Positions 1 to 64,000 of a DNA stretch of 64,000 nucleotides are shown here, piece after piece. Every line of letters starts with the position of its first letter. Positions within the stretch are counted from its first letter, which is position 1. A program made the translations under genes and the position numbers. This DNA comes from a virus. The DNA is taken from positions 19,052 to 83,051 of the IMG/VR virus record IMGVR_UViG_3300050150_000084, one strand, 5' to 3'. The notes beneath the pieces were generated by a model, which saw only the letters and a program-made list of their open reading frames with translations, was not told where the DNA came from and searched no databases.

Positions 1-2372
1 TGGTTTACCATGGACTTCCACGTACTCTCGATGAATTGGAACAAGCCAACAGCAGAAGACGAAGGAGCGCGGAGATTCCGACCCATGCTGGATTCTTGCG
101 CGGCAAACTGTGCCAGTGTTACTACATTCACACCGTACCGGTTTGCAGCATCCACGATAGCAGAACGAACCGACGGATCAGCACTGTCCCACCCACGCAC
201 ATCCGACGGTGATTTAGCGCCAGAATTGACGGTCTGAGAGTCTTGGCGGTTAGTTGGTTGGGTTGATCCTGACGGAGGTGTCGTAGGAACAGCAACAGTT
301 GGTTGATTGGACGAAACAGAGCCAGCCGTACCTGTAGCACCGCAGCCAACTGCATTGTTGAAGCACGAGTCAACTGAGGCAGGGGCGCTCACGCTCCTAG
401 TGGCGTTGGTCTTCGAAGCCTCGAAAGCGCTACGCTTCGGAATTCCAAGCATCTGCAACTTTTGCGTAAACACACCATTGTCAAAAATGTGGTCCATCCC
501 GTACACATAGTAATACCCGTCAAACCAAAAATCAACCGCATAATCAGTCGACCCGACCGAGTCATCACGTGCTCCAGCTGTGTTTGATCCCGTGAACAGG
601 TCGACATCATTGTTATTGCGAGGCATCTTGATGCGAACTTTGGCAAACGCAGGGACATATGACCAATCCGCAAAGTTAGCTTCCGTTGGAGTATTTGTTT
701 CAGTAGTATTTCGTGCTGCAGCACGCCGGATAGCAGCAGGAGAAGTCGTCTCATTTGCGGACCCAAGCAACAGATCATTGCCCACAATCGTCATGCTAGC
801 TTCTGTGACTTCCAAGGACGCATGTTTTGACATCGTATACGCTGATTGAATGGCATTGCTTGCGTTCTGTTGGTTCGCAAACATAGGCGCCTTCATGTGC
901 GATCCGAAGAACACTGGTGTCTGCACCAATTGACCTAACTTGGTGCCAACGTTCTGCAAATCCTGGTTAGCAGGCTGTGTCATCACATTTGCGGTGCGTT
1001 CACGTTGGCCCTTAAATGTGTTTGATAGCGTAGCGGTCTGCAGATAAGCCATGCCAAGGTTGACCTTCATGTCAAACTCCAGAACGTCGATGTTCCGGCC
1101 GGTGTACATGTAGTCAAACTCAATAATGTTGCGACGCAACATGTTGTACTTGGGGTCTGACTTTAGCTGGTCGTCATTTGTAGTGGCTAGAACTTCAAAC
1201 TCCGGTTGGACAGCAATGGTCTTAGGAGTAATGAAGCGTTCAACACGGTAGTAGATGGTGTAGTCCATCAACCCGTCGTTGCCTGGCTGTGATTCAAGCG
1301 CCGAGTGGATCTTGTATTCGTATTTGATCTTATCCGACGCATCTCCTGTAGCGGCTTCTTCTTGAACTCGTGGACACATCTGCATGATTGTGCTAATTGC
1401 ACCCTCAATGCTTGTCTGTGTTGGGAATGAGATTTGGGCTTTGTCGTTACAGCCCGCACCGTTCTTATAGATGTTTGTTTGGTTGGATACTGTGTACTTG
1501 ATCTGACCCGTCTCATCTTTGTAATCTGGGCCTACTTCAATCTCATACTTCACCTTGCGGAGCGTCTTGGCTAGCTCTGCTCCACCCTCCATCTGAGACA
1601 CAGTTTGATACACACAATCAAAGTACTTGTCGTATCCTTCATTGATGTTGTCCTGCAGTTTCTTGAGCGTCTGCTCAAGACTATCTCCAGCAGTTAAGTT
1701 CATCGAATTTACTGCTTTGCTGTACTGTGGCAACCGGGCGGCGCCGTGACCAGCTCCAACAAACATCATCTCATATTCGCCACCACGTTCTGTGAAGGAT
1801 CCTGTCGCGTCATACGCAATGAAAGTCAGGCCCGGAACGTCCGAGATTACGGCTGCGGATTGATCCTCACCACCATTATCCAGGTGACCAACAAAGATCG
1901 TCTTCAATACGTATACAACTTGTGAACTGTCAACTCCGAGTGCAATACTGCACTTAACCACCTGATCGAGGAACGCAACCCCCTTTGGTTCAGCTACAGA
2001 AATTGAGCCTTCAACGGCAATTGACGTGCCGCGGTCGCGCGGCACGGCACCCGACGCTGTTAGTGTTGACCAAGTAGCGCGTTGGATTACATATGACGCG
2101 TCGGTTGATCCATTGATCAAGATCGCATAACGGCCACTCGTCTCCACCTTGGGGTCGATCAGTTTTGGGGCGTACATTCCCAAATCTTCAACACCAACAT
2201 ATGAAGTATTGGCTGGCGGTGGTGCTTTTGTGGCGTCCGTTGCATGCATCCAAGCATTGACGTCAGCTTTTGTTGATAAAAGGTCTGCAGTTTGGCTACA
2301 ATCGCACATCGCTAGGACGTGGTAGTAGCTATATGAACGGAATTTCGCTAAGCGACTTGCGGGTGTTGACAT
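1..2372 (-). CDS. Baseplate hub-like protein with a C-terminal lytic transglycosylase (SLT) domain; partial, runs off the left edge
   Basis: ATG at 2372 (MSTPASRLAKFRSYSYYHVL). The frame appears open to the edge (spot-checked; absent from the ORF track because it has no stop). Near the edge it reads VRSAIVDAANRYGVNVVTLAQFAAQESSMGRNLRAPSSSAVGLFQFIESTW, i.e. the SLT catalytic ES plus GLFQF motifs. It follows tube-cap-like and LysM-like genes. Confidence 0.75.
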   Translation of the reverse strand, partial: MSTPASRLAKFRSYSYYHVLAMCDCSQTADLLSTKADVNAWMHATDATKAPPPANTSYVGVEDLGMYAPKLIDPKVETSGRYAILINGSTDASYVIQRATWSTLTASGAVPRDRGTSIAVEGSISVAEPKGVAFLDQVVKCSIALGVDSSQVVYVLKTIFVGHLDNGGEDQSAAVISDVPGLTFIAYDATGSFTERGGEYEMMFVGAGHGAARLPQYSKAVNSMNLTAGDSLEQTLKKLQDNINEGYDKYFDCVYQTVSQMEGGAELAKTLRKVKYEIEVGPDYKDETGQIKYTVSNQTNIYKNGAGCNDKAQISFPTQTSIEGAISTIMQMCPRVQEEAATGDASDKIKYEYKIHSALESQPGNDGLMDYTIYYRVERFITPKTIAVQPEFEVLATTNDDQLKSDPKYNMLRRNIIEFDYMYTGRNIDVLEFDMKVNLGMAYLQTATLSNTFKGQRERTANVMTQPANQDLQNVGTKLGQLVQTPVFFGSHMKAPMFANQQNASNAIQSAYTMSKHASLEVTEASMTIVGNDLLLGSANETTSPAAIRRAAARNTTETNTPTEANFADWSYVPAFAKVRIKMPRNNNDVDLFTGSNTAGARDDSVGSTDYAVDFWFDGYYYVYGMDHIFDNGVFTQKLQMLGIPKRSAFEASKTNATRSVSAPASVDSCFNNAVGCGATGTAGSVSSNQPTVAVPTTPPSGSTQPTNRQDSQTVNSGAKSPSDVRGWDSADPSVRSAIVDAANRYGVNVVTLAQFAAQESSMGRNLRAPSSSAVGLFQFIESTWKSMVN

Positions 2373-2389
2373 TATCTGTCCCGATTATG

Positions 2390-2710
2390 TTATTTTGAGG
2401 ACGAAAGGATTTCGCCGTATAGACGAGCGGTTGTGGGGAGATAGATTTCAGCCCCCTCTACAAATTCGTCCATGATATCAATGATTGTGTTATACTGCAG
2501 AATGAACCACTGCATTGACGCTTTACCGTACAAATCATACGCTAGTAGGTCCGGCCGGTGTTGGTACCTACGAGGGATTGTGTACTTGATGTCTGTAGGT
2601 GACTTCTTATAAATGCGGCGCTCCCACCACCGAATTCCACCATTGACAACTTCTGAGGTGCCACCTTTTTGATAGCGTCCGCCGTTTTGTTGGTCTGACC
2701 GTGTTGCCAT
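2390..2710 (-). CDS. Baseplate wedge/LysM-like protein (T4 gp53 / P2 gpX-like)
   Basis: YQHRPDLLAYDLYG..WFILQYN motif; located between the tube-cap-like gene and the hub. Confidence 0.7.
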   Translation of the reverse strand: MATRSDQQNGGRYQKGGTSEVVNGGIRWWERRIYKKSPTDIKYTIPRRYQHRPDLLAYDLYGKASMQWFILQYNTIIDIMDEFVEGAEIYLPTTARLYGEILSSSK

Positions 2711-2711
2711 A

Positions 2712-3458
2712 TTAGAATCCTGTTAGGTTGCCCATCTTGTAACTCAAGAGGTCAAATTCTTCGTACTCGCGCGGAGAGTGTGTCTCAATCAGCGAGATTG
2801 TGACATCCATCTTACGTGGGAATGGTTGTGCTTTGTCCATGTTGATCAGTTGACCATCCGCGTCAACCTCTGCAACTGGAATATAATCAACATCTTCAGG
2901 GTAGGTGATTTCTAAGTTGGTCATCACCACAGGAACACGGGCAATGTTAATGATTGGCGTGCTCATAGAGCGTTGACCGTCTTGGTTAGCGGAATACGCA
3001 TACAAGAACAGAACGTCAGGCGGAGCGCCCCGCAGCTGTACACCTTCGCTGGTGATACGTTCTTCCTGGGTCTGGCCGCTGGAATTACCGGATTGGCGAC
3101 GTGAGTCGCGATTGGCTTGCTGGTTTGCATGCAGTGTGTCAGTCTTACCGAAGTACGGCAGCATCCAACTACGAAGCAGTTGAAGGTAGCGCATATTTGT
3201 TCGCGCATCGTCAACGTTGCGCGAGAGTAAGTGTGCACCAATTGAGAATGTCCGCGAGTTTGTTCGTTTGTACACCTGAATTGATCCAGGCATGTGAATA
3301 GGAGCAAGCGCTTCATATTCAGCAGACCGAGATTCTGTGAAGTTTGGCGTTGCCTCGAACACAACACCGGATTGTCGGATTGTGGTGATGTCGCCCGACT
3401 TCCACTTGGATACAGGAACTAGACGCACTTTGTAGTTGTTTATTGAATCATAAGCCAT
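2712..3458 (-). CDS. Baseplate tail-tube cap/initiator-like protein (gp48 / P2 gpU-like)
   Basis: FEATPNFTESRSAEY..RTFSIGAHL..PPDVLFL..PVVMTNLEITYP pattern; gene context; late box upstream. Confidence 0.5.
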   Translation of the reverse strand: MAYDSINNYKVRLVPVSKWKSGDITTIRQSGVVFEATPNFTESRSAEYEALAPIHMPGSIQVYKRTNSRTFSIGAHLLSRNVDDARTNMRYLQLLRSWMLPYFGKTDTLHANQQANRDSRRQSGNSSGQTQEERITSEGVQLRGAPPDVLFLYAYSANQDGQRSMSTPIINIARVPVVMTNLEITYPEDVDYIPVAEVDADGQLINMDKAQPFPRKMDVTISLIETHSPREYEEFDLLSYKMGNLTGF

Positions 3459-3485
3459 ACGGATACCAACTCTCTTTAGGTTTTG

Positions 3486-3492
3486 TATTTAT
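3486..3492 (-). promoter_or_regulatory. gp55-type late promoter ATAAATA for the baseplate operon
   Basis: tatttat on the + strand, about 30 nt upstream of the ATG at 3458. Confidence 0.65.
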
Positions 3493-3496
3493 CCCG

Positions 3497-3525
3497 TTGC
3501 CCTTGCCAATTTTTTGGCGTACTAT
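3497..3525 (+). promoter_or_regulatory. sigma70-type promoter for gp55-gp47-gp46
   Basis: TTGCCC-N17-TACTAT. Confidence 0.55.
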
Positions 3526-3560
3526 CAACTCAAAACCTCACCAAGAAGGTTAAAAACCAC

Positions 3561-4175
3561 ATGGCAACCAAAAACTACCCCACATCAATTACACAAAACG
3601 GTCGTACGATCTATCTCAACAATAAGGAACTGCTAGCTGAGTACAAGGCGTCGCAGGAGAAGGGCGAAATGTCCAACACATTCGCCAAGATGCTGCAATT
3701 GCTGTGTTCGCGGTATGCTATGAAGGGCAGTTACAGCGGCTATTCATACAATCAAGACATGCAAGCGTACGCTATGATGATGATTGTGCGAACCTGGAAG
3801 AGTTTCAATCCTGAAGTCAGTAGCAATCCATTCGCATTCTACACCCAGTGCATTAAGAACTCGTTCTCACAATATCTGAAGCACGAAAAGAAACATCGTG
3901 TGTTGCGCGACAAGATGATGATTGCACAGGGGCTAAATCCTTCGTTTGGTTTCAACGAAGATGGTAGTGATCGACACTACATTGAAGATGAGCAAGACTT
4001 CGACACTCTTTCGTCTGGCATTGAGCGCCAACAAAAGGTTCAATTCATTGATGCTCCAATCGAACGCGATGAGAATGGTCGCGAAATCATTGACCAAGAG
4101 GTTGCGGAAATGGCTGACGAATTGGCAGCCGTTGAGCTGGATGATGCTGATAGCAGCGAGGACAGCTTGGCATGA
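3561..4175 (+). CDS. gp55: Late-transcription sigma factor (T4 gp55-like)
   Basis: YLNNKELLAEY..YSYNQDM..FNPEVSSNPFAFYTQCIKNSF..EKK; adjacent to gp47/gp46 as in T4. Start set at ATG 3561. Confidence 0.9.
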   Translation: MATKNYPTSITQNGRTIYLNNKELLAEYKASQEKGEMSNTFAKMLQLLCSRYAMKGSYSGYSYNQDMQAYAMMMIVRTWKSFNPEVSSNPFAFYTQCIKNSFSQYLKHEKKHRVLRDKMMIAQGLNPSFGFNEDGSDRHYIEDEQDFDTLSSGIERQQKVQFIDAPIERDENGREIIDQEVAEMADELAAVELDDADSSEDSLA

Positions 4176-5227
4176 CACAACTGAAGAAAGGTGCGTTTCT
4201 TACCGACATCCACTTCGGCAAGAAGTCCAACTCACCAATACACAATCAAGACTGTCTAAACCACCTGCGGTGGTTTTGTGAGCAAGTGCGGGCCGATCCA
4301 ACGATCGATTACGTTGGGTTCTTGGGTGATTGGAATGAAAACCGTAGCGCCATCAACCTAGCAACTCTGACGTATTCGTATACTGGCGCAAAAATGCTAA
4401 ACGACTTAGGTCTACCAGTTTACTTTGTTGTTGGGAATCACGACCTGTATCATCGACATACGCGAGAAATCTACTCCGTCCTACCATTCCAGGAGTTTTC
4501 GAATTTTCGTGTGATCGATACCCCAACGATTATTCCAGAAATAGGGGATGGGGCCTTTTTCAGTCCGTATCTATTTCACGAAGAGTACGACAAGCTGGAC
4601 GAGTATCTGAGTCTACCGTTTTGGGCAGGACACTTCGAATTTCAAGGTTTCCGCGTTACCGGTTACAGCATGGTAATGCAACACGGACCTGACCACAAAA
4701 AGTTCGCGGGCCCAGAACACATTCTGTCAGGCCATTTCCATCAACGACAGCAGAAGGACAACATTGTATACATCGGCAACACATTTCCAATGGACTTTGG
4801 TGACGTTGGTGATTACAGTCGAGGTATGGCCGTATACGACCATACCATCCGCGATGTAACATTCCAAGATTGGCCGGACGCTCCCCTTTACCTCCGGTTC
4901 AAGGTGTCAAAGATCCTGGATGGAGGTATTATTATACGTCCTCAGTCACGGGTGAAATGTGTCTTAGATGAGGAATTGTCACTTGAAGAGACAAACAATC
5001 TACGGGAACTAATGATGAAGCAATTTGAATTGCGTGAATTCACATACGAAGAGCCCAAAGATGCTGTCGAAGCCATCAGCGGAACGGAAACGGACGTTGA
5101 TGTTCCTGAAGCATCGGGTGATACAGACGGAACGACGATTGATGACTTGATTGTTCAGATGCTCTCAGACATCAAATCAGACCAAATTGATAACGCCCTA
5201 CTAATACAACAATACCGGCGCCTCTAA
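4172..5227 (+). CDS. gp47: Recombination nuclease, Mre11/SbcD-like (gp47)
   Basis: Metallophosphoesterase motifs TDIHFG, LGD, VGNHD, GHFH. Confidence 0.93.
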   Translation: MTQLKKGAFLTDIHFGKKSNSPIHNQDCLNHLRWFCEQVRADPTIDYVGFLGDWNENRSAINLATLTYSYTGAKMLNDLGLPVYFVVGNHDLYHRHTREIYSVLPFQEFSNFRVIDTPTIIPEIGDGAFFSPYLFHEEYDKLDEYLSLPFWAGHFEFQGFRVTGYSMVMQHGPDHKKFAGPEHILSGHFHQRQQKDNIVYIGNTFPMDFGDVGDYSRGMAVYDHTIRDVTFQDWPDAPLYLRFKVSKILDGGIIIRPQSRVKCVLDEELSLEETNNLRELMMKQFELREFTYEEPKDAVEAISGTETDVDVPEASGDTDGTTIDDLIVQMLSDIKSDQIDNALLIQQYRRL

Positions 5228-6985
5228 ATGATTGAGTTCATTTCCATCTCCCTACGCAATTTCCTGTCGTACGGGAACAACTTAACCACAGTACCCCTCA
5301 ACATCAGCGGAACCACTCTGATTGTTGGGGAGAACCTAGACCACATCGACGGCGGTAGTAACGGCGTTGGTAAATCAACAGCCGTGCTCACCGCTTTGGT
5401 GTATGTCTTGTTTGATAAATCACCCCGCAAAGTCCCTGTTGACAGCCTCGTCAACAACGTCAACAAAAAGCAGATGGAAGTGATCTTGGAGTTTGCTGTC
5501 AATGGCAAGCATTACAAGATCCACCGGATGCGCAAGATGAAGGCTGGTGCAGAGGGTAACAAGGTATTCTTCTACGAAGACGGCAAGGACATCACTGTTG
5601 TACCTAATGGTGATACCAACAAGATTATTGCCCAAACAATCGGTATTCCTGCTGATATGTTTGAGCAGATCGTTGCATTCAAGGCCAGCACAGAAGGCTT
5701 TCTGGATTTGCCCAGCCCGAAGCAAAAAGAGTTCATTGAAGAGATTTTTGGTATTACTGTCATTTCCGACAAGGCTGACAAGCTGCGTACATTGATCAAG
5801 GATACCAAGAAGGAACTCGTGCACAAAAAGAGCACGATTGATCAACTAATTCGTGAACATGAGCGGCATTCTACTCTTATCGAAACAGCCAAGCGTCGCG
5901 TTTCGGATTGGGTGATTCAAAACGCCAAAACCGTTGCAGATTTGAAAACCAAGCTGGCGAAGATTGACAACATTGACTTCGACGCTGAGCGTGAACTTCA
6001 CGCCAAAGTTGCTGAAGTACAATCTGCGATTCGTGAACTGCGATCAGAGCTCAAGCTTGAGGACCGCACAATTGCTGATCTGAATACCGCACTGCGTAAG
6101 ATTGCTGAGGAGTTGATCCATCTGCGGGATAACAAGTGTCCGTACTGCATGCAGGGACACCCCGACGCCGCAACAAACATCACTCGTCTGTCAACCCAAC
6201 AAATTGCACTGAACGAGGAGTTAGCAGAGGCCACAGAGGTGCGTCAGATGATCAGCCGTAAGATCACACAACTCGAGCGGGAGGCAGAAACGGTGTCTGC
6301 GAAGATTACTGTGCCTAATTTGACTGAGTTGTTGGCCATCCGCGATCAAGCATCTTCGTTCCGACAGCGTATCGCTGAAGGTGAAGTGGCGCAGAATCCG
6401 TATGAGGAACCTCTGCAAGAGCTGCTAGACGTCAAGCTTGATGAGGTTGATTATGAGCAGGCTAACGCTCTAGACAAGGAATTGAAACATCAAGACTTCT
6501 TGCTCAAGCTCCTGACGAAGAATGATAGTTTCGTTCGTAAGGCATTGCTGAATAAGAACCTGCCGTATCTGAATAAGCAGTTGAAGAACTACCTAGCGGA
6601 TCTCGGATTGCCACATTCTATTGAGTTCACCCATGAGCTTGACGTTATGATCACCAAACTTGGTAGTGAGTTCGACGTCGGCCTGATGTCTACGGGGCAA
6701 CGCGCTCGCATTCACTTTGCGCTATCTTTGGCGTTTCGTGATGTGCGGTCTCGTCTGTACGGTCGAACAAACCTTACTGTATTCGATGAAGTGCTAGATT
6801 ATGGCCTGGATGCTGGCGGAGTTACTGCTTGCGCATACTTGATCAAGCATCTAGCTCGCACACATAAGACCTCTACTTTTGTGATCTCTCACCGTGCTGA
6901 AATTGACGGTATGTTCGACCGCAAAATGACGGTTCAACTCAGCAAGGGGTTCAGCGGAATTCTCCAGGAACCGCTACCAGCATAA
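5228..6985 (+). CDS. gp46: Recombination ATPase, Rad50/SbcC-like (gp46)
   Basis: Walker A GSNGVGKS, coiled coils, zinc hook CPYC, signature MSTGQ, Walker B VFDE, H-loop ISH. Confidence 0.93.
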   Translation: MIEFISISLRNFLSYGNNLTTVPLNISGTTLIVGENLDHIDGGSNGVGKSTAVLTALVYVLFDKSPRKVPVDSLVNNVNKKQMEVILEFAVNGKHYKIHRMRKMKAGAEGNKVFFYEDGKDITVVPNGDTNKIIAQTIGIPADMFEQIVAFKASTEGFLDLPSPKQKEFIEEIFGITVISDKADKLRTLIKDTKKELVHKKSTIDQLIREHERHSTLIETAKRRVSDWVIQNAKTVADLKTKLAKIDNIDFDAERELHAKVAEVQSAIRELRSELKLEDRTIADLNTALRKIAEELIHLRDNKCPYCMQGHPDAATNITRLSTQQIALNEELAEATEVRQMISRKITQLEREAETVSAKITVPNLTELLAIRDQASSFRQRIAEGEVAQNPYEEPLQELLDVKLDEVDYEQANALDKELKHQDFLLKLLTKNDSFVRKALLNKNLPYLNKQLKNYLADLGLPHSIEFTHELDVMITKLGSEFDVGLMSTGQRARIHFALSLAFRDVRSRLYGRTNLTVFDEVLDYGLDAGGVTACAYLIKHLARTHKTSTFVISHRAEIDGMFDRKMTVQLSKGFSGILQEPLPA

Positions 6986-7031
6986 GAATCACTGCCATTT
7001 TACCCTCTTAAATAGGTTTAGAGAGGGTAAA

Positions 7032-7514
7032 ATGGCACTTGTACTGGGAATTGACCAATCGTATACTAGCTGTGGATACGTATTGTGGAACACTGAATCA
7101 CAGCAGATGGAAGAATTCGGACGGTTTACAACCGAAAAAACGGACACTACATACGCCCGTGCGTTGTCAACCGCAAAGAAAATCTGTGAACTGATCAAGA
7201 AACATAATCCAACGATGCTTAAAGCAGAAGGATTGGCTTTCGGAATCAGAGGGGATGCAACTCGAGACTTGGCTGGATTGTTGTTTACGATCGTCAATCT
7301 TGTTGCTTACGAGCACCCCACTATCGTATTCAAGGAATACGCACCTACTTCGGTGAAAAAGAAGGCCACAGGAAGTGGCAAGGCTGATAAAAAGGCAATG
7401 ATAGAAGCACTCTCAGACGACGTTCGACAGAAGTTTTTAGACGCAGGCTTTAAGAAGACTACCGGTCTCACGGATTTGACCGACGCGTATTGGATTGCGC
7501 GCATGCCGGACTGA
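7032..7514 (+). CDS. ruvC: RuvC-like Holliday junction resolvase
   Basis: VLGIDQS, AEGLAF, PTSVKKKATGSGKADK, DAYWIA; late box TAAATA at 7009-7014. Confidence 0.88.
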   Translation: MALVLGIDQSYTSCGYVLWNTESQQMEEFGRFTTEKTDTTYARALSTAKKICELIKKHNPTMLKAEGLAFGIRGDATRDLAGLLFTIVNLVAYEHPTIVFKEYAPTSVKKKATGSGKADKKAMIEALSDDVRQKFLDAGFKKTTGLTDLTDAYWIARMPD

Positions 7515-7529
7515 AACAATACAGTATAA

Positions 7530-7842
7530 CTAGAAACGTCAGGTGGTGATACCCTTCTCCCACCGGTGTAGGAACAGAGTGCGTGGAGCCGCACTAACGA
7601 GCCTGTGGTATAGAGCCCACCAAAGTTGACCACCTTGGGAGTTATGGCCACTTTTCATACAATTGTTCACTTCTGTGAACCGTGAGGTACTTCCAATCAG
7701 CTACGAAAACGCGGGGCAGGGATTGATAATTCCCTTTAACCGCGTTACTTCACCGCTAGAGATTGTTGAGTGAAGGGTACCGAACTCAACAATCTCTCCG
7801 GCTGCCAAGCCGGTCTCTCTATGATGCCTGCGTGGAGCTGGC
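7530..7842 (+). ncRNA. Candidate highly structured non-coding RNA of unknown class
   Basis: Intergenic ~310 nt with at least 7 hairpins, including a perfect 14-bp stem (7758-7771/7784-7797). Three loop-to-distal pairings: 7550-7557/7772-7779, 7609-7615/7817-7823 and 7635-7642/7689-7696. G-U pairs favour the + strand. Confidence 0.6.
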
Positions 7843-8070
7843 TTAGTATTGCGGATACATCTTCTTCGATTCCACCTCGAGCCGATCCTCCACGAACTCA
7901 CTTACCATACTTCGCTCAAATGACGACATGGACATCATGGTTTCGTATTGAACCGCTCCGCGCATGAAATACACCAGTTGAATGATCGATTTGATAATAC
8001 GCCTCCGGTCATTGACCATTGAGGAGAACATTTGCTGCTTCTCCTCAATCGTTCCAGATCGGAGGGTCAT
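7843..8070 (-). CDS. Small baseplate-hub/tail assembly chaperone partner (gp51-like); possibly also the -1 frameshift extension of the upstream gene
   Basis: 75 aa; ATGA overlap with the upstream stop; preceded by a T8 run and no clear SD. Confidence 0.6.
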   Translation of the reverse strand: MTLRSGTIEEKQQMFSSMVNDRRRIIKSIIQLVYFMRGAVQYETMMSMSSFERSMVSEFVEDRLEVESKKMYPQY

Positions 8071-8855
8071 GAAAAAAAACTTACTGGATTTGCAGATACC
8101 TGGACGTGGGCCTCCTCACCGCAATCAGGACACTTTTGGCGTGATGTGAAATCCACACCCCACTGACTGACCATTTGTGCCGCACCTTCAATCTTGCGCT
8201 TCCACCCAAGCGGGATGGACTTAACCCACTCACGGATTTGCTGCTTATCCGTCACGTCATCGACGCGTCGAATCACGTTGGACAGCGTGTCCAACACCAG
8301 CTGCTCCGCCTCATTAATGCTGAGCTCGTCCTCTTTCATTAGAGCAGTTGTTTGATACAACTCAATCACATTGTCGTACGTCAGTGGCTTCAGGGTAACA
8401 ATCTGACCATTTGGTACCGTACACGTGTATTCTTGGTTAATTGACGTTGGGTCAACTACCTTGGTTTCACGGATCATTTGTTGAATGTCGACGCTAAATG
8501 TGTGGGTCTTTGCGTTAGCGCAATCGTGGGTATATGTGACTTCCATCGCATCGCCAAACGACACAGAGCGCAAACACACCATCAGAAAGTCCACATCACG
8601 CGTCAACAGCTTCTCAGGCTTGATCACTTGTGGAATGCACCGAGCGAAAATCTCCATGATTGCACGGCCAGACAGCAGCTTGTCTGGTGTCGCCAGCACA
8701 ATTTCATCCACAGCGGTCATCGGATACACCTCAACTTCACCCTTCGTCACGCCTTCGGCAAGTTCTCCGTCCTCGTAGAATAGACCTTGGGATGGCAGAC
8801 GGAATGTAGCACCGGGGATGCGGATTTTGGCTAGTAGTGGATTGGTGTTGGACAT
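8067..8855 (-). CDS. Baseplate hub assembly protein / tail chaperone (T4 gp26-like)
   Basis: LPSQGLFY..VYPMTAVDE..DVDFLMVCLRSVSFG; CxxC near the end (CPDCG); terminal FFS; divergent from the tape measure gene. Confidence 0.75.
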   Translation of the reverse strand: MSNTNPLLAKIRIPGATFRLPSQGLFYEDGELAEGVTKGEVEVYPMTAVDEIVLATPDKLLSGRAIMEIFARCIPQVIKPEKLLTRDVDFLMVCLRSVSFGDAMEVTYTHDCANAKTHTFSVDIQQMIRETKVVDPTSINQEYTCTVPNGQIVTLKPLTYDNVIELYQTTALMKEDELSINEAEQLVLDTLSNVIRRVDDVTDKQQIREWVKSIPLGWKRKIEGAAQMVSQWGVDFTSRQKCPDCGEEAHVQVSANPVSFFS

Positions 8856-8876
8856 AGTTTCTCCTTATGTGTGTGG

Positions 8877-8906
8877 TATTTAATACAGGGATCAATAACG
8901 TAAATA
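8877..8906. promoter_or_regulatory. Divergent pair of late promoters (gp26-like on -, tape measure on +)
   Basis: tattta at 8877-8882 (TAAATA on -) and taaata at 8901-8906. Confidence 0.6.
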
Positions 8907-8928
8907 CCACAATCTCAAGGGTAAACAT

Positions 8929-11235
8929 ATGGCTGATCAAGCAACTCAACAACTCAACTCTATCATTCAGCAGTTTGCACAATCACTGCAAGGGTTAGTT
9001 AACGCCCAATCACGAACGCAAGCCGCAACGCTAGCTTCTATGAAAGCACATGCTGACATGCAAGATCATGTCAACCATGAGTTAGCTCTGTTCAATGATG
9101 CCTTGGCTAAGAACGAAACTCTGACGAAGCGTGAACAACACGCTCTAGATGAGCTGTTGAAGGCAAAAAAGCGTGAAATTGAGCTTAGCATTCAACACAA
9201 CAATTATCGAGACAAACTCAACAAGCTAACCGCACAAGGTACTGCAAGCGAACGCGACCTGGAAGAGTTGCGTATCTTGATACGCAACTCTAGCAACAAA
9301 CTTGCTGATGCTACGTTGCGCTCGACCAAAGCACAAAAGGATTTTACTGACGCTACTGCTGCGGCAAACACGTCATTGGTTAACCTCGCACGTAGCGGCA
9401 CACTAACATCTGCTGCATTGGTTTGGTTTGGTAAGACTGTTGCAGCTAACGCACGTCAACAATTGGCTCAGGTGAAAGCATCTGACGGTGTCATTGAGGC
9501 ATCTGGCAACATCGAGAAGGCTCTGCTGGACCAACAAACATTGGCCCTGAAGTACGGGGTATCAGCTGACGCTTTCATCAATGCTACCAAACAAGGCCGC
9601 CAAATGTTCAACGCTATGGGTGGCACTACCCAGGGCATGGCAACACTCGACTCTACGGTTAAACGCCTTGTAGTATCCACTGGGGGAGACTTTCAGAAGG
9701 CGTTGGAATTGGCAACCCAGGGTGCAAAATCCCTAGCTACCGCTGGTGTAAAGCCAACGCGAGCAGCCCTAGAGCGCTATACCGACGACGTCAATCGCCT
9801 GATTGCTCAAACAGGCATGTCGCGCGAATCAGCAATGTCATTGTACGACTCCATGTCGCAAGATGTTGACATGATTGACATTCTACGTTCCGCCCGCGGA
9901 AGTGAGCGAGAAGCAATCCTGCAGAGTCAGCGCGCAATGATCCAGAACGCCATCGCCGCAGGCATGAGTGCAGAACAAGCACAGCGGGCCGCCAAGATGC
10001 TAAACCAAATGGTTGCTGCAAAACCCATTGACCGCATTAAACAAGCTGCAAAAATGCGGGCGATGGCAGGAGCTATGGGAATCGCAGGTGGTGATGAGGC
10101 TGCCCAAGCAGTCATTGCTGGTAAGCGTGCTACACCCGAACAAAAAGAAGCTCTGATGCGATTCAACGAGAACGCAGCCAACAAGATGGATCAAATGGGT
10201 CAAGGCAGTCTGGGTGGTGAAATTTTTGCAACCACTCTGGCTGATAAACTGAATATGGATCAGTATTTCGGCAAAGACAGTCCCTTCTCTACCTCGATTG
10301 ACACTCTGAAGGCCCCAATTGCTCAGATTGATGCCACAATGAAGGACGTATCAGAGGATCAGATTGCTCAAACCATAGCAAGCACTGCTGAGATGGTGAA
10401 ACAACTTGACCTAATTGCATCAGGACAGCACTGGCTGGGCCCAATTGCAGCTGGCGTATCCTCCATCATTATGTTGATGGGTGGTGGCAAGTTCATCGGC
10501 AAAATCGGTGAAAAAATCGCTGGTAATGTTGCGGGCCGAGTTGCCGGTACTGTAGCTGGCGAAGCGGTCGGCGCAGGAGCTGCTGGTGCGGTAGGAGCTG
10601 CTGCAACTGGCGGCAAGCTGGCACAAGCTGGCAAGTTTGCCAGGGGAGTTGCGCTCCCCGCTGCTGCAATGATGGCAACAGGCGCTGGTGTTGACTGGGC
10701 GGCAGGCAAGATGGGCGTTGGCACAGCTAGGGTTGACACTGATCAGGATGACAAGAATTGGGACCGTGCAAGTCCGTGGGAAAAGATGCAATCTTCCATC
10801 CCTCGGGGCATTGAGAAACTGGGGAGCCTGTTCTTCCTCGATAATCTTGTCAACCAAGCAAAGTCTGAACGGATTGCTAGCGAAACAAAATACCTTGACG
10901 ATAACACAAAACCTGGTGTGGTTGGTGCTCCAGTACAAGGGCCTGGCCCCAATAAGGTGGATGATCGTGTTGCGAAAACTGCTCAGACAGAGACAAGCAA
11001 AAATGTTGAAAAGGCAACACTAACAGCAGCTGATAAGCTATCAGCCCAAGTAGCCCAAATGGATGTATCCAATGATTTGTTGAAGAAGTTGGCAGATAAC
11101 GCCGACCGACAGACCGACCTGCTTGAGAAACAACTAATCGCACTAACGCTAACAGATCGGGAAAAGCAGAATACTAGCACAAAAACAGCACTCCGTGGTG
11201 GCAACAAATTTGGGGCTCAATATAACTACGTTTAA
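8929..11235 (+). CDS. Probable tape measure protein (gp29-like)
   Basis: 768 aa, Ala/Gln-rich helical with a Gly/Ala-rich hydrophobic segment; next to the chaperone pair; late box upstream. Confidence 0.65.
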   Translation: MADQATQQLNSIIQQFAQSLQGLVNAQSRTQAATLASMKAHADMQDHVNHELALFNDALAKNETLTKREQHALDELLKAKKREIELSIQHNNYRDKLNKLTAQGTASERDLEELRILIRNSSNKLADATLRSTKAQKDFTDATAAANTSLVNLARSGTLTSAALVWFGKTVAANARQQLAQVKASDGVIEASGNIEKALLDQQTLALKYGVSADAFINATKQGRQMFNAMGGTTQGMATLDSTVKRLVVSTGGDFQKALELATQGAKSLATAGVKPTRAALERYTDDVNRLIAQTGMSRESAMSLYDSMSQDVDMIDILRSARGSEREAILQSQRAMIQNAIAAGMSAEQAQRAAKMLNQMVAAKPIDRIKQAAKMRAMAGAMGIAGGDEAAQAVIAGKRATPEQKEALMRFNENAANKMDQMGQGSLGGEIFATTLADKLNMDQYFGKDSPFSTSIDTLKAPIAQIDATMKDVSEDQIAQTIASTAEMVKQLDLIASGQHWLGPIAAGVSSIIMLMGGGKFIGKIGEKIAGNVAGRVAGTVAGEAVGAGAAGAVGAAATGGKLAQAGKFARGVALPAAAMMATGAGVDWAAGKMGVGTARVDTDQDDKNWDRASPWEKMQSSIPRGIEKLGSLFFLDNLVNQAKSERIASETKYLDDNTKPGVVGAPVQGPGPNKVDDRVAKTAQTETSKNVEKATLTAADKLSAQVAQMDVSNDLLKKLADNADRQTDLLEKQLIALTLTDREKQNTSTKTALRGGNKFGAQYNYV

Positions 11236-11288
11236 CGCCAGCGTTTTCAAGCTCATAAATACACGAACCTATAACTTCAGGATCCCAG

Positions 11289-12974
11289 ATGGCAAAATTT
11301 GCTGACTTCTTCAAAGTAGTTGCCCCGAAACCGGGTGTGACGACCATGTCAGACAGCCAGAATATTGGCGACCAGGGTGCATACGCCAATTATACTTGGT
11401 ATCAGCGCTTGGTACAAGGTTCGGCGTCTCGCTTGACACGTTACCGCGAATATGACCTAATGGACAACGATATTGAAATCGCTCGTTCGTTGGACACTAT
11501 TGCGGAAGAGATGGTTGGAACAGACGAAGGTACCGACCTACCGTTTGAACTAATCATTAAGAGTGAAAAAGATGCAAACCTCGACAGTAGTGTTGTGATG
11601 ACGCTCCGTGCCGCTCTGCGGTACTGGACTGATCTACACGACTGGCAAACTCGCCTATTCAAGGTTGCACGCGTAACAATCAAATACGGTGACTGTTTCT
11701 TCATCCGCCACCGCGACACATCAAAATGGGAATACGTTCACCCAAAGAGTGTTATCGCTGCAGTTGTTGATGAAAATGACGTGACCCGTGTTGTTGGTTG
11801 GCAGATTAAGCGCGACACAAAGGTCCCGCGCTCTCCGTACAACCAGCAATCTCCTCACGCAACCCAAGCTAGCAGCAACAATGAGATCATGGACGTTTTT
11901 GCAGCTGAAAACGTGGTCTGGTTCTCGTTAAATGACGACCTCGGTGAGCAAGCACCGTTCGGTGAGTCTGTTCTACGCGCAATTTACCGCGCTCAGAAGC
12001 AGAAGGAGTTGCTGGAAGACGCCATCATCATCTACCGCATTCAACGCGCACCTGAACGTCGTGTGTTTTACATTGACGTGGGCAAGATGCCGCCGCAACG
12101 CGTCAAAATGCACTTGGAGCAGATCAAGAACGAAATTCGTCAGCGCAAGATCCCAACTTACGGTGGTGGTGTTGAGCAAGTAGACTCCGTCTATAACCCT
12201 CAGCAAATGAGTGAAGACTTCTTCCTTGCGCAGCGCCCCGACGGTAAAGGTTCTCGCATTGAAACCCTTCCAGGTGGGCAAGGTCTTGGTGAACTGGCTG
12301 ACTTGGAATACTTCCAATGGAAGGTATTCCGTGGTCTACGCATCCCCCTATCCTACATGAAAGAGGGGCAGGACGGCTCTGTGATCTCAGACGGTAAGAC
12401 TGGTGTTGCATACATTCAAGAACTGCGATTCGCCCAATACATTGAGCGTTTGCAAGGTTACATCTCACACGTCATCGATAAGGAATTCAAACGCTACCTC
12501 AGGGCTGCTGGAATTCACATCGATACAGCAATCTTCAGCCTTCGCCTTAACAAGCCTGAGAACTACGGTAAGTACCGTAAGCAGCAGCTGGATAACGATC
12601 TACTGACAACCTACAACAGTGCTGCATCAATCGAACACTTGTCAAAGCGTTTTGCGATGTCTAACTACCTGCAGATGAGCGATGAACAGATTCTTCTGAA
12701 CTTCCGTCTGCGGTGTGAAGAATTGGGCATCAACCCTGACAGTGGCGATCGTCTAGCAAATATGCGAGCAGTCTACGGACCCCCACCTGAAGAAGCCGGA
12801 CTTGGCGCGGGTGGTGGAATGCTAGCCGGATCACTTGGTGGTGGTTTCGGCGGCCCGCCAGGAGACTTGATGGGTGGAGGGGACGCTATGGCTGTGGGTG
12901 GTGACATGAATTCACAAATGGGCAGCGCGCCAATTCCCCCCGAAAATGGCGGAGTTACGCCGCCGCCACAGTGA
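11289..12974 (+). CDS. gp20: Portal protein
   Basis: QKELLEDAIIIYRIQRAPERRVFYIDVGKMP, EDFFL, IETLPGG: T4 gp20 family motifs; late box at 11255-11261. Confidence 0.96.
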   Translation: MAKFADFFKVVAPKPGVTTMSDSQNIGDQGAYANYTWYQRLVQGSASRLTRYREYDLMDNDIEIARSLDTIAEEMVGTDEGTDLPFELIIKSEKDANLDSSVVMTLRAALRYWTDLHDWQTRLFKVARVTIKYGDCFFIRHRDTSKWEYVHPKSVIAAVVDENDVTRVVGWQIKRDTKVPRSPYNQQSPHATQASSNNEIMDVFAAENVVWFSLNDDLGEQAPFGESVLRAIYRAQKQKELLEDAIIIYRIQRAPERRVFYIDVGKMPPQRVKMHLEQIKNEIRQRKIPTYGGGVEQVDSVYNPQQMSEDFFLAQRPDGKGSRIETLPGGQGLGELADLEYFQWKVFRGLRIPLSYMKEGQDGSVISDGKTGVAYIQELRFAQYIERLQGYISHVIDKEFKRYLRAAGIHIDTAIFSLRLNKPENYGKYRKQQLDNDLLTTYNSAASIEHLSKRFAMSNYLQMSDEQILLNFRLRCEELGINPDSGDRLANMRAVYGPPPEEAGLGAGGGMLAGSLGGGFGGPPGDLMGGGDAMAVGGDMNSQMGSAPIPPENGGVTPPPQ

Positions 12975-13060
12975 ACCAGGGCAAGTTAAAAGCGACCCCC
13001 AATAAATAAATCAGAAGGTGTACTTATACACCGCACAACTTCCGTCACTAGGAGCAACAC

Positions 13061-13327
13061 ATGAACAAGCAAATGAAGCAACACCTCGAAGCCGTTGTTG
13101 ACGCAATCGTTGAATCGGATTCAGCAGCAGCAAAGGAAGCCTTTCACCAATATCTGCGTCTAAAGACCCAGTCGATCCTGCTCGGCGAATCCGTTGAGTC
13201 GGAGGAAACCTGCGACGAAGAAGACTGCACCGATGATGAAAAAGACGAGGACGACAAGAAGTCCAAGAAGCCTAAAAAGTCTAAGAAGGCAGATGACGAG
13301 TCTGGCGACGAAGACGACAAGATGTAA
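13061..13327 (+). CDS. Small acidic prohead core protein (gp67/gp68-like position)
   Basis: 88 aa with a D/E/K-rich tail, between portal and protease; late box at 13002-13008; SD GGAG. Confidence 0.55.
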   Translation: MNKQMKQHLEAVVDAIVESDSAAAKEAFHQYLRLKTQSILLGESVESEETCDEEDCTDDEKDEDDKKSKKPKKSKKADDESGDEDDKM

Positions 13328-13344
13328 TTTGATAGGTGGCTGCT

Positions 13345-13980
13345 ATGACAACACCTATTCTGCTCGTTGAAGAATTGGCGCCCGTAGAGGCGCGAATCAT
13401 CAGCGAATCATCAACCGACGGCAAGTCTATGTGGTTGAACGGTATTTGCATGCAAAGTTCTATCAAGAACCGCAACGGTCGCAATTACCCAATCACCGAG
13501 ATTTCCGAGGCAGTCCGAAATGCAGCACAGCGCATCAAGGAATGTAACGGCATTTTTGGTGAACTTGACCATCCCCAGACACTCACTATCAACAGTGATC
13601 GCATTTCGCATGTGATTACAGAGATGTGGATGAATGGTAACGACGCTTACGGTAAGGCTAAGCTGTTGAACACTCCAATGGGTTTGATTGCCCAAGAGCT
13701 GCTGAAGAGTGGTGTGAAGATTGGTGTGTCAAGCCGTGGCGCTGGCAACGTAAACGAGAGCGGTGATGTTCAAGGGTTCCAGTTCATCACATACGACATT
13801 GTTATCACCCCAAGTGCACCTCAGGCTTATCCTGGAATGATGTACGAATCCCTGCAATCAAAACAGGGGGCCAAGGTGATGACACTGGCTGAACAAGTTC
13901 GCCAAGACCCTGCTGCACAAAAGTACTTCAAGAAGGAAATCATGCAGTTTATCACAAACGATCTGTTCAAAAAACATTAA
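13345..13980 (+). CDS. gp21: Prohead core protease
   Basis: NRNGRNYP, GELDHP, GVSSRGAG, YDIVITPSAPQAY. Confidence 0.93.
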   Translation: MTTPILLVEELAPVEARIISESSTDGKSMWLNGICMQSSIKNRNGRNYPITEISEAVRNAAQRIKECNGIFGELDHPQTLTINSDRISHVITEMWMNGNDAYGKAKLLNTPMGLIAQELLKSGVKIGVSSRGAGNVNESGDVQGFQFITYDIVITPSAPQAYPGMMYESLQSKQGAKVMTLAEQVRQDPAAQKYFKKEIMQFITNDLFKKH

Positions 13981-14004
13981 AACCGAAAAAGTCCGGTACC
14001 AGTT

Positions 14005-14030
14005 AAAACCGCGTGAATACGCGGTTTTTT
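14005..14030 (+). terminator. Intrinsic terminator after gp21
   Basis: aaaaccgcgt-gaat-acgcggtttttt. Confidence 0.8.
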
Positions 14031-14072
14031 CGTATGTGCGCATAGAAAAGTTCAACCCCACGGGGACCGCCG

Positions 14073-14080
14073 TATAAATA
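14073..14080 (+). promoter_or_regulatory. Perfect T4 late promoter TATAAATA for the scaffold-capsid operon
   Basis: Exact consensus; followed by a 9-bp hairpin (14089-14109) and SD AAGGAG. Confidence 0.8.
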
Positions 14081-14125
14081 AAACACACGAATTTGCATAG
14101 TGCAAATTCCTAAGGAGACTCCAAC

Positions 14126-15061
14126 ATGGATGAACTGCTGAAGAAACTACTTGCTGCGGAAGTACTGACCGAGGAAACAAAGCAAGAGCTAGAAGCAGCT
14201 TTCTCGAATAAGCTAGATGAAGCTATTCAGAAGGCCCGCGACGAAGCTCAAGCGAACGTCACGGCTGAACTGAACGAGCAATGGATCACTGAGCGTGAAA
14301 TCGTTATCGAAGCCTTGGATGCCAAGGTTACCGAAGCGATGAAGGAAGAACTGAGCGAACTACACGAAGACATCAACCGTTTCCGTGACCTAGAAGCTGA
14401 ATTTGCTGAAAAGCTGGTTGAAGCTAAGGCCGACATGAAGGTTACTCTTCAAAAGGACATCGCACAACTGATTGAAAAGCTGGACCGCTTCTTGGAAGTC
14501 CGTCTGACCGCTGAACTCGATGAGCTTCGCGAAGACGTTGACACCGTTAAGAAGCAAGAGTTCGGTAAGAAGGTATTTGAAGCATTTGTGACTGAGTTCA
14601 AGAAGCACTACGCTGACGATGACTCAACACAGGCTAAACTGACTGAAGCTGAGCAGCGTCTGGAAGACACCCTGCACACTCTGGAAGAAGCTGAAAAGAA
14701 GCTGGGCAAGATGGAACGTTCCATCAAGCTGGAAAAAGTTCTCGCACCTCTCTCTGGCCGCACGAGGGAAGTGATGGAAGCTATCCTCAAGAATGTGGAC
14801 ACACCTCTTCTTGAAGAAGCGTACAAGACCTACGTAGGTCGTGTGCTGAAAGAAACGTCTGCTAAGGACGTAAAGACCTCAGAGAAGGAAGATGAAGTAC
14901 TGGCTGAAGGTAAACAAGTGAAGACAGTAAGCGGCGTTGTGAAGTCTGGCGACAACGAAGAGCAAATGATTGAGGAATCGGTCCACAGTCAAGAGCCTAA
15001 GCAACAGCCAACAATTTCTGACGCTACCCGCGCTTGGGCTCGTCGTCTCGGCGGCGTCTAA
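14126..15061 (+). CDS. gp22: Prohead core scaffolding protein
   Basis: Acidic coiled-coil 311 aa between protease and major capsid protein. Confidence 0.85.
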   Translation: MDELLKKLLAAEVLTEETKQELEAAFSNKLDEAIQKARDEAQANVTAELNEQWITEREIVIEALDAKVTEAMKEELSELHEDINRFRDLEAEFAEKLVEAKADMKVTLQKDIAQLIEKLDRFLEVRLTAELDELREDVDTVKKQEFGKKVFEAFVTEFKKHYADDDSTQAKLTEAEQRLEDTLHTLEEAEKKLGKMERSIKLEKVLAPLSGRTREVMEAILKNVDTPLLEEAYKTYVGRVLKETSAKDVKTSEKEDEVLAEGKQVKTVSGVVKSGDNEEQMIEESVHSQEPKQQPTISDATRAWARRLGGV

Positions 15062-15110
15062 TCGCTAACCAAAGCTAAGTAACTCTTAAACAACTCACAA
15101 AGGAAAAGTC

Positions 15111-16535
15111 ATGAATGAACTTTTTGAAAACTGGTCGGAAGTGAAGGAAACTCTCCTTGAAGGTCTCGATACTTCTAAGAAGCAAATCGTTGGCACACTT
15201 CTGGAAAACCAAAAGCAACACATCCTGGCTGAAACTGCAGCTCAAGGCTCTGTGGCAGCAAACGACATCGCAGGTTTCCGCAAGATCCTGATCCCGATGA
15301 TTCGTCGTATCATCCCTGGCACCATCGCTACGGAACTGGTTGGCGTTCAGCCAATGCAAGGTCCCGTCGGTCTGGTGTACTCGATGCGTTACAAGTACGG
15401 TGAAGCCGTCGCCGTTCCTGCAGCAGGTGCTGACGGTAACCCATGGACCGCTAACGGTTCAGACGGTACCATCGCTGCTGACGCTGAAATGTTCGGTAAC
15501 AACCCAGTTCTGCGTCAGTTCTATTCTGGTGCTGCTGGTACCGTTGTTGGTACGCCTCTGGCACAAACCGCTGGTGCATCCGGCATGACAAACCCTGAAG
15601 GTGAACCAGTTGAAATCGCTGGTGCAGCTTCACGTGGCGGCTGGCCTTCAAGCCTGCCTTCGCACAACACTTCTAAGTTCGGTCCTTACTCGAACGGTCT
15701 GGGTCAGCAAGTTTCTGGCTCGCTGTACGGTGGTTCGGGTTCGTTCATCGAAGGTTCTGGTGGCCGTAAGGTTAAGCTGGAAGTTGTGTCGCAAGCTGTT
15801 GAATCCACGACTCGTAAGCTGCAAGCCGGCTGGACGATCGAAGCTATGCAAGACCTGAAGTCGCAGCACGGCATGGATCTGGAAAGCGAACTGACGCAAG
15901 TCATCTCCGCTGAAATCGTTCAGGAAATCGACAGCGAAATTCTGTCGGACCTGACAGCTCTGGCTGGTACAGTTGCTGCATACGACTACTCGACCGTTGG
16001 TGTGACCGGCTATCAGCCTGCATACCTGGGTGACCGTTTCGCAAACCTCGGCGTTGTGATCAACGCAGTTGCTAACGAAATCGCTCGTAAGACCCGTCGT
16101 GGTGCTGGTAACTTCATTGTGGTTAGCCCAATGGTTGTTTCGATCCTGCAATCTGCTGCTAAGTCGGTGTTCGCACCTGCTGTTGCTGGCTCGTTCAAGG
16201 GTCCTAACAACTCAATGCTGGTCGGTACGCTGAACGGCACAATCAAAGTCTACAGCTACCTGTGGAACCAAGTGCAAGGCCTGGGAGCAGCAGCTGCTGA
16301 CACCATCCTTGTTGGTTACAAGGGCGGCAATGGTGAAACCGACACTGGCTACTTCTACTGCCCATACATCCCTCTGATGTCAAGCGGTGTTGTGATCAAC
16401 CCGGTCACCTTCCAACCAGTTGTCTCGATGATGACTCGCTACGGCAAGACAGCGTTCACCGCTTCTCAGTCGTCGCTTGGCAACAGCGCGGACTACTACG
16501 GCAAGATCAACGTAAGCAACTTCCAGTTCGCTTAA
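15111..16535 (+). CDS. gp23: Major capsid protein
   Basis: IPMIRRIIP..ELVGVQPMQGPVG, RKLQAGWTIEAMQDL, FYCPYIPL, MTRYG; predicted maturation site ILAE41/T. Confidence 0.97.
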   Translation: MNELFENWSEVKETLLEGLDTSKKQIVGTLLENQKQHILAETAAQGSVAANDIAGFRKILIPMIRRIIPGTIATELVGVQPMQGPVGLVYSMRYKYGEAVAVPAAGADGNPWTANGSDGTIAADAEMFGNNPVLRQFYSGAAGTVVGTPLAQTAGASGMTNPEGEPVEIAGAASRGGWPSSLPSHNTSKFGPYSNGLGQQVSGSLYGGSGSFIEGSGGRKVKLEVVSQAVESTTRKLQAGWTIEAMQDLKSQHGMDLESELTQVISAEIVQEIDSEILSDLTALAGTVAAYDYSTVGVTGYQPAYLGDRFANLGVVINAVANEIARKTRRGAGNFIVVSPMVVSILQSAAKSVFAPAVAGSFKGPNNSMLVGTLNGTIKVYSYLWNQVQGLGAAAADTILVGYKGGNGETDTGYFYCPYIPLMSSGVVINPVTFQPVVSMMTRYGKTAFTASQSSLGNSADYYGKINVSNFQFA

Positions 16536-16550
16536 TCACATCAAGCACTC

Positions 16551-16577
16551 AAAAAGCCCGCTTCGGCGGGCTTTTTT
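16551..16577 (+). terminator. Intrinsic terminator after the major capsid gene
   Basis: aaaaagcccgc-TTCG-gcgggctttttt. Confidence 0.9.
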
Positions 16578-16636
16578 ATTGCCGGTTACACACCCCACAT
16601 AAATATCCCTCATCATTTACCTAAGTTTGTGAGTAT

Positions 16637-16990
16637 ATGGGCGTACTAACATTTAAGCAATACCTCGCTAGCAAGGAACAACTGCTGAAAGCTATCGAGA
16701 ACACTCCTGTGGCAATCGTAGAATACAGTGTCAAGAAATACTGCTCCCTCACAATCGGTGAGACGGAAGAAGAGAAACAATTAGTTGGTCTCAAGCCCAA
16801 GAACAAGATAATTGTTGAATGGCAGTATGATAATGTTGACGATCCCACACCAAAATCAATCACATTTGACGGGGTTAAAGGGATTGACGAAGGTGAAGTG
16901 TGTTCTACGTTCTGGTCAGGCAGTAAGCTAACAAAATGGCTGGCAAGACACGCAGGACCTGGAGAAAATCATGGACACAAAACTTGCTGA
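16637..16990 (+). CDS. Hypothetical late protein, possible internal head protein
   Basis: 117 aa; late box at 16599-16605; N-terminus LTFKQYL resembles T4 capsid-targeting leaders. Confidence 0.6.
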   Translation: MGVLTFKQYLASKEQLLKAIENTPVAIVEYSVKKYCSLTIGETEEEKQLVGLKPKNKIIVEWQYDNVDDPTPKSITFDGVKGIDEGEVCSTFWSGSKLTKWLARHAGPGENHGHKTC

Positions 16991-17525
16991 CGTTGTAAAA
17001 CAACGTCGTGACGCACCAAAGCTCAAGCTAATCCCAGCAACAGCGCTGGCAATCAAGCGCGAAGCTGAAGAACAAGAAGCAATACAAGCAGGGCTGGCTC
17101 GTTTAGCAGAAGATGCCCACCAGCTATCGGAAGCTGCGACGCACGTTCTCGCAAACATTGCGACTACAGCCGAAAAAGGCGAACCAATTAAATTGATGCA
17201 TTTGAACTCTGTAGCGTCTTTTCTTGCTGGAATCCACGCTCTGTCGTTCCAACTGCCCAACTCAAACGACCCAATCAAAAAATCCAACACTCTCAACGTG
17301 CTACTAAAAGCTAGTGTAGCACCAGACGGACTTGTCACGGACGCTGTGCGCATCATTGCTCAACACGGCTCTCGGTATCCAAACATTCAACAAATGTACG
17401 CGGATATGATCCAAAAGTACACCAAGTCAGTTGACATGCGATCTCCTCAAGGTGAACAACTCGCAAAACGAGCTCGAACACTACAACAAAAGGTGGATTC
17501 CGCGATGAGACAATCACGAATGTAA
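16971..17525 (+). CDS. Hypothetical helical protein
   Basis: 184 aa ORF overlapping the previous gene; SD GGAG. Confidence 0.6.
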   Translation: MDTKLADVVKQRRDAPKLKLIPATALAIKREAEEQEAIQAGLARLAEDAHQLSEAATHVLANIATTAEKGEPIKLMHLNSVASFLAGIHALSFQLPNSNDPIKKSNTLNVLLKASVAPDGLVTDAVRIIAQHGSRYPNIQQMYADMIQKYTKSVDMRSPQGEQLAKRARTLQQKVDSAMRQSRM

Positions 17526-17543
17526 CCCAAATACCCGAATATC

Positions 17544-17573
17544 AAAAGGAGGCTGTTGCCTCCTTTTCCTTTT
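17544..17573 (+). terminator. Intrinsic terminator
   Basis: aaaaggaggc-tgtt-gcctccttttcctttt. Confidence 0.75.
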
Positions 17574-17670
17574 GACGAATACAATTCGCTCATTCTATTT
17601 TTGAAGTGTGTGACGATTCATGCGGATGAGCGACTCACTAACTTCTAGCGACTTGGTTTTAGGAGACCAC

Positions 17671-18288
17671 ATGGCAGTACTTTCGTTGATGTTTACCGAA
17701 CAAGAACTCGCTCCGATTCGGAGTGGCATCAGTACCTATATTCGACTACTGGGAATGTTCTATTCTCCTGACCCGCTTCAGCTAAGGTGGATCACCGATG
17801 AGGGTGATTTGAAGGCAGCTCTGCGTAGTGTAGCGGATGCCTTCAAATCAACATCAGAGATGGTTGGTAAGCAGAAATACCAAGACACTCCATACAATGC
17901 CCCGAAAGAAGTCCTGAAACTGATGGCCACATATCTGCTGTCAGGACTTGACGACCGTGACCAAGCTCTCCAGCGGCGTCGCAATCTTCCAATGTACCAT
18001 CTGGTAATTGAGCCAGTGACTCAATTGTTTTACAAGTTTGATCACCGCATGATGATTGACATCGCCGACGCTATGGTGACGGAACTGTGCGAAATGGTGG
18101 ATCAGTGTACTGATTATGGGACACTGGAACAAGCCCTGGAAGCACACCAGCGCGTGCGTGGTTTGATCGCTGCAAAAGACCAAGCCATCCTCAATGAACG
18201 ATCGTCCAAGCGCAAGCGTCGCAAACCACACGAGCTGCTGCTCGCAATCTTGGCTGAAGAGCCTATCGACGAAAACGAATACACGTAA
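17671..18288 (+). CDS. Hypothetical protein in a terminator-bounded cassette
   Basis: SD AGGAG before ATG 17671; flanked by terminators on both sides. Confidence 0.6.
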   Translation: MAVLSLMFTEQELAPIRSGISTYIRLLGMFYSPDPLQLRWITDEGDLKAALRSVADAFKSTSEMVGKQKYQDTPYNAPKEVLKLMATYLLSGLDDRDQALQRRRNLPMYHLVIEPVTQLFYKFDHRMMIDIADAMVTELCEMVDQCTDYGTLEQALEAHQRVRGLIAAKDQAILNERSSKRKRRKPHELLLAILAEEPIDENEYT

Positions 18289-18295
18289 TACGCTC

Positions 18296-18326
18296 AAGAA
18301 AGCCGGCATATGCCGGCTTTCTTTTT
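18296..18326 (+). terminator. Intrinsic terminator
   Basis: aagaaagccggca-ta-tgccggctttcttttt. Confidence 0.8.
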
Positions 18327-18369
18327 ATTCTCAGCCCATAAATAACGCTCATAACGAGGAAATCTCAGT

Positions 18370-21345
18370 ATGAGCACTTACGACATCCAACTATCCGCGC
18401 CAGGAATCTTGCGTTCAGAGGCGTTAAATGTTACAATCAAGTTTGACCGAACGGGTCCAAATACTGGACGTATTAGTTGGAACATTCCAGCCCCTGCTGC
18501 GGGCTGCGATGCTGAAACTCAAGCATATTGTGGTATTGTTCTCACGCTGAACACTACTCCTGCGTCCGCCTCAACGTCCCCAAAGAACGGCACGGTATAC
18601 AGCTCCGACCCCACTGGAGACTCCAACCTGTTCGCAGGTGATAAAATCGGTGATGCTTATGTTGTTGGCGCATTCTATGGTGACCGCGTCACCACTATGC
18701 TGGACATTACTGGGTTGCTGCCAAATACAGCGTACTTTGTGGCTGGATACCCCGCTGACTGCCAACACCGGTACTTTGTGGAGGGCGTTCACGCTTATTC
18801 AACTGAGTTTGTTAACCGCGGCACGGACGGTACACGCGGTACTCAAATCGCATTCCTAAAGCCCACGACAATTCCCACGGGCGTGCAGCCTACAGATTCC
18901 ACAGGACTACCGCTACTAACGTCACCTCTGCCTCCTGCACAGCCACAGCCAGCGATATACAATTTCACGATTCAGCTTGGAGTAGATCCCAAGCCACTTC
19001 GTCCTCTCTACGTTGGCGAATGTAATCTCGTTGCGCCAACGTATACCATTAATGTCGCAAGCGCAAATGCTCAAGATTACCAATCGCTGGTTGCAGAAAT
19101 CAACAAACAGCTAGCGTTGATCGGTAATGCTCCACAAGGTCCTACATCGCCTGGCACAAATCATTATTACTGGAACTCCCAACAATCAAAACTGTTCCAG
19201 TGGAATGGCACATCGTACACTGAGATTGCGTGTTTGGTCGGCATATCCCAACCAAATATTGTTGCCGACGGCACGTATTGGTTTAATCCGACCACAAACG
19301 TGCTGCAAGTATGGCAAACGAACGCTTGGGTAATAGTTACGGTATACAACAATCCACTCGACCCTGCCGCACCTGCTGCGGACAAGTCGTATTGGTATGA
19401 CGGTACGGTAGTTCATCTATGGAATGGTTACGCGTGGTGCTCAATTAGCACCACAGTCCAAGCTACAGACCCTTCGCTTGCTGTTGCTCCTGTTGGTGGG
19501 TCGTTTTGGTATAACACAGTACTGAACCGGTTGTACCGTTGGAATTCCGCGCTTGAGATGTGGAATGCAGCCGAATTCATGGAATCGGACGTCAACCCAA
19601 CACAACTACAGCCAGGAGCATTCTGGTTTGATTCGTCCACGAATACCCTGAAGCAGTTAGGCATTCCTAATGCTGGATGGAATGTTGTTTCTGGGGTTTC
19701 CATTCGTGAGGTTGAGCCGTCTACGCCTGCACCGGGCAAGATTTGGTACAATCCGATCACGGAAAACCTCTACATCCGCGATGCAAGCAACACATCCTGG
19801 AATGAGAACGACGTTATTACGTTCCCAAATGATCCTACCGTGCGAGGTTCGTGCGATGCGTGGTGGAATACCGTAGCCGGCATCCTATTTGTGTGGGATC
19901 AACTACAAAATTCGTGGGTTGCTGTAACAAACTTTGTAGACCAACCAAACGATCCCGCATTGGCACCAACGTTCGCGGATGGTTCCGCTTGGATTGACAC
20001 GGATACAGGCAAGCTGTACATTTACGGTAACAACTGCTTTGCGGAGCAGGCTGTAATCACCTCGCCGACTGATCCACGAACTGCGGTAACAGTTGGTTCC
20101 GTTTGGTACAACGGCAATGTGTGGCACGTACGTACGGTATCTGGATGGTCTCCAATTACGCCAGTCGCATTTACAACAGACCCAGCTTTGATGCCTATTG
20201 GCACATTCTGGTACAACACTCCATTCAACGCCCTTCAGCAATGGAACGGGGCGGCGTGGCAAGCCGTAGTATACAACGCTACCCCACAACCACCAGTCAA
20301 GGGCGCGATGTGGTATGACACCACTACGAATATTCTGAAGCAATGGAACGGAACAGCGTGGGTAGCTGCGACACCGCCAGCTACAGTTGAACTGGATTGC
20401 AACGGCAATCTTCTGTTCACCGACAACACGGTTGGCAGCACCTCCATGGTTCGCATTAAGGACGGCGACCTATTCAGCTCAATGACAACTCCACCAACGC
20501 TTGGAGACTTGTCTCCAGGTACGGACGGGGCATCCAGTACACCAACGTACATGGAAATGGGCATTGGTACTGACGGCTCAGTGGCAATGCGTGAGCAGAT
20601 TGGCATGGATATTCGGTACGAATTAGGCTATCCAAATGTTGACGTTGAAATCACAAAGGAGCAGATGGATTACGCAATCTCACGAGCCCTTCGTGAGCTG
20701 CGCATGCGTTCCGGCGTTGCGTACAAGCGCGGATTTTTCTTCATGAGCATCAAGGCGAATGAGCAGAAGTTCTTCCTGACCAACAAAATATCAGACATGA
20801 ACAAGATTGTTGATGTGCTGGGCGTGTACCGCTTAACGTCTTCATTCTTGTCGTCAGCACACGGCGCCGGCGTTTACGGCCAGATTGTGATGCAACATAT
20901 GTACAACATGGGCACTTTTGACCTATTGAGCTACCACTTGATGGGCGAATACACCAAGTTGATGGAAATTCTATTTGCTGGACGCGTAACCTACACATGG
21001 AATGAGCAAACACGTGAATTGTTCCTGCACCACCGCTTCAGCATGGCTGAGCAGATGGTTGCAATTGAAGCAACGATTGAGCGGACGGAGCAAGACATTA
21101 TGTCGGATCGTTACGCCAATCCGTGGATTCGTCGCTATGCGGCTGCTATGTGCCGTTTGATGCTTGCAGAAACGCGCGGCAAGTTCTCTACACTCCCTGG
21201 AGCGGGTGGCTCAATTACACTCAACGCAGGTGAATTGCGTCAAGCTGCTCAGCAAGAAATTGAAGCTTGTCTGCAGGAAATTGATGACTACATCGCCGAT
21301 AAGCCGGATGAGTACGGCATGGGTGCACACTTCGTATTTGGATAA
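18370..21345 (+). CDS. gp13: Neck protein gp13-like with a large N-terminal extension of Trp-rich repeats
   Basis: C-terminal ~250 aa (RYELGYPNVDVEIT..RRYAAAMCRLMLAETRGKFSTLPG..G) is gp13-like; 11 W-[YF]-[ND]..L..W repeats; late box at 18338-18344. Confidence 0.8.
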   Translation: MSTYDIQLSAPGILRSEALNVTIKFDRTGPNTGRISWNIPAPAAGCDAETQAYCGIVLTLNTTPASASTSPKNGTVYSSDPTGDSNLFAGDKIGDAYVVGAFYGDRVTTMLDITGLLPNTAYFVAGYPADCQHRYFVEGVHAYSTEFVNRGTDGTRGTQIAFLKPTTIPTGVQPTDSTGLPLLTSPLPPAQPQPAIYNFTIQLGVDPKPLRPLYVGECNLVAPTYTINVASANAQDYQSLVAEINKQLALIGNAPQGPTSPGTNHYYWNSQQSKLFQWNGTSYTEIACLVGISQPNIVADGTYWFNPTTNVLQVWQTNAWVIVTVYNNPLDPAAPAADKSYWYDGTVVHLWNGYAWCSISTTVQATDPSLAVAPVGGSFWYNTVLNRLYRWNSALEMWNAAEFMESDVNPTQLQPGAFWFDSSTNTLKQLGIPNAGWNVVSGVSIREVEPSTPAPGKIWYNPITENLYIRDASNTSWNENDVITFPNDPTVRGSCDAWWNTVAGILFVWDQLQNSWVAVTNFVDQPNDPALAPTFADGSAWIDTDTGKLYIYGNNCFAEQAVITSPTDPRTAVTVGSVWYNGNVWHVRTVSGWSPITPVAFTTDPALMPIGTFWYNTPFNALQQWNGAAWQAVVYNATPQPPVKGAMWYDTTTNILKQWNGTAWVAATPPATVELDCNGNLLFTDNTVGSTSMVRIKDGDLFSSMTTPPTLGDLSPGTDGASSTPTYMEMGIGTDGSVAMREQIGMDIRYELGYPNVDVEITKEQMDYAISRALRELRMRSGVAYKRGFFFMSIKANEQKFFLTNKISDMNKIVDVLGVYRLTSSFLSSAHGAGVYGQIVMQHMYNMGTFDLLSYHLMGEYTKLMEILFAGRVTYTWNEQTRELFLHHRFSMAEQMVAIEATIERTEQDIMSDRYANPWIRRYAAAMCRLMLAETRGKFSTLPGAGGSITLNAGELRQAAQQEIEACLQEIDDYIADKPDEYGMGAHFVFG

Positions 21346-21351
21346 TCTACA

Positions 21352-22905
21352 ATGGCAACAAACCCAACCCTAAAATGCAAGACGCCTAACGTATGTCAGC
21401 CCTGGGACTTCTCTGCCCAGGGCCGTACTGATACGTATGCAAGTTTGTTGCAACAAGAATCGCTAAACATTGCTGGTGCAACGATTAATGTCCATAAATT
21501 ACTCGGCATTCACGAACAACAGCGCTTGGTCGACTTGGCAGGAAACGGCAAGGCACTGTCGGGTGGGGATGCCCCCAACTACCCAGCAGCAAACGCATTC
21601 ACCACCACTGCAAATGAATGGCGGTCACGTCAAACTGGCACACAGGCAATCAGCGCATCAGCATACATTGGATACGACTTCGGTGAGGTGAAGATTGCTA
21701 ACGGTCGTCGTCGATATGGTGTTGACGCCAATGTTCGTGTGCATATCGCATCTATGAAGATCAAACAGAGTGCAAACCCTCTACTCCGCGTTGCCAAAGT
21801 CCGCATAGAGCGATCTGACGACAACGTCCAATGGTACGGCGTTGCCGTGGTTGACCTGCCGAATGATGATGTGTTAAACACAGTTACATTCAAAAGCTCC
21901 GCGCCCAATCGGTACTGGAGGCTTCGTCCGATTGGATTCGTTGGAGGTCAATGTGATGCGTGGGGCGTTCAAGCCCTGGAGCTCATGGAATATGAGGCCA
22001 CAAAGTTTGACAACATCCAAGACAAAATCCTGATGGAGAATCGGGATCGTGACTATTCACAGCCCGCAATTGCCTGCCGTGGGTTTTACGACATTGTCGC
22101 TCCGATGATGGATCTTGGTCAGTTTGGTGCAGCGTGGCAAGACACATACACAATCAAACTGAACTTTGGACATTGTATCGAGAAGCTAGGTCGACCTGTT
22201 ATCATTGGTGACATCATTGAGCTGCCGAGCGAAGCGCAATATACTCCAGACTTGCGTGAAGTAAAACGCTTCCTTGAAGTGACGGACGTGACGTGGGATT
22301 CTTCGTCATATACCCCGGGGTGGACACCAACTATTCTAGCAATTACAGCAAAACAAGCTCTCGCATCGCAAGAAACACAGGACATCTTCGGTGATCTGCG
22401 CACCATGGTAGACAATTCCGACCTGTTTGCCACTTCCAACAAGAAGGGTGCGGAGTATCAAGACTTCTCCGTCATCACGCACAATATTGCAGCTGATGCA
22501 AAGACGGCAGTGCCTGAATACGGCAGCGAGGGATCGAACACCATACGTGAGTTCACTGATGAGGAATTAAATACCGCTAAGGCGTCAGGATTCCCTCACA
22601 TCCGCAAGATGAACTTTAACAAGACGGGACTGTTTGTCGAGGACGGCATTCCTCAAAACGGCGCTCCGTTCACGGAAGGACCTGTGCTGCCTGATGTGGC
22701 TAACGCAAACGATGGTGATCACCACCGGTTGACGTACGAAGGTACTGCCAAGGACGTACCAACCCGCCTGTACCGTTATTCAGCGACTAAGAATCGTTGG
22801 ATCTATCTGGAGACAGACCGCCGCGAACAGTACAACACAATGAAGAACAATCTGGAAGAGTACACAACTAATCCAGCTAAGATACCAGCAAGGAATATTC
22901 GATAA
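21352..22905 (+). CDS. gp14: Neck protein gp14-like with an inserted discoidin (F5/8 type C) domain
   Basis: LLQQESLNIAG..VHK and LGRPVIIGDIIELP..EVTDV flank YIGYDFG..IERSDDNVQW..RYWRL; lies between gp13 and gp15. Confidence 0.7.
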   Translation: MATNPTLKCKTPNVCQPWDFSAQGRTDTYASLLQQESLNIAGATINVHKLLGIHEQQRLVDLAGNGKALSGGDAPNYPAANAFTTTANEWRSRQTGTQAISASAYIGYDFGEVKIANGRRRYGVDANVRVHIASMKIKQSANPLLRVAKVRIERSDDNVQWYGVAVVDLPNDDVLNTVTFKSSAPNRYWRLRPIGFVGGQCDAWGVQALELMEYEATKFDNIQDKILMENRDRDYSQPAIACRGFYDIVAPMMDLGQFGAAWQDTYTIKLNFGHCIEKLGRPVIIGDIIELPSEAQYTPDLREVKRFLEVTDVTWDSSSYTPGWTPTILAITAKQALASQETQDIFGDLRTMVDNSDLFATSNKKGAEYQDFSVITHNIAADAKTAVPEYGSEGSNTIREFTDEELNTAKASGFPHIRKMNFNKTGLFVEDGIPQNGAPFTEGPVLPDVANANDGDHHRLTYEGTAKDVPTRLYRYSATKNRWIYLETDRREQYNTMKNNLEEYTTNPAKIPARNIR

Positions 22906-23672
22906 TGGCATACCAAGCAGACGGCTACTACTATGATGCGCAGCTACGCAGCTACATCCTTCAATTCATGGCAATCTTCACCGGCTTGCAGGTGCAGATT
23001 GGTAAGTGGGGTACTGTGGATGAGCGGTTGATTGAAGTACCAATTCACTACGGAGCCCAGGACCGTGTAGTTGCAGCAATCATGACTGACAATACAGCAA
23101 ACAAGCCGTTACGGCTCCCTGTCATGAGTGCGTACCTACGTGGGATCAATATGGATCCAGCACGAATGGTTGGCATTGGGGTAGAACGCCGGCAAGCATA
23201 CGTTCCAGTTGGTGGATTGGCACCAGATGACATCAGGGTAGTGTATCAGCGCAAACCAATGCCGTACACGATTGATGTTGACCTGTCAATCTACTCAAGC
23301 AATTCTGAGCAACACTTTCAAATCCTGGAACAAATCTTACCAATCTTCGATCCACAGCTGGTAATTCAAACATCTGACGGTGTGTTTGATATGACTCGGC
23401 TAACTCATGTACTGCTAAAAGGCATCAACAATGATACTCCGTATCCTGTGGGACAAGACCGTCGAATCATCCAGAGTACGTTGAATTTTGAAATTCCAAT
23501 TTGGATTGACACTCCTGCTGATGTCCGTCGTAACTTCGTTGAGAAGGTGTTTCTACGTATTGGTGCTGTTGGTACCAGTGCATCAACAAACTACGAAATG
23601 TTGGATGAACTTGATGCTCAAGGTATCCCGTACGAAAAGATCGCAGACATCGGCGACCTTCCGCCCATGTAA
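22905..23672 (+). CDS. gp15: Tail sheath stabiliser/terminator
   Basis: YYYDAQLRSYILQF..F, VPIHYG, LPVMS, PMPYTI..LSIY, QILEQILPIFDP. Confidence 0.85.
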   Translation: MAYQADGYYYDAQLRSYILQFMAIFTGLQVQIGKWGTVDERLIEVPIHYGAQDRVVAAIMTDNTANKPLRLPVMSAYLRGINMDPARMVGIGVERRQAYVPVGGLAPDDIRVVYQRKPMPYTIDVDLSIYSSNSEQHFQILEQILPIFDPQLVIQTSDGVFDMTRLTHVLLKGINNDTPYPVGQDRRIIQSTLNFEIPIWIDTPADVRRNFVEKVFLRIGAVGTSASTNYEMLDELDAQGIPYEKIADIGDLPPM

Positions 23673-23736
23673 ATTTGGAAAATTGAGGGACACCACGATA
23701 AATAATGCCATAATTTGATTTCCCTAGGAGTCACAC

Positions 23737-25713
23737 ATGGCAAACCTCGTAAGTGCTGGCGTAAGCGTAACCGTTACAGATGAATCGTTTTTCATCCCTG
23801 CGGCTGCGGCCACAGTACCTCTAATCTTCATCGCTACAGCAGATGAGAAGAAGCGTGCAGACGGCGTCACCGACGCTGCCGGCACATTTGAAAGCAACGT
23901 CATTCGTACGGTCACGTCGTTGAAGCAAAGCACAGAACTGTACGGCGTTCCGAAGTTCCGTAAAGACTCCACAGGCAGTCAGTTCCACGGCGATGCTCGT
24001 AACGAATACGGTCTATTCGCATTGAACCAGTTCCTTGGTGTTGGTAGCTACGCATACGTAGTCCGCGCCAACGTGAACCTAGACGATGACCTAGCAAGTA
24101 TCCGCACGATGTGGGATACGAAGATGCAGGAATCCAGCTACGTTCTGGAAAACCTAATCAACTCGTATTTGAACGAATACAACCTATCTAACGGCTTCGT
24201 CGTCAGTAGCGTTGGTCTCGTCAACACTGTCACGGTTACGGCTGGTACGGGTTACACACCTGGCACATACACCAACGTCGTGTTGTCTGGTGGTACAGGT
24301 ACTGGCGCAACGGCAACGATTGTTGTTGGCGCAGGCGGAACTGTTACAAGCGCTTCGATCACACCTACGATGCGTGGCACCGGCTATCAAGTTGGCAACA
24401 TCCTGACCGCTGCAGCTCTGACTGGCGGTACGGGCTTCCAACTAACTGTTGCAACTATCACAGGATACAAGTCAACCGTTGCTAAAGCCACAGTTGAATC
24501 ACTGGCAGCAACCGCTACTACGGCTGTTTGGCAGAAGTTCTCGTTCCGCAACTCACAAGCTAGCTTCACTGACGATGTGACAGCTGTCCCTCAACCAATG
24601 TATCCTAACGGCTACACTCAACCAGCTGTTGGCGCTTTCAAAGGCTTTAAGGGTGACACTGCAGCATTCGTGAACGGTGGACAAGGTAGTGTTGTAGCTA
24701 CGGAGTTTACTGCCCAAGAAGCAGCAAACCTGCTACTTGGATCGGGAGACCAGTTTAAGTACACGATTACCTTCCGTGACCAAACAAGTCTTGGTGCTAA
24801 CGATGCGGCGCGTCGTGTTGCAATTGTCAATGCTCTTCAAGCAGCAGTCAACAGCAATACTGACATCCGTTCTGAATCGTATGAGTACAACTTGATCCTG
24901 TGCCCAGGCTACCACGAAGTTGCTGACGAAATGCTGGCCCTGCGCACGGACATCCAAGACGAAGCATTTGTGATTGCTGATACACCAATGAACCTGTCGC
25001 CTGAAGATGTGGTCACGTGGGCAGCTACTACCGCACGTCGTACTGGCGTTGGCATCGCTTACTACTACCCACACGGCTTTGCGTCCAACCTCGACGGCAC
25101 CAACGTATTCGTTGCAGCTTCGGGCATTGCTCTGCGCACATTGACATACAGCGACGATGTGTCGGAACTGTGGTTTGCGCCAGCAGGTACTCGCCGTGGC
25201 TTGGTATCTGGTCTGTCAGACGTTGGCTACGTCACCGGTACATTGGGTGCTGCTACAACATTTGTACCAGTTGCTCTGAACCAAGGTCAGCGTGACAACA
25301 TGTACAAATACTTCACAAACATTAACCCGATCGTGTTCTTCCCAGGTCGTGGCATCATTGTGTGGGGTCAAAAGACCTCGGCGCCTGCTGCTTCGGCTCG
25401 TGACCGCATCAACGTTGAACGTCTGCTTGGCTACGTTCGTCGTCAACTGCGCAAGAACACCATGCCGTTTGTGTTTGAACCAAACGATCAACTGACTCGC
25501 GACAACCTGAAGGCTGCCGTAGACGGATTCCTTGGTGACCTGATCACCAAGCGCGGCCTCTACGACTTTGCGACGATTTGTGATGAATCAAACAACACTG
25601 CTGACCGCATCGACCGCAACGAGATGTACATCGACATTGCACTGAAGCCAGTACGCGCAGCTGAATTCATCTACATCCCAATCCGCGTTGTTGCAACAGG
25701 CACGGAAATCTAA
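23737..25713 (+). CDS. gp18: Tail sheath protein
   Basis: LVSAGVSVTVTDES, WFAPAGTRRG, INPIVFFPGRGIIVWGQKT, DRINVERL, YIDIALKPVRAAEFIYI; late box at 23698-23704. Confidence 0.96.
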   Translation: MANLVSAGVSVTVTDESFFIPAAAATVPLIFIATADEKKRADGVTDAAGTFESNVIRTVTSLKQSTELYGVPKFRKDSTGSQFHGDARNEYGLFALNQFLGVGSYAYVVRANVNLDDDLASIRTMWDTKMQESSYVLENLINSYLNEYNLSNGFVVSSVGLVNTVTVTAGTGYTPGTYTNVVLSGGTGTGATATIVVGAGGTVTSASITPTMRGTGYQVGNILTAAALTGGTGFQLTVATITGYKSTVAKATVESLAATATTAVWQKFSFRNSQASFTDDVTAVPQPMYPNGYTQPAVGAFKGFKGDTAAFVNGGQGSVVATEFTAQEAANLLLGSGDQFKYTITFRDQTSLGANDAARRVAIVNALQAAVNSNTDIRSESYEYNLILCPGYHEVADEMLALRTDIQDEAFVIADTPMNLSPEDVVTWAATTARRTGVGIAYYYPHGFASNLDGTNVFVAASGIALRTLTYSDDVSELWFAPAGTRRGLVSGLSDVGYVTGTLGAATTFVPVALNQGQRDNMYKYFTNINPIVFFPGRGIIVWGQKTSAPAASARDRINVERLLGYVRRQLRKNTMPFVFEPNDQLTRDNLKAAVDGFLGDLITKRGLYDFATICDESNNTADRIDRNEMYIDIALKPVRAAEFIYIPIRVVATGTEI

Positions 25714-25738
25714 ATAGAGAGACAAAAGGAGAACAACC

Positions 25739-26329
25739 GTGAGTACAATTAATGATTTTGGTATCCCTGGCGTCGGCTCTGGTATTGCGCATCCTAAGCA
25801 CAAGAACCGCTGGCGTGTAACATTTGCAGGCATGGGAGGCGGCGAAAACAGCATCCCTGTGTCAATGCAAGCCATCACTGTTACCCGCCCGAAGCTGTCT
25901 AAGAGCGAAATTGAATTGCATCGCTACAACTCAACCGCATGGGTTGCTGGTAAGCATACGTGGGATCCAATGTCCCTAACGATTCAAGATGACATTACGT
26001 CAGCAGCATCGCGCGTCATTCAAGCTCAACTGCAAAAGCAGCAGTGGTTGATTGGTGCAGAAGGCCAATGGTTGGGCGCAGCTGGCGAAGGTTCGCTGTA
26101 CAAGTTCGTTACCTACATCGACATGCTCGACGGCCGTGATCAGGTTGTTGAAAAGTGGACGATGGAAGGTTGCTGGCTGAAGGAAGTTGACTGGACGGAT
26201 CTGGACTACGCTTCCACATCTGATGCTGTGAACATCAACCTAACGATTCGTTTCGACCACGCTCGTCAGAGTCTTGGAGGTTACGATCAAGGTCTGGGCA
26301 TTGCCACAGGCGGCGCAGGTAAGATTTAA
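25739..26329 (+). CDS. gp19: Tail tube protein
   Basis: HPKHKNRWRVTF, GKHTWDPMSLTIQDD, WTMEGCW, LTIRFDHA; follows the sheath gene. Confidence 0.9.
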   Translation: MSTINDFGIPGVGSGIAHPKHKNRWRVTFAGMGGGENSIPVSMQAITVTRPKLSKSEIELHRYNSTAWVAGKHTWDPMSLTIQDDITSAASRVIQAQLQKQQWLIGAEGQWLGAAGEGSLYKFVTYIDMLDGRDQVVEKWTMEGCWLKEVDWTDLDYASTSDAVNINLTIRFDHARQSLGGYDQGLGIATGGAGKI

Positions 26330-26344
26330 TCATTACGGTGATTG

Positions 26345-26372
26345 AAAAAAGGGTGCTTCGGCACCCTTTTTT
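26345..26372 (+). terminator. Intrinsic terminator after the tube gene
   Basis: aaaaaagggtgc-TTCG-gcaccctttttt. Confidence 0.9.
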
Positions 26373-26373
26373 G

Positions 26374-26402
26374 TTGACTTGTTGAATGAGCGGGGTTACG
26401 CT
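26374..26402 (+). promoter_or_regulatory. sigma70-type promoter for the tube paralog (predicted leaderless mRNA)
   Basis: TTGACT-N17-TACGCT; ATG begins 7 nt after the -10 box; no SD. Confidence 0.5.
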
Positions 26403-26408
26403 AACCGG

Positions 26409-26786
26409 ATGACTAATGCAGCAATAACAATAACAACAGCGGCCCACAAAATGGCCGTTGGTGATGGCGTCGTTGAATCGGCAACAATAACCAATCCCAT
26501 AAACAGTCAGCATACCGTTGGGTTGGTGTGGGCTCCAGTGACTATCAATATCCCTCTAACTGCTGATAATCAGCACTTGGCGTCACTGATCAACGAACAA
26601 CTGGACGCACAGCTCAGGTCTGGACTCTCAGCAAAATGCAGTCTTGAGCTTCTGGGCCTGGATACGGATTACTCAGGTACTCTCGAAGGGTGCTGGATTC
26701 AGTCCGCTAACTGGTTGCACGAAGAGCTGCTGACAGTTGAAATTCGAGCTGATCACTGGAGGCAGAGGAAGTTTACGCACCCATAA
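26409..26786 (+). CDS. Shortened, diverged paralog of the tail tube protein
   Basis: Colinear motif matches to gp19: WAPVTINI/WDPMSLTI, LINEQLDAQ/VIQAQLQKQ, TLEGCWIQSANW/TMEGCWLKEVDW, IRADHWRQ/IRFDHARQ. Confidence 0.65.
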   Translation: MTNAAITITTAAHKMAVGDGVVESATITNPINSQHTVGLVWAPVTINIPLTADNQHLASLINEQLDAQLRSGLSAKCSLELLGLDTDYSGTLEGCWIQSANWLHEELLTVEIRADHWRQRKFTHP

Positions 26787-26809
26787 ATACTCCAAATCTG
26801 GAGATTTTC

Positions 26810-28240
26810 ATGGGTGATCCACGTACTTTTACCGTTAAACAATGTGAGCCATCTTATGCTGACCGTAGTGGCGCAAGCATTGGCAGTGCGACGAGTGCTC
26901 GCCGCGACTTTTTCAATGCTATAGGCAAAGTCGGTGACCTAGCCGTATTGAATAGTGTGGGCGCCGGCAAAGTCGGTGCAGGACTACGCACTCTTGCCAG
27001 CATCTCAAACACCATTCGTGTGGGGAACGGAGCACTCCCGTCTTCGATTGGATCATCCATTGACAACGGTGCAAACTGGGTGCTTGAAACAACGGGCATT
27101 GCCCCCTCCGTAGTCGACACCCTACGCGGCTTCCATCCCGAAATTGCAAACCAGGCATACGGACAGGCAAAGGTAGTGTTTGACTCCGTTAAACGTGGCA
27201 AATTCAAAGCTCGTGACATCCCCAATGTACTACAAGACTTCCAGAACTTGGAACGTCTCGGCCGCAGCATCTTTACGCCTGGTGGGGACGACGTGCAATC
27301 ATCGCTAGGAGAACACTGCCAGTATTCCCCATACGCCGTTGACCTGATTGCTCGAGCACCAAAATACAAATTCTTGTTTGTAATTGAATTCGTGGTAAAC
27401 GGAGCGTACGCTGAGCTGAATACGGCCACCGGGCCATTGAACATGGCCTTTGCTGTAAAGAAGTCTACGCGGCCAAATCCTAAGTTCATATACGAAGACG
27501 CAAACTATTACGGCCATCGTACCAAAATTCTTACTAAAACAGAGTACGAAGACATGACCATGTCGTTCCACGACGACAATATGAACTACGCCACCACGTT
27601 CTATCACTCCTACTTGCGTGCCATGATTCCGTCATCTGGCATGAACCCAAGCAACGGCGGGACAACACCAAGCATCCTAGAGCAGGATAGCATGTCGTAC
27701 AGTGACACTAGTGTGCTCGCAGCAGATCAAATTTTGCAGCACATTCCCGCAAACGTGTACTCTGCATCTACCGGTCCTCTAAACAAAGATGTAAAAAGTA
27801 TCTTCTCTGAGATCCGCATGTACCACATCTTCGACAACGGCAACCGGATGAATGTATGGCACTTCTCCAACCCACGTATCACTACGCTCGCCCTCGATGA
27901 TGTTGATATGTCAGCAGGAAGCGAAGGGAACGAACTGTCCCTGACATTTGGATATGACAGTTTGTACCTCGAGCCTGATGTTGATATGTCAACGGCTTCG
28001 TTTGCCGATCTTCAACGTGGTGCGTACTATCCGCTACGGTATGTCGGAGCACCAAACAAGTCATCTACACTCGCATCGGTTGTTAGCAACCCGCTGTCAA
28101 GCTTGAGCACGTCTGCACAGAACCTGATGAATACGGCAACAGCTCAAGCTCAAACGCTGTACAGTTCGGCTGTAACCGCAGCAAGCGATCTATCATCCAA
28201 ATTCAGTAATCCAATGAGTGGATTTGACATTCTTGGATAA
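26810..28240 (+). CDS. Tail tube-fold baseplate protein (gp54/gp48-like) with N- and C-terminal extensions
   Basis: PKYKFLFVIEF..AVKKSTRP..NYYGHRTKILTKTEYEDMTMSFHDD tube-fold motifs; late box at 26783-26789. Confidence 0.65.
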   Translation: MGDPRTFTVKQCEPSYADRSGASIGSATSARRDFFNAIGKVGDLAVLNSVGAGKVGAGLRTLASISNTIRVGNGALPSSIGSSIDNGANWVLETTGIAPSVVDTLRGFHPEIANQAYGQAKVVFDSVKRGKFKARDIPNVLQDFQNLERLGRSIFTPGGDDVQSSLGEHCQYSPYAVDLIARAPKYKFLFVIEFVVNGAYAELNTATGPLNMAFAVKKSTRPNPKFIYEDANYYGHRTKILTKTEYEDMTMSFHDDNMNYATTFYHSYLRAMIPSSGMNPSNGGTTPSILEQDSMSYSDTSVLAADQILQHIPANVYSASTGPLNKDVKSIFSEIRMYHIFDNGNRMNVWHFSNPRITTLALDDVDMSAGSEGNELSLTFGYDSLYLEPDVDMSTASFADLQRGAYYPLRYVGAPNKSSTLASVVSNPLSSLSTSAQNLMNTATAQAQTLYSSAVTAASDLSSKFSNPMSGFDILG

Positions 28241-28243
28241 ACC

Positions 28244-28678
28244 ATGGCTAAAGCGTTCATGCAGGGGTACTACGTACCCAAAAACCCTGATAAATACGTT
28301 GGTGATTTGTCGAAGATCCGTTATATGTCTTCTTATGAATATGAGACACATTCATTCTTTGACAACAATCAACGCGTATTAAAATGGTCAAGTGAGCCAT
28401 TCTCAATCCCGTACCTAAAGCCAACCGATGGGCGGTTGCACAAATACTATCCGGATTATTGGGTGCAGTATGTGACCAGCGACGGAGAGATCAAGGAAGA
28501 ATTGATCGAAGTGAAGCCTAGATCGCAAACATCGTCGCCTCGAGGTAACTCAAAGTACCGAGCGTATGAGCAGTTAACATTTGCTGTCAACCAAGCCAAG
28601 TGGGCAGCAGCTCGTCAGCTATGTGATCAAAAAGGCTGGGGATTCAGAATCATTACAGAGAAGTCGATTTTCAAATGA
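28244..28678 (+). CDS. Head completion nuclease (T4 gp4-like, TnsA-type fold)
   Basis: QGYYVPKNPDKYVGD..SSYE..WSSE..HKYYPD..IEVKP..VNQAKW. Confidence 0.85.
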   Translation: MAKAFMQGYYVPKNPDKYVGDLSKIRYMSSYEYETHSFFDNNQRVLKWSSEPFSIPYLKPTDGRLHKYYPDYWVQYVTSDGEIKEELIEVKPRSQTSSPRGNSKYRAYEQLTFAVNQAKWAAARQLCDQKGWGFRIITEKSIFK

Positions 28679-29118
28679 CAAACACCGTTACAAAAGAGAA
28701 ACTGATCGAGCATCCGCTCGAACAGGTATTCGATATTGAGCCAGGCACAACAATAACTGAGTTTGTTGAAGCTGTGCCGTCCATGGTTGTAACGCCTCTA
28801 ACTTACGACGACAAAGATACCGAAGTTGACACACAATATCAAGAGATTTACGACGTTGCAATGTCGCAGGTATCCGCGATCAGTGATGAAATGGCTCGAG
28901 TCGAAGGCCGCCACAAAGCTCGGATCGGTGAGGTAACAGCTACAATGCTAAACGTAGCACTGAGCGCTGCCCGTGAGAAGGCGCAATTGAAAATGCATAA
29001 AGACAAACTGTCATCCCGTGCTCCTGATGCTACTGGAATGCCTCAAGGATCCGGTAAAGCTGACGTGATTATTGCGGACAGAAACGAGATCCTCCGCGCA
29101 TTATTCAACAAAAAGTAA
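28675..29118 (+). CDS. Probable terminase small subunit (gp16-like)
   Basis: Helical 147 aa directly upstream of the large terminase. Confidence 0.55.
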   Translation: MTNTVTKEKLIEHPLEQVFDIEPGTTITEFVEAVPSMVVTPLTYDDKDTEVDTQYQEIYDVAMSQVSAISDEMARVEGRHKARIGEVTATMLNVALSAAREKAQLKMHKDKLSSRAPDATGMPQGSGKADVIIADRNEILRALFNKK

Positions 29119-29153
29119 GGTAACTCCGCATTTTTGTTTGATATATAGTGGGC

Positions 29154-30746
29154 ATGGCAGCCCCAAAAAACCCTTATCTAAAGCGTGCTAACGAACAGCA
29201 CGAATACACCACCGATCAGATTCTTGAGCTGCAGCGTTGCGCTGCAGACGCTGAATACTTCATCGACACCTATTGTCAAATTCAACACGCTGTTGAAGGT
29301 TCTATTCGATTCGCGCTGCGTCCGTATCAGCGCCGAATTATTAGCACATTTGCAAACAACCGATTGTCCATCGCACTAGCACCTCGCCAGATTGGTAAAT
29401 CTTGGATCGCAGGTGCTTTTCTTTTATGGTTTGCAATGTTCCACTTTGAAAAGACTGTCGTAATTGCATCTAACAAGAACGACAACGCTATGGAAATGAT
29501 TCACCGTGTTCGGTTTATCTACGAACGCGTTCCGCATTGGTTGAAGCCAGGACTGTCAGCTGACGGATGGAACAAGCACAGCTGTGGTTTCGACAACGGT
29601 AGCCGTATCATATCCCAAGCAACGTCTGAAAATACCGGTCGCGGTCTATCTATTTCACTACTGTTCCTTGACGAATTTGCATTCGTGCGTGACAGTATTG
29701 CTGAAGAATTTTGGACATCTGTATCACCTACCCTAGCAACCGGTGGTTCGTGTATTATCTGTTCAACGCCTAACGGCGACATCAACCGCTTCGCTCAGTT
29801 GTGGCGAGGTGCAAATATTCCGTCGCCTGACGATAAGACGGTTGGTATTAACGGCTTCGCACCAATCGAGGTCAAGTGGGATGAACCACCCGGCCGTGAC
29901 AAGAAATTCAAAGACGAAGAAACAGCCAAGATTGGCGAAACGCGGTGGAAACAGGAATATGAGTGTGAATTTATTTCTAGCGATCCCCTGCTGATCGACT
30001 CTGTCACACTAAAGAACCTTGCGGCTGTCACCGAAAAAATCAAACCAATTGGTATTGCTGGCGAGATTGTGTTCTACAAGGAGCCGATGCAGCACAACAC
30101 CTATCTCATTGGCATGGACGCTGCAACAGGATCCGGAGAAGATTACACAGCAATTGTGGCGTATGAATTCCCGTCAATGGATCAAGTCGCTGAGTTTCGT
30201 ACAAACACGATGTCGTCCGTTGCAGGGTATCACATGCTTAAAAAGATGCTGCGTATCTTTGAGCGGGCAGGATCAACCGTATATTTCTCCGTAGAGAACA
30301 ACGGTGTCGGTGAAGCTATTATTGCCCTCTATGAAGCTGATGAAGATCCTCCGATTACAGCGGAATTTGTGTCAGAAACCGGCCAAAAACGTCGTGGAAT
30401 GACAACGTCGGGTAAGACCAAGATTCAAGGCTGCCTTGCCTTGAAGGAAATGATTGAACGCAATAGCATGCACGTGAAATCGCTCGTTACTGTGCGCGAG
30501 CTGCAGAACTTCATCCGTGCTCGTGGATCATATGCTGCAAAGATCGGGGCAACCGACGACTTGGTGATGGCTACTGTGCTGGTTGTTCGACTACTGAGCG
30601 AAATCTCAACGTTTGACCAGGACGCATATGATAAGCTGTACTCACACGCTTATCTCAGCGACTCTGGATCGTCAAGCAACTGGTTAACATCGGATCGCCG
30701 CAGTGATGACGATGATGACGGAATGGCGGATATGGTATTGGGTTGA
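29154..30746 (+). CDS. gp17: Terminase large subunit
   Basis: Walker A APRQIGKS, GRGLSISLLFLDEFAF, STPNG, QEYECEF, nuclease GMDAATG..D and DDLVMA; no intein or intron. Confidence 0.96.
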   Translation: MAAPKNPYLKRANEQHEYTTDQILELQRCAADAEYFIDTYCQIQHAVEGSIRFALRPYQRRIISTFANNRLSIALAPRQIGKSWIAGAFLLWFAMFHFEKTVVIASNKNDNAMEMIHRVRFIYERVPHWLKPGLSADGWNKHSCGFDNGSRIISQATSENTGRGLSISLLFLDEFAFVRDSIAEEFWTSVSPTLATGGSCIICSTPNGDINRFAQLWRGANIPSPDDKTVGINGFAPIEVKWDEPPGRDKKFKDEETAKIGETRWKQEYECEFISSDPLLIDSVTLKNLAAVTEKIKPIGIAGEIVFYKEPMQHNTYLIGMDAATGSGEDYTAIVAYEFPSMDQVAEFRTNTMSSVAGYHMLKKMLRIFERAGSTVYFSVENNGVGEAIIALYEADEDPPITAEFVSETGQKRRGMTTSGKTKIQGCLALKEMIERNSMHVKSLVTVRELQNFIRARGSYAAKIGATDDLVMATVLVVRLLSEISTFDQDAYDKLYSHAYLSDSGSSSNWLTSDRRSDDDDDGMADMVLG

Positions 30747-30771
30747 CTGTTAAGGGGAAAGTCGTTATAGT
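30743..30771 (+). promoter_or_regulatory. sigma70-type promoter for HD-Pnk
   Basis: TTGACT-N17-TATAGT. Confidence 0.75.
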
Positions 30772-30794
30772 CACCGAAACTTTCGGAGAACGTA

Positions 30795-31940
30795 ATGACT
30801 GACACCTACCGCACCCAATTCGTGAAGCTGTTTGCTGATCTGCAAACCACCCCCATGTTCCAGCGCATGGAACGCACCGTGGAAGGCAGCCCCTGGCACC
30901 GCGAAGCGAATGTGTTGGTTCACACCCAAATGGTTGTGCAAGAATATCTCGACCGTACTGATGCTGAATGCGAATTTTTTGCTGAGCCGTGGGGTTGGTA
31001 CGACTACCTTGGTGCGCTTGTGTGTGCTTTCCACGACGTCGGTAAGCCTGCGGCTGAAAAGACTGTGTGGAGTCAGGAGCGTGGGGAATACCGGAGGTAC
31101 GGTGGTCACGAACTGATCTCTGCTCGCATGTTCGAAGACTACGCCACGTCGAACAAGCTGCTGTCGGCTAAGGACATCCGCGCCGTCAGCTGGATGATCG
31201 AACACCACATGCCCTGGTCTATCACCGACGAAACGAAGCTGGACTTCTTGGCTGCTACCGTCAATTCGATGGGGGAGAACATGCCCCAGGTTTGGTTCCG
31301 TGCTCTGCTGTCGGATCAGTACGGCCGTATCAGTGACGACAGCAACACCAAGCGTCGCAACTCTGATGAGTGGGTTGAGCAGATGCGTGCCCGAGCGAAG
31401 AACGCGGTTGTTGCGTGCGACCGTACCGAACACGTTCCCTCCCTGTGGATGCCGATCGCTCCGTCTGGCGCTGGCAAGAGCACGTTCCTGCGGCAGGCGC
31501 AGGCGAACGCTGCCAACGACGGTGAGCAGATCGATGTGTTTTCCCTGGATCTGCTGCGCCATGAGTTCTACGATGCTGACGACTACGCTAAGGCGTATGA
31601 GGGCTCTGTGAAGGACAAGTCGTTTGAGTTGCGAGCGAATGCTCGTTTTCACCAGATGGCTAAGGAGGCGTGGGCTGCTGGCCGCCACCTGTATGTTGAC
31701 AACACGAACCTGTCGGCCAAGCGTCGTGGTTGGTATTTGCGAGTCGCCAAGAAGCATGGTTTCCACACTGTTGCTGTGCTGATGCCGGTGTCGTTGGACA
31801 CGGTGTTGGCTCGCCAGCAGACTCGTGGTGATAAGAGCGTGCCTGAATCCGCTGTTCGTCAGCAGTACATGTCGCTTCAGCAGCCCTTGGTTGGTGAGTT
31901 CGACAACGTCTTGACGAGCGATCACAATCTCACTTCGTGA
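30795..31940 (+). CDS. HD-domain phosphoesterase fused to a P-loop polynucleotide kinase (HD-Pnk-like end-healing enzyme)
   Basis: PWHREANVLVHT..FHDVGK..GHE..EHHM..SDQYGR (HD domain); APSGAGKST, SLDLLR, VDNTNLSAKRR, RQQTR (AAA_33/Pnk kinase). Confidence 0.8.
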   Translation: MTDTYRTQFVKLFADLQTTPMFQRMERTVEGSPWHREANVLVHTQMVVQEYLDRTDAECEFFAEPWGWYDYLGALVCAFHDVGKPAAEKTVWSQERGEYRRYGGHELISARMFEDYATSNKLLSAKDIRAVSWMIEHHMPWSITDETKLDFLAATVNSMGENMPQVWFRALLSDQYGRISDDSNTKRRNSDEWVEQMRARAKNAVVACDRTEHVPSLWMPIAPSGAGKSTFLRQAQANAANDGEQIDVFSLDLLRHEFYDADDYAKAYEGSVKDKSFELRANARFHQMAKEAWAAGRHLYVDNTNLSAKRRGWYLRVAKKHGFHTVAVLMPVSLDTVLARQQTRGDKSVPESAVRQQYMSLQQPLVGEFDNVLTSDHNLTS

Positions 31941-31947
31941 GATTCAG

Positions 31948-31976
31948 TAAATAGGTAGGTGGAGACACCTACCTAT
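31948..31976 (+). promoter_or_regulatory. Late promoter embedded in an 11-bp hairpin that covers the SD and AUG
   Basis: TAAATA at 31948-31953 overlaps the stem ataggtaggtg-gaga-cacctacctat (31951-31976); ATG at 31975. Confidence 0.65.
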
Positions 31977-32535
31977 GACTGAACAATTGTGGACAATTCG
32001 GGGCGAACGGATCGTGAATCAGCTGAACGAAGTTTCAACTGTGTCCGATCTGGAAGATAACATTGAGCGTGAATTCCCCACGACCAAAAAACGGCAACAC
32101 GCCACAGGCGAGGTAACGGTTCAGGCCATCGAGTACATCCCGTATCTCGGCATGAAGATGTTGCACATTCGGTCAAACACAGTCAGCAACGGTAATCCAT
32201 ATAAGCAAGCAATTCAGTTGACCAAGGTTCCATTTAGCTCTCAGAGTGGTTCCGGCGTCATTACGTTGCAAGCTGCGGATGGAACAGAGTTCCACGCTGC
32301 TCCAATCAATCTTGCGATGCACAACGCAAAAGTTCGGTGCAACTGCATGGACTTCCACTACCGGTTCGCAAACTACAATGCGCAAGACAAGTCTTTGGTT
32401 GGAAAGCCGCCGCCCCCGTACGTGAAAAAGACCAATCGCCCGCCAGTTAACCCCAACCAAGTGCCGGGTTTGTGCAAGCACCTACTCAAAGTGGTTCAAC
32501 AAGTGCAAGCAACTGGGCTAATTCTGCCCAGTTAA
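31975..32535 (+). CDS. SWIM-type zinc-finger protein, function unknown
   Basis: VRCNCMDFHYRF...GLCKHL (CxC..CxH). Confidence 0.65.
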   Translation: MTEQLWTIRGERIVNQLNEVSTVSDLEDNIEREFPTTKKRQHATGEVTVQAIEYIPYLGMKMLHIRSNTVSNGNPYKQAIQLTKVPFSSQSGSGVITLQAADGTEFHAAPINLAMHNAKVRCNCMDFHYRFANYNAQDKSLVGKPPPPYVKKTNRPPVNPNQVPGLCKHLLKVVQQVQATGLILPS

Positions 32536-33269
32536 TTAGATCCCAAGATTTCCTTGACACGCGCCTCTTTGGCGCGTTTTGCCGCTTTATCCGCTGGTGA
32601 TTCAATGCCAGCAACAACAGCCTTGCCATCTTGGCTGCGCTTGAAGAGTTGACCGCGTGTCGCTGGTCGCTCAATAGACTTACCGATTGTGGATCGGACG
32701 ATGTTCTGCGCAATTGTAGATGGGTTGAATGCTTCCTCTACGGCAGGTGGCACAATCTCAATTGGTTGTTCCATAACAATCTCTTCAACTGGCGCTGGGG
32801 TTTCAATGACCGGGTCAACGATTTCAGGAAGCGTTACAGCTTCCTCAACAGCTTCCTTAACCTTGGCTGGTTTCTTCGGTTCGGCAGGCTTATCATCGTC
32901 TTGCTTCACCGTAAACGACGTCGTTACCTTTGGTTTAGATACGGATGGTTGGAACTTGACGGAAGGATCAGTAACCAACATTACAGTTCCAGCTGCTGGT
33001 TCAAAATAATACCCGTCAACGATCACTTCAACGCGGAAAGGCACGTTGCTTTCTTGCACTTGTGTGAGAGCTGGGAGCTTAGCTACCCACTTGTACTCTT
33101 CCCCGTCAATGCGTGAGCATTTGAAGGAATAGTCACACTGCTGCGCTTCGCTGGTAATGACAAAGCGAACGGTTGGAGGAGCAGTGTCATCCACGCCCTG
33201 AATCATAACATCGAATTCAAGGTCACTCTTCTTGGCTGGATTGATTTTAATAGTGGATGCGTCGCTCAT
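32532..33269 (-). CDS. Hypothetical late protein (Ig-like N-terminus, P/E-rich linker)
   Basis: 245 aa; late box at 33290-33296 on -. Confidence 0.6.
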   Translation of the reverse strand: MSDASTIKINPAKKSDLEFDVMIQGVDDTAPPTVRFVITSEAQQCDYSFKCSRIDGEEYKWVAKLPALTQVQESNVPFRVEVIVDGYYFEPAAGTVMLVTDPSVKFQPSVSKPKVTTSFTVKQDDDKPAEPKKPAKVKEAVEEAVTLPEIVDPVIETPAPVEEIVMEQPIEIVPPAVEEAFNPSTIAQNIVRSTIGKSIERPATRGQLFKRSQDGKAVVAGIESPADKAAKRAKEARVKEILGSN

Positions 33270-33288
33270 GGGTTTGTCCTTTGGACTA

Positions 33289-33702
33289 TTATTTATCGCG
33301 GGAGAAGATTGCTACCACCCGTTTTGATGCATGCTTGATCTGGTCAACGCCAACAGCAATGCGGGCGGTGGTGGCATTGACGAAGTTGATCACACGCACA
33401 AACTTGTCAGCTTGTCGATCAGACACCTTATAGGCCTTGCGCCACACCTTATCATTTGACATTTTGACGGTGATTTGTACCAGCTTAGGCGCCTTCGGTT
33501 TCGGCTTCCATGGCACATAAATGCCTGGTTGTGTAACAACCATACCTCCACCACCACCACCTCCCCCTGGAACTACCGGTGGTTCCAACACCTCAATCTT
33601 GCATCGAAATAGATGGAACCCCACTGTAAGCATGCCACAACACGCAGGCATGCCTAGTCCATTGGTAATCAATCCGCTATAGGTGTGTTTGAAGAGGGCC
33701 AT
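33289..33702 (-). CDS. Hypothetical late protein
   Basis: ATG at 33702 overlaps the upstream TAA (TAATG); poly-Gly stretch. Confidence 0.55.
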   Translation of the reverse strand: MALFKHTYSGLITNGLGMPACCGMLTVGFHLFRCKIEVLEPPVVPGGGGGGGGMVVTQPGIYVPWKPKPKAPKLVQITVKMSNDKVWRKAYKVSDRQADKFVRVINFVNATTARIAVGVDQIKHASKRVVAIFSRDK

Positions 33703-34286
33703 TAGCAAGTCGTCGGAACACGTTCGCAAACCTCTTGGACGCTAGGCATTCCACTGAAGTCTCGTAGGTTGAACGTTGTAAGAGGTGTAACACAGTCGTC
33801 ATCGTAGATGATCAGCTGAGCATTGTTGACATCAATTTTGGTGCGGTTACGTTGGTATTTCAACATAGTCTCTAACAGGGTGGTCATCGCAGCATCATTC
33901 AAACGAACCTCAGCAACGTCTGCTTGAACCTGTGACAAAGCCAATCCTGAAGATCCGGTTGTTTGGTGATCGGTCAAAGTTTGATCCCACACTGAAGACG
34001 CAATCTCTTCAACGTAACTTTCATTACCGCCAATTTGGTATCGATCACAGTCAGCCAATGTGTTCCCACCATCAAACGTGAATACGTAACTCTTTGCTGG
34101 ACTATACGTGGTAAAGTCATACCGATACCACCCCAATCCAATCTCAACCGCAGGTTCACCAACAACCACATGAGTGTTGCTTGCGGGATTGGTTGGGTTT
34201 AGCTCAAAGATATCAATCGTTGGCGTTAGTCCGATTTGGGGAACGCCAGCAGACGTAAAGTGAACGGTTAGTAATTTGCGGGCCAT
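33702..34286 (-). CDS. Hypothetical virion protein
   Basis: ATG at 34286 with SD AAGGAAG; late box at 34304-34310 on -; beta-rich N-terminus (EIGLGWYRYDF). Confidence 0.6.
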   Translation of the reverse strand: MARKLLTVHFTSAGVPQIGLTPTIDIFELNPTNPASNTHVVVGEPAVEIGLGWYRYDFTTYSPAKSYVFTFDGGNTLADCDRYQIGGNESYVEEIASSVWDQTLTDHQTTGSSGLALSQVQADVAEVRLNDAAMTTLLETMLKYQRNRTKIDVNNAQLIIYDDDCVTPLTTFNLRDFSGMPSVQEVCERVPTTC

Positions 34287-34364
34287 GTGACTTCCTTTAG
34301 TGATATTTATGACCGCCGATTGCCCCACAAGCGTCTCATAAATACGGTCTAACTGGTTGGATTT

Positions 34365-35453
34365 ATGAGTGTAATCGTAGCTAAATCAAATTCACGGTGT
34401 GCAACAGGCTCCTCTACCGTGTGTGACTTTTATCCTGTTGTGTCCGTTCAAAAAACTATGGCGGCCAGCAGCAGTGCCTCTATAGATTCAATCGCGGTAG
34501 CCATCGCACGAACAGCAAAGTGGATCGTAACTGTGACAAATGCTGACCGTAGCCGCATGCGCACGTTTGAGGTACATGCTACCCACCGTGCTGGCACAAA
34601 CCCCACATTTGTTACATACGGATTTGAAGGTAGTGTGTTCGCAATTACCCCGACTGTAACACTCGTTGGTAGCAATCTCGTGTTGTCAATCACCAACAGC
34701 GAACTAGTTGGGCTGGTGGTATACGCTACGCGCAAGATTGTCCCGGTTGATGATCAGCCTCAAGCAGCAACATCTTATCTCCCAATCTCCCAAAACACCG
34801 TAGTGATCCGAGCTCTACAACAGGGCTTAATCGATTTCATTCCGGACACAGACCTAGGTATGATGGCTGTCAAGCTGGCAATTACATTAACATCAGATAC
34901 CACCAGCGTATCATCGCAAGTGTTGGTTCAGCTGAGTTCAACCCCGAGAGGGGTTGAATACGCAGTTGTTGGATCACGTTCGCTGAATCATGATATCGTG
35001 CTCATTGAGGTTGCCAATCAAGGATTGGAAATCCTACTAACAAACCAAAGTTCCGAGGATATTGCAGTTGACGTCACCCGAGTCCCAGTACATTCAACGT
35101 CAGCAAACAACTGTGCGCCGTCCCAATCCGATATGAAGATTTGGCATCCGCAAATAGTATACATCGGTGCTGGTGTAACAAGGACTGTCGATACTGTTAA
35201 CGGCAGATATGTGTCTGGTGGTAAATGGCTACTTGGGGCCATTGACGTCCAAGATAATCGCACAATGGCATGTGAAGTGGGGTATAACACATTGCAGGGC
35301 GTCGCTGACCACTCCGTATACGGCACGATCGCCGACAAACTGAATCTAGCCTTCACCACTACGGTAGTTGCAGGCCGCCTGACTCTAGAGGTTAAGAACA
35401 ATGATGCAAACACAGTGCATATTAGCCTACTACGGGTTCCCACTACCTCATAA
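34365..35453 (+). CDS. Virion structural protein with three tandem beta-sandwich repeats
   Basis: Repeated ID/VD..AKW/GKW..E units; late box at 34338-34344. Confidence 0.6.
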   Translation: MSVIVAKSNSRCATGSSTVCDFYPVVSVQKTMAASSSASIDSIAVAIARTAKWIVTVTNADRSRMRTFEVHATHRAGTNPTFVTYGFEGSVFAITPTVTLVGSNLVLSITNSELVGLVVYATRKIVPVDDQPQAATSYLPISQNTVVIRALQQGLIDFIPDTDLGMMAVKLAITLTSDTTSVSSQVLVQLSSTPRGVEYAVVGSRSLNHDIVLIEVANQGLEILLTNQSSEDIAVDVTRVPVHSTSANNCAPSQSDMKIWHPQIVYIGAGVTRTVDTVNGRYVSGGKWLLGAIDVQDNRTMACEVGYNTLQGVADHSVYGTIADKLNLAFTTTVVAGRLTLEVKNNDANTVHISLLRVPTTS

Positions 35454-35485
35454 ATAGACTATTGTAACTGCGCAAAAGGCAAGCG

Positions 35486-36301
35486 ATGAGCGAATTTTTC
35501 CGAATTGTACGAGGACTGGAGATTGATGACAGCATCCGTATCCTTCAAGGAGCGGGGGCTCCCGGCTCCTCAACCGATACGAACAACGCTCAGCGTGGCT
35601 CCGTCTACCTAGACACCAATAACGGTAACATGTACACCAAAATTGACGTTGGTGTAGGTGTTTCAAAGTGGTCACAAGCAGGAACCGGCAGCGGTGGTGG
35701 CGGTGGAACCAATCTAGTCCTATATTCAGAAGCCCCAAGCGCAAACCCCACCACTCCAGCAACACAAGGCATTGATTCGATCGCGCTTGGTGTTGGTGCA
35801 CAAACAACGACCACTGCTCCTAGCTCAATCGCAATGGGGGAGCAATCAGTCGCTCGGCACCGTGGTGCCAATGTTTGGGCAAGCGGTCGCTTTACAACGA
35901 GTGGTGACTGCCAAGCAGGTCGGTACATGCTACGTGCAATCACCGTCAACGGAATTCAGACTGAAGCATTTCTGGATGGTACAAATGGTGTTGAGCGTCT
36001 GGTATTACCGGATGATAGCACATGGACATTCACAGCTACTGTCACTGCACACCGGACGGATGTGGGTGACGGTCACGCCGGATACAAGATTCAAGGGGTT
36101 GTGTATCGCAAGGCTGGAGCAAACACAATCACATTCCAGGGCGCTCCAACAAAAACAGTTTTGGCAGAGAGTAACATCCCCTGGGACATAAATATCACCA
36201 CCGACACCACGAATGGTAGTATCAATGCGTTCGTCACTGGACAAACCGGAAAAACAATTCGATGGGCCATACTTTTTGAAACACTTGAGGTTACAAACTA
36301 A
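35486..36301 (+). CDS. Short tail-fibre-like protein
   Basis: YadA-head-like SIALG/SIAMG repeats; C-terminal domain paralogous to that of the next gene; late box at 35450-35456. Confidence 0.65.
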   Translation: MSEFFRIVRGLEIDDSIRILQGAGAPGSSTDTNNAQRGSVYLDTNNGNMYTKIDVGVGVSKWSQAGTGSGGGGGTNLVLYSEAPSANPTTPATQGIDSIALGVGAQTTTTAPSSIAMGEQSVARHRGANVWASGRFTTSGDCQAGRYMLRAITVNGIQTEAFLDGTNGVERLVLPDDSTWTFTATVTAHRTDVGDGHAGYKIQGVVYRKAGANTITFQGAPTKTVLAESNIPWDINITTDTTNGSINAFVTGQTGKTIRWAILFETLEVTN

Positions 36302-36303
36302 TC

Positions 36304-38694
36304 ATGAACTTTAACCACGACACTGGCTTAATTGATAGCCTCTTGACAATCGACACAACCGTTGCTCCTCCGCTCGGGGGCACGACGCAGTCGCTGCAGA
36401 TCACTGGTACTGGCGCCATTTATCTACCTCTTGGTACGACCGCTCAACGCCCAGCAAACTCTGCAGGTATGCTCCGCTACAACACCGAAAGTAGTGTTCT
36501 AGAATACAACACCGGCACGGTTTGGTCAAGTCTTGCAACCGGTGGCGGTACTGTAACGTCGGTTGCAGTTTCAGGTGGTACGGGTCTGTCCGTATCGGGC
36601 TCACCAATCACCAGCTCCGGCACAATTACGCTGTCTCTGGACGCAGGTCTGCAAACCCTAGCCTCGTTGGCAACGGTTGGTATGATCTCTCAGTCCGCTG
36701 CAGATACTTTCGTAGCTCGTACAATTACTGGGACAGCAAGCAACATCACCGTATCGAATGGCGACGGCGCTTCCGGCAACCCAACTATCGACTTGGCCAC
36801 GGTTACGCAGGGCTCAACCGGCACCTCATTTGTTAAGGTTCAGTTGGATTCGAAGGGTCGTGTTATCAACAACACCGCAGTTGTGGCATCCGATATTACC
36901 ACTCTCGTTGACGCAACATACGTAAACGTGTCCGGCGACTCCATGTCGTCTGGTGCAAACTTGACGTTCTCCGGAGGCGGTGAAGTTCTGGGCCTACCAG
37001 CAACTCCAACCACGTCTGGTTCGGCTGTCTCCAAAGCCTACGTGGACTCGTTGCTGCAAGGTTTGGATCCTAAGCAGTCTGTTCGTGTAACCACTACTAC
37101 CTCTGGTACTCTTGCTTCTTCGTTTGTTAACGGCGCTACCGTTGACGGTGTGACCCTGGTTACCGGCGATCGTATCCTAATCAAGAACCAAGCTACAGCT
37201 TCTGAAAACGGCATCTACATTGTAACGGCTGGTACACCAACACGTGCAACTGACTTTGATGCGTGGTCGGAAATTCCTGGCGCCTTTGTCTTTGTTGAAG
37301 AAGGTACAACTAACAAAGACACTGGTTGGGTCTCTACGTCCGACCAAGGTGGTACGCTCGGTTCTACTAACATCACATTCGTGCAGTTTGGTGGTGCTGG
37401 CACGTACACCGCAGGCACAGGTTTGACGCTGTCCGGCACAACATTCTCGATCACCGCTCCAATCGCTGTTTCTTTGGGTGGTACTGGTCTAACTTCTGCG
37501 CCCGCCAATGGTCAACTGTTGATCGGTAACGCTACAGGCTACACACTAGCTACTCTAACAGCAGGCACGGGTATTGGTGTCGCAAACGCCGCCGGTTCAA
37601 TCACGATTTCTAACAGTGGTGTTACCGCTCTTGCTGGTACCGCTAACCAGATCACAGCATCAGCATCTACTGGTTCAGTGACTTTGTCACTGCCTTCAGC
37701 AATTACCGCCCCAGGCTCCCTGACGGTTACTACTAACCTGACTGTGTCGGGCTTGACAGCAAACTCCATGGTGTACTCCGGTACGGCTGGGTTGTTGACG
37801 GCTACTGCTGCTCCCACCAACGGTCAGATTCTGATTGGTTCAACCGGTGCTGCTCCAACACTAGCTACCCTAACAGCAGGCACAGGCATCGGTGTTGCAA
37901 ACGCTGCTGGCTCGATTACGATTTCTAACAGTGGTGTTACATCGTTCACACAGACAGTACCATCGATCATGTCGATTACTGGTGCTTCGGCGGCCACAGG
38001 TGCGGTAAGTGCTGCAATCACACTGGCTAACCAAACCACAAACACCGTCTTCGCAGCTCCTAACGGTTCAACCGGAACGCCAACGTTCCGTGCTCTGGTC
38101 GCCGCTGACATTGGTGGTGCTCTGCAATTGTGGCGCGAAAACGTGTCCTCCCCAACTACGCCGATTGCAACTGGCACCAACTCAGTTGCAATCGGTTCTA
38201 GCTCCAGTGCTGGTGCGCAACATGCAATAGCATTTGGTCCAGGTACTTCTGCTACCTTGTACGGTCAGCGCGCTTACGCTAACGGAACATTCGCAACTGC
38301 TGGTGACGCGCAAGCATCCACATATGTGATGCGCAATATCACATCTACCGCAACCGTGACTGAACTGTTCTTGGATGGATCAGCAACTCGCCTGGTTATG
38401 CCAAACAACAGCGTTTGGACATTCTCAATCTTGATCTCTGGTCGTCGTACTGATGCGACGGGTGGTGGTGCAGGGTATCGTGTGGATGGTGTTATCAGGA
38501 AAGATACAACTGCTGCGTCCGCTGCGCTTGTTGGTGCGGTCACCAAATCGATCTTAGGTGAAACCAATGCAGCGTGGGACGTAACCGTCTCCGCTGATAC
38601 AACTAACGGTGCTCTACGTGTTCAGGTAACAGGTGAAGCTGCAAAAACAATTCGCTGGGTTGCAGTGGTACAAACAGCTGAAGTTACAAACTAA
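36304..38694 (+). CDS. Tail fibre protein
   Basis: T/G/S/A-rich, GTTAQRP module, AVSKAYVD knob, internal duplication, C-terminal domain ending EVTN. Confidence 0.75.
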   Translation: MNFNHDTGLIDSLLTIDTTVAPPLGGTTQSLQITGTGAIYLPLGTTAQRPANSAGMLRYNTESSVLEYNTGTVWSSLATGGGTVTSVAVSGGTGLSVSGSPITSSGTITLSLDAGLQTLASLATVGMISQSAADTFVARTITGTASNITVSNGDGASGNPTIDLATVTQGSTGTSFVKVQLDSKGRVINNTAVVASDITTLVDATYVNVSGDSMSSGANLTFSGGGEVLGLPATPTTSGSAVSKAYVDSLLQGLDPKQSVRVTTTTSGTLASSFVNGATVDGVTLVTGDRILIKNQATASENGIYIVTAGTPTRATDFDAWSEIPGAFVFVEEGTTNKDTGWVSTSDQGGTLGSTNITFVQFGGAGTYTAGTGLTLSGTTFSITAPIAVSLGGTGLTSAPANGQLLIGNATGYTLATLTAGTGIGVANAAGSITISNSGVTALAGTANQITASASTGSVTLSLPSAITAPGSLTVTTNLTVSGLTANSMVYSGTAGLLTATAAPTNGQILIGSTGAAPTLATLTAGTGIGVANAAGSITISNSGVTSFTQTVPSIMSITGASAATGAVSAAITLANQTTNTVFAAPNGSTGTPTFRALVAADIGGALQLWRENVSSPTTPIATGTNSVAIGSSSSAGAQHAIAFGPGTSATLYGQRAYANGTFATAGDAQASTYVMRNITSTATVTELFLDGSATRLVMPNNSVWTFSILISGRRTDATGGGAGYRVDGVIRKDTTAASAALVGAVTKSILGETNAAWDVTVSADTTNGALRVQVTGEAAKTIRWVAVVQTAEVTN
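37543..37941 (+). repeat. Internal direct repeat in the fibre gene (84 nt: 37543-37626 and 37858-37941)
   Basis: Both copies encode TLATLTAGTGIGVANAAGSITISNSGVT; 11 nucleotide differences, all synonymous. Confidence 0.9.
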
Positions 38695-38713
38695 TCCTTT
38701 AAGGTGATTGTGA

Positions 38714-41410
38714 ATGGAATTTGACCACAGCACCGACTCGATCAATCCTGACGACCAGCCATACGTCACACTTGGTGGCATTACGGGTGTCAGGATTCCG
38801 GTTGGCACATCTGCTCAGCGACCTACCGTTGCTGACGGCGTACTACGCTTTAATACTGATATCAACGCCTTGGAAGTGGGGTTGGGATCGTCCTTTAAGA
38901 CGATCGAATCTTCGGGCGAAAATGGCTCATTTCAGTTAGTCACAGCTGCTGGCACCTCCCAAGCCAACGCAACTGCAGTTACAGCTCGCACTGTAGCTAT
39001 TTCGTCAGCTACCGCGGGGTCGGGTGTCGTACTGCCAGCAATTACGGCCCAGACAGTTGGCCGAACGATTGTTGTTGGAAATGCGTCCGGAACTGACGTG
39101 CTGATCTACCCTGCCACAGGACAGCAGATCAGCAATCTTGGAGCTAACACACCAGTCACAATCCCCGCTGCACAAGGCGGGGGTAGTTACACGCTAGTAG
39201 CAGCAACAACCACAGTCTGGTCTATTTTAAGTATTTTCTCTGTTGGTGGGTCATTGGCTGCCAATGGTGTTATTGCGGTTGACACAGCTGGCGATCGCTT
39301 ACGCTATCGCCAGCTTGTTCAGGGCTCTGGTATCACCATCACTCACGCGACAGATTCCATTACAATCGCTGCGTCTGGAGGATCAGGCACGGTTACGTCG
39401 GTAGCTGCAACAGGCCCAACAAGCGGGTTTTCCGTATCAGGATCGCCAATTACAACGAGTGGGACGCTAACATTTTCCCTCACCAACGACCTTGCGGCTG
39501 TCGAAGGATTGACGACCACGGGTATTGTCCGCCGGACTGCAGCTGATACGTGGTCGGCTGGAACCGCAGTAAGTTTGACCTCGGAAGTCACCGGAATTCT
39601 CGGTGCAACGAATGGAGGTACGGGGTTAGGATCGTATGCGATTGGTGACATCTTATACGCCTCTGCCACTAATGCACTAAGCAGTTTAGCAGACGTAGCC
39701 ACAGGCAATGCCTTAATTTCGGGTGGTGTAGGTGCTGCCCCGGCTTGGGGTAAGATCGGGCTAACAACACACGTCACTGGCAATTTACCCGTAACAAATC
39801 TGAACAGCGGAACGGGGGCGTCATCCTCTACGTTCTGGCGTGGAGACGGCACGTGGGCAACCCCTTCGGGTGGCTCATCAGGAAATGTTGGATACAACAC
39901 GGTTCTATTCGGCACTTCATACTACGTACGACAATTTGGCGTAAACACAGCAGCCGCATCTGCTGGGGTGACGTCAAATGGAACGGTAATTACCTTCAAT
40001 TCAACAAATCCACATTATTGCATCCCTGGCCAACGAGTGTTCCTAAGCTCACCAGCTGGTACAACGGCTTTCGATCTTCAGCGCGTGTTGGGAACGATTA
40101 CCGCCGTGTCTGGTAATACGCTCACAATCACCCCTGACCCAACCACGCCGATTTTACAATCAGCAGGATCGTCAGTTACCGCCTGGGAAATGCAAGTGTT
40201 TGATCGATACATGCCGGGGTCATCATTCCGATACGCAAATAACCTACTAAATGGAGCATTGTCTCTATCGGCGTCGTGGGCTACTTCTGGTATTACCACT
40301 TCAAATCTGTACACTAATTTGAGCAGGATGCTCGCCCTGAACCCTGATATCATCATCGGCGACTTTGGCATCTGGAATGACGTTGAGAACGGCTCAATTA
40401 CAACTCCAGCTGGTGGAGCAGGATCTCCAATCAGTTCGCTCCTGTCAATGCTTACAACAACACTACAGACGGGTGCGTGGGTTGTGTTTGAAGGATTCGC
40501 AGCAGCAACTTTCACAACAGCAACTATTGCATCACTCGCGTTCGAAGTAATGCAACGCGTCAAGACGTTATCCATCCAATACCCCAAACTACTGATACTA
40601 GACAAGTGGGCTCTAACAGTCAACCCAATGACGGGTATTGGTGATGCTGATCTGTTCCAGACAGACGGTGAACACCCAGCACAGAAAATGTCTTATGTTG
40701 CCGGCTATTGGCTCGCACGACTTTTACGAGACTCGGGAGCCGTACCCATCATCCCCGCATCACCCCTAGCATCATCGATTAATGATCGGTATGCTGCCTC
40801 GTCCTTATCAACGAATTTGTACAATGGTGGTTGGTCTGCGACGGGCGTAGCTGCTAGCGTGTATGATACACACGCTACTGGCGTGTTTGAATCAAACATG
40901 TCATACGGCATTGAAAACAACACTGGAGGTGGGACCACGTCTGCTTGTAGTCTAGTTGCTCGAGCCGACGGGTATGGGCATGATCAAGTAATCGTTGCCA
41001 CCCGCACAACGGGTGTTGGTGATAGTTATCACCAACACATAATTGGATTTGAAGGTTCGGGCGCTGGATTTATCGTCAACATGAGTGGCGGTCATTCATA
41101 CCAGGCGGCAGTTGACATGAGCATCTCTGGATCTATGTCGACAATCTCTTCCATATCGGTGTATTTTAACGTTGGGTATACCCTGTCATCCGTGTCGTAT
41201 ACGACACGGGCGTCAGCTCTAACCGACGCAACCGATTACCCTCTTGGTGCTGTAACTACACCCTTCCAAGAAAACCTCATATGTCCCACGGTGACAATAC
41301 CAGCAGGCGCCACACTAACATCCGCAGTGTTGGTGGTAATGCTGTACACCACTGATGCGGGCGTAGTTAACATCAAACTTGGCCGTTGTGCTATAAGGCA
41401 AGTAGCATGA
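38714..41410 (+). CDS. Tail fibre/spike with an SGNH/GDSL hydrolase domain
   Basis: Fibre-like N-terminus shared with 36304; VLFGTS (block I), FGIWNDV (block III), TDGEHP (block V). Confidence 0.7.
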
Positions 41411-41973
41411 GCAATTCTCTCACCCGAATTTATTACACCGATCCACTAACCCTTCCGCCTGCTAAGTATATGACGGGTGAGACGGCGTGGATGCTGGTAC
41501 AGAGCACAGGACAGGCATATTCCGTTTTGTCAAACGGAACGGTTTGGATTGCCACCAGCCCCGCCCACATTGGCACATTTGCTACGTTACCTGCACCATC
41601 TTCGGTAGTAACGGGGTCATATGCGTATGCTACAGACCGACAGTACGCAATGTACACAAATACCGGAAGTGTTTGGATCCCCGAAGGATTGGCCTCAGGG
41701 ACGGCAATTCTAGACTTTGGAACAGGTCTCGGCACACAAGAAGCTAGTGTGGTTGTGACCGGTCAAGCAAACATTACCTCTGCGTCAACACCATTCGCAG
41801 TCATTGGTCCTAACGCATCAACGTCAACTCACAGCGTCTCTGATCATAGATACTTCGGTCTGTTTGCGTCACTAGTCTGTGATACGATCGTAGCAGGTAC
41901 AGGTTTTACAATATACGGATATGCTCGAGAACAGCTCACTGGGCAATTCCAAGTTACATGGCAATGGAGCTAA
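41407..41973 (+). CDS. Fibre-cluster structural protein
   Basis: ATGA overlap with the previous gene; T/G/S-rich. Confidence 0.6.
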
Positions 41974-41984
41974 GGAGTTAATAT

Positions 41985-43502
41985 ATGGCAATGGATGTAG
42001 ATATCGTTGGTGGCGTAAGCGGCAATAAAGCTGAAGTGGACTCCAACAACAACGTAAAGGTCAACCTTCCGACCACCCCGACCCAAGCGGGCTTCACACA
42101 ATTGACTGACGTGTGGACCACGTCAGTCCCATCAACCGCTCGCAAGGCTCGTATTACGGTTGATGGTGATTTGTACACTGGACAGCGTCAAATTGTGTAC
42201 CGAACTGACTTCAATAACGCGGTTGCAACAACTCCAATGTCTAGCCAGTGGCTAGCAGAAGCAACGACGATGGCAATGGCTGTTAACGGTGGCTTCTTGC
42301 GTCTCAACAGTGGTTCGATCACCACTGTTACCACTGGTGTTCAGATGCACTCATGCCGCACGTTTAATATTGAAGACGGGGCAGCTATCGCTGGTAGATT
42401 TACCGTTAAAACAAACAACGGAGCTGTAACAAACAAGCAGTTTGATCTTGGTTTCGGTATGTCTGTACCTGTTGCCGGGCAAGGTAACAATCCGATTGAA
42501 TTTACGGGCTTTCGGTGGACCACGGGTGGCGCGTTTATTGGGGTGTTGGAATACTCCGTTGGTGGTGCTTCAACAGCAATCACAGTGAACTTGAACGGGG
42601 GCGTCCCACTCGCTGACAGCGTAACGCACGCCTATGAAGTAATCATTACCAACGACCACGTTGAATTCTGGATTGATAACGTATATGCAAACACGATTTC
42701 AATGGCGTCAGCTGGTTCGGGATTGTTCAAAGCCAACGGCTACCCCCTATTCATGCGCGCGTTTAACTCTGCATCTGCCCCAGCGCTCGCACCCTCGTTG
42801 GACATCGCTGATGTTTCCGTTCTGCGGCTAGGCCCTGGTGTTGACATTCCACAACAATTTCGCCAGGTGTTGGCAGGTCGCCATAGCCTATACCAACAAA
42901 CAGGTCTGACAGCGACCGACGGTTCGACCGCTCTGGTTCCTGCATCTGGTACGGCACCGACAGCCGGTGTTGGATCCAACACAGCTACCACATTCACGGG
43001 ATTGGGTGGCGTATATCGATGCACATTAACAGGCGTGACTGGTGCTCACGTCAACGTGATTCTGTCAGACTACACAAATCCCAACGTCCCCGTCGCGGTC
43101 GGCGCCGCAAACGATGCTCGTAACTTAGTGATCACTGATATCATGATTAGCCCGACGGTGGTATCAACAGCACTAACAGGCGGTGGATTTATTGGAACCT
43201 ACTTCGTTGCAGTTGGTGGATCAGCAGTATCCCTAGCGACCACAACGGCGAACGGTACAACCGCTGTTGCAACAAAAGCTCCACGTATCCTGATGCTAAC
43301 AGCAACAGATAACTTCGCAGCAACAGCGGCTGCGGGTACTGTTGGTACTCGCACCGGCGACTCTTCTATCCGCCTATCTACGCCTATTGTCGTGCATCCT
43401 GGCGAACACTTGGTGTGTGGATTCCGTGTAATGTACGCTACCGCCGCAGTTACTGCGGGTGCTATAGACGGATCAATCAGCTTCAGCGGATACTGGGATT
43501 AA
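41985..43502 (+). CDS. Structural protein with a concanavalin-A/lectin-like domain
   Basis: HAYEVIITNDHVEFWIDN pattern; SD AAGGAG. Confidence 0.6.
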   Translation: MAMDVDIVGGVSGNKAEVDSNNNVKVNLPTTPTQAGFTQLTDVWTTSVPSTARKARITVDGDLYTGQRQIVYRTDFNNAVATTPMSSQWLAEATTMAMAVNGGFLRLNSGSITTVTTGVQMHSCRTFNIEDGAAIAGRFTVKTNNGAVTNKQFDLGFGMSVPVAGQGNNPIEFTGFRWTTGGAFIGVLEYSVGGASTAITVNLNGGVPLADSVTHAYEVIITNDHVEFWIDNVYANTISMASAGSGLFKANGYPLFMRAFNSASAPALAPSLDIADVSVLRLGPGVDIPQQFRQVLAGRHSLYQQTGLTATDGSTALVPASGTAPTAGVGSNTATTFTGLGGVYRCTLTGVTGAHVNVILSDYTNPNVPVAVGAANDARNLVITDIMISPTVVSTALTGGGFIGTYFVAVGGSAVSLATTTANGTTAVATKAPRILMLTATDNFAATAAAGTVGTRTGDSSIRLSTPIVVHPGEHLVCGFRVMYATAAVTAGAIDGSISFSGYWD

Positions 43503-43513
43503 CTTACCCGAAC

Positions 43514-43543
43514 AAAAATGGCCTCCTAGGAGGCCATTTTTTT
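43514..43543. terminator. Bidirectional intrinsic terminator between convergent genes
   Basis: Perfect palindrome aaaaatggcctcctaggaggccattttt. Confidence 0.85.
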
Positions 43544-43562
43544 ATGTTTTTGGTGTGCCAAA

Positions 43563-44069
43563 TCACTTGGTGAGTTTGTCGAATAGGCGACGAGGACTAA
43601 TGACACAATCGTCTAAGCCCTCGGTTCGTGCTACAAACTCCGAGCAAATCTCGTACTTGAAGTCCACAGCTGGGAGCTTCCAACCAACTGCATTCTCCAG
43701 CCCCTCGCGCAAACCAACGTAGAGCAACGTCCAATCGCTGTACTCTTCGCGTCCAACACGCGATAAGGCATCAGTCATGATTGACTCCCATGGTTTAATA
43801 GCGCGAACGAGCGTAAACGTGCGGTTGTGATAGTAACTCATGCTGACAATACGTCGTTTGGATTTGTGGGATGCTTCCACGCACATTAATCGCCTTTCGG
43901 GACCAATGTTAGCCCAGAACGCTAAATTGACATGCGTGAATGGCGAACCAGTCACCGCAGAAATCAAACGACTAAACCAGTGATTTGTACGATGAAGAAA
44001 AACAACATCACCGTCTTGCGCAATCGACCGCAATTCATCATATGTGAGATTGGATAAAACTTGTTCCAT
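43563..44069 (-). CDS. Permuted papain-like NlpC/P60 amidase (YaeF/YiiX family)
   Basis: GDVVF..SRLISAVTGSPFTHV (His before Cys)..ICSEFVA; late box at 44099-44104 on -. Confidence 0.8.
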   Translation of the reverse strand: MEQVLSNLTYDELRSIAQDGDVVFLHRTNHWFSRLISAVTGSPFTHVNLAFWANIGPERRLMCVEASHKSKRRIVSMSYYHNRTFTLVRAIKPWESIMTDALSRVGREEYSDWTLLYVGLREGLENAVGWKLPAVDFKYEICSEFVARTEGLDDCVISPRRLFDKLTK

Positions 44070-44171
44070 AGTAGCTCCTATAGTGGGAAACGCCTAAGTA
44101 TTTACGTGATTTGTACCCCAAAACCAATCCCATATTGATAAATACTAAATCTCTCTTTGGAGTCAATCATC

Positions 44172-45713
44172 ATGCGTATTCCGTTTCGCCAGGGACTTGT
44201 AACTGCACCTCCCAATTTCTTGCAAGCCAATGGCTCGGCTGTCAATCTAGTAATCGCACAGCCAGCTGTATTAGTGGCCACCATCGCGGACAAACAAGCC
44301 AACTACCTAATTTCAGAACGCAGTCCGATTACAAACGCCTGGACGGGCCCGTTTGTTGCCGGCACTACCTATTGGTTATACATTGAAATCAATCGTCTAA
44401 CTGGCCAACGTACCTTCGGTCACACTCTTCTCGAACCAATTGAGGCTGCTGTTGCTCCAAGCAATCCCACAAACGGTCAAATGTGGTTCGATACCACACT
44501 AAATCAGATGAAGGAGTGGAACGCAACAGCCGTTCGTTGGATTGAGAAACTTCGTGTGTTAGCAGCTCGGTACTCGGCTGGAGCTACCTTCATCAGTGTT
44601 AGTTATAATTCTCCAAGCTTTACAGGAACACAGATTGGGTCACTGCAGAGTACCCCAATCGCTGCTGGCGCTCTGATGTACGATGAGAACGGTGACCCCA
44701 TCAAACGTAATAATGGATACTTTTTTACCACCGAGGACGTAGTTACTGCTAGTATTGCCTCATCTACTCACGTAAAACTCGGATCGGTAGTGGTTGAAGC
44801 TGTTGCGGAAAGCAATATTCCTGCCTATCGTGTCGTACAGTTCGTCGATTTTAACAAGGTTGAAATGGCCATAAACGCATCTATGATAAACACAGGTGCA
44901 TATGGTATGGTTGAAGTGGATGCTGTTACAGGTACGGTGGTGAACGTGGTGTTGGACGGCGTCATCACCAACACTAACTGGAATTGGCTAAACGTGAATG
45001 AGGCTATATACGTTGGTGTTGACGGAGAGCTCACAACATCAGTACCCGCAAACGCTATCGTGGTTGGATACGTTGTTGACCGCAACACGATTGTACTGCG
45101 ACCATCCCTAGCCACGGTAAACATCACCGCAGGTGGGGGTGGGACAAACGTAGGCCCAGCCACTACCAGCACGCTTGGCATCGTTCGGTTATCTACCACT
45201 TCCGCTACTCCAAGTCAGCCTGTAGTGGTGGAGACATCCGACCCCAGACTCACTACGCAACGAGACGATGTGTACGTTGCGCCTAATCAAACCGCGGTAC
45301 CTACAGTACTTAACACCGTAGCTCCGTCAGGACTAATTAGTCCTCTACAAGTGTATCGGAACGGAGTTCTCCAAAAATACGGCCCTGCTGCAACAAACAC
45401 TACCACCACCCTCACTGCTAGTATTACCGCTGGGTCAAACGTGCTTCATTTTGCTAGTACTAACGGTGCGTTGGTTCCAGGCGCGCGCATCACTCACATT
45501 TCTCTACCTACCAACACTGTTATTACATCAGTTGACAATAGTCAATTGATTGCACAACTATCAGCTATCCTCCCATCTTCACAGGGAAACATCACAAACG
45601 GTACATTTAGCGTTGGTGGTATGTTGGGAGGTAGTTATGTTGTAACTGGAGCCCATGAAGTTCAATTTAATGAACCTCTGGACGGCGGCGACGTAATCAC
45701 ATTCGTGGTATAA
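44172..45713 (+). CDS. Virion structural protein (fibre/decoration-like)
   Basis: SD GGAG; late box at 44138-44144; contains the GQMWFDTT..W repeat also seen in gp13. Confidence 0.6.
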   Translation: MRIPFRQGLVTAPPNFLQANGSAVNLVIAQPAVLVATIADKQANYLISERSPITNAWTGPFVAGTTYWLYIEINRLTGQRTFGHTLLEPIEAAVAPSNPTNGQMWFDTTLNQMKEWNATAVRWIEKLRVLAARYSAGATFISVSYNSPSFTGTQIGSLQSTPIAAGALMYDENGDPIKRNNGYFFTTEDVVTASIASSTHVKLGSVVVEAVAESNIPAYRVVQFVDFNKVEMAINASMINTGAYGMVEVDAVTGTVVNVVLDGVITNTNWNWLNVNEAIYVGVDGELTTSVPANAIVVGYVVDRNTIVLRPSLATVNITAGGGGTNVGPATTSTLGIVRLSTTSATPSQPVVVETSDPRLTTQRDDVYVAPNQTAVPTVLNTVAPSGLISPLQVYRNGVLQKYGPAATNTTTTLTASITAGSNVLHFASTNGALVPGARITHISLPTNTVITSVDNSQLIAQLSAILPSSQGNITNGTFSVGGMLGGSYVVTGAHEVQFNEPLDGGDVITFVV

Positions 45714-45733
45714 CTTTTTGATTGATTCTTAAT

Positions 45734-46459
45734 ATGACACAAAAGAAAATTACAAGCTCGCAGGTTGAGCTATCCCTCGACAATCTAACAGACGTGGATG
45801 CCATCTCTCCAACGGGTGGCGATGTGTTAACATATGAGTCGATGGCCGGTCGGTGGGTGCCAGCAGCACCAGCGGCTGGCGGCGGAGGAGGAAGTCCTAC
45901 GTCACAGATCATTCAGCTGGAAGGCGTGTTTTCATTTGGTGGGTCGCAAACAACATGGACCGATCACGGCACTGGCGGAACGATGCCTCTCTCAATGCCA
46001 ACATATCTCACATTGGATCCGTACGGAGCAGCCCTGTTACCAATAGTGCAAGGTCTATATGAGATTCAAGTAATTGCGTCGATGTATGTTACTAACCCAA
46101 CCCCAGATTGGCCATTAGGCGTTGACACAACATATGGTAGTAGCATTACATTCAATGATTCATACAACTACGTAGTAGGCGCAGCATCTAGCCACCCATC
46201 AACAGTTGGTGTGTTAGCACACCAACGTCGTCACTTCCGGCCAACAGCAACAACCACAATAGGAATGGGTATTTTTTCATCAGCAGTTAGTTGGTCCGAT
46301 CACTATTTGGTAAACATCGGATCTACAGACTTTGGCTCTGGTACTACCACAATGACCCTTAGCCTAGACACATCAGGATACGAAACCGGAGGAATAACGG
46401 GCGTGTCGCAAGTCGTGCTTAGGGTCACCAAGTTGGCTGATATTCGATTGTTGGGCTAA
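45734..46459 (+). CDS. Hypothetical structural protein
   Basis: LDNLTDVD..GDVLTY..W module typical of fibre segments. Confidence 0.55.
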   Translation: MTQKKITSSQVELSLDNLTDVDAISPTGGDVLTYESMAGRWVPAAPAAGGGGGSPTSQIIQLEGVFSFGGSQTTWTDHGTGGTMPLSMPTYLTLDPYGAALLPIVQGLYEIQVIASMYVTNPTPDWPLGVDTTYGSSITFNDSYNYVVGAASSHPSTVGVLAHQRRHFRPTATTTIGMGIFSSAVSWSDHYLVNIGSTDFGSGTTTMTLSLDTSGYETGGITGVSQVVLRVTKLADIRLLG

Positions 46460-47101
46460 ATGTCACTGACAGTAGCAACCCTTACTCAATTTACAAACGC
46501 AGATGGTCTGTCCCGGTGCAAAACTTCGATAGCTAATGCGTTACCGAGTGGGGGTAAGCATGTGATTATCCCATGCTATAACACCTTTGAACGTGACAGG
46601 TACGAGTCTCTATTCATTGACGAATACGTAGCTGTTGTTGATGATGACGATACGATTGATCCGCACTCACTTCGCTTGTGCGTTGAGGCTTTGCAAGAAA
46701 ACCCAACCGTAGGCTTAGCGTTCACAAATGAAGTGATCGTCTCTCCGACAGGAGAACAGACTTATGGTAACACAAACCGTCGAACGTGGTTAGAAGTTGC
46801 CATACATCCACGGACAATTCATCACCTTGCGGTGTTTAGGAGCTCAATGGTTTGCCACGAAGCTAAGCAATTATCAGACCGCTTTGGGTTTGGAATTGAT
46901 TGGTTTTTACGAGCCACCACTGCACTAACACATGGGGCTATCCATGTGAACTATCCTGGATACTTTTGGCACCAACATCACGCAATGATGACTCACCAGT
47001 TTCGTAACCGATATGCTGCACATCACCGCGACATGGGAATGGCTTTAACCAACATGTACGCCCCATCAAACGGGATCATTCCCACACACAATCATAAATA
47101 A
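46460..47101 (+). CDS. GT-A fold glycosyltransferase (family 2-like)
   Basis: EYVAVVDDDDTIDP (DxD), HHLAVFR, GIDW..L; abuts the previous stop codon. Confidence 0.65.
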   Translation: MSLTVATLTQFTNADGLSRCKTSIANALPSGGKHVIIPCYNTFERDRYESLFIDEYVAVVDDDDTIDPHSLRLCVEALQENPTVGLAFTNEVIVSPTGEQTYGNTNRRTWLEVAIHPRTIHHLAVFRSSMVCHEAKQLSDRFGFGIDWFLRATTALTHGAIHVNYPGYFWHQHHAMMTHQFRNRYAAHHRDMGMALTNMYAPSNGIIPTHNHK

Positions 47102-47124
47102 CCGCACCATAGGAAGATACTACC

Positions 47125-47592
47125 ATGCGCCTAAACGAAATTCTAGATCCAAGCGACTACCGTTCCGGTGACGAATCTGACCCTCGCTCGCCGTACTATG
47201 ACGGTCAGGAACCAGATCCCTCTGCCGACGAGTACAACACAACATTCACAACGTACGTATATGAAGAAGACGGAACCGAACGTACAGTACAAATCAGTGG
47301 TGTTGTTGCGGTTACGACCTATTACAGCGATTATATCCCCCGTGGCCGACATGGTGGGTCGGGTGGTGATTCTCAGGGTATTGAGGTCGAATCTGTTCGC
47401 ATCAAGCAAGTGGCTGTAGACGGTAAGCCAATGCCTGTTGACCAGTTCCTCCAACAGTACGGTACATCTCTTAGTGAATTCAACAGCGAACATGCTGAGG
47501 AAGCCATCAAGGGTACAGGTGACCAATACCTGATGAAGAGTTCGTGGAATACGGACAACAAAGATCACAAAACAAATTTCGTACCGATGTGA
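47125..47592 (+). CDS. Hypothetical acidic late protein, possible internal head protein
   Basis: Starts MRLNEI; late box at 47094-47100; SD AGGAAG. Confidence 0.6.
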   Translation: MRLNEILDPSDYRSGDESDPRSPYYDGQEPDPSADEYNTTFTTYVYEEDGTERTVQISGVVAVTTYYSDYIPRGRHGGSGGDSQGIEVESVRIKQVAVDGKPMPVDQFLQQYGTSLSEFNSEHAEEAIKGTGDQYLMKSSWNTDNKDHKTNFVPM

Positions 47593-47601
47593 CGTATTAG
47601 C

Positions 47602-47771
47602 ATAAATACTAAATCGGTAAGATAGGGTGAGAGGCACCCTCAAGCGGAACAGTTCCGTCCTCTTGTTGATTTTTTCTCAGAAGTGAATGAAGATTGTTAA
47701 GTGAACTAACGACATTAGGTTCACAGACGAGAAATTCCAAATAACTATTAGAAGAGAACAAGGAGTTCATT
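47602..47771 (+). promoter_or_regulatory. Late box plus long structured leader of the ssDNA-binding gene
   Basis: ATAAATA at 47602-47608; hairpins at 47624-47640, 47644-47658 and 47701-47724; possible pairing 47661-47667/47757-47763 over the SD. Confidence 0.45.
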
Positions 47772-48737
47772 ATGTCAAACGCTAAGCTCGCAGCCCTCCG
47801 TGCCCAATTCGGCGGTTCGGAAAAGGAATCCACTACCCGCGAATCCTTTACAAGCAACTACTACCCCTTCTGGAACATGAAAGCTGGTCAACGTGCCATC
47901 ATTCGTTTCCTGCCTGACGCCAACTCCGGTAACCCTCGCGGTTTCCTGGTAGAAAAGGTGTTCCACAACCTCAACATCAACGGTCAAAAGCGGACCGTTC
48001 CTTGCCTGTCCATGTACGGTGAAGATTGCCCTGTGTGCAAGATTTCCCAAGACTACTACAAGGTCAAGGACGAGGTGAACGGCAAGAAGTACTGGCGCAA
48101 GAAGCAATACATTGCTCAAGCCCTGGTGGTTGAAGATCCGCTCGACGCCGACAAGGAAACTGGCGAAAACCATGCTGGTAAGGTGCGCTACATTGCGCTC
48201 GGCTACCAGCTGTACAACATCATCAAGGAAGCATTTGCTTCGGAAGATGATCCTCTGGACGATGTGCCGTACTCGTTCGAAGGCGGCTACGACTTCATCA
48301 TCAAGAAGACGCAACAGGGTGAATACTCTACGTACACGATGGGAACCAAGTTCCAGTCGCGTCAACGCTCTCTGACGGAAGATGAACTGGTCGTGGTTAC
48401 CGACGAAAACGGTGGCATGATCGACCTGGCAACTCTCCTGCCGAAGAACCCTGGGCTGGAAAAGGTTCAAGGGATGCTGAACGCCGACCTGAACGGCGAA
48501 GACTACCAGGAATCTGGCCGCGGCGGACAACGCTCGTCTGATGACGACGAAGCTCCCGCACCGCGCTCTAAGCCTGCTCCGAAGGCTAAGGCCGATGACG
48601 ATGACGCACCGTGGAATGAGGCCCCTAAGGCCGCTGCCCCGAAGCCTGCTGCAAAGCCGGTTGCTGAATCGGACGAAGGCTCAAGCGACGTAGACGACAT
48701 GCTCGCGGCAATCCGCGCTCGTCGTAAGGCTGGTTAA
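47772..48737 (+). CDS. gp32: Single-stranded DNA-binding protein
   Basis: IIRFLPD, VPCLSMYGEDCPVC, YWRKKQY, GYDFIIKK; acidic tail DVDDMLAAIRAR. Confidence 0.9.
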   Translation: MSNAKLAALRAQFGGSEKESTTRESFTSNYYPFWNMKAGQRAIIRFLPDANSGNPRGFLVEKVFHNLNINGQKRTVPCLSMYGEDCPVCKISQDYYKVKDEVNGKKYWRKKQYIAQALVVEDPLDADKETGENHAGKVRYIALGYQLYNIIKEAFASEDDPLDDVPYSFEGGYDFIIKKTQQGEYSTYTMGTKFQSRQRSLTEDELVVVTDENGGMIDLATLLPKNPGLEKVQGMLNADLNGEDYQESGRGGQRSSDDDEAPAPRSKPAPKAKADDDDAPWNEAPKAAAPKPAAKPVAESDEGSSDVDDMLAAIRARRKAG

Positions 48738-48745
48738 GCAAAAAC

Positions 48746-48777
48746 GAAAAGAAGGGAGGGCAACCTCCCTTCTTTTC
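48746..48777 (+). terminator. Terminator/processing hairpin after gp32
   Basis: gaaaagaagggagg-GCAA-cctcccttcttttc (GNRA loop). Confidence 0.75.
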
Positions 48778-48790
48778 TTGGAGAAATCAT

Positions 48791-49915
48791 ATGGCAAAAA
48801 AGAATAACGATAACATCTTTGCCTTTGTTGACGAGTTCAATAAGGACTTGGAAAAAATGGACGGTGTCGGTACTTCGTCACTACCCCCTCGATACTGGTA
48901 TTCTACCGGAAACTACGTGCTAAACCGCATCATTTCCGGCAGTTACTTCAATGGTATCCCCCAGGGGCGAGTGACAGACTTGGCAGGCCCGTCTGGCGCT
49001 GGTAAGAGCTTCATCTCCGCTAACCTCACGCGTGCAGCTCAAGAAGCTGGCGCATATTGCCTTGTTATTGACACAGAGAACGCTCTGGATGACGAATTCA
49101 TGGGCAAGATTGGTGTCAACACCGAAGAAGGCTACAAGTACGTTAGCGTCACAACGATTCCTGAAGTAACCAAAGTGGTGTCTTCTTTCTTAAAGAAGTA
49201 CAAGGAACAAGTTGGTGAAGCTGAAGATGCGCCTCAAGTGTTCATCCTGATCGACTCTCTTGACATGTTGATGACAGAGACTGAACTCGATCATTACGAC
49301 AAGGGCGTTACCAAGGGTGACCAAGGTCAGAAGAACAAGCAGTTGAAGGCAATGCTGCGCACGTTTGTTCAAGCAATCAAGAACTTGAACGTTGCGATGG
49401 TTGTTACATCGCAAGTGTACAAGAACCAAGACGTGCTGAACGGTGAAGGCGTATGGATTGTTTCCGACGCTGTCAAGTACGCTTGCTCACAAATCATCCT
49501 CATCCAAAAGCGCAAGCTGAAGGACGACTCAAAGGGTGCTAAGGCGGGCGATGTTGCTGGCGTACGAATGATCTGTGAGGGGTATAAGACCCGCTTTACC
49601 AAGCCGTTCCAGAAGGTTGAGATTGAAGTGCCGTACGAATCCGGCATGGATCCTTACTCTGGTCTTCTGGAAGTAGCCAAGGCTGTTGGCGTTGTGATCC
49701 AGCATGGTAGTTGGTATACAATCAAGGGTAGTGAAGACAAGATGCGTGCAGACGACATTTTCCTGAACCACGCTGATGAAGTGCTAGCCCTGCTGGAAGC
49801 AGAAACGAGCGCGTTCCTGGAAGCAGATGCTGAAGTTGACACAAATGCGGGTGAGTCCGCTAAGTCGAAACGCATGCAAAAGCACGCCGGTATGCAAGAG
49901 CAGGCTGCTGAATAA
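48791..49915 (+). CDS. uvsX: RecA-like recombinase (UvsX)
   Basis: STGNYVLN, GPSGAGKS, IDTENALD, LIDSL, KTRF. Confidence 0.92.
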   Translation: MAKKNNDNIFAFVDEFNKDLEKMDGVGTSSLPPRYWYSTGNYVLNRIISGSYFNGIPQGRVTDLAGPSGAGKSFISANLTRAAQEAGAYCLVIDTENALDDEFMGKIGVNTEEGYKYVSVTTIPEVTKVVSSFLKKYKEQVGEAEDAPQVFILIDSLDMLMTETELDHYDKGVTKGDQGQKNKQLKAMLRTFVQAIKNLNVAMVVTSQVYKNQDVLNGEGVWIVSDAVKYACSQIILIQKRKLKDDSKGAKAGDVAGVRMICEGYKTRFTKPFQKVEIEVPYESGMDPYSGLLEVAKAVGVVIQHGSWYTIKGSEDKMRADDIFLNHADEVLALLEAETSAFLEADAEVDTNAGESAKSKRMQKHAGMQEQAAE

Positions 49916-49920
49916 CCCGG

Positions 49921-49949
49921 TTGACATTAATCGGTAAATGGTGCACAAT
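49921..49949 (+). promoter_or_regulatory. sigma70-type promoter
   Basis: TTGACA-N17-CACAAT. Confidence 0.6.
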
Positions 49950-49986
49950 AGGGATATTGTGCACCATTTTCTTTTGGGAAATTATC

Positions 49987-51045
49987 ATGGCCAAAATCAA
50001 GACAGCCGACGAATTAATCCGCGACAACCTGCTAGTCAAACACTACGCTGGGTCAATCGCTTACGGGACAAACCTACCAACATCCGATACGGATTTCCGT
50101 GGGATTTTCTGTGCTGACCCAATCAACGTGCGCACTCCGTTCTACACGATCAACCAAAAAGAAGATCAAGCTGAGGAAGATACAGTCATTTATGAACTAG
50201 CTCAGTTCATGAAGCTCGCTCTCGACTGCAACCCGAATGTGATCGAAACTCTGTGGGTGGATGAGCGGGACGTTGTATTTTCTACGCCCGCATATGAGCT
50301 GCTTCGCGCAGCGGCCCCAAAGCTGCTATCCAGCAAGATCGCTTTTACTACGTCTGGTTATGCGCTATCACAACTGAAGCGAATCAAAGGACATAACAAG
50401 TGGATCAATAACCCACAACCAGAAGCACGACCACAACAGGTTGATTACATGTCTTTGGTGCACAACTTCACTGGCGCTAAGACATTCAAGGTGCGGCTGC
50501 GTGATCTGTACGAGAATCATCGACTGGTTCCGTTTAGTGGCGATACGTTTGGCGTCTTCTCCGCGCCTGGGTACTCACCGTATAACCTCGAGACGGGTAG
50601 CTTGAACTCCGATTACGAAGGTGATAGCCATGAACTTGGCACACCTAAGTTCATTGTTAAGTTCAACCGCTCCGTATACGATGCCGACAAAGATATGTGG
50701 TCGAACTACTGGACGTGGAAGAAGAATCGCAACGAAAAGCGTAGCGAGCTGGAAGAAAAATACGGCTACGACACGAAGCACGCAATGCATCTGGTCCGCC
50801 TGCTGCGAATGGGTGCGGAGGCTTTGGAAACAGGAATCCTACACGTTCGCCGTCCCGACGCGGCTGAGTTGTTGGCCATCCGCAACGGCTCTTGGTCGTA
50901 TGAGGACATCGTGGAGTATGCAGAGCGAATGGACAAACGCGTTCGTGAAGAACTGTATGTCGCTACAAAGCTTCCGAAGAAGCCGGACATTCATTATGCA
51001 GCTGAACTGGTGATGCGCGTTCAAGACTCGGTGTGGAATGGCTGA
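49987..51045 (+). CDS. Pol-beta superfamily nucleotidyltransferase (RlaP / T4 NrdC.11-like)
   Basis: GSIAYGTNLPTSDTDFRGIF, NPNVIETLW, GYALSQL, YDTKHAMHLVRLL. Confidence 0.85.
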   Translation: MAKIKTADELIRDNLLVKHYAGSIAYGTNLPTSDTDFRGIFCADPINVRTPFYTINQKEDQAEEDTVIYELAQFMKLALDCNPNVIETLWVDERDVVFSTPAYELLRAAAPKLLSSKIAFTTSGYALSQLKRIKGHNKWINNPQPEARPQQVDYMSLVHNFTGAKTFKVRLRDLYENHRLVPFSGDTFGVFSAPGYSPYNLETGSLNSDYEGDSHELGTPKFIVKFNRSVYDADKDMWSNYWTWKKNRNEKRSELEEKYGYDTKHAMHLVRLLRMGAEALETGILHVRRPDAAELLAIRNGSWSYEDIVEYAERMDKRVREELYVATKLPKKPDIHYAAELVMRVQDSVWNG

Positions 51046-51538
51046 TTCAAAGTTGTCCCGTATCGAACAGCTGGTTAACTTGTTTGACCAGCGTGAACAA
51101 GCACACCGTAGCTTCAACGAGCAAATAATGACGATGCTGGGGGAGACAACTCTCCCAGCGCTGATTGAGCTGCTAGAATCTACCCAAGACGACATTCAGT
51201 GGGAAGAGGTCAGGATAGTTGAACAGGTGTTGTTGGTGGTATTCACCATTGGATACAACCCACAAACAAACAAGTCACCGATTCTGAAGCAAATGTCAGA
51301 GACTCGTGGTGACACTGTTCCTGTATATGTTGAGCAAATGCTGCACTTGAGCCTTCCGCTGGCTCGAGCGTTTGATAGCAAGGACGACATTAAGCAGTTT
51401 CTGACCAAGGCGTTTGTTGAAACTACAGAACCGTCGCCGGTAACACAACCAGCTACCCAAGAATCCGCATCCTTGTCTAAAGAACAAATACAACAGATGC
51501 TGTTTTTCCAGCAGCAAACAAGGGATAAAATGCAATGA
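51038..51538 (+). CDS. Hypothetical protein
   Basis: 166 aa, overlapping neighbours within the operon. Confidence 0.6.
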   Translation: MADSKLSRIEQLVNLFDQREQAHRSFNEQIMTMLGETTLPALIELLESTQDDIQWEEVRIVEQVLLVVFTIGYNPQTNKSPILKQMSETRGDTVPVYVEQMLHLSLPLARAFDSKDDIKQFLTKAFVETTEPSPVTQPATQESASLSKEQIQQMLFFQQQTRDKMQ

Positions 51539-51993
51539 GCAGAATTCAAGATTTGGGGAAGTCATTCGCCAATCTACCACAAATCATCGCTGATTACGAG
51601 CAAGCATTCGCCAATATCACACAGGATCTTGCAGTCAAAGGCAAGATGTTGGAAGTTGCGCTCCGCGAACAAGCATCAAACTCGTACTACTACGAGTCGC
51701 GCAAAGCTGAACTGAAGGTCCTGCTGAAATACATGGACAGTCAAGTTGCTAAGGTTCGTGGGACACTGATTCGTAGGTACAAAGAGAACTACTCTCGTGA
51801 CCTTGGTGAACGTCAGCTGAACAACTACGTTGATGCAGAAACCGACTACCTGACGGTGTACGAGCTGTATTTGGAGTGTGAAGAACTATACGAGAAGTAT
51901 AGCGCGGCGTGTGACGCGTTCACAAAGCGCGGTTTTGCACTACGTGACATCACAAACGCACGATGCGACAGCGTGCATGACTCAGAACTATGA
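51535..51993 (+). CDS. uvsY: Recombination mediator UvsY-like
   Basis: Helical; YKENYSRDL..NYVDAE..RGF.LRDI; upstream of UvsW. Confidence 0.75.
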   Translation: MSRIQDLGKSFANLPQIIADYEQAFANITQDLAVKGKMLEVALREQASNSYYYESRKAELKVLLKYMDSQVAKVRGTLIRRYKENYSRDLGERQLNNYVDAETDYLTVYELYLECEELYEKYSAACDAFTKRGFALRDITNARCDSVHDSEL

Positions 51994-53525
51994 CCCAAGC
52001 TACATGCAAAGTCCGTATCCTCGATGAGGTTACGGCTGTAATCGTTGGATTACACGGAGATCATCACGAATTCTTCTACAACAAATACGCTGTCCCAGCG
52101 GAGAACTATTTCTTTAACCCGAAATTCAAACTCGGTCAGTGGGACGGAAAGATTCGGTACTATCAGAAGACTGGTCGTACGTATGTGTACCTGTTGGAAG
52201 AGATCGTCCCTAAGATCATAAAGTTTGGCTATAAGATTGAGCTGGAAGACCTACGTCTGCCACTGCGCCACGCTGCCACAATCGATGCAAACGAGTTCGC
52301 TGCGGTATTGCACCCTGACGACGGCACTCCAATCATTCTGCGCGACTACCAGTACGACAACGTTAATCTGCTGATCGAACACGGCAACGGACTCATCATT
52401 GCATCAACCGGTGCTGGTAAGACACTGTTGTGTGCAGCTCTGTGCAATGCGTATGGCAAAATTGGTGTTAAGACGTTAACGATTGTTCCGAACCAGGATC
52501 TGATCACCAACACAAAGAAGGACTACGTCAATTGCGGTCTGGATACAGGCGAATACAGTGGTACATCCAAAGATTACGACCATCAACACGTCGTATCCAC
52601 CTGGCAAGCACTGAAGAACAACCCGAAGTTGATTGAATTGTTCGGGATGGTACTGGTTGACGAGTGTCACGGAGCTAAGGGCAATGTGCTGCAGAAGATT
52701 CTAACCGACCATGCTGCCAAGATTCCGTTCAGGTTTGGTGTGACGGGAACGCTGCCCAAGAGTCCGTCTGACGTCCTAACAATCAAGACAGCCCTTGGCC
52801 CTGTTCGAGGCACTGTCACTGCCGAAGAACTGATGGCGCGCGGCATTCTGGCTCAGCTTCACATTGACGTTGTCCAGCTGGATGAGGACTTGACAAAGGA
52901 ATACAAGCAATTCTGTGACGAAGACATGATTGGCAGTAAGCCACCGACATATACTCAATTCAAAGACGGCTATTTCCCTGACTTTGCTTCTGAAAAGTCG
53001 TATATGCAGCGGAAGACCGAACGGACTGAGTGGATTGCTGACTACTTGATTGCAAAACGCGACGCAAAGAAGGGGAATACCCTGTGTTTCGTGGACTCAA
53101 TTTCGTACGGTCGTGAGTTGGCGAGTTTAATCCCGGGCGCGATCTTCGTTAACGGCCAAGACGTTAAGAAAGCCAAAGAACGTCAGTTGATCTACGATAT
53201 GTTTAAGGATCACGATGACCTCATCGTGATCGCCACAGTGCACATTGCAGCCGTGGGTCTGAACATTCGTCGAATCTTCAACCTAGTAACAGTTGACATT
53301 GGTAAGTCATTCATCCGTGTAATTCAGGCAATTGGTCGTGGGCTGCGTACGGCTCACGACAAGAAAAACCTGCACATGACGGACATCTGTTCTGATTTGA
53401 AGCACGGAAAAAAGCATCTACGCCAACGGCTCAACTACTACGACGAAGCTCGGTACAAGTACAAGAAACGTAAACTTAGTTACCATAATCTTGAGATTCT
53501 TGACTTCCAAGACGATCAAGAGTAA
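51990..53525 (+). CDS. uvsW: SF2 DNA helicase UvsW
   Basis: WDGKIR, LRDYQ, STGAGKT, DECH, GVTGT, IQAIGRGLR. Confidence 0.92.
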   Translation: MTQATCKVRILDEVTAVIVGLHGDHHEFFYNKYAVPAENYFFNPKFKLGQWDGKIRYYQKTGRTYVYLLEEIVPKIIKFGYKIELEDLRLPLRHAATIDANEFAAVLHPDDGTPIILRDYQYDNVNLLIEHGNGLIIASTGAGKTLLCAALCNAYGKIGVKTLTIVPNQDLITNTKKDYVNCGLDTGEYSGTSKDYDHQHVVSTWQALKNNPKLIELFGMVLVDECHGAKGNVLQKILTDHAAKIPFRFGVTGTLPKSPSDVLTIKTALGPVRGTVTAEELMARGILAQLHIDVVQLDEDLTKEYKQFCDEDMIGSKPPTYTQFKDGYFPDFASEKSYMQRKTERTEWIADYLIAKRDAKKGNTLCFVDSISYGRELASLIPGAIFVNGQDVKKAKERQLIYDMFKDHDDLIVIATVHIAAVGLNIRRIFNLVTVDIGKSFIRVIQAIGRGLRTAHDKKNLHMTDICSDLKHGKKHLRQRLNYYDEARYKYKKRKLSYHNLEILDFQDDQE

Positions 53526-53528
53526 AGT
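53500..53528 (+). promoter_or_regulatory. sigma70-type promoter
   Basis: TTGACT-N17-TAAAGT at the 3' end of uvsW. Confidence 0.6.
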
Positions 53529-53551
53529 GTAGCACCTATAAGGATAACAAC

Positions 53552-54043
53552 ATGCTAATTTTCGACGGTGACTCTCAGCCAATCATCCTGGATAACATCC
53601 ACGGTCCGACGGTATCGGAGCACCTCTGGGTTCTCGACCTAAACGCACTCGACTTCATGCTTGCTCCTCTAATGATGTTGGAGGAGGTGGTATGCCCGTC
53701 AATGACTCTGATGATCCGAGGCTTCCAGTTCACACTTCCAGCGAACTGGAACATTCTCGTATATGATCGCGACACCGCGCAGTTGGATGTTGTCCAACTT
53801 GCAGAGGCCGCTGGTCGTCAGTTCACAGCGTTCTCGTATGGACCATCCAAATCATACCCAACGCCCGAAATCATTACAGTTACGAATTACCACGTAGAGT
53901 ATCGCAATGTTGGCCCTTCTTTGAACAAGCACCAAATGCTGTGCCACCCCGTGGGACCAGAGGAATGGGTGTGTGTTAGCCCGAGCGATACGTACAATAA
54001 GTACCTAAAAGACATCATTGTTGGTGATCTTATTGGAAATTGA
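53552..54043 (+). CDS. Hypothetical protein
   Basis: 163 aa; SD AAGGA. Confidence 0.65.
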   Translation: MLIFDGDSQPIILDNIHGPTVSEHLWVLDLNALDFMLAPLMMLEEVVCPSMTLMIRGFQFTLPANWNILVYDRDTAQLDVVQLAEAAGRQFTAFSYGPSKSYPTPEIITVTNYHVEYRNVGPSLNKHQMLCHPVGPEEWVCVSPSDTYNKYLKDIIVGDLIGN

Positions 54044-54050
54044 GGCAATC

Positions 54051-54437
54051 ATGACAGAGAAAAAGACTACCGTACGCGACTTAAAAACATTCATCGAAGC
54101 GGTTGAGTTTGCATCAGACACGGACAGTTGGGTGCCTAGTGCTCGTCAATGGGCCAAGATTCGGTCGATGATTGAATCACTAGAAGAGGTGGCAGCACCT
54201 CAGGCTGCTCACCAAACTGTTGCAGCGCCTAGCCAGCAATACATTCCACCCACGTATCAACCACAAATACCGGTGATGCCGGCAATGCCCGTCGGCCCTA
54301 GCGGTCTAACTGCAGCGCGACCAGCTCCGTCCATGGCTCCTACTGGAGGCATGCCACTGTCAATGGGTCAAGGCGGAGCTGTGAGGGCTCCGGATATCGA
54401 TACGTCAAATGGTCAATACAACTCACTATACGCCTAA
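54051..54437 (+). CDS. Hypothetical protein, Pro-rich C-terminus
   Basis: ATG at 54051 with SD GAGG. Confidence 0.6.
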   Translation: MTEKKTTVRDLKTFIEAVEFASDTDSWVPSARQWAKIRSMIESLEEVAAPQAAHQTVAAPSQQYIPPTYQPQIPVMPAMPVGPSGLTAARPAPSMAPTGGMPLSMGQGGAVRAPDIDTSNGQYNSLYA

Positions 54438-54960
54438 AACAGTACTCAAGGATCGAACCATATGGTTCGATGGTGATTCAGTATTTGACCCGAACAAACT
54501 ACTGCTGGCATTGCGCAAGTATGATGTGCGATACGTTACTGAAATTACTCCACAGATCAGTGAGTATAACCGTAACGTATCACGTGCTGAAGAGATTCAC
54601 ACCAAAGAACATTGCAATGAGTTGTCAACCAACTGGACGATTCCCCAGCAATATCAACGCCTCGATGTGGTTGATTATATTTCTCGTGCCCACTCCATCT
54701 TAATGGAGGGTTTGGACGAAGATGACATCGATCAACGAGAGCGGCGATTGGTTGAAGAGTTGCGTCAGTACAAGAAGCTTGGCTTGTTTGACGTTTTGCG
54801 GGCAATAATTTGGATCATAAATACGCTAACCGCTAACGACATCATATGGGGTGTTGGTCGTGGTAGTAGCGTGTCGTCCTACGTGTTATACATTATTGGT
54901 GTCCATGACGTGGACAGTTATGAGTATGACCTAGATATTGGCGACTTCCTACACGAATAA
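54409..54960 (+). CDS. DNA polymerase III alpha (DnaE)-like fragment
   Basis: ERRLVEEL..WGVGRGSSVSSYVLYIIGVHDVD matches the DnaE GxGRGS region; ends before the catalytic PDxDxD motif. Confidence 0.7.
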   Translation: MVNTTHYTPKTVLKDRTIWFDGDSVFDPNKLLLALRKYDVRYVTEITPQISEYNRNVSRAEEIHTKEHCNELSTNWTIPQQYQRLDVVDYISRAHSILMEGLDEDDIDQRERRLVEELRQYKKLGLFDVLRAIIWIINTLTANDIIWGVGRGSSVSSYVLYIIGVHDVDSYEYDLDIGDFLHE

Positions 54961-54970
54961 AGAGGATGTT

Positions 54971-55210
54971 ATGGCGAAAAAGATTGCACGAAGCGCGCGC
55001 GGAGAAATGGTTGATTTTGATTTGATCACTATCAAACAACAAATTGCGTCAGCACCAAAACCAACCACCGTTCAAGCACGTGAGGACTTCGTTGATCGTA
55101 AGTTCAAACGTCGTCTGAAGCGCATGGCTACAGAAACTACTGAGATTGTGCCCGTTCCGGACACAGTATCCAATGCAACCCCCGAAGAGTTAGAAGATTC
55201 GAAAGACTAA
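54971..55210 (+). CDS. Hypothetical small protein
   Basis: ARSARGEMVDFDL; SD GAGG; possible late box at 54817-54823. Confidence 0.6.
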   Translation: MAKKIARSARGEMVDFDLITIKQQIASAPKPTTVQAREDFVDRKFKRRLKRMATETTEIVPVPDTVSNATPEELEDSKD

Positions 55211-55212
55211 CG

Positions 55213-55785
55213 ATGAACATCAAACCAATAAAGAATAACATCATATTTCAGTTTGTTGACCGCGTAAATTCGCAAGGTCAGTTTGAAAAAGACCGCACCG
55301 ATTCAGGCATCTATTTGCAAGCGTCAGTGGATGATAGTGCCAAGCAACCACGTTGGGTTAACGTGGTTGCGGTTGGTCCTGGTTGTGAAACAGTGAAGCC
55401 AGGCATGCAGGCGCTGCTGCCCAATCTACGGTGGACCAGCTATTTCTCCATGGACGGCCAAAAGTACTGGAAGACTGATGAGAAAGAGGTCGTTGCTGTT
55501 CGCGACAGCAACGATTCCCGCTGCAATCCTCTTGCCGACTGGGTCATTTTCGTAGAACGCAAGGCTGCAGCAGCAAAGTCATCATTTGGTATTGTGGTCG
55601 TAGGCGGCCAAGAAGACACCCAAACCGGACTTGTGACTCACCTTGGCCCCAAGTGTATGACGGAACTGGAAAAGTCAACGATTTACCACGCGATGCCGAA
55701 CTTTTCTGACAAGTTCCAACATGGTGGGTTTGACTTGGCCTTCATCAAAGAAGAAAACATTCTAGCCTACGTCCCGAAGGAATAA
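55213..55785 (+). CDS. groES: Co-chaperonin with two tandem GroES domains
   Basis: Domain 1: IKPIKNNII..SGIYL..VVAVGPG..VKPG..DGQKY..EKEVVAV. Domain 2: NPLADWVIF..FGIVV..GLVTHLGP..IKEENILAYV. Confidence 0.75.
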   Translation: MNIKPIKNNIIFQFVDRVNSQGQFEKDRTDSGIYLQASVDDSAKQPRWVNVVAVGPGCETVKPGMQALLPNLRWTSYFSMDGQKYWKTDEKEVVAVRDSNDSRCNPLADWVIFVERKAAAAKSSFGIVVVGGQEDTQTGLVTHLGPKCMTELEKSTIYHAMPNFSDKFQHGGFDLAFIKEENILAYVPKE

Positions 55786-55786
55786 C

Positions 55787-57043
55787 ATGCTTTTTGTGGC
55801 ACTACTGATCGCTGCGACGTCAGCGATCGCATTCTCTGCAGCTTTTTTCAGTGTTTACGGTCTTGCCCACACCTTTAGTGGTGTGTTTTGGTCGGTAGTT
55901 GTCATGGGCGGCTCGCTTGAGGCCGGCAAATTGGTGGCTGCCTCATACCTATACCGTTACTGGGACACTACGAACCGCCTACTTCGTTGGTATTTGCTCG
56001 CGGGTGTTGGTGGATTGATGATTACCACATCAATTGGTATCTTTGGTTATATGTCGGCTGGTTACCAGCAAGACGTCCTGCCGCTGAAGCAAAAGAATGA
56101 GCAAATTACACTGCTCACTGATGAAAAGACGCGAGCTATGGAGCGTAAACGTCAAATTGACGACATTCTTGCAGGCGGCCCTGCTGTAACCTCCGTCAAC
56201 AACACCAAGGGTGAAATTGACAAGAACGCTGCCAAGACCCTACGCGAAACTACTCGAGCCCGCGAAAGTTTGGGTCGTCAGTATAAGGCCGAACAAGAGG
56301 CTGCCACGCAGCGAGTTGCTGAATTGGACAAGCAATTACTGGCTTTGAAGCAGGATATTATCCAAACAGAAGCCCATATTGGTCCAATTACGTACATTGC
56401 GAAGGCGGTTGGTCTTGAATCTGATGATGCTACGAAGTACCTAATCTTCTTGATCATTATCACTTTCGATCCAATGGCTGTCGCACTGACACTGGCAGTC
56501 AATAATGTTCTACGCCTGCGCGAAGAAGAGCGTAAATCCCAACAACAAGCTCCGGCTCTACAGCCGGAGCCAGCAAAGCCTGTCAAGCAGGGATTGGAAA
56601 TGGAGCGTGGTTTGGTGACGGATCATGTTTCATACGAGGATGACGTTGTTCCGGAGCCAGAACTCGCGCCGGAGTCTGTGACAGAACCGGAACTGACCCT
56701 AGCACCGGTTGAAGAGCCAGAAACAACACCTCAACCTGTGTTTGAAGATCCCGTTCACATCACTGAAGTTGAACCAGAACCCGAATCTGTGCCAGTCTCC
56801 GACGCTGTTGATCCAACCCCTGTTCCAACTCCTGTTGGTCCAGCCCGTCGGCCTCGCTCATTCACTAACTTAACTGTGACAAACGACTCGGCAGGAAGTG
56901 CCAAGCTGCGCGAGCTGATGGATCACTACAAGTATCTCAAGCAAAAAGAAGCTGGCGGTGATCAATTGTCGCGCGACGAACGTTGGGAACAGAGCGCGAT
57001 CTATGAGGTGCTGCGCAAACACGGGGTAGACATTTACCTTTAA
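55787..57043 (+). CDS. Membrane protein (several N-terminal TM helices, coiled coil, another TM, P/E-rich tail)
   Basis: Hydrophobic segments at aa ~1-90 and ~200-240; coiled coil between them. Confidence 0.65.
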   Translation: MLFVALLIAATSAIAFSAAFFSVYGLAHTFSGVFWSVVVMGGSLEAGKLVAASYLYRYWDTTNRLLRWYLLAGVGGLMITTSIGIFGYMSAGYQQDVLPLKQKNEQITLLTDEKTRAMERKRQIDDILAGGPAVTSVNNTKGEIDKNAAKTLRETTRARESLGRQYKAEQEAATQRVAELDKQLLALKQDIIQTEAHIGPITYIAKAVGLESDDATKYLIFLIIITFDPMAVALTLAVNNVLRLREEERKSQQQAPALQPEPAKPVKQGLEMERGLVTDHVSYEDDVVPEPELAPESVTEPELTLAPVEEPETTPQPVFEDPVHITEVEPEPESVPVSDAVDPTPVPTPVGPARRPRSFTNLTVTNDSAGSAKLRELMDHYKYLKQKEAGGDQLSRDERWEQSAIYEVLRKHGVDIYL

Positions 57044-57050
57044 GACGCGG

Positions 57051-57079
57051 TTGATTCTCCATGTACCCTTCCGTATAAT
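57051..57079 (+). promoter_or_regulatory. sigma70-type promoter for the clamp-loader operon
   Basis: TTGATT-N17-TATAAT. Confidence 0.75.
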
Positions 57080-57102
57080 AGCGGAACAACATGGAGAATC
57101 AT

Positions 57103-58032
57103 ATGTCACTAGATAAGCACGTTTTGTGGGTTGAAAAATACCGTCCTCGCACCCTCGAGCAATACGTCTTTCAAAACGAAACGCACCGACAAGCATTCAC
57201 GCGAATGGTGCGTGATAAGTCCATCCCCCAACTAATCTTAGCGGGTGTACAAGGCACCGGCAAGACGACACTTGCACAGATTCTAATTTCGGCAATGGAC
57301 CTCGATCCAGCCGACATTTGCACTATCAATGCCTCTCACGAACGCGGGATTGATACTTTCCGCGAGAAGATTTACAACTTCGCTACGTCAATGGCTCTCG
57401 GCCGGTTCAAGATCGTGCACTTGGAAGAAGCTGAGCGGCTTACACCAGAAGCCCAGGACGCGTTGAAAGCGTTCATGGAGGAAGTAAGCGACAGTGTACG
57501 GTTCATCATGACGACGAACCACATCAACAAGCTGATCCCTCCCATTCGATCTCGTTGTCAAGAATACACCTTTCGAGCTGCTGACCGGTTGGATGTTACG
57601 GAACAAATGATCTATATGCTGCGCGACGAACATATCCATTTCAAGATGGAGGCACTCGATGCGTACATTACCGCTGGATATCCAGATATCCGTAAAATCA
57701 TCAACCTACTGCAACAACACGCGGTTGACGGCACGTTAACTGAAGCAAAAGCAGCAGGGTCTGGTGAATGGCGGATGGAGCTAATCAACCTGATTGCATC
57801 AGATGATTGGGAAGGTGCTCGGAAGTTGGCTTGCGCCAACGTTACTACTGAAGAGTGGGAAGCTTTGTTCAAGTACCTGTACGAGAACATCGCATCGTCA
57901 CCCAAGTTCAACAAGAAAGATAAGTGGGAAGAGGCGATTACTTTGATCGCCGAACACCTATACAAACACACGTTTGTAGCTGATCCTGAGATCAATGCTG
58001 CAGCACTATTCATTCGTCTCGGCCAAGTATAA
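57103..58032 (+). CDS. gp44: Clamp loader AAA+ subunit
   Basis: LWVEKYRP, GVQGTGKTT, INASHERGID, LEEAE, IRSRC, YPDIRK. Confidence 0.92.
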   Translation: MSLDKHVLWVEKYRPRTLEQYVFQNETHRQAFTRMVRDKSIPQLILAGVQGTGKTTLAQILISAMDLDPADICTINASHERGIDTFREKIYNFATSMALGRFKIVHLEEAERLTPEAQDALKAFMEEVSDSVRFIMTTNHINKLIPPIRSRCQEYTFRAADRLDVTEQMIYMLRDEHIHFKMEALDAYITAGYPDIRKIINLLQQHAVDGTLTEAKAAGSGEWRMELINLIASDDWEGARKLACANVTTEEWEALFKYLYENIASSPKFNKKDKWEEAITLIAEHLYKHTFVADPEINAAALFIRLGQV

Positions 58033-58042
58033 GGAGAACAAT

Positions 58043-58390
58043 ATGGCATCGTTTGGTCAATACACCTACAACAACACTCTGAACCCCACTGCTGCATCCG
58101 GAGCGGGGTTCTCACCGGACACCAAATCTCAATCTGACCGAATCCGCGCTCTCGAACACCGTCTCAGCGACTTAGAACGAGAAGTGACAAGCCTGCGATA
58201 CGAACAGGCAGTGAATGAGGTAGAAGAATTACTCATCACTCGAGTGAACGAGGAGCTCGCTAACCTTCGTGATGAGGAGCAAGAGTACCAAGCCAGCCAA
58301 GAAGCTGAAGCAGAAGCTGCTGATTATGCCACCTATCACTACCTAATTAACCTGCTGCGTATTATGCAGTCGGTGGAAGGAAACCAATAA
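58043..58390 (+). CDS. Hypothetical coiled-coil protein
   Basis: SD AAGGAG before ATG 58043. Confidence 0.55.
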   Translation: MASFGQYTYNNTLNPTAASGAGFSPDTKSQSDRIRALEHRLSDLEREVTSLRYEQAVNEVEELLITRVNEELANLRDEEQEYQASQEAEAEAADYATYHYLINLLRIMQSVEGNQ

Positions 58391-58725
58391 TGACACGACG
58401 CAAAAAGCCTGATGGGGAAACCCAGGAACAAGCGTCAGCACGCCGCCAGCTTGAGGCGATTGCTGACAAAGCTACACGAAGTGAGAAGGTTTCGTGGGAG
58501 CGGAAGCTGGACAACATGGTGTCGCTAATCGCAAGGCTGCGACCGATTGAGGAACAGATCGTCGCATTGATGGCTGAAAAGCAGCCAATCATCGACGACA
58601 TCTCAGCCCTCCGTCGAGAGATGGTACATACGTGCGTTCACCCGTACACTCATCTTGCTCAGAAGGGTGAGCTTGTGACGTGTAAGTTCTGCGAACGTCA
58701 ATTCAAACTACTGCAAAATGGCTGA
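58390..58725 (+). CDS. Hypothetical protein with a C-terminal zinc-binding motif
   Basis: CVHPYTH..CKFC. Confidence 0.55.
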   Translation: MTRRKKPDGETQEQASARRQLEAIADKATRSEKVSWERKLDNMVSLIARLRPIEEQIVALMAEKQPIIDDISALRREMVHTCVHPYTHLAQKGELVTCKFCERQFKLLQNG

Positions 58726-59248
58726 ACCTAAACTAGACATCTTTCGTGTGCTCAACGCTGCAAACGTAAAAGATTCCAAGTTTTACAACGAACTAGCGGC
58801 TGACGAGCAAAAGGCTTTTCAGCCGCTGATTGTTACGCGCTGGATGTCTGGCGCATCGAATGCTGGTCAGATTTACTTTCTCAATGAGTTTGTGAATCCG
58901 TATACTTTTTCGCTATACAAACATCCCGAGTTGCTGTGGAAGTTAACCACAGTTGCAAGTGCCGGCAAGAAGCAGCGATACTTGTGGAATAAAGCGCCAA
59001 ACAAGCGTGAAACCGGCCGGCCAAATGCCGTTCGGTGCGTGGCAGAGTACTTCGGATACAGCTCATCACACGCAGCTGATGCAATGAACATTCTCACGCG
59101 GACGCAGATTATCGAAATGGCTGAACTGATGGGTTGGCAGCAAGAAGAGATCGCCAAAATTCGTCGTGAGCTCAAGGCCTCCGACGATCCCACAGCTAAG
59201 CCAAAGCGCGGCAAGAAGACAGACGCAACAGACGCATTGGAGTTCTAA
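58718..59248 (+). CDS. Clamp loader small subunit-like (gp62-like)
   Basis: LDIFRVL..FQPLIVTRWMS..VAEYFGYS; near gp44. Confidence 0.6.
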   Translation: MAEPKLDIFRVLNAANVKDSKFYNELAADEQKAFQPLIVTRWMSGASNAGQIYFLNEFVNPYTFSLYKHPELLWKLTTVASAGKKQRYLWNKAPNKRETGRPNAVRCVAEYFGYSSSHAADAMNILTRTQIIEMAELMGWQQEEIAKIRRELKASDDPTAKPKRGKKTDATDALEF

Positions 59249-60195
59249 TGAACCAACACTTGATCGACACAATTCGCCAACTATCCAAGCAAGACAGTAA
59301 GACGCTTTCACAGAAGGCTCTGAAGACAGCTGAAGAGGTTGGCGAATTGGCAAAGGTAGTCCTGCCATTTGACGGTGCATTTGCCACGAATCATAGGTTC
59401 GTAGAGCGAGAGCGAATCCTTGAGGAAGCTGTTGATACAACTTTGTGTGCGTTATCTGTTGCATACAGTCTTGATTTCTCAGATGAAGAAATTGAGGACA
59501 TGATCGCGCTCAAGGCAGAAAAGTGGGCGATGCTGCAACGCAAAGAGCAAGACATCAAATACCCGTTGCCGTATGAAATCCACGTGACGGTTAAGGCACC
59601 TCCGGGTCTACAACAGAGTTGGTTGACTCATTTTCGGGAGATTTGTGCCGAGTTGAAGGTGAAGCCTATTGTTCTCAACTTGAGTAGCGGACAAAAGCTA
59701 CTGTCTGATGTGATGACTTCATCCAAGCATTTCGGGACAAATTCATCCGCCTACTATGCCGCAAAGCACATTGAGAATGGTTTGGTTACTGAAGGGTTCA
59801 AGGTGGAACGCGTTAAGATTGAAACTGTGCCGTGGCATCCGGCAGCACCAATCGCTGATCAACCAATGCCACTCAACTGTTATTTTGAATCACACATTCC
59901 CGTAGAGTTGGAAGAGAGTAAGTTGCAGCTACTCCGTGACTGGATGGAGTTGACGGGGCTACAAAGAACCTTGCATATGTCACGCAATGCATTCAAGCGT
60001 GATGAGCGTGGTTTCATTACTCAAATGCTGACCTACCGCGAATACACCGGGTCTCGGGAGCAATTTGAAGCTCGGTTAGACACTATTGTCACGATCTTGA
60101 CGGCTAGGTGGGATATCGGTAAAGTCATCACTGAATTTTCCGTCTACGATACTAAGGTATCACACGACAGTTCTTGGCTAAACAAAGCAGATTAA
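59248..60195 (+). CDS. MazG-like nucleotide pyrophosphohydrolase fused to an uncharacterised C-terminal domain
   Basis: KTAEEVGELAK..ILEEAVD (MazG ExxE..ExxD); ~200-aa C-terminal domain (YEIHVTV..RVKIETVPW..YFESHI). Confidence 0.75.
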   Translation: MNQHLIDTIRQLSKQDSKTLSQKALKTAEEVGELAKVVLPFDGAFATNHRFVERERILEEAVDTTLCALSVAYSLDFSDEEIEDMIALKAEKWAMLQRKEQDIKYPLPYEIHVTVKAPPGLQQSWLTHFREICAELKVKPIVLNLSSGQKLLSDVMTSSKHFGTNSSAYYAAKHIENGLVTEGFKVERVKIETVPWHPAAPIADQPMPLNCYFESHIPVELEESKLQLLRDWMELTGLQRTLHMSRNAFKRDERGFITQMLTYREYTGSREQFEARLDTIVTILTARWDIGKVITEFSVYDTKVSHDSSWLNKAD

Positions 60196-60220
60196 ACCCG
60201 TGGTAATCACACCTACAACA

Positions 60221-60922
60221 ATGACCTCCCGTCCGTCCACATCAATTCAAGCACGCTTCACATGCAAACATTGCAAGAAGACGTTCGTGATTGAGAAACG
60301 GTTTCTGGAACACGAGTGCAAGCAAATGAAGCGAGAGGCGGAGTTGAAATCTCCGTCGGGTCAAACTGCATGGCATTATTACCAGTTGTGGATGCGGGCC
60401 CAGAACCGCATGCCTCCTCCAGCAGCGACGTTCCTAACATCGAAGTACTTCCGGACGTTTATTGAGTTTGTCAAGTTTTCCAAATCGGTTGATCTACCTG
60501 TCCCTGAGCGATTCATCAAGGTAATGGTGATGAAGGGATTTTCGCCGACAATGTGGCGGAACGACGAGGTGTATTCGATCTACATCGAATGGCTTGACCG
60601 TAAGATGTCTCCGCTGGACCAGGCAAAGTTGTCCATTACTACGCTGATGTCTTACTCGGAGAAGCATGAGATTCCAATCGATGAAGTGTTTGATCGGATG
60701 CCAGTACAGGATGCAATCCATTTGATTCGTGTTCGTAAGCTGTCACCGTGGCTGCTAATGTTTAGCAGGACGTTTCGTGTACTGTTCACCATACGCACAA
60801 CTCCTGAGCAAAAGATCATTATGGAAAACCTAATTCGTCCTAGTTACTGGGCGGATAAGCGTGATGATCACGCAGATGCAGTTGCGATCATCAAGACCCT
60901 GGTCGCAGAGATGGGAATCTAA
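60221..60922 (+). CDS. Hypothetical protein with an N-terminal zinc finger
   Basis: FTCKHCKKTF..F.EHEC. Confidence 0.65.
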   Translation: MTSRPSTSIQARFTCKHCKKTFVIEKRFLEHECKQMKREAELKSPSGQTAWHYYQLWMRAQNRMPPPAATFLTSKYFRTFIEFVKFSKSVDLPVPERFIKVMVMKGFSPTMWRNDEVYSIYIEWLDRKMSPLDQAKLSITTLMSYSEKHEIPIDEVFDRMPVQDAIHLIRVRKLSPWLLMFSRTFRVLFTIRTTPEQKIIMENLIRPSYWADKRDDHADAVAIIKTLVAEMGI

Positions 60923-60942
60923 CAAGACCGAGTGGTTGCACC

Positions 60943-60950
60943 TATAAATA
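60943..60950 (+). promoter_or_regulatory. Perfect T4 late promoter TATAAATA
   Basis: Exact consensus upstream of the ORF at 60984. Confidence 0.8.
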
Positions 60951-60983
60951 CGTAATCTCGTACCTTTATAGGATGCAACCAAC

Positions 60984-62435
60984 ATGGCTGTCTATACAAT
61001 CAATTACTCAGATCCGCTAGCAACCTCATTTGATATTCCACCAGGAAGTCAAAGCGGCCCTAACAGTTCCATTCAGGGAACATCACTACGTTTGTTCGGT
61101 CGCGGTGCGGTTGAGTGGGGTGAAGCTGTCAATGAGAACTTCGTCCGGTTGACAGAAAACTTCGCATCTGCCTCCCCACCAACAGTGGCAATCAGCGGAC
61201 AGATGTGGTGTGAACGCAAGCTATACTTCCACAACACTACCGCCGGCACTTCGCAGGGCTGGTACTACTATGACCTTACCGAAACAGCTGCAAACAAATG
61301 GAAGCTGTTGAACGGTAGCGGTGTTGTAGCTACAACACAACCGACCTCTCCAGTCACTGGTCAATACTGGTATGACGGCACTTCTCTGTGGGGTTACTAC
61401 AGTCTCGGTAAGTATGAGCCGGAAGCGTTCATTAAGCGTTCGTACTTCACAGGAACGGCTGCTCCAACTGCTTCAGTAATCCCCCGAATGGTTGTGCATG
61501 TTTTTGATCAAGCGTCGCCAGAGGGTTGGTCATCTCCAGTGACAACTTTCGTGTCCACTGGCACGGCTCCGGGCGCACCTCAGGTGGGTATGCTGTGGTA
61601 CAACGAATCCACAGGCAACTTGTCTGTGTACACTGGTTCTGCATGGCAAGAGATTCTCGGCCCAACAGGCGCTAGTTCGTCGCAGGCATCTGGTATCATC
61701 GACATGAATACCAACCGCATCTCAAACCTCGGCGCTCCTGTCGCAGGTGCTGATGCGGCTACCAAAACATATGTGGACACGGCAGTATCTGGTGCTGGTA
61801 GCGGATCTTACCTACCTTTGTCAGGTGGTACGCTAACAGGTGCTCTGACAGTGCAGAGCACGATCACTACAACCGGTACAATTCTGTCGAATTCCGTACT
61901 CCACGCCCGCGGCGGTATCTCCGCATATCCGTCTGGTGTGGCTGATGATCCGTACGGTTTTGATTCTGTCACCATGCCTGCTGACACCAATAACTACGGC
62001 TACTACGGTATGACACGCGCTGGCCAAATTGGTTGGGTGATGGGTATCGACTCCAGCAACCGCATGTTTATTGGTTCAGGCGGCCCTGGTCGTACGTCTA
62101 ACACACCGAACCGTCCACTGTATATTGACACCAACGGTAATCTGACAATTGCTGGTCAGCTTCAGGTTGGTGCACAAATTCGTAACGTGACGGCGGGCTC
62201 GACTGCAAATGACGCTGTTAACCTCGGTCAGATGAACAGCGCAATTGCAGCAGCTGTGGCTGGTAGTACTGGTACTGCAGTAATCTATTCCGGTTCTGGT
62301 ACATACAAAGCTGGCGACATTGCTATTGCTTACGGCCGCATCTACATGGCAGCTACGTCCGGTACTGGTGGCCCTGCAAACGCGTACCCACCTGGTGGCG
62401 GCTGGAGGCAAGTGTTCCCAGCTGTGTATTCATAA
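60984..62435 (+). CDS. Tail fibre/baseplate-associated structural protein
   Basis: FGRGAVEWGE..NENFVRLTENFAS, Trp repeats, DAATKTYVD and NDAVNLGQM fibre knobs. Confidence 0.7.
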   Translation: MAVYTINYSDPLATSFDIPPGSQSGPNSSIQGTSLRLFGRGAVEWGEAVNENFVRLTENFASASPPTVAISGQMWCERKLYFHNTTAGTSQGWYYYDLTETAANKWKLLNGSGVVATTQPTSPVTGQYWYDGTSLWGYYSLGKYEPEAFIKRSYFTGTAAPTASVIPRMVVHVFDQASPEGWSSPVTTFVSTGTAPGAPQVGMLWYNESTGNLSVYTGSAWQEILGPTGASSSQASGIIDMNTNRISNLGAPVAGADAATKTYVDTAVSGAGSGSYLPLSGGTLTGALTVQSTITTTGTILSNSVLHARGGISAYPSGVADDPYGFDSVTMPADTNNYGYYGMTRAGQIGWVMGIDSSNRMFIGSGGPGRTSNTPNRPLYIDTNGNLTIAGQLQVGAQIRNVTAGSTANDAVNLGQMNSAIAAAVAGSTGTAVIYSGSGTYKAGDIAIAYGRIYMAATSGTGGPANAYPPGGGWRQVFPAVYS

Positions 62436-62446
62436 GGCGTTAACCT

Positions 62447-63331
62447 ATGGCACAGCGTAACGTAACATCATCTGGTGTAAGTAACCTGTCTCCCGGATAC
62501 ACAATATCCGGGATCCAAACTACTATTACCAACCTCAAGGCATCGATGCAAACAAACAAGCCAATTTTGGCTAGTGATATGCATTCGTTCATTCCAAACA
62601 TCATTAACCCAATGGCTAGCCACAACCACACGGTAGCGGATAGGCAGGGTATTGACACATTTGGTAACGTAACTACTTACGGTACTACAGGTCAAGATGT
62701 GACGAAGACTTCCAGCGGCCCGTCCCCAGCGTGGAATGCAGCTACCAATATTGCATTTAATGCGGACGAACCGATCGATCACGGTGACATCAACTACATT
62801 CGTGGTTTTGTGAACGGTATGCTGTCGCACAACCACACCGTTGATGACACCAAAGGCGCTACCGACATCTCTGTGGCATTATCCAGCCGTACGTTTAACT
62901 ACGGTACAGCCAACGATGCTGATGGTTATACGTATCTACAATTCCAGAGTGATGGTAATTTAGTGTGGTACTACACATACGGATACTACGGATCTACTAC
63001 GGGAATATCAGAAGCTGTTAGTAGTGGACAATGGATTAACATGAATCCAGTTGATTCAGCCACCTCGGGTGCATATGATGTAATGTATACAGTTTCTGCG
63101 CAATCTGGGACCTTTAACTGGATTGCTGGCAACATGTCACCGTCTACGTGGTACAACCTGGGGACGACTCGAGTGGTGGGAATAGCAGCCACATGGCCCC
63201 CAGGCGGCCTATCTGACATCTTTTCTAGTGTAACGATTGCTGTGCAAATTCGAAGCGCTGGGACAGGAGCCGTAGTTGCAACTGCAACGTATGTGTTACC
63301 TCTCTGGTTGTCGCACTACGAAGCACCGTAA
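62447..63331 (+). CDS. Fibre-associated protein with two SH[NT]H repeats
   Basis: NKPILASDM..NPMASHNHTVAD and DEPIDHGDI..NGMLSHNHTVDD. Confidence 0.6.
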   Translation: MAQRNVTSSGVSNLSPGYTISGIQTTITNLKASMQTNKPILASDMHSFIPNIINPMASHNHTVADRQGIDTFGNVTTYGTTGQDVTKTSSGPSPAWNAATNIAFNADEPIDHGDINYIRGFVNGMLSHNHTVDDTKGATDISVALSSRTFNYGTANDADGYTYLQFQSDGNLVWYYTYGYYGSTTGISEAVSSGQWINMNPVDSATSGAYDVMYTVSAQSGTFNWIAGNMSPSTWYNLGTTRVVGIAATWPPGGLSDIFSSVTIAVQIRSAGTGAVVATATYVLPLWLSHYEAP

Positions 63332-63334
63332 CGC

Positions 63335-63363
63335 TTGACTTTATGCTTAACCCATCGTAAACT
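63335..63363 (+). promoter_or_regulatory. sigma70-type promoter for the Cys-rich peptide operon
   Basis: TTGACT-N17-TAAACT; SD GGAG downstream. Confidence 0.65.
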
Positions 63364-63381
63364 CAAGATTGGAGCCAACAT

Positions 63382-63588
63382 ATGACAACCGACAACCTTT
63401 CCACCAAGACCGCTGTACAAACGCTGCCAGCTGCACAATCAGCCGACAATCCTGTGCAAGCACAAGTGTTCCAGGACATGCTGACGATCCTGAACGAACT
63501 CGTATCCCACACCCACATCTTCTACGACGACTACAGTACAGCTTGCAACTGCAATTGTAATTGCAACTGCTCTCGCGGCATTCTGTAA
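63382..63588 (+). CDS. 68-aa peptide with a C-terminal CNCNCNCNC motif
   Basis: Own promoter and SD; Cys/Asn codons vary synonymously (tgc aac tgc aat tgt aat tgc aac tgc). Confidence 0.75.
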   Translation: MTTDNLSTKTAVQTLPAAQSADNPVQAQVFQDMLTILNELVSHTHIFYDDYSTACNCNCNCNCSRGIL

Positions 63589-63594
63589 TTTCAT

Positions 63595-64000
63595 ATGCGT
63601 TATATGTTAGTGATGGATGAGGGACAACGTCCCTCAGGGTTTGCTACCATGCAAGAACTATCGAACGTGGATACGTTGCCGGATAGTCTTGTATTGGAGT
63701 TTTTCTCACACTTCAAGCCAGGCTTACGCATGATTCGTGACCAACGAATGAATGCCACAGATGCTTTTAGCTTTGCTCACTTTTTGATCAATCCAGACTC
63801 CCAAGAGATGTTGCCATCCATGATGGCTCCAATCTACGCACATGCCGCAATGGATGCTTTAGATTCGGGTGTGTATGAGAGCGTGTTTGTAGGAACAGTC
63901 ACGAATCTGCCGCAAATCCACGAATCTGCGATCCTGCCGTCGATGGGCCTATATGCTCGCCAACAAGATGGTCAAATCGTGAACGTGCGCAACGGTGCGG
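63595..64000 (+). CDS. Hypothetical protein, partial (runs off the right edge)
   Basis: ATG at 63595, 6 nt after the peptide stop; open for 135 codons (MRYMLVMDEGQRPSGF...). Confidence 0.65.
   Translation, partial: MRYMLVMDEGQRPSGFATMQELSNVDTLPDSLVLEFFSHFKPGLRMIRDQRMNATDAFSFAHFLINPDSQEMLPSMMAPIYAHAAMDALDSGVYESVFVGTVTNLPQIHESAILPSMGLYARQQDGQIVNVRNGA

Follow-up and report, generated by a model that had tools for sequence, protein, structure and literature searches.

The stretch of DNA analyzed here (the window, 64,000 nucleotides) comes from a 174.6-kb IMG/VR virus record that is rated 50% complete. The gp46-like protein of this record shares only ~34% identity with its counterparts in the cultured jumbo phages XacN1, RAS14, and PA5oct. 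Within the window, a gap of 328 nt (7515-7842) lies between convergent genes. The resolvase gene on its 5' side ends inside the first helix (H1) of the element described below, the stop codon falling within that helix, and the genes on its 3' side are read from the opposite strand:

7032-7514, + strand: ruvC, a RuvC-like Holliday junction resolvase of 160 aa (phrog_159, E 2.7e-27)
7843-8070, - strand: small conserved gene of 75 aa, converging on the element
8067-8855, - strand: gp26-like baseplate hub gene (phrog_150, E 9.5e-20)

The 75-aa protein has no match in Pfam or PHROG, and homologs 47%-62% identical to it adjoin the element at five of the other viral loci compared here (L021, L037, L045, L047, and L048). 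Orthologs of ruvC are found 5' of the element at L037, L045, L047, L048, L209, and L142, and the baseplate hub ortholog of L037 matches Pfam T4_baseplate.

Anatomy of the element

A preliminary description of this DNA had read the gap as a multi-pseudoknot RNA filled with hairpins, and the seven hairpins that it listed are indeed present at 7542-7564, 7578-7595, 7605-7620, 7665-7680, 7708-7746, 7758-7797, and 7798-7813, including the 14 perfect pairs claimed for 7758-7797. Four conserved helices can be added to that list: H1 (7510-7525), H3a (7570-72/7602-04), H5 (7622-7654), and H7 (7681-7705). From 5' to 3', the element is made up of the following parts, each given with the evidence for it:

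7510-7525, + strand: H1, 4-bp hairpin ACUG/CAGU with conserved loop AAACAA(U)A (4/4 pairs compensatory; 92.9% of cells paired)
7526-7541, + strand: single-stranded linker AUAACUAGAAACGUCA, family consensus AUAAcUAGAAACG (invariant block in alignments A2, A4, and A6)
7542-7564, + strand: H2, GGUGG/CCACC plus GA/UC, with conserved loop UACCCUUC, in the family AyACCCUUnCU (5/5 pairs compensatory)
7570-7604, + strand: H3, outer helix AGG/CCU, inner 6-bp helix AGUGCG/CGCACU, loop UGGAGC (covariation)
7605-7620, + strand: H4, GUGG/CCAC, loop UAUAGAGC (4/4 pairs compensatory)
7622-7654, + strand: H5, weak outer helix AAAGU/ACUUU and closing pairs C7633-G7647 and C7634-G7646 (closing-pair covariation)
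7665-7680, + strand: H6, hairpin GUUCAC/GUGAAC, whose sequence differs between members (5/5 modelled pairs compensatory; 100% of cells paired)
7681-7705, + strand: H7, CGU(G)AG/CUACG with nearly invariant loop GUACUUCCAAUCAG (conservation and one switching pair)
7706-7716, + strand: conserved run AAAACGCGGGG (C7712 covaries with G7700 of the H7 loop)
7708-7746, + strand: H8, AACGCGG/CCGCGUU plus AGGGA/UCCCU in the window (register and sequence variable across the family)
7758-7797, + strand: H9, perfect 14-bp hairpin with loop GAAGGGUACCGA (fold)
7798-7813, + strand: H10, CCGGCU/AGCCGG followed by UCUCUCU (possible weak terminator)
7814-7842, + strand: 3' tail UCUCUCUAUGAUGCCUGCGUGGAGCUGGC (alignments A2 and A3)

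The conserved 5' core of ~200 nt comprises H1 to H7 (7510-7716). Its helices are short and covary, and a series of unpaired blocks is almost invariant (AAACAA, AUAACUAGAAACG, ACCCUU, AACAG/AACGAG, UGACC, UUGGGAG, CUUCCAAUCAG, and GYGGGG). Homologs replace the H2 stem by GGCAG/CUGCC, GGACG/CGUCC, or GGAG/CUCC. In H3, the internal loop AACAG/AACGAG is invariant, the inner helix is compensatory at all six of its pairs with 97% of cells paired, and the outer helix takes A-U, G-C, and G-U forms. H5 holds a conserved internal loop, UGACCA, and a conserved 11-nt loop, UUGGGAGUUAU; its closing pair 7633-7647 is C-G in three sequences, G-C in eight, and A-U in three, and only 8-14 of 16 sequences pair in its outer helix. 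At 7683-7703 in H7, five sequences have U-A and ten have C-G, the remaining pairs of that helix being constant. The linker motif AUAACUAGAAACGUCA does not recur within the 64-kb window.

The 3' part (H8, the long hypervariable H9, H10, and the tail) is variable; its anatomy recurs in members. Most members have a hairpin 3' of GYGGGG in a register that is not fixed. H9 is long throughout the family (8-24 bp), nearly perfect, and hypervariable in sequence, often with the loop motif GAACGAAGUGA. L022 has CCGCC/GGCGG in the place of H10, and a tail block, UAUGAUGCCnGCnUGGA, is common to the window, L022, L035, L046, and L021. The word UGCGUGGAGC occurs twice, at 7580 and 7829, as had been noted before; the two copies cannot pair with each other because they form a direct repeat, and homologs keep the word only in part (UGGAnC).

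Conservation, covariation, and distribution

The gap folds at -115 kcal/mol, compared with -95 +/- 5.8 kcal/mol for dinucleotide shuffles (z = -3.45, with none of 100 shuffles as good), and its minus strand reaches the same z as the plus strand. A blastn search with 6900-8900 finds L024 and L023 matching only at 7511-7731 (83%) and L022 and L021 matching only inside the gap; freshwater metagenome contigs likewise match only the gap pieces 7563-7608 and 7622-7703, with unlike flanks. The RNA core reaches 81% identity, with the flanking RuvC proteins at 38%-52%. The flanking genes do not align, and conservation of the element is independent of its surroundings.

RNAalifold applied to MAFFT alignments recovers H1, H2, H3a/b, and H4, where eight sequences show compensatory changes at 13 of 22 pairs, and also recovers H6 together with H7. 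In the 5' domain, counted over 14 distinct sequences on a model-based alignment fitted to its covariance model, 93.5% of cells are paired (67.3% when shuffled, 36%-46% with partners slid), double-sided changes are seen in 20 of the 22 pairs, and the covariation score is 0.616 versus 0.193. For H6/H7, counted in the same model-fitted manner over 16 distinct sequences, 99.4% of cells are paired versus 81.4% in shuffles, and six of ten pairs have double-sided changes. These shuffle statistics overstate independence, given the small number of sequences, their relatedness, and the fitting of the counted alignments to the models. Indels of 4 and 8 nt separate the loops of close homologs (in the H3b loop, for example), which excludes a coding reading.

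Homologs in independent genomes thus keep the helices through compensatory changes, and we hold with high confidence that the alignments reflect a real conserved structured element. This agrees with the earlier proposal of a structured non-coding element lacking an Rfam match, in that homologous loci exist and their helices covary strongly. That the gap is instead a functionless hairpin-rich spacer, with chance structure in non-coding DNA, deserves next to no credence: the single-sequence fold is equally good on both strands, and two of three proposed long-range pairings stand at chance level, but the gap is conserved where flanking proteins have diverged to 38%-52% identity, and compensatory pairs are as frequent as just described. 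Flank-independent conservation together with covariation effectively refutes the spacer reading. The core is not universal within the family, since L142 keeps H1 to H5 without the H7 block and the version in L002 is only ~150 nt long.

The multi-pseudoknot picture does not survive the comparison: two of its three loop pairings and an additional long-range helix are not conserved, and the third pairing is unproven. The H2 loop UACCCUUC (7550-7557) is, as stated, an exact complement of GAAGGGUA (7772-7779) in the H9 loop, but this match is missing from L024, L043, L049, and L044 even though their H2 loop is identical; the best complements there are 5-6 nt long and scattered in position. Only L047 shows an analogous match to the H2 loop in its H9 loop (7 nt), and an 8-nt complement arises in 7% of shuffled downstream sequences. 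The second match, UAUAGAG (7609-7615) in the H4 loop with CUCUAUG (7817-7823), also exists in the window but is weak in homologs, where the partners lie at inconsistent positions; 17% of shuffles contain a 7-nt complement to this loop, and the tails of L035 and L046, compared by eye, have two compensating and two disrupting changes. The helix CGGUG/CACCG has no counterpart in homologs, and its 3' half falls in non-conserved sequence.

The third pairing, between UUGGGAGU (7635-7642) and ACUUCCAA (7689-7696), is compatible with conservation but has no double-sided change. It would join the two best-conserved, nearly invariant loops (UUGGGAG/CUUCCAA), and 13-15 of 16 sequences could form the five pairs at its center. 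Where a pair has changed, only one partner differs (A replaced by G, or G by A, each facing U), and one pair is broken in L048 and one in L209. A real contact of the H5 loop with the H7 loop is plausible from this pattern. An all-against-all covariation scan for tertiary pairs was swamped by clade-specific changes, and only 7700-7712 was kept: this pair is G-C in eight and A-U in five of 13 sequences, with no exception. It conflicts with the window's own helix H8a, which suggests a tertiary or an alternative pair.

Members of the family were sought in several ways. Searches of IMG/VR and JGI metagenomes with the RuvC protein returned only loci at 50% identity or less, whose gaps do not align; in L001, L004, and L005 the gap carries a small zinc-ribbon ORF instead of the element, and in L002/L012 a covariance model finds a short version of it. 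Exact patterns taken from conserved pieces and from later alignments were scanned over IMG/VR, and the matches were filtered by nhmmer and two covariance models. At least ~17 true members emerge, all in IMG/VR contigs of uncultured phages (L021, L022, L023/L024, L035, L037, L041, L042/L047, L043, L044, L045, L046, L048, L049, L209, and L142, with the short versions L002/L012), the remaining pattern matches being matches to the pattern alone. Their source habitats are leaf litter, soil, and fresh water. A blastn search of GenBank phages, with the window or two divergent members as query, finds nothing, and neither model finds the element in XacN1 or RAS14, the closest jumbo phages in culture, the one weak match lying antisense in a coding gene; no cultured phage was found to carry the element. 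Among one genome each of 185,000 prokaryote species, the pattern scan gave 48 matches, none extending past the pattern; this number is close to a rough chance estimate, and we judge these matches to be chance. In a tree of the members, the window copy groups with L024 (99/96 support) and the within-genome copies (L044, L048) cluster, these being the only kind of grouping resolved.

At least ten of the ~17 members lie 3' of ruvC, facing the small ORF and the baseplate hub gene, as in the window. In three others, an NMNAT-Nudix (NatV-like) gene follows shortly after the element; L049 lies ahead of a MazG-like gene, an arrangement that L044 seems to share; in L041, five same-strand tRNA genes lie 550 nt upstream of the element; and L023/L024, on smaller contigs, occupy a 2.2-kb ORF-poor stretch. 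The single complete genome (350 kb, with terminal repeats) carries the element exactly twice, with one copy in each of the main contexts, and a 54%-complete record also has two. No second copy was found in the window's record, itself 50% complete. A copy of the L022 type occurs in the same leaf-litter samples as the window phage at similar depth, and may be the missing second copy of that phage.

Known RNA families and compared systems

No known RNA family fits the element. The preliminary description could match it to no tRNA, tmRNA, RNase P, group I/II intron, or hammerhead signature, and the database comparison bears this out: Rfam 15 (4,227 models, among them GOLLD, ROOL, pRNA, HEARO, OLE, raiA, RNase P, tmRNA, group I/II introns, and self-cleaving ribozymes) gives no match at the gathering threshold in the whole window, nothing at E <= 10 in 7400-7950, and nothing on the element at E <= 1 in eight homologous loci. 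ARAGORN predicts no tRNA or tmRNA gene in the window, and in the homologous loci tRNAs are predicted only outside the element. A full-text literature search returned no description of such an RNA.

Orphan large phage RNAs already form a loose category, in which GOLLD and ROOL offer the closest likeness: these too are large multi-helix phage RNAs known mainly from environmental sequence. Further points of likeness are the highly conserved unpaired nucleotides of the element, the tRNA array next to one of its members, and the plausibility of contacts between its loops. GOLLD and ROOL measure roughly 580-800 nt, whereas the element, at ~330 nt, is half that size or less. It matches neither model, and it resides in T4-like jumbo phages in one or two copies at fixed sites. 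GOLLD and ROOL, the large "ornate" RNAs of phages and prophages, have been examined by cryo-EM (PMC12286853). RNAs of this type form homo-oligomeric cages through conserved intermolecular contacts; the only complementary loops in the window (H2/H9; GGUACC) are not conserved. The phi29 pRNA is similarly a phage-encoded structured RNA with loops that could pair in trans, and the window's H9 loop holds the self-complementary GGUACC; the element, however, is larger, has no Rfam pRNA match, has complementary loops that are specific to the window, and shows no link to packaging genes. A further reading, that of a new class of "ornate" jumbo-phage RNA kept as two diverged copies per 350-kb genome, whose invariant loops would form a catalytic or ligand-binding core or the contacts of a self-assembling multimer, strikes us as rather unlikely. 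In its multimer version, trans pairing would take place between the conserved H2 loop and the variable apical loop of H9, which is possible in the window (8 nt) and in L047 (7 nt).

The element could also be a ribozyme, in which the invariant internal loops and junctions would make up an active site. Its target would be the RNA itself (self-cleavage or processing) or a different RNA, tRNA precursors for instance. For its size, the RNA shows very high conservation of unpaired nucleotides, the covarying G7700-C7712 pair lies outside the nested helices, and the L041 member is just 3' of a tRNA array. Set against this, no Rfam 15 ribozyme model is matched even at E <= 10, and there is no nameable cleavage-site signature; we regard catalysis as quite unlikely.

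The preliminary description had also suggested a partner RNA co-transcribed with the RuvC-fold nuclease, for which the omega RNAs of IscB and TnpB would be the analogy. HEARO/omega RNA (IscB) and reRNA (TnpB) are indeed structured RNAs beside genes for RuvC-fold proteins, and at least ten of the ~17 members lie directly 3' of ruvC with H1 overlapping or abutting the stop codon. The neighbor is, however, a small resolvase-type RuvC (160 aa, phrog_159) and not an effector of TnpB or IscB size, and the link is further weakened by the members that precede NMNAT-Nudix or MazG-like genes or follow a tRNA array. The second copy in the same genomes is far from ruvC, and the upstream proteins at such loci have no BLAST similarity to RuvC. 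The element matches no HEARO/omega RNA model and has no variable guide segment by its scaffold except the self-paired H9, and the phage record contains no second copy of the H9 arm that could serve as a target. A guide or partner role for the element seems very unlikely.

Two further sets of phage RNAs are relevant. T4 encodes small stable non-coding RNAs in its tRNA region (species 1/2, also called RNA C and D), which are processed from longer transcripts; they differ from the element in being shorter and in lying in a tRNA cluster. The DNAVirus_X set of candidate viral RNAs comprises 8,495 unnamed motifs of 29-151 nt predicted by covariation in IMG/VR intergenic regions (PMC10690425). Pieces of the element could be among them, but no motif describes the whole RNA, because none is longer than 151 nt.

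Strand, expression, and proposed role

Structure alone leaves the strand unfixed. The preliminary description had taken G-U pairs to favor the + strand, an argument that fails in the conserved helices, where 276 cells include 254 Watson-Crick pairs, four G-U, and three A-C; G-U is nearly absent, and the window's two strands fold equally well. Other features favor the + strand. The orientation of the element equals that of the upstream gene at every locus, and that of both neighbors in the NMNAT-Nudix loci; its unpaired blocks are A-rich on this strand; 12 of 17 members fold better as the + strand (summing to -1729 versus -1647 kcal/mol); and a hairpin and U-run close the short L002 version on this strand. 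Taken together, these make it likely that the element is an RNA of the + strand.

The same observations bear on whether the element acts as DNA, single-stranded or cruciform, for example as an origin of replication, a site of recombination or packaging, or a resolvase substrate. The almost purely Watson-Crick pairing and equal folding of the window's strands would suit such a role, as would the adjacent junction resolvase gene; in T4, the origin ori(uvsY) lies near baseplate genes 25/26. However, the multi-helix anatomy and asymmetric, A-rich invariant loops are typical of RNA, the + strand folds better in most members, and orientation is fixed relative to neighboring transcription. Loci without ruvC exist, and the complete genome has its two copies in unrelated places. 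A DNA-level element is, in our view, distinctly unlikely.

No promoter was found, and neither ATAACTAGAAAC nor TATAACTA is a recurring motif in the window; TATAAATA is present there twice. The near-late box TATAACTA reported at the 5' edge does stand at 7525-7532, but with up to one mismatch it is not enriched (29 found versus 25 expected in the window). Given the lack of a promoter and the position of H1 over or against the upstream stop codon, we infer read-through transcription followed by processing. A consensus terminator scan calls none in the window's gap, H10 included. At L045 and L209, a bidirectional terminator lies 3' of the element, and hairpin plus U-run ends are clear in L002, L045, and L209.

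These 3' ends speak for a cis-acting role, in which the hairpins would end and stabilize the converging ruvC and baseplate transcripts as a 3' UTR or insulator, or would control a downstream gene. The element fills its convergent gap exactly, with H1 over the ruvC stop codon and H9 and H10 at the 3' end, and at three loci it precedes an NMNAT-Nudix gene. Yet a 200-nt core with invariant loops is superfluous for a terminator, the core is also found between co-directional genes and after tRNAs, and the window's gap has no called terminator. The NMNAT-Nudix loci have ~100 nt from RNA to gene, including a block common to L022 and L035. No same-strand gene follows the element in the window and at least nine other loci, and other loci precede unrelated genes (NMNAT-Nudix or MazG-like), a distribution unlike that of a riboswitch or cis-acting leader. 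We consider the 3' UTR or insulator reading unlikely.

The explanation that is on balance favored, taken as a whole, is that ~7508-7842 (+) is a member of an uncatalogued family of large structured non-coding RNAs that act in trans. As judged from its sequenced members, the family is ~330-400 nt in size and is carried by a clade of uncultured jumbo (~350 kb) T4-like myoviruses. Covarying helices around invariant loops, one or two copies per genome, varying neighbors, and the lack of a following same-strand gene in the window fit a trans-acting RNA better than a terminator, a leader, a RuvC guide, or a DNA element. The RNA would be made from the + strand by read-through of the upstream gene and then trimmed, and its invariant loops would build a compact tertiary fold. 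This fold probably includes a contact of the H5 loop UUGGGA with the H7 loop UUCCAA and the G7700-C7712 pair, tertiary contacts that are suggested by invariant loops or by a single covarying pair. The 3' hairpins would stabilize or end the transcript. The mature RNA may then act in trans, as a stable scaffold for a phage or host protein or by self-assembly, and not as a regulator of its neighboring genes. Our choice of a trans-acting scaffold or RNP over the rival readings is tentative, and is made mainly because the element has no catalytic signature and no ligand-linked gene set.

Few large structured RNAs conserve their unpaired nucleotides strongly, and every solved example (ribozymes, riboswitches, and GOLLD and ROOL, which form cages) brought new biochemistry. 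The family described here is under clear selection and has a compact core of ~200 nt that giant phages keep in two fixed places, and for these reasons it provides a concrete, testable entry to the roles of non-coding RNA in jumbo-phage infection.

Apical loop of the long hairpin and a mixed contig

The apical loop (window 7772-7783) of H9, the long hairpin near the 3' end of the candidate RNA, contains the self-complementary hexamer GGUACC, which could support kissing-loop dimers; in L209, a phage locus with a homologue of the element, a small extra hairpin occupies the equivalent position in its stead. Over window 7622-7940, one contig of low depth from the public sequencing run X13 combines L024-like and window-like parts. 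It resembles L024, another homologous locus, upstream of 7622 and through 7673, and beyond that point it resembles the window, into the 75-aa gene. Either it represents a recombinant strain, or the assembly is chimeric, joined across the identical 34-nt block at window 7622-7655.

Junction of the gp26-like and 75-aa ORFs

On the minus strand, window 8067-8079, the end of the gp26-like baseplate hub ORF reads ...AGT TTT TTT TCA TGA; its stop and the ATG of the 75-aa ORF overlap as ATGA, adjoining a run of eight T. A -1 frameshift fusion of the two ORFs has been proposed for this site. In homologues the two stay separate (overlapping in L021), and the L209 ORF likewise terminates in ...NPVSFFM.

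Surroundings of the element in other loci

Where the RuvC locus is more distant, the RNA's place 3' of ruvC is taken by a small zinc-ribbon ORF with a CxxC...CxxC pattern.

Zinc-ribbon ORF spaces after ruvC
L001 3529-3726, zinc-ribbon ORF space
L004 3481-3766, zinc-ribbon ORF space
L005 3767-4044, zinc-ribbon ORF space

The ~2.2 kb surrounding the element in L023 (4130-6358, the same stretch as L024 1-2500) holds no ORF of at least 100 aa in the standard code, and taking TGA or TAG as sense gives no clear repair; further non-coding elements may lie within it.

In L022 and L035, where the copy of the element stands just upstream of an NMNAT-Nudix gene, tRNA genes follow 4-5 kb 3' of that copy (L022 9978-11902, L035 8445-10390); among them, in both loci, is one of amber suppressor type (anticodon CUA), labelled 'Pyl' by ARAGORN. 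The stretch that separates the RNA from the NMNAT-Nudix gene contains, in both L022 (~6080-6150) and L035 (~5000-5090), UACUAUAUAC and the hairpin UGAUGGAUAGACCGUCA, a shared block that may be a promoter or operator of that gene.

Follow-up and report, generated by a model that had tools for sequence, protein, structure and literature searches.

A phage cassette of a cysteine-tailed peptide, a His-x-His protein and radical SAM enzymes lies among fibre-like genes and may modify a fibre-associated peptide

Introduction

Why should a large phage encode, among its fibre-like genes, a small peptide that ends in regularly alternating Cys residues, and what becomes of that peptide once it is made? 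To our knowledge, the only Cys-rich peptides that radical SAM/SPASM enzymes are known to cross-link are bacterial natural products and a few enzyme subunits. The peptide gene considered here lies near the 3' end of a 64-kb window (the whole stretch of DNA that was analysed), which corresponds to bases 19052-83051 of a phage record, a 174,565-bp contig of 51% G+C. The contig represents a large phage carrying T4-type late promoter boxes, and the public runs behind it lead to leaf-litter metagenomes. An initial annotation of the window had proposed that the peptide begins an operon which modifies or metal-loads a fibre-derived peptide.

Results

A peptide gene with an alternating Cys tail

The features of the peptide gene and its immediate surroundings are as follows.

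63335-63363, + strand: sigma70-like box TTGACT-N17-TAAACT, a weak match (9/12)
63371-63374, + strand: Shine-Dalgarno sequence GGAG, 7 nt 5' of the ATG
63382-63588, + strand: peptide gene, 68 aa, with a variable N-terminus, a third copy of the His module and a Cys/Asn tail; C-terminal end STACNCNCNCNCSRGIL
63508-63528, + strand: peptide motif HTHIFYD (HxHxxxD), with H43, H45 and D49 invariant
63544-63570, + strand: CNCNCNCNC array, C55-C63, followed by S-R-G-I-L, in which R65 and G66 are conserved
63586-63588, + strand: peptide stop codon TAA
63595-64000, + strand: 5' part of the U307 gene (307 aa), which ends at contig position 83569, 518 bases beyond the window

The peptide tail reads Y-S-T-A-C-N-C-N-C-N-C-N-C-S-R-G-I-L, and no (C-x)4-C run other than its array occurs in any of the window's six frames. 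The array is encoded by TGC AAC TGC AAT TGT AAT TGC AAC TGC, so that TGC is mixed with TGT and AAC with AAT, and the five Cys at i,i+2 spacing with varied synonymous codons that the initial annotation described are borne out. The same holds for its Shine-Dalgarno sequence and for the further ORF said to start 6 nt beyond the peptide stop, whose ATG is at 63595 and which leaves the window. The claim that the gene has its own sigma70 promoter stands only in part: the box is present, but such matches are no commoner in the region than in shuffled sequence (4 found, 3.8 expected). A better box, TTGACA-N17-TACAAT, occurs at the equivalent place in two relatives only (loci L004 and L005), and the intergenic gap 5' of the peptide gene is absent in most relatives.

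A search of 5.8 billion proteins retrieved 48 metagenomic homologues of the peptide besides the window's own protein, none of them named, and searches of Pfam and NCBIfam gave no family match. The homologues are 65-94 aa long (mostly 65-68 aa); their N-terminal ~25 residues vary, while the remainder approximates LNELVxHTHIFYDDYSTAC-N-C-N-C-x-C-x-C-[STG]-R-G-x-x. In the homologue alignment, H43, H45, D49, Y51, C57, N58, C59 and G66 are invariant. When 33 distinct core DNA sequences are compared, no replacement affects the five Cys, two His, Asp-Asp, Thr, Arg or Gly, and TGT and TGC, like other synonymous codons, are used about equally, with synonymous sites saturated. Judged by these sequences, the 68-aa ORF is a real gene under selection.

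The residues between the Cys are restricted. In order, they are N/D/E, N/Q, A/Q/N/D and A/D/N/Q in the 33 core sequences, and a large peptide subfamily reads CECQCQCAC; across the family, the number of tail Cys ranges from three to six. The present peptide contains three NxxC registers (N56-C59, N58-C61 and N60-C63), in which many relatives have E, Q or D for N; the inter-Cys position that varies most is 62, where the third residue further along is not Cys. Asn, Asp, Gln and Glu are the acceptor residues of the known enzymes that form Cys-to-Asx/Glx thioethers. The CNCNCNCNC array is the probable site of radical SAM modification.

Among cultured phages, tblastn matched RP12 and RP31 solely. 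RP12 encodes an unannotated 65-aa peptide homologue (NC_041911.1 82888-83085, equal to L002:5724-5921) ending in ...HTHVFYDNYGSNCNCNCACTRGSL; its ORF fills the gap between gp074 and gp075, and its stop codon and the gp075 ATG share one base (an ATGA-type overlap). RP31 has the same peptide sequence, with the match at 79702-79788.

Radical SAM enzymes downstream of the peptide

In the contig, six genes follow the peptide end to end (locus L001), beginning with U307. The other five lie outside the window.

Contig 83566-85281: R571, a 571-aa radical SAM enzyme with a seven-Cys SPASM pattern
Contig 85278-86015: DUF3050 protein, 245 aa (PF11251, 4e-80)
Contig 85985-87088: R367, a radical SAM enzyme
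Contig 87085-88227: U380, with an invariant CxxxCxxC
Contig 88224-89507: R427, a radical SAM enzyme with SPASM

The suggestion that radical SAM/SPASM genes might be found in the next 5-10 kb was therefore confirmed by R571, R367 and R427, together with the CxxxCxxC protein U380. R571 matches Pfam Radical_SAM at 3e-16, above gathering, and the CxxxCxxC residues C91, C95 and C98 are invariant among 11 orthologues, as are the seven Cys of its SPASM pattern (C315, C333, C378, C381, C387, C390 and C409), which scores 17.8 bits against Pfam SPASM (gathering score 21.5). R367 and R427 also pass for Radical_SAM (2e-10 and 2e-9), and both retain conserved C-terminal Cys clusters. By these matches, the three proteins are clearly radical SAM enzymes. 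In U380, CxAxCxxCY is invariant, the alignment with the R571 and R367 radical SAM cores is weak (E about 1e-4), and the nearest ESM Atlas clusters consist of radical SAM proteins. U380 gave no family match, and its profile searched against PDB sequences returned matches at chance level (best ribosomal protein S3Ae, E 0.018). On one motif and weak profile matches, U380 is probably a fourth radical SAM enzyme.

The top NCBIfam match of R571 is the PapB ranthipeptide maturase (NF047865; E 9e-32), with 110.5 bits against a cut-off of 340; that score places R571 outside the PapB family as NCBI defines it, with PapB as its nearest named relative. Its second-best match is TIGR03906 (QhpD; 7e-23), at 81 bits against a cut-off of 453, and among solved structures its closest relative is CteB (PDB 5WGG, E 3e-9). 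Because the curated family cut-offs are far above all of the radical SAM scores, the type of reaction is assigned by analogy, and by that analogy it is most likely thioether formation. Two other assignments were considered and rejected. Membership of the anaerobic sulfatase maturases (TIGR03942) is contradicted by scores of 53, 41 and 19 bits against a cut-off of 349, and the formylglycine target C-x-[PA]-x-R does not fit the tail, where C-N-C-S-R has Cys at the Pro/Ala place. The CXXX-repeat system resembles the cassette in pairing a SPASM maturase with a regular Cys repeat, but R571 scores 66.8 bits against the TIGR04115 cut-off of 350 and the repeat here is C-x-C rather than C-x-x-x.

Pfam and NCBIfam searches found neither protease nor transporter families in the cassette. 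For U307, the same databases gave no match, its profile reached at best E 0.98 against PDB sequences, and a word-based search matched only U307 itself; a profile search gathered 185 protein clusters at 50% identity. U307 is the fastest-evolving member of the cassette, and none of its invariant residues looks catalytic. The model (pLDDT 80) shows a beta-rich protein containing Ig-like sandwich domains, and a fold search with it returned generic Ig-like sandwiches (TM about 0.2). As modelled, U307 looks like a structural or binding protein rather than an enzyme.

The peptide carries a module of the upstream protein

The gene directly 5' of the peptide encodes a protein with two further copies of the HxHxxxD motif.

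62447-63331, + strand: His-x-His protein, 294 aa, with two helix-plus-HxHxxxD modules in its N-terminal ~137 aa
62621-62641, + strand: module 1 motif HNHTVAD (HxHxxxD)
62828-62848, + strand: module 2 motif HNHTVDD (HxHxxxD)

Family alignments show H59, H61 and D65 of the first module and H128, H130 and D134 of the second to be invariant. Family members are usually about 130 aa long, and the C-terminal ~160 aa of the present protein form an extra beta-rich domain that is absent from most relatives. In an AlphaFold model (pLDDT 74), each motif is placed on a short strand directly after a helix; the model had no Foldseek match, and its best VIA hit (IglD/TssK neck, Z 5.0) is within noise.

Residues 15-49 of the peptide align to module 2 of this protein (hhalign probability 82%, E 1e-5), which agrees with the earlier idea of a fibre-derived peptide. 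The front half of the peptide is homologous to the His module, and therefore the peptide consists of one module plus a Cys tail. Each cassette holds three modules in all 58 loci counted. In L003, a one-module His protein is followed by two tandem peptides, and the total is still three. The three-module rule largely follows from the homology, and its independent test is this one lineage. The count fits, by analogy with trimeric fibre His sites, a three-part assembly with six His.

The module pair forms the N-terminal portion of a longer protein (294, 386 or 452 aa) in this phage and in L006 and L015. The C-terminal part of the 452-aa His protein of L006 (L006:8617-9975, on the same contig as L017) includes a Hint/intein-like stretch (CFPAGSFVLMADGTW...).

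The gene set is kept together across phages

The cassette is present in all 13 of the loci first examined that had sufficient DNA. An IMG/VR scan with the R571 profile then gave 59 orthologous loci, in which the peptide was present 56 times, the His protein 55, U307 51, R367 and U380 49 each, R427 47 and DUF3050 28. Where the lack of the peptide was checked (L041, L066 and L067), the contig ends too early. Given sufficient DNA, essentially all related loci have the peptide and the enzymes together. The neighbourhood comparison proposed in the initial annotation accordingly found modifying enzymes both near the peptide and co-occurring with it.

The same gene set is kept together in at least five gene orders, for example His-U307-peptide-enzymes, U307-peptide-three enzymes-His-R427, and enzymes-His-peptide-U307. 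The phiKZ-like Ralstonia jumbo phages RP12 and RP31 have the same enzymes in the same order, and the complete cassette also occurs on one bacterial MAG contig (Bdellovibrio). In the RP12/RP31 genome paper, the cassette enzymes appear as annotations only, and the DUF3050 homologue is annotated as mangotoxin protein MgoB. In the literature collection searched, no published description of this cassette was found; the radical SAM genes mentioned in articles about Campylobacter phages and about a cyanophage are other ones.

A scan based on R427 recovered the same loci as the R571 scan plus a minimal version, L151. There, between fibre-like genes (L151:8291-11269), are a U307-like 351-aa gene, a peptide ending in NCECECGGGGTI, a 133-aa His protein and an R427-type enzyme. 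The R427 type is the sole radical SAM enzyme kept in L151, which points to R427 as the core enzyme.

Several variants were also seen. An extra R571-like paralogue (424 aa) lies between U380 and R427 in L012 (L012:8420-9694). In L172, a 543-kb IMG/VR contig, five tandem radical SAM genes (8776-16098; two R427-like and three R571-like) precede the gene of a 288-aa protein whose C-terminal region bears an HxH motif, and no alternating-Cys ORF was found nearby. Additionally, in L142, L143, L174-L176, L081, L083, L086 and L087, R427-like or distant R571-like enzymes adjoin other alternating-Cys proteins. These neighbours include a 147-aa protein with DCACACAC and a Gly run, 298-331-aa proteins with YNCNCDCNC, and a 121-aa protein ending in CNCNCDC. 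Such pairings suggest a wider class of phage Cys-array substrates.

The cassette lies in a fibre neighbourhood

The His-x-His protein and the peptide belong to a co-directional block that is headed by a fibre gene.

60943-60950, + strand: T4-type late promoter box TATAAATA, 5' of the fibre gene heading the co-directional block
60984-62435, + strand: 483-aa fibre-like protein with a weak YadA_stalk match

Equivalent [TC]ATAAATA boxes head the same block in L004, L006, L008 and L012, and in L008 the late box precedes the His gene itself, which is there the first gene of the block. At the other end, R427 is followed by a late-type box, CATAAATA, and then by two more fibre-like genes. The end of the 483-aa protein (...WRQVFPAVYS) resembles fibre proteins adjoining the cassette in relatives. 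Similarly, the N-terminal ten residues of the His protein (MPxITRTTSG) are common to the adjoining fibre proteins in L010, L013 and L014. The cassette is flanked by fibre-like genes in T4-like, phiKZ-like and several other lineages, and in RP12 two virion structural (YomR-like) genes lie 5' of it.

Two further genes lie 5' of the block in the window. A 240-aa protein with a C2H2-like Cys/His pattern (60200-60922) is conserved directly 5' of the fibre/cassette block in L008 and L012. A 315-aa protein (59248-60195) has weak Pfam matches only, and in L008 a 336-aa homologue of it lies two ORFs 5' of the zinc-finger-like gene.

In virion mass spectrometry of RP31, none of ORF68-76 is listed, and neither are the His protein, U307 or the enzymes. 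The adjoining fibre-like proteins were missed too and the unannotated peptide was not in the search database, and the experiment is therefore uninformative on this point.

Discussion

The preferred reading, to which a probability of roughly 55% is assigned, is that a fibre-associated peptide docks through its His module, has its Cys tail cross-linked by thioethers, and stays with the fibre apparatus. The upstream fibre-locus protein would take up the peptide's helix-plus-HxHxxxD module next to its own two, and a metal could be held by the six His of the resulting three-part bundle, much as trimeric His sites do in phage fibres. The enzymes would then act on the C-terminal tail of the peptide, most likely joining the sulfur of Cys to a carbon in the side chain of the interleaved Asn/Asp/Gln/Glu residues or of the invariant Asp-Asp, in ranthipeptide-type chemistry such as that of PapB, CteB, QhpD and NxxcB. 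Rather than being released as an antibiotic, the product would remain a component of the fibre apparatus, either hardened or able to bind metal. A broader formulation is held more tentatively, at somewhat less than even odds: that phages of several unrelated lineages encode a split three-module His-metal domain, divided between two gene products, whose Cys tail is stapled by up to four radical SAM enzymes. The possible sigma70 promoter and the absence of a signal sequence also fit an intracellular role.

Each part of this reading has known counterparts. PapB/PapA (freyrasin) and CteB/CteA (SCIFF) consist of a seven-Cys SPASM enzyme adjoining a small Cys-rich peptide, a layout that R571, with its seven-Cys SPASM pattern, and the peptide recall, and the alternation of Cys with Asp/Glu-type residues is a PapA/CteA-type likeness. 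In contrast to these ranthipeptide systems, the cassette has three clear enzymes and a probable fourth rather than one, spaces its Cys at i,i+2 rather than as CxxxD, and scores far below the cut-offs; its carrier is a phage, it lies in tail-fibre genes, its 'leader' is a copy of a fibre-locus module, and it has no protease or exporter. NxxcB/NxxcA is a streptococcal radical SAM RiPP with Cys-to-Asn beta-thioether links, which the three NxxC registers recall; however, a large peptide subfamily has Glu/Gln for Asn, and no NxxcB family match was obtained. In quinohemoprotein amine dehydrogenase, QhpD makes intraprotein Cys-Asp/Glu thioethers in the gamma subunit, QhpC. There, as is proposed for the cassette, a SPASM enzyme cross-links a small protein that is kept in a larger assembly and not secreted, although the cassette has neither the dehydrogenase context nor a quinone-forming partner. 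Finally, His-x-His metal sites are known in the T4 gp37 tip, in gp12 and in the apex of P2 gpV-type spikes. The predicted arrangement here resembles them in having HxH on a strand directly after a helix, among fibre genes and in three copies per assembly, but the copies would be two plus one from two gene products rather than a homotrimer, and the cassette proteins have no sequence or fold match to these fibre and spike proteins.

A different fate for the peptide would be release, with the His module as a leader, the two-module protein as a leader-binding chaperone (an RRE/PqqD-type role) and the modified tail freed at lysis. The layout matches, in that a small precursor precedes radical SAM/SPASM maturases; a sigma70-like box lies 5' of the peptide here and in L004/L005, the genes 5' of the cassette on the Bdellovibrio MAG contig are not fibre-looking, and lysis makes an exporter unnecessary. 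However, the cassette includes neither protease nor transporter, and the 'leader' is conserved as much as the core, is homologous to a fibre-locus protein module, and in some phages has its counterpart as the N-terminal domain of a long protein. In addition, the cassette lies among fibre genes in unrelated lineages, behind late boxes, and its core hardly varies, unlike most antibiotic RiPP cores. A released RiPP, its freed tail serving as an antibacterial, signalling or anti-defence peptide, is considered unlikely.

Alternatively, the Cys might bind metal or iron-sulfur clusters as an unmodified ladder, with the enzymes acting on the His protein, the fibre or a small molecule. The i,i+2 spacing would put all Cys on one face of a strand, adjoining the His-x-His site, and Ala is tolerated at the third and fourth inter-Cys positions. 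Yet a pure metal site does not need the first two inter-Cys residues to be always Asn, Asp, Glu or Gln, as they are. The peptide occurs with the enzymes almost without exception, even L151 keeping one R427-type enzyme alongside the peptide and the His protein, and R427-like enzymes also adjoin other Cys-array proteins; an unmodified ladder is judged improbable, below release. Least probable, and given very little weight, is that the peptide is the source of a cofactor or small molecule like PQQ or mycofactocin, with the DUF3050 protein, which is heme-oxygenase-like, taking part in tailoring. This would suit one conserved short peptide accompanied by several radical SAM enzymes, and the DUF3050 match (HamA_HO-like in the Pfam listing) and the MgoB annotation of its RP12/RP31 homologue point in the same direction. 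Against it, DUF3050 is present in only about half of the loci (28/59), the cassette is without a peptidase to excise a product, and the fibre context and the module homology are left unexplained.

Overall, the cassette is widespread, and what appears to be its substrate resembles a piece split off from a fibre-type protein. Since the cultured Ralstonia phages RP12 and RP31 carry the system, it is open to direct test. If the cross-linking reading is true, Cys cross-linking chemistry would enter phage biology. Were the product released, it would represent a new phage-borne RiPP class, whereas a product in the virion would mean a new kind of particle maturation, which could bear on host recognition, stability and phage engineering. 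In the latter case, the peptide would be the first part of a virus particle to be cross-linked through thioethers by enzymes, and phages would have recruited RiPP chemistry for the architecture of the virion or for binding to receptors.
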